A DNA stretch of 27,703 nt. Origin: Adineta ricciae. Lineage: Eukaryota. Under the pieces are notes generated by a model that ran no database searches, had not been told where the DNA came from, and worked only from the letters and a program-made list of their open reading frames with translations. This document shows positions 1 to 27,703 of the stretch, piece by piece. Each line of letters starts with the position of its first letter. The first letter of the stretch is position 1. A program made the position numbers and the translations under genes. The DNA is taken from contig CAJNOJ010000073.1 in NCBI GenBank assembly GCA_905250025.1, positions 110,175-137,877 of the forward strand, read 5' to 3'.

Positions 1-10960: not shown

Positions 10961-11517
10961 ATTTTTTCTTGTATTCGTACTGTTATAGCGAACGTTAATA
11001 TCGTGAACTTTTTTCTGATTTATGGAAAATCTCCTGAAATAAAATCCTATAGATTGAAGTGAACGCCAAGACTGTTTTCCTGATGAAGAACTCACCTTAT
11101 TAACGCAACAGAACAACAAAACTTATTAAAAGTCATCTAATTGCTTGATTGATAGTGAATCATAACGTATTGATTGCTTTTCCATATGATTGTTTACACT
11201 ATTCTGTCACGCTAGAAGGATATGCGTAGGTAAAATATTTACTCTCATTTTCATCACAGTCTAGTAACATTAATACATATTTGTAGAGTAGGGTGGGGAG
11301 AAAAACAAAATCTATTGTCGATAGATTTTTCTTCCGCGTGGTTGTATTTTTCGATAATTATCGATAAGAAAACGCGATGAGAATACGCTTTTTTTGTTCA
11401 TAATCGGTTTTACCGAATATTTTATTTCGTCGTTTTTTTTTCATCGACGTATTTAGTGCAAGGTCATACTGAACTTTGGCCAACATACTAGAAATCAGAG
11501 TCCGAAAGAGGAAGTGA

Positions 11518-11524
11518 TATATAA
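11518..11524 (+). promoter_or_regulatory. TATATAA, a candidate TATA box for the monooxygenase gene.
   Basis: TATATAA lies 44 nt upstream of the ATG at 11568. Confidence 0.3.
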
Positions 11525-11567
11525 CAGTAGTTTTTACTTGTCTGCTTTTTATGTTTCGTAGGGTGAT

Positions 11568-13214
11568 ATGGATAAAGCAATGAATATGCAACAAAATACT
11601 AATGGCGTGACGCGTGGTTCCGATGCATTCGATGTCGTTATCGTTGGAAGTGGTTTCGCCGGCTTATTCATGTTGCACGAGTTACGTAAACGAGGGTATT
11701 CAACAAAAGTCTATGAAGCAGCTGATGAGATTGGAGGTACTTGGAATTTAAATCGATATCCTGGCGCACGATGTGACATTGAAAGTATGCAGTATTCCTA
11801 TTCGTTCAGTGATGAATTGCAACAAGATTGGCATTGGTCTGAACGTTTCGCTCGGCAACCAGAAATTCTTCGTTATCTTAATCATGTCGCTGATAAATTT
11901 GACTTAAACAAAGATATTCAACTTAATGCACGTGTGACTAGCATGGTCTATAATGAAAATCAATCAAAATGGACGATAACAACCGATCATAACAATCGTG
12001 TATCTGCTAAGTATTGTGTTATGGCAACGGGCTGTCTTTCAGTTGCTAGAGACCCTAAAATTGCGGGACTTGACCAATTTAAAGGTAATGTTTATAGAAC
12101 CACTAATTGGCCGAAAAACGACGTCAGTTTCATTGGTCGTCGAGTAGCTGTTATCGGTACAGGAGCATCAGGTGTACAGTGCATTCCAATGATTGCGAAA
12201 CAAGCTGCTCATCTGTACGTGATTCAACGAACACCAAATTTCGTGATTCCAACAGACACTAAACCTGTGGATGCTGAATACGAGAAAGATTGGAAGTCTA
12301 ATTACAATCAGCGTCGATCTCAAATGTTGCAGTCACCTGGTGGTATCTTCTACGATTACGACGATGACGCTTTGCGCGTAAACATGACTGACAGAGAACG
12401 ATTTGAGATCGCATGGCAAAGAGGAGGTCTTTCGTTTTTCACAGCATTCAAAGGTCGGTTGACTGATAATACTATCAAACAAACAATAACTTGTCTAATT
12501 CATGAAAAAATACGCGAAATCGTTAGAGATCCTGTACTTGCCGCTGCTTTATTACCGTACGACCATTTATTTGGTACGAAACGTCCTTGTGTTGCTGGTG
12601 AATATTATGATACATTTAATCTCAAAAATGTTACACTGGTCGATATCCGTCACACAACTATCGATAAAATTACAGCAAAAGGTATTCTAATCGACAATAA
12701 ACTCTACGAAATTGATGACCTTGTTCTCGCTACCGGGTTCGACGCAGTAATTGGATCTCTACTCAATATCGATATTCAAGGTCGGTCAAAACAAACACTT
12801 CGCGAGAAATGGTCAATCAGACCACGGACATTACTCGGCATCATGATTGCCGATTTTCCAAACCTGTTTACTATAACTGGACCCGGTAGTCCTATTAACT
12901 TGAGCAATATGATTCCTCATATTGAGGAAAACGTCAAATGGATAATTAAATGTATTGATTATCTGAACACGCATAATATTGATAGTATAGAAGCTAAAAT
13001 CGACGGGCAAAATGCCTGGATGGACCATGTCGATTTAGTTGCTAGCCAGCTGTCATATTCCGCAGACAGTTTTGCCGGCAATGACTCGAATATTTTAATC
13101 AAACCAAGTTCTTGCATGCGTTATGCTGGTGGTCTTCATAACTATTTGAACATGTGTGAAAAAGTGACTGCCAATGGTTATGAGAAATTTTTTTTGCTCA
13201 AACGATCTAAATGA
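11568..13214 (+). CDS. Type I Baeyer-Villiger (flavin-containing, NADPH-dependent) monooxygenase, cyclohexanone/phenylacetone-monooxygenase-like, intronless (548 aa).
   Basis: FAD Rossmann motif VIVGSGFAG. GGTWNLNRYPGARCDIES resembles the BVMO active-site region with the conserved Asp. The BVMO fingerprint reads FKGNVYRTTNWP, with Arg where the canonical FxGxxxHxxxWP has His. NADPH Rossmann motif VAVIGTGASGVQ. The C-terminal ...LATGFDAVIG... is typical of this family. Single uninterrupted ORF. Confidence 0.9.
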   Translation: MDKAMNMQQNTNGVTRGSDAFDVVIVGSGFAGLFMLHELRKRGYSTKVYEAADEIGGTWNLNRYPGARCDIESMQYSYSFSDELQQDWHWSERFARQPEILRYLNHVADKFDLNKDIQLNARVTSMVYNENQSKWTITTDHNNRVSAKYCVMATGCLSVARDPKIAGLDQFKGNVYRTTNWPKNDVSFIGRRVAVIGTGASGVQCIPMIAKQAAHLYVIQRTPNFVIPTDTKPVDAEYEKDWKSNYNQRRSQMLQSPGGIFYDYDDDALRVNMTDRERFEIAWQRGGLSFFTAFKGRLTDNTIKQTITCLIHEKIREIVRDPVLAAALLPYDHLFGTKRPCVAGEYYDTFNLKNVTLVDIRHTTIDKITAKGILIDNKLYEIDDLVLATGFDAVIGSLLNIDIQGRSKQTLREKWSIRPRTLLGIMIADFPNLFTITGPGSPINLSNMIPHIEENVKWIIKCIDYLNTHNIDSIEAKIDGQNAWMDHVDLVASQLSYSADSFAGNDSNILIKPSSCMRYAGGLHNYLNMCEKVTANGYEKFFLLKRSK

Positions 13215-13524
13215 GACTTTTCATTTCACTTCAGTGTATTCAATTTGACATTTTGGTACATTAACAATGCTTGAAATCCATTTTTAATTCTATCCTAAAT
13301 CATAGTTTTGTATCTATTGTTAATGCTTATATAAAAAAAACGAGACGATTCTACAGATGTCGTGTCATACCACAGTTGAATATACAATGCGATTAAAGAA
13401 AAGAACGTATGTATTTTCATTCGTTGTACAAGTTCAATTGTATCACAAGGCATACATTTCTTTTTCGTTCTCAATGTCACAATGATCCTATAATTTCGTT
13501 TTTAGTATACTCGAAACTCAAAAT

Positions 13525-13788
13525 ATGTTACCGTCGGCTTCTAGACTTATCTTTCAATCTCAATTATCTCGATCTTTACTGATTCAAACACGGCTGTTTG
13601 TATCGAATAAAAGCAAGTCTTCGAATACGATAAAAGATGCGTCGGAGCAGGCTGGTCCACACAATCAAAAAGAACGGTCTGAATGGGAGAAGAAAGAACA
13701 AGGTTTGACTTCGGATACAGAAACGCGTCAAGAACGAATTCGTCCAGATGAAAAAAAGAACAACAAAACAAAAACACCCAAGAAATAA
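13525..13788 (+). CDS. Hypothetical small protein (87 aa) with a presequence-like N-terminus and a Lys/Glu-rich tail.
   Basis: ATG-initiated ORF MLPSASRLIFQSQLSRSLLIQTRLFVSNKS..., amphipathic and Arg/Ser-rich like a mitochondrial targeting peptide. No homology recognised. Could be non-coding. Confidence 0.25.
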   Translation: MLPSASRLIFQSQLSRSLLIQTRLFVSNKSKSSNTIKDASEQAGPHNQKERSEWEKKEQGLTSDTETRQERIRPDEKKNNKTKTPKK

Positions 13789-14037
13789 TCAAACTAAAAA
13801 TTTTCTCTATTTTTTTTAATATTAACACTTCAACTATAACATTACTTAAATAAAAATCAAGCGACAAAACATTCACACATGTTTTCTCTGACTATTAAGC
13901 ACGACATACGTTCGCCAAAGAAAAAACTGATGTTATTAAAATACATTTCTTTGATGCAGATGTGCTTTTCACTTTGTTTCATAGCGATGAAAACACGAAC
14001 CAAGATTTGTTTTTCTTTTAGGACAAAGATTTGATCA

Positions 14038-14256
14038 ATGGCAGGACCGGAGAATATCAACGACCATAACGAAAATATTCGTCAGATGCAATCCGAACTC
14101 GAGACACTTCGATCAAAAGGTTCACATGCTGGAAGCTCCTACGATCGTCACATTGGAGATCGTATTGCTTATCTTAAAGCTCAAATTCACGTTGTTACTT
14201 TGAAACGTAACGAAGAAATTCGAAAAAGTTATAAACGCTCGGCAAACAAAGAATAG
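14038..14256 (+). CDS. Hypothetical small protein (72 aa).
   Basis: ATG ORF MAGPENINDHNENIRQMQSELETLRSKGSHAGSSYDRHIGDRIAYLKAQIHVVTLKRNEEIRKSYKRSANKE. It has a helical/coiled-coil flavour. No homolog recognised. Confidence 0.25.
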   Translation: MAGPENINDHNENIRQMQSELETLRSKGSHAGSSYDRHIGDRIAYLKAQIHVVTLKRNEEIRKSYKRSANKE

Positions 14257-14374
14257 ATACGATTACTAATTGCACTGACAGAGTGACTTATCATTTTATC
14301 AAGAGTTTTGTTTTACTTTCTTTGTATAATACTTTGATGAGATAAGTTGATTCAGCTTCACAACAACAGTAAGG

Positions 14375-15277
14375 ATGTGTTTTGAAAAGGATTTTGCCGT
14401 TTTTCTTTCATTTATCTTCATTTTTAACCGAATAAACATATCGAGTGCAGTGGATCCTTGTATATATGATCTCAATCCAAAAGGTATCATTGATTTAACA
14501 AGCGTTGGACGCAAGGATGGCACACCTGCATGGAAAGACGTTCTTCCGCAAATAAGTGACGGTCATGGTAATGAGCAGTCAAAAGATTCCTTAGAAAATA
14601 TATTCTGTTTTAGTTTATTCATACAATCCTTGTTATTCGTTCACTCAAGTAAATTGCCTAGATGTCGCTGCTTGTCAAGGTGCGAGCACCATTTGCACTG
14701 AATGTCAAAGATTAATTTTTCTTTTTAGCACATCAGACCGATCCGAAGCTAACATATTCATTAGGTACACAGAACAGTGTGCAATGGAGAACCAATCTAG
14801 GTCAAGAACTACCGACATTAGTGTATAAAACTACCGAACGAACATTAGAAGTCACTTTAAAATGTCTCGGCCCAAAGGAATCTAATAGATTGGACGTTCA
14901 AGGCCTTGATACAGTCAAACGCATTTACAGTATGACATTGTCTTCGAAATGTGCCTGTTGGGATGGATGTAAAGGTTCTAGTTTAGTTGAATACTTTTCT
15001 CAAGTTCAATATTCGACTTTATCTAGGCGGTTCTGGTTCGACAGCGAATGATGGAATCAGTGGAGGTTTAGTCTTCATCATCGTATTGTTCGCGTTGCTG
15101 TGTATCTACTTGATTGGTTTTATGGTGTTTAATAAATTCAAACGACAAGCTACTGGATTGGATATGCTTCCACACCGTACTTTCTGGATTTCATTACCTG
15201 GTTATGCGTTGGCAGGAACGAGATTTATATTCGGAAAGATAACGAATAAGAAAACGGATTACAGCTCCATTCCATAA
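14375..15277 (+). CDS. Type I membrane protein with a single mannose-6-phosphate-receptor-homology (MRH) domain, cation-dependent M6P receptor-like (3 exons).
   Basis: Exons 14375-14567, 14729-14974 and 15027-15277. The introns are 161 nt (GTAATG...TTTTTAG) and 52 nt (weak donor GTTCTA, acceptor ATCTAG). Signal peptide MCFEKDFAVFLSFIFIF. MRH-like core: DPCIYDL...TLEVTLKCLGPKESNRLDVQGLDTVKRIYSMTLSSKCACWDGC. Compare OS-9 MRH: ...ELACGKSNRL...CVYALTFETPLVC. Exon 3 encodes a TM helix GGLVFIIVLFALLCIYLIGFMVF and a 45-aa cytoplasmic tail. Confidence 0.65.
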
Positions 15278-15842
15278 ATATATATTTTTTCATATCTTAT
15301 TTTCATTGGAAATGAATCAATAAGCATTTTGGCGTCTTCTTCGTTATAATCAACTTTTTCTTATATGATAACTTGGAAATTCTCTTCTATTCTTTGTTTG
15401 ACTATAATTTGATGTGCAAAATTGTTGTTTCTGAATATTCATTAGAGCTAATATTGAATGCCGAGACGTTTCCGTGCTGTTAATATTTCTAAGTAAAGAC
15501 CTTAGAGATGTTTTGAATGCAACTTTGTAATTACATGATTTTTCTGCAAAATATTGGCTATCAACAGCTCAAGATTGTCTTTTTCGTCCCATCTCATGTT
15601 CGAGAGATGATAATCGTATGAGTGTCTTATATACTATAAGTTCTAGTTTCGAAATTAAACGATTCATGCCACTTATCCATCTTTCAGATCAAACTTTAAT
15701 GAGAATAAAAATCCTAAGCCTACGCTAGCTGTACACAAATTAGTGTACATTATTGAAAATATTGCTCACAAATAAATAGAAAAACATGAAAATGATTGTT
15801 TTTTATTTGATTAAAGGTATATCAAAATCTGTGCAACAGTTT

Positions 15843-17084
15843 TCATCGATATTTTTGTAATTTGACATTGTATTTATTCTTGAACTTATCAACAGCTGGT
15901 GCTTTGAGTAGATGACAGGCGCGACCAGAGTAAGTCATTCGTTTTTCGCGTTTGTTCTTCGCATTTTGAAGAGTGGTGCAGCATCCCATCAAACAGGTTT
16001 TCACTTTGTAACTCAAATGCTTCAGTTCAAGTGAGTATCCAGAAATATGCAATTCCATGATCGGCAAATCTTCAATAGAATTGGCGTTGATTGCCATTTT
16101 AGCCCAAAGGTGTAAATTCCCACACGAACGCAGCGGTTGTGCTTTCTTGAGCTTGGAGGGAAATTGGAGTATAGTTTGTGTTATGCATCGCTCGCATGTG
16201 GAAAGCATATATGGAGACCATGATGAAAGGTAATGGTAAATAGCATAGCAGTGGTTCTTATTCTGACGCCCTTTCGGTCTCAAAAAATGACGACCCAAAA
16301 AACGCGTGTAGAGTGGGAACACATTGGTTAGTACAGGCTTCGAAAGCCAACCTCTGTCAAGACTCATAACATAGTTGCATTGTCGTTCAAATACGTATTC
16401 ATATGTTAAACCAACGTTGACACAATCGTCCGTATCGTCCAATACTTCTAAACTTCGCCTATACGCAAGCAGCATAGCACGTTGATCGCGAGTGAAGATT
16501 TGTGGGCAGCAGTTCTCTATTATCACCAATGTGTGATAACGTAAACGTGGACCAAATACAGATACAAAATGCAGAATATCCACAAGTAGATCGAAAATAA
16601 TTTTGACCGTTTTGATATTGTCTATTTCATATCTTCCATTAGCAATAGCGACGATAAACTCTACAGCTGTATTTTGTACTTCGGGTGAACTAACGTATCG
16701 GCGTCTTTTTGAAAATAACTCTAAATCCTCTATATACATTCCTAATGTTGGTCTCAAGGAAGGAACTGGCATGGGATCAAAAGACATGTATTCATACAAT
16801 TGAAGGACGTCGAAGACGTCTACATATCGTGGTAACTTGGTGAAGAGATGCGATGAACTTCTACTGTGCACAGCAGATAAAATAGGTTTTAGCGACGAAT
16901 ATTGTATTAAATCATCCAGAATAAATGCATTATCTTGATTTCGACGCCAAGAAAATCGCTGTGCATTTTCCACCATTGCATTTAAATAGGGAACGCATTT
17001 GAGCTGATCTTCATTGAGCGCGATAACGTGATCTGATTGTGTAAAATAAAATTTGTGCAGAACTACTTCTAGAGTTTCTGACAT
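15843..17084 (-). CDS. Hypothetical 413-aa protein with no confident domain assignment; possible BTB/T1-like N-terminus.
   Basis: Uninterrupted minus-strand ORF. An in-frame TTG at 17138 follows a stop directly, and the first ATG is at 17084 (MSETLEVVLHKFYFTQSDHVIALNEDQLKCVPYLNAMVEN...). Long helical middle section and a Cys-rich C-terminus (CGNLHLWAK...CLMGCCTTLQ...RACHLL). Starts only about 95 nt downstream of the MVP stop on the same strand. Confidence 0.6.
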   Translation of the reverse strand: MSETLEVVLHKFYFTQSDHVIALNEDQLKCVPYLNAMVENAQRFSWRRNQDNAFILDDLIQYSSLKPILSAVHSRSSSHLFTKLPRYVDVFDVLQLYEYMSFDPMPVPSLRPTLGMYIEDLELFSKRRRYVSSPEVQNTAVEFIVAIANGRYEIDNIKTVKIIFDLLVDILHFVSVFGPRLRYHTLVIIENCCPQIFTRDQRAMLLAYRRSLEVLDDTDDCVNVGLTYEYVFERQCNYVMSLDRGWLSKPVLTNVFPLYTRFLGRHFLRPKGRQNKNHCYAIYHYLSSWSPYMLSTCERCITQTILQFPSKLKKAQPLRSCGNLHLWAKMAINANSIEDLPIMELHISGYSLELKHLSYKVKTCLMGCCTTLQNAKNKREKRMTYSGRACHLLKAPAVDKFKNKYNVKLQKYR

Positions 17085-17172
17085 CACACATGCATGTACG
17101 TTCGCGACGAGCAAGGAATGAATGAATGAAACTTCCAACTATACACATGATTCAATGTAAGCAAATAAATAT

Positions 17173-17178
17173 TTTATT
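17173..17178 (-). terminator. AATAAA polyadenylation signal immediately after the MVP-like stop codon.
   Basis: Minus-strand sequence reads TGA-ATAATAAAATATTTATTTGCTTAC.... It is followed about 33 nt later by a T-rich tract and a CATGTGTATAG acceptor-like site (AG at 17139-17140), directly before the next ORF. Confidence 0.4.
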
Positions 17179-17180
17179 AT

Positions 17181-19117
17181 TCAAAATCGAAAGAAACGAC
17201 GAAAAATCAACCAGCCAACAACTAAAATCACACCGCCAAAGAAAACCGGTTTGTTTCTTGTTAGCTTCTGACACCAAAAAAGCACAGACAAGGATGCAAT
17301 GTAAAGCAAAGAAACAATCGCCGATCCTGTCAGGTTAATACAGGTGAATTGTTCATCAGGACCTAACATGACTAAATCCGGTCCAAAAACAATTCTCGAT
17401 TCTTTAATTTTATAGTCATAAATCTGCACAACGTCATTCTGCGGCACACAGTACGTAACTACTTTCCATCGATCGCGTTTTGTTGTTTTCTTATCTGCAT
17501 CTTTTGAACTGAGATATCGATTCATTAATGATTCTTTCTCCAGAAAAGATTCGATTCTTGCAGGTAACTCTTTTTCCCATAATTCTTCGTGTTCGGTTAG
17601 TATATAAGTTTTGCCGATGACAGCTCGAGCACGACCTGTTTTCGTGTCACGCACATAGATACCTTCATTCTCGTCTAGGGAGAGAGAGAGAGAGAGAGAG
17701 AGAGCAACGAAGATTATACGTGCTGATTTGAAGAAAAGTCACTTACCTAGTGCGATCGCTTTTCTTCGTAGTAATACTTCGACTTGAGTAGGAGGAATGT
17801 ATTCTCTCGGTCCTCGAAGAAGCCATCGATCACCTTTGATATTAGAATGGTATAGTCGATCGCTCAGAACAAAGATTTACCTGCTATTCGCGATACTTTG
17901 TCAATACCATCTTCAAAGGGCTCGGTACATCTGAGAATCAGACCCTCGTCTTCTTCCAAGATATAAATATCTTGAATTCCTTTCTCCAGTCGTTCATCCG
18001 GTTGAAGAAAAAACGACTTTTCGCCGACAACTAATTTCTTTTTTCCCAACTGATTCTTTCCATCAGCTGTAAAAAAATGAAACCTGAATTGAAACCTCCT
18101 TTCTTATCAAAGACAATTTTACCTCCAACTGGATTTAAAATAACACAATACTGTCTCGAGTTCAAGACGACGATGTCCACAGTTTTAATTAGTTCTTCGT
18201 AAACATTTAATATGTGTGCTTCTGTTTGTTCACATGTTATCAGCCATTCATCGCCGTTATTTCGGGTTTGATTAAAATCATCTGTAAATGTTTTCAGAGC
18301 ACGCAAATGCAAAGCCTTTTTGTTTGTTAACACATGAGCATTTTCGACGTTGACAACTGTTTCGTATGCCAGCGGTAAATACGCACCCGGTTTCTTCACT
18401 AACCAATTCTCACCGGTCACGCGTCGTTGGCCAAGACGATCGACCAATTCTTTTTTTGCACACAGTTTTATGGCTTGATTCGGACCAATAATCGTCGCGC
18501 CGATGCGTTCTTCAATCGTCACTTCTTTCCGTGGTATATAGGTACCTAAATAAGCCAAGAGTATTTCCATCGTCACAAACTTTCTTATAGATCATTTACC
18601 TGGTCCTTCAAATAACCATTCGTCGCCAGCTTTCCGTACTTCGCCATGGTCATCGAAGTCGAGAATTGCTTTCAACCGTACTGCCGAGTTCGCTGCTACG
18701 TATTTCAACTCAGTCGCCGGCTGAAACAGATTCATCAAGAATATATGTATAACTAAAGTCGTATTATACTTGTTTTAAAATTTCACCAGGATACAAAGGA
18801 AATGGTTCCTGATAATCTTCATGCAATCGAATGGCGACATCCCCATGCGACAATTTCACTTGTCCGTTTTTGTCCAATTCAATTTGACCCGTTTGATTTT
18901 TAATAACAGGATTTTCTATGATACAGTAATGTCTCGGTGGTATTGTAATCATTTTTTCTGGCCCCATAGTAAGTGTTTCATTATCCTGTTTGAAAAATAT
19001 TTTCGGGCCGATTTCCAATCGTGTCACACTTGTATTTTGATCTAATACATGAATGTAGTAGTACGGAGGAATACGATAGAGAGGACCATTCTGTAATGAA
19101 ACACTTTTCGACGACAT
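17181..19117 (-). CDS. MVP: Major vault protein (MVP) homolog of about 552 aa (6 exons) that keeps the N-terminal MVP repeat domains but ends in a two-segment hydrophobic hairpin instead of the shoulder and cap-helix domains.
   Basis: Exons in minus-strand 5' to 3' order: 19117-18770, 18720-18600, 18545-18123, 18066-17881, 17833-17747 and 17674-17181. Introns are 49, 54, 56, 47 and 72 nt. Collinear with human MVP residues 1 to about 515: [26 protein letters not shown] vs [26 protein letters not shown]; [19 protein letters not shown]; RVTGENWLV; [32 protein letters not shown]; [20 protein letters not shown]; [38 protein letters not shown]; [30 protein letters not shown]. The last 46 aa, [46 protein letters not shown], have no MVP counterpart. 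They are followed by a stop and AATAAA. Confidence 0.85.
17681..17704. repeat. (GA)12 microsatellite, read as (CT)12 on the coding strand of the MVP gene.
   Basis: Perfect AG dinucleotide run. It lies inside MVP intron 5, where it forms the polypyrimidine tract before the CCCTAG acceptor. Confidence 0.9.
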
Positions 19118-19672
19118 TGTATTGAAAAAGCTGACTTGGTTTCTTTATTATTTATAGCAATAGAATTGCGAAGTGCTTGTGAAAGCTTTTTCTCGTTCGA
19201 TAAGAAAAAAGAATATGTACGTAGAATTGCACAACCAATGGAAAATATTCTTCAAATATCACATGTCATGACTGTTACTAATAGAACACTCCTGTTCTGT
19301 ATTGACAACGCCCCGTTCATGTTCCTGCGACACTAGATGATCCAAACAACATAATGGTTGCGGGTATATCGTTGAAGGTCACGATGTGGTGCATCGCAAC
19401 ATAAATTTATCGTGGTATATTCAAAATAATTCATAACATTATCACCGTTCAAGTCGGCGGTATCGAAAATGTCCGATGAAATGTAGACTAGGTAGCGGTA
19501 TTTGAGATTAAGCGCCATCTTCCACAGATTCATATTCTACGAGCTTTCCACTGTGAACCGTGATCTTCATATTTTCTCAAAAGATATCAGTGTCCTGAGT
19601 AATTTGATTCTTATTTTTAGTCAGATTTTTCGTATACTTCGGATATGGGATTGTATCGCAAAAGCTTTGATA

Positions 19673-19684
19673 CGTGACGTCACG
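19673..19684. promoter_or_regulatory. Perfect palindromic CRE/ATF-like site CGTGACGTCACG with a TGACGTCA core.
   Basis: 12-nt perfect palindrome in the 2.1-kb divergent intergenic region between the MVP start (19117, minus) and the sGC start (21233, plus). A single TGACGTCA octamer would be expected about 0.4 times by chance in 27.7 kb. Confidence 0.2.

Positions 19685-27703: not shown

Follow-up and report, generated by a model that had tools for sequence, protein, structure and literature searches.

What kind of protein results when the major vault protein (MVP) keeps the repeat wall of the vault and ends before the parts that close it? Vaults are the largest ribonucleoprotein particles of eukaryotic cells, and their function has been unclear since their discovery. 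The MVP of the vault shell assembles into 39-mer half-vaults and 78-mer particles, and, to our knowledge, natural variation in MVP architecture has so far been described solely as full-length paralogs. The locus analysed here, in a window of 27,703 nucleotides of the bdelloid Adineta ricciae, raises this question because an earlier note, made from the sequence alone, had read it as an MVP homolog whose repeat domains run directly into a hydrophobic two-helix hairpin. Our analysis indicates that the gene is likely to encode a functional, bdelloid-specific MVP paralog in which the cap half has been replaced by a hydrophobic tail of about 46 residues.

The gene lies on the minus strand of the window (19117-17181) and, in agreement with the six-exon MVP homolog first described, comprises six exons that encode a 552-aa product in an intact ORF (Table 1). 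Its five introns, of 49, 54, 56, 47 and 72 nt, are all of the GT-AG type. The protein terminates 46 residues past the junction at which similarity to MVP ends, and the succession that had been claimed, a 46-aa tail, a stop codon and then AATAAA, is found in the sequence exactly as described. Conservation and the poly(A) signal would place the 3' end of the A. ricciae gene at the stop codon of the tail. The next ORF, which had been called unrelated, is a separate gene that is annotated apart (P0123) in the second A. ricciae copy.

Table 1. Positions of the MVP-like gene, its tail and its downstream neighbour in the A. ricciae window.
Feature	Position	Strand	Remarks
Exon 1	18770..19117	-	ATG at 19117; R1-R2 including waist-contact residues; donor GTATAA
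Exon 2	18600..18720	-	Acceptor ...TTTCAG, donor GTAAAT; collinear with MVP
Exon 3	18123..18545	-	tblastn with human MVP and ORF reconstruction
Exon 4	17881..18066	-	tblastn with human MVP and ORF reconstruction
Exon 5	17747..17833	-	tblastn with human MVP and ORF reconstruction
Exon 6	17181..17674	-	R8, truncated R9, hydrophobic tail, TGA stop (17183-17181)
Tail helix 1, residues 507-523	17271..17321	-	KD mean 2.17, <H> 0.73, muH 0.10; helical in both AF2 models
Basic loop, residues 524-530 (QKLTRNK)	17250..17270	-	Charge +3 to +4 in all species; invariant Lys
Tail helix 2, residues 531-546	17202..17249	-	KD mean 2.38, <H> 0.95, muH 0.06; invariant FF at start; helical in both AF2 models
C-terminal basic end, residues 547-552 (RRFFRF)	17184..17201	-	Invariant RR
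Poly(A) signal AATAAA	17173..17178	-	Directly 3' of the tail's stop codon
Separate downstream gene	15843..17084	-	Own ATG at 17084; no Pfam match

As the canonical reference we used the rat (4V60/4HL8) and human vault structures and the families PF01505, PF17794-6 and PF11978. Residues 13-505 of the query align to MVP 7-502, by tblastn with human MVP and by phmmer against the PDB vault chains, the latter with E = 1e-178 to 1e-181 against rat 4hl8/4v60 and the 893-aa 11dr chain. From R1 to mid-R9, identity is about 50% to mammals and 64-68% to bdelloid full-length MVPs. The families of the vault repeats R1-R9 (PF01505, PF17794, PF17796 and PF17795) are all matched (Vault 4.4e-64, Vault_2 4.8e-32, Vault_4 1.9e-14, Vault_3 4.1e-25), although Vault_3, which represents R9, is matched at model positions 1-46 of 62 only, with the last 16 positions missing. 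Since this match is limited and the alignments end at MVP 502, homology must stop at about MVP 502/503, inside R9, which corresponds to G505/S506 of the query. Thus, of the claim that the protein follows MVP through complete repeats R1-R9 to about residue 515, the collinearity stands, while the end point has to be moved back into a truncated R9. Using the list of interface residues in PMC13347060, we found that the waist residues N22, Q38, N40 and D39 and the lateral residues R9 and Q21 (human numbering) are largely retained, and that I36, in the hydrophobic patch of the waist, has changed to F or L specifically in the short-form clade. This retention may, nevertheless, reflect constraints of the fold instead of assembly.

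Nothing of the remaining canonical protein could be recovered nearby. The shoulder family PF11978 (SPFH-like) is absent by Pfam from the protein and from all short-form homologs, and the protein likewise has no Band_7 or MVP_shoulder match. With human MVP, tblastn detected no coding sequence for the shoulder, cap-helix or cap-ring in the whole 27.7-kb window, and the C-terminal 364-370 aa of the full-length bdelloid proteins P0021 and P0007 gave noise only against it (E 3.2 and 8.3). The proposal that these three parts are missing and that no downstream exon supplies them is therefore borne out in the window with human and bdelloid queries alike. Among the missing parts, the cap-helix coiled coil provides the majority of the lateral contacts, and particles cannot form without it (PMC13347060, PMC3762200).

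What stands in their place is a tail, residues 507-552, of two hydrophobic, non-amphipathic helices (16-17 aa) with a basic loop between them and a basic C-terminal end. Kyte-Doolittle means over 17 residues exceed 1.6 in the tail only, in windows starting at 498-508 and 529-534, with a maximum of 1.28 elsewhere. The tail helices show <H> of 0.73-0.97 and muH of 0.06-0.21, and the best 15-17-aa tail windows sum on the Hessa scale to about -0.7 to -4.5 kcal/mol, where the corresponding canonical sequence gives +6. Both AF2 runs folded the tail as helix-loop-helix, with a low tail pLDDT of about 50. One of them used an alignment of short forms only; its overall pLDDT of 33 makes it unusable as a model, so that it served only as a check of the tail, and because it gave the same fold, this fold is no artefact of misaligned canonical sequences in the deep alignment. 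The two hydrophobic helices that had been read from the letters are therefore confirmed by the hydropathy windows and by both predictions. The further description of this hairpin as "reticulon-like" is not, because the segments span 15-17 aa instead of 30-35 aa and Pfam gives no reticulon match. The protein has no N-terminal signal or other transmembrane segment and its second helix ends six residues from the C-terminus, as in a tail-anchored protein; all ten copies or lineages, however, carry two hydrophobic segments with a basic loop of 7-8 aa rather than a single one. Judging from these properties, the tail is probably a membrane anchor. Because the segments are short and both the loop and the C-terminus are basic, the sequence does not choose among the possible topologies, which would include a true hairpin, a monotopic wedge and association with a monolayer or lipid droplet.

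Is such a tail more than an accident of one genome? Beyond this gene, genomic DNA read through in frame yields the tail in nine other copies or lineages: A. vaga, A. steineri, a second copy in A. ricciae, five Rotaria species (R. socialis, R. magnacalcarata, R. sordida, and Rotaria sp. Silwood1 and Silwood2) and one environmental contig. Six aligned tails share invariant Ser, Leu, Lys, FF and RR residues, the codon-level alignment of four species contains zero indels, and the stop position varies within two codons, with a poly(A) signal 0-40 nt past the stop in all five loci examined. Between A. ricciae and A. vaga, dN/dS is 0.21 in the tail and 0.18 in the adjacent R8-R9 region, and the stretch at the basic loop differs by eight synonymous and zero nonsynonymous changes. 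Over the species pairs, the tail values range from 0.21 to 0.59 (computable for five of the six pairs) and those of R8-R9 from 0.10 to 0.47, with dS near saturation. These coding-sequence comparisons show that purifying selection acts on the tail as read in its own frame.

In the phylogeny, the short forms are monophyletic in 199 of 200 bootstraps and sister to the full-length MVPs of D. carnosus (Didymodactylos) in all 200, while canonical MVPs of about 890 aa, which coexist with the short forms, make up a separate bdelloid clade. As far as alignment and tree can tell, the short-form clade is older than the Adineta/Rotaria split and has been kept under selection since. Its R1-R9 region has evolved about 2.4 times faster than in canonical MVPs, so the constraint on it has been relaxed or changed. 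A repeat-only MVP with a hydrophobic tail is an architecture undescribed before, and the suggestion of a real, new architecture is strengthened by the occurrence of the tail in nine further copies or lineages, the purifying selection, the old monophyletic paralog clade and the stress-induced transcription of the A. vaga ortholog. A scan of metagenomes with a 70-aa tail alignment (A1) found no short-form tail in 79 loci (from the best 80 of 314 matches); all of these were canonical MVPs, continuing '...PKKP...LLLGP.F..D...ETADHARL'. A profile search of a set of 5.8 billion proteins with the same alignment, a short hydrophobic query that was probably filtered, returned one irrelevant fragment.

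In most bdelloid genomes the public gene models of the short-form loci are incorrect or disagree: some are fused to neighbours, some contain spurious in-frame introns, and one is frameshifted. The A. steineri model P0004 has a single helix only through faulty annotation, its excision removing 16 conserved codons, and a 48-nt in-frame mini-intron inside the tail (GTTTCT...TGTCAG), noticed by eye, was discarded because every species conserves the segment as protein. In the A. vaga reference, one extra base (ATCcGGA, at about 7812-7822 of the locus L001) puts the tail in the +1 frame, so that the annotated protein P0003 lacks it; either a mistake in the assembly or a genuine recent lesion could account for the extra base. 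We also looked for the origin of the tail. Intron retention is unsupported in bdelloids, given that canonical A. steineri, full-length D. carnosus and Lingula have no intron at the junction. Six non-bdelloid models (P0048, P0049, P0050, P0119, P0162 and P0164) stop or turn hydrophobic at the same junction, among them P0049, an ORF call that runs into an intron of an unrelated AT-rich eukaryote. Nor did a frameshift of canonical downstream sequence give a consistent signal when three tails were locally aligned to the 1.5 kb downstream in L006 and L007, translated in all three frames; z never exceeded 2.5, and no signal recurred from one tail to another.

The short form is strongly expressed in A. 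vaga, where FUN_013870, an MVP with the repeat Pfams and without PF11978, is taken as its ortholog, a link to L001 based on synteny and domain content and not on sequence identity. Its neighbour FUN_013871 is a PF00685 sulfotransferase, and the same synteny is seen in L001 and in the A. ricciae window (24950-25819). FUN_013870 has a mean expression of 1501 and is induced about 15-fold (log2FC 3.94, FDR 4e-75) 2.5 h after desiccation and X-rays, being the only MVP-family gene in the shared desiccation-and-radiation response of A. vaga. The same dataset shows radiation induction of canonical MVPs as well as of PARP4-like genes that encode VIT and vWA domains. Public RNA-seq reads are available for A. 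vaga (PMC10809525). Look-ups of cluster members returned no transcript-derived (Logan) members for the short forms. The expression papers list the short-form gene merely as 'MVP'.

Two readings would deny the tail a place in a functional protein. In one, the real A. ricciae product is a fusion in which the tail is intronic and MVP residues 1-499 are joined to the downstream 400-aa ORF (17342 to 17032). Two automatic gene models, P0002 and P0122, make this join, and a GT at 17341 and an AG ahead of 17032 are indeed present. The donor GT, however, arises from a TGT codon unique to A. ricciae (TAT in A. vaga and R. socialis, CAT in A. steineri), the implied intron would measure 309 nt where the real introns of the gene measure 47-72 nt, and the supposed intron is conserved as protein across species, with dN/dS below 1 and zero indels. 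Moreover, AATAAA directly follows the stop codon of the tail, P0001 (552 aa) and P0123 (411 aa) are separate gene models in the second A. ricciae copy, and in A. steineri the next annotated downstream gene lies on the opposite strand. We therefore regard the fusion as very improbable. The P0002 splice, into an unrelated ORF, is also the only one proposed from before 17321, and so the splicing to shoulder and cap exons that could have undone the earlier note was not encountered. The other reading, a decaying truncated duplicate whose tail is read-through of formerly non-coding AT-rich sequence and hydrophobic by chance, is scarcely credible. It is true that AT-rich non-coding DNA often translates to F, I, L and K, that the intron read in P0049 (L087) yields a hydrophobic 'tail' at the same junction, that the A. 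vaga reference carries a frameshift ahead of the tail, and that the short clade evolves faster than canonical MVP. Yet the ORFs are intact in all lineages, the dN/dS values given above hold at near-saturated dS, tail length and stop position are conserved together with the invariant FF, K and RR, the clade predates the Adineta/Rotaria split, and transcription is strong and regulated. Even the shifted A. vaga tail frame is open and differs from that of A. ricciae almost only at synonymous sites. Tail conservation, dN/dS and expression thus exclude a pseudogene or frameshifted remnant.

We favour, instead, a membrane-anchored paralog. An old MVP duplicate would have lost the last part of R9 together with the shoulder (SPFH-like), the coiled coil of the cap-helix and the cap-ring, and gained in exchange about 46 residues: two uniformly hydrophobic helices, each 15-17 aa long, a short loop rich in Lys and Arg, and a dibasic C-terminus. 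Since there is no signal peptide and both segments lie in the last 46 residues, exposed only at termination, insertion would be post-translational, as for tail-anchored and hairpin-anchored proteins. In every topology the R1-R9 rod would be cytosolic, with its C-terminal end on the membrane and R1 pointing away from it. With such short segments and basic flanks, the plasma membrane would be a poorer fit than either a wedge that does not span the bilayer or the thin membrane of an organelle (ER, mitochondrial outer membrane or peroxisome). Lacking the cap-helix bundle, the protein could presumably not build a closed vault alone. Concentrated in two dimensions on a membrane, it might still make MVP-type contacts, for which the waist and lateral residues of R1-R9 are kept, with itself, with canonical half-vaults or with vault partners, and may act during recovery from desiccation and radiation.

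Two further proposals concern what the tail or the protein does. The tail might be no bilayer anchor, serving either for self-association in place of the cap-helix bundle, where many hairpins would cluster in a hydrophobic core and close a small cap-less particle, or as a wedge in one leaflet or a lipid-droplet monolayer. The segments are only 15-17 aa long, the positive-inside rule speaks against moving a basic loop across a membrane when the C-terminus is basic too, and with the lateral and waist contact residues retained a ring-like assembly is conceivable. We nonetheless find this quite unlikely, as the helices are uniformly hydrophobic (muH 0.06-0.21), unlike the amphipathic Ala/Leu cap-helix coiled coil (PMC13347060), and in cells such sequences partition into lipid; besides, the lipid-droplet or monotopic form would still be membrane or lipid anchoring and is thus a variant of the favoured explanation rather than a true rival. 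Somewhat less doubtful, although still unlikely, is a decoy or regulator of canonical vault assembly, soluble or membrane-bound, that caps the half-vault waist or sequesters partners such as PARP4-like proteins or TEP1. The retained R1 waist residues with their clade-specific I36 change, as well as the radiation induction of canonical MVPs and PARP4-like (VIT, vWA) genes in the same A. vaga dataset, are in keeping with it, but a pure decoy would not need a conserved hydrophobic tail. As this proposal concerns the downstream role and not the architecture, it is compatible with membrane anchoring.

It is tempting to speculate, at rather long odds, that the membrane-anchored short MVP forms an embedded palisade or ring, as if the barrel wall of a half-vault had been set upright on the membrane of an organelle, its R1 waist edge turned to the cytosol. 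Such a structure could be a docking site for canonical half-vaults, for another short-MVP ring on an apposed membrane, or for vault partners, among them the co-induced PARP4-like proteins, and so provide an openable, membrane-docked vault compartment for desiccation and radiation recovery. If true, this would give vaults a concrete, testable membrane-linked role in an extremotolerant animal. More generally, the short MVP is an evolutionary experiment in which the repeat wall (R1-R9) has been separated from the assembly and closure module and joined to a hydrophobic, probably membrane-embedded tail. It offers a way to learn what R1-R9 do alone, for example in binding partners or docking at the waist; it is also a candidate effector in the extremotolerance of bdelloids and a natural design for the engineering of membrane-tethered vaults.

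Compared with canonical MVP, the short form is collinear from R1 to mid-R9, matches the same repeat Pfam families, largely keeps the contact residues and is induced by radiation, as is MVP in other systems; it differs in ending before the last part of R9, the shoulder, the cap-helix and the cap-ring, with a 46-aa helix-loop-helix instead. Tail-anchored and hairpin-anchored proteins are a functional class and not a homologous family. With them the short MVP shares a large, predicted cytosolic N-terminal domain without a signal peptide, hydrophobic sequence confined to the last 46 residues, and basic flanks, whereas classical tail-anchored proteins have one transmembrane domain and not two segments, and typical transmembrane domains are longer than 15-17 aa. 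Reticulon and caveolin hairpins also combine two hydrophobic stretches with a short loop and are expected to leave both ends in the cytosol, but those of reticulons consist of two segments of about 30-35 aa, and there is no Pfam similarity. The SPFH proteins (stomatin, prohibitin, flotillin, HflK/C) are evolutionarily linked to vaults via the MVP shoulder domain (PMC13347060; PMC12624060). What these proteins share with MVP, the shoulder and the coiled coil, is exactly what the short MVP has lost; its predicted anchor is C-terminal and theirs N-terminal, and its R1-R9 repeats have no SPFH counterpart. SPFH proteins, however, build large membrane-anchored rings and cages, and a vault-like wall attached to a membrane would be conceptually close to them.

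The short major vault protein (MVP) of the bdelloid rotifer Adineta ricciae is a conserved, selected and transcribed protein that runs from R1 to the middle of R9 and ends in a hydrophobic helix-loop-helix. Its gene lies on the minus strand (19117-17181), with six exons, five GT-AG introns (49, 54, 56, 47 and 72 nt) and an intact 552-aa ORF; the coordinates, exon count and tail sequence quoted in the earlier note are exact. A. ricciae proteins are the top database matches to the window (97-100% identity). Residues 13-505 are collinear with rat and human MVP 7-502 without rearrangement, PDB vault chains match with E values of 1e-178 to 1e-181, and human MVP aligns to the window by tblastn with per-block identities of 46-64%. 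All four vault-repeat Pfam families are present, the R9 model (Vault_3) aligning over positions 1-46 of 62 only; homology thus ends at about MVP residue 502, inside R9, rather than at about residue 515 with R9 complete, as had been claimed. The protein has no Pfam match to the shoulder family PF11978. One vault repeat (residues 136-176) shows a sub-threshold Pfam match (E 0.003, 18 bits) to the C-terminal, partner-binding OB-fold domain of NfeD proteins, whose partners within prokaryotic operons are SPFH/stomatin proteins; the match could be fortuitous or a trace of remote structural resemblance.

The 27.7-kb window contains no sequence coding for a shoulder, cap-helix or cap-ring, and it gives the hidden-exon search 17 kb downstream of the short MVP, compared with introns of ~50 nt within it. 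Human MVP gave no tblastn match to shoulder or cap in the window up to E 10, and the C-terminal 364-370 residues of the full-length bdelloid MVPs P0021 and P0007 gave only noise (E 3.2 and 8.3), which upholds the earlier claim that such exons are missing downstream. The adjoining ORF (15843-17138) has no Pfam match and is, as was also claimed, unrelated. The public model at this locus (P0002, 895 aa) splices into it from 17342 to 17032, making the product an MVP fusion; this is the only splice proposed from before 17321, and it enters an unrelated ORF, not the shoulder and cap exons that the earlier note had considered. As the main product the fusion lacks credibility, because its GT donor is a TGT codon in A. 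ricciae only (TAT in A. vaga and R. socialis, CAT in A. steineri), it needs a 309-nt intron, that 'intron' is conserved across species at the protein level, the downstream gene starts from its own ATG at 17084, and the second A. ricciae copy has the same two genes annotated apart (P0001, 552 aa; P0123, 411 aa). We favor instead a tail-bearing short MVP followed by a separate gene. Two public A. ricciae models, P0002 and P0122, wrongly join this downstream gene to MVP, and its remnants are visible at the A. vaga locus L001 (~8100-8230, '...LQLYEYM...').

Features of the short MVP locus in the window, and short-form tails read from bdelloid genomic DNA
Feature	Position	Strand	Tail	Remark
Exon 1	19117-18770	minus		short MVP
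Exon 2	18720-18600	minus		short MVP
Exon 3	18545-18123	minus		short MVP
Exon 4	18066-17881	minus		short MVP
Exon 5	17833-17747	minus		short MVP
Exon 6	17674-17181	minus		short MVP
TGA stop	17183-17181	minus		short MVP
AATAAA poly(A) signal	17178-17173	minus		after the TGA stop
Downstream gene	15843-17084	minus		~413 aa, intronless, directly 3' of short MVP
Sulfotransfer_1 gene	24950-25819	minus		PF00685, E 1e-51; intronless, 289 aa; upstream of short MVP
A. ricciae copy 2			48 aa	genomic read-through
A. vaga			47 aa	genomic read-through
A. steineri			GSMVYSVFLLGYLSLVFFCKKFAHSKKIFFCSIFLLVLYFFFRRYLQ	genomic read-through
R. socialis			GSLIVSLLSLVFLSILLVLRRFVTNKRIFFPSIFALILCFFLRRYI	genomic read-through
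R. magnacalcarata			as R. socialis with three substitutions	genomic read-through
Rotaria sp. Silwood2			GSVIASLFLLVFLSLLFVLKRAISNKIIFFSSIFAFVLYFGLRRFI	genomic read-through
Rotaria sp. Silwood1			GSVHVSLFLLTFLSLVFVLKKAVSNKKIFFSAILVFVLSLILRRFI	genomic read-through
R. sordida			GSVCVSLFLLIFLSLLFILKKGTSNKKNFFLSVFVFIFCISLRRFIQYTK	genomic read-through
Environmental contig L089			GSIGIALLLLVFLSLFFFYKKFTSNKKVLFFSVFVLLCWFCLRRFLQ	genomic read-through

When genomic DNA is translated straight across the junction, every bdelloid short-form locus examined encodes the same tail design. Across six aligned tails, helix 1 has an invariant Ser and an invariant Leu, the loop has an invariant Lys, and neither the FF that opens helix 2 nor the final RR varies. 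In all five loci checked, the tail stop is followed within 0-40 nt by a poly(A) signal. In the tail frame, the Nei-Gojobori dN/dS between A. ricciae and A. vaga is 0.21 (dS 0.95), much like the 0.18 of the adjacent R8-R9. Four further species pairs gave ratios of 0.28-0.59 at near-saturated dS; for A. vaga versus A. steineri, dS was not computable. In bdelloid short forms, selection maintains a conserved tail; its retention across species with such ratios, without a single indel in a four-species codon alignment and with the stop held within two codons, contradicts the alternative of a pseudogenised remnant.

The differing C-termini of public short-MVP models are annotation artefacts. The R. 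sordida (L091) and Silwood1 (L090) models fuse the short MVP to a neighboring secreted Cys-rich protein, Silwood1 models carry assorted splices, the A. steineri model (L004/L005) has a spurious 48-nt in-frame intron (16 codons), deleting the loop and the greater part of helix 2, and some models among these loci splice from 'HFTY' to one or another exon further downstream; at each of these loci, reading through the genomic DNA yields the complete tail. In the chromosome-level assembly of A. vaga, a single extra base (ATCcGGA, L001 ~7812-7822, CP075492.1) places the tail in the +1 frame, so the deposited protein P0003 (UJR11408.1) closes with 29 unrelated residues. Since the shifted frame is open, and a 14-codon tail stretch has 8 synonymous and 0 nonsynonymous differences from A. 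ricciae, the shift reflects either a very recent real lesion or an error in the assembly.

After G505-S506, the tail consists of a 17-aa segment, QKLTRNK, a 16-aa segment and RRFFRF. KD17 exceeds 1.6 only in windows starting at 498-508 and 529-534 (maximum elsewhere 1.28), and both segments have <H> of 0.73-0.97 and hydrophobic moments of 0.06-0.21 in four species. By composition, the tail helices look like lipid-embedded rather than amphipathic or coiled-coil helices. A simple Hessa-scale sum over the best 15-17-aa tail windows is favorable (about -0.7 to -4.5 kcal/mol), compared with +6 for canonical sequence at the same position. Both AlphaFold2 runs predicted, at low confidence, a helix-loop-helix (~507/509-527/529 and 534-549/551); the deep-alignment run had a mean pLDDT of 68.5 (80-94 in R2-R8), while the run on short forms only had an overall pLDDT of 33 and is unusable as a whole model.

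In a neighbor-joining tree (488 shared columns, 200 bootstraps), the eleven short forms cluster in 199/200 replicates, with the two full-length MVPs of Didymodactylos carnosus as their sister group in 200/200. A bdelloid clade of its own holds the canonical MVPs (~890 aa) from Adineta and Rotaria, so the MVP duplication is old. Truncation and tail gain appear to postdate the Didymodactylos split and predate the Adineta/Rotaria divergence, and Didymodactylos may likewise have a short form. Although R1-R9 evolve ~2.4 times faster in the short clade (70-76% versus 87-91% identity for canonical MVPs, same species pairs), purifying selection clearly acts on it. Searched exhaustively with HMMER, a set of 1.84 billion representative proteins yielded 2337 that are MVP-like; of the top 150, only the environmental bdelloid-like fragment P0260 bears the tail, and the other 'short' entries end at an intron after '...LSG'. 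In metagenomes, all 79 MVP loci among the best 80 of 314 are canonical and none has the tail. The architecture appears confined to bdelloids. Regarding tail origin, simple intron retention is unsupported, since the junction is free of introns in canonical bdelloid genes and in those of Didymodactylos and Lingula; comparison of the tail with every reading frame of canonical downstream sequence gave no similarity that could be reproduced.

In A. vaga, FUN_013870 is the one MVP gene in the shared desiccation-and-radiation response class. It has all four repeat Pfams and no shoulder domain, and its BLAST E value (about 1e-167) is consistent with a match of ~500 aa; the full-length FUN_011957 and FUN_011958 have values of 1e-274 to 1e-288. 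It adjoins FUN_013871, a PF00685 sulfotransferase that desiccation plus radiation also induces (log2FC 1.6). Because the same pairing occurs at L001, where a 289-aa Sulfotransfer_1 gene (4881-5750) lies immediately upstream of the short MVP, and in the window, FUN_013870 and the window gene are orthologs, or at the least syntenic co-orthologs. At 2.5 h after desiccation plus X-rays, it has a mean expression of 1501 and a log2 fold change of 3.94 (FDR 4e-75); the MVP of the shared class exceeds 150 TPM (PMC10809525). The four other induced A. vaga MVP genes are radiation-only. Induction extends to PARP4-like genes carrying VIT and vWA domains. Beside MVP genes in Table S8 of PMC10809525, PARP4-like genes (VIT, vWA, PARP catalytic) reach log2FC 4.5 after irradiation, oddly co-annotated with Hsp70 and mitochondrial-carrier domains. 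The best matches of FUN_013871 are cyanobacterial and other bacterial, which suggests a possible horizontal origin.

Between the short MVP and the sulfotransferase, the window holds a multi-exon gene (~21200-24720, plus strand), missing from the equivalent 250-bp A. vaga interval, whose ORFs by eye resemble soluble guanylate cyclase (H-NOX-like start MLYGLLLES...YGHETW, then a coiled-coil segment). Also on the plus strand, a single 397-aa ORF (5293-6486) unusually pairs WWE with an NAD:arginine ADP-ribosyltransferase domain (ART / ADPrib_exo_Tox), a poly-ADP-ribose reader with a toxin-type mono-ART, and an oxidoreductase cluster (3836-5101, 9841-10584, 11568-13214) comprises a two-exon short-chain dehydrogenase, an NmrA/NAD_binding_10 protein and an intronless 548-aa FMO-like flavin monooxygenase.

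We infer from sequence that the tail probably anchors the short MVP in membranes, and that the protein may have some role in assembly. Because the protein lacks a signal peptide and its hydrophobic stretches are confined to the last 46 residues, general biogenesis principles suggest that the tail would engage the membrane only after translation ends, as in tail-anchored or hairpin-anchored proteins. In every topology the repeat rod would be cytosolic, tethered at its R9 end with R1 distal, and the short segments with basic flanks would suit a thin organelle membrane, or a wedge that does not span the membrane. The cap-helix bundle supplies the largest share of lateral contacts in the human vault (144/276 contacting residues; PMC13347060) and is regarded as essential to particle formation (PMC3762200); since it is absent, the short form cannot build a closed vault alone. 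It still has the polar triad of the waist, D39, R9:Q21 and most of the lateral contact residues in R5-R9, all in the state seen in canonical bdelloid MVPs; a single change specific to the short clade, I36 to F/L, falls in the hydrophobic patch of the waist. Such retention is compatible with, though no proof of, self-association on membranes, half-vault docking or partner recruitment.

The new architecture proposed in the earlier note holds. Full-text searches gave no description of a natural membrane-tailed or cap-less MVP, and the sole bdelloid paper found to mention MVPs (PMC10809525) handles them as ordinary ones. This is an unexpected, old, selected and stress-regulated MVP architecture in an extremotolerant animal, and it lets repeat-wall function be separated experimentally. 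The short form is an unmistakable MVP homolog: it shares the repeats of the canonical vault-shell MVP, but lacks the defining features of a shell subunit and adds a newly gained C-terminal module.
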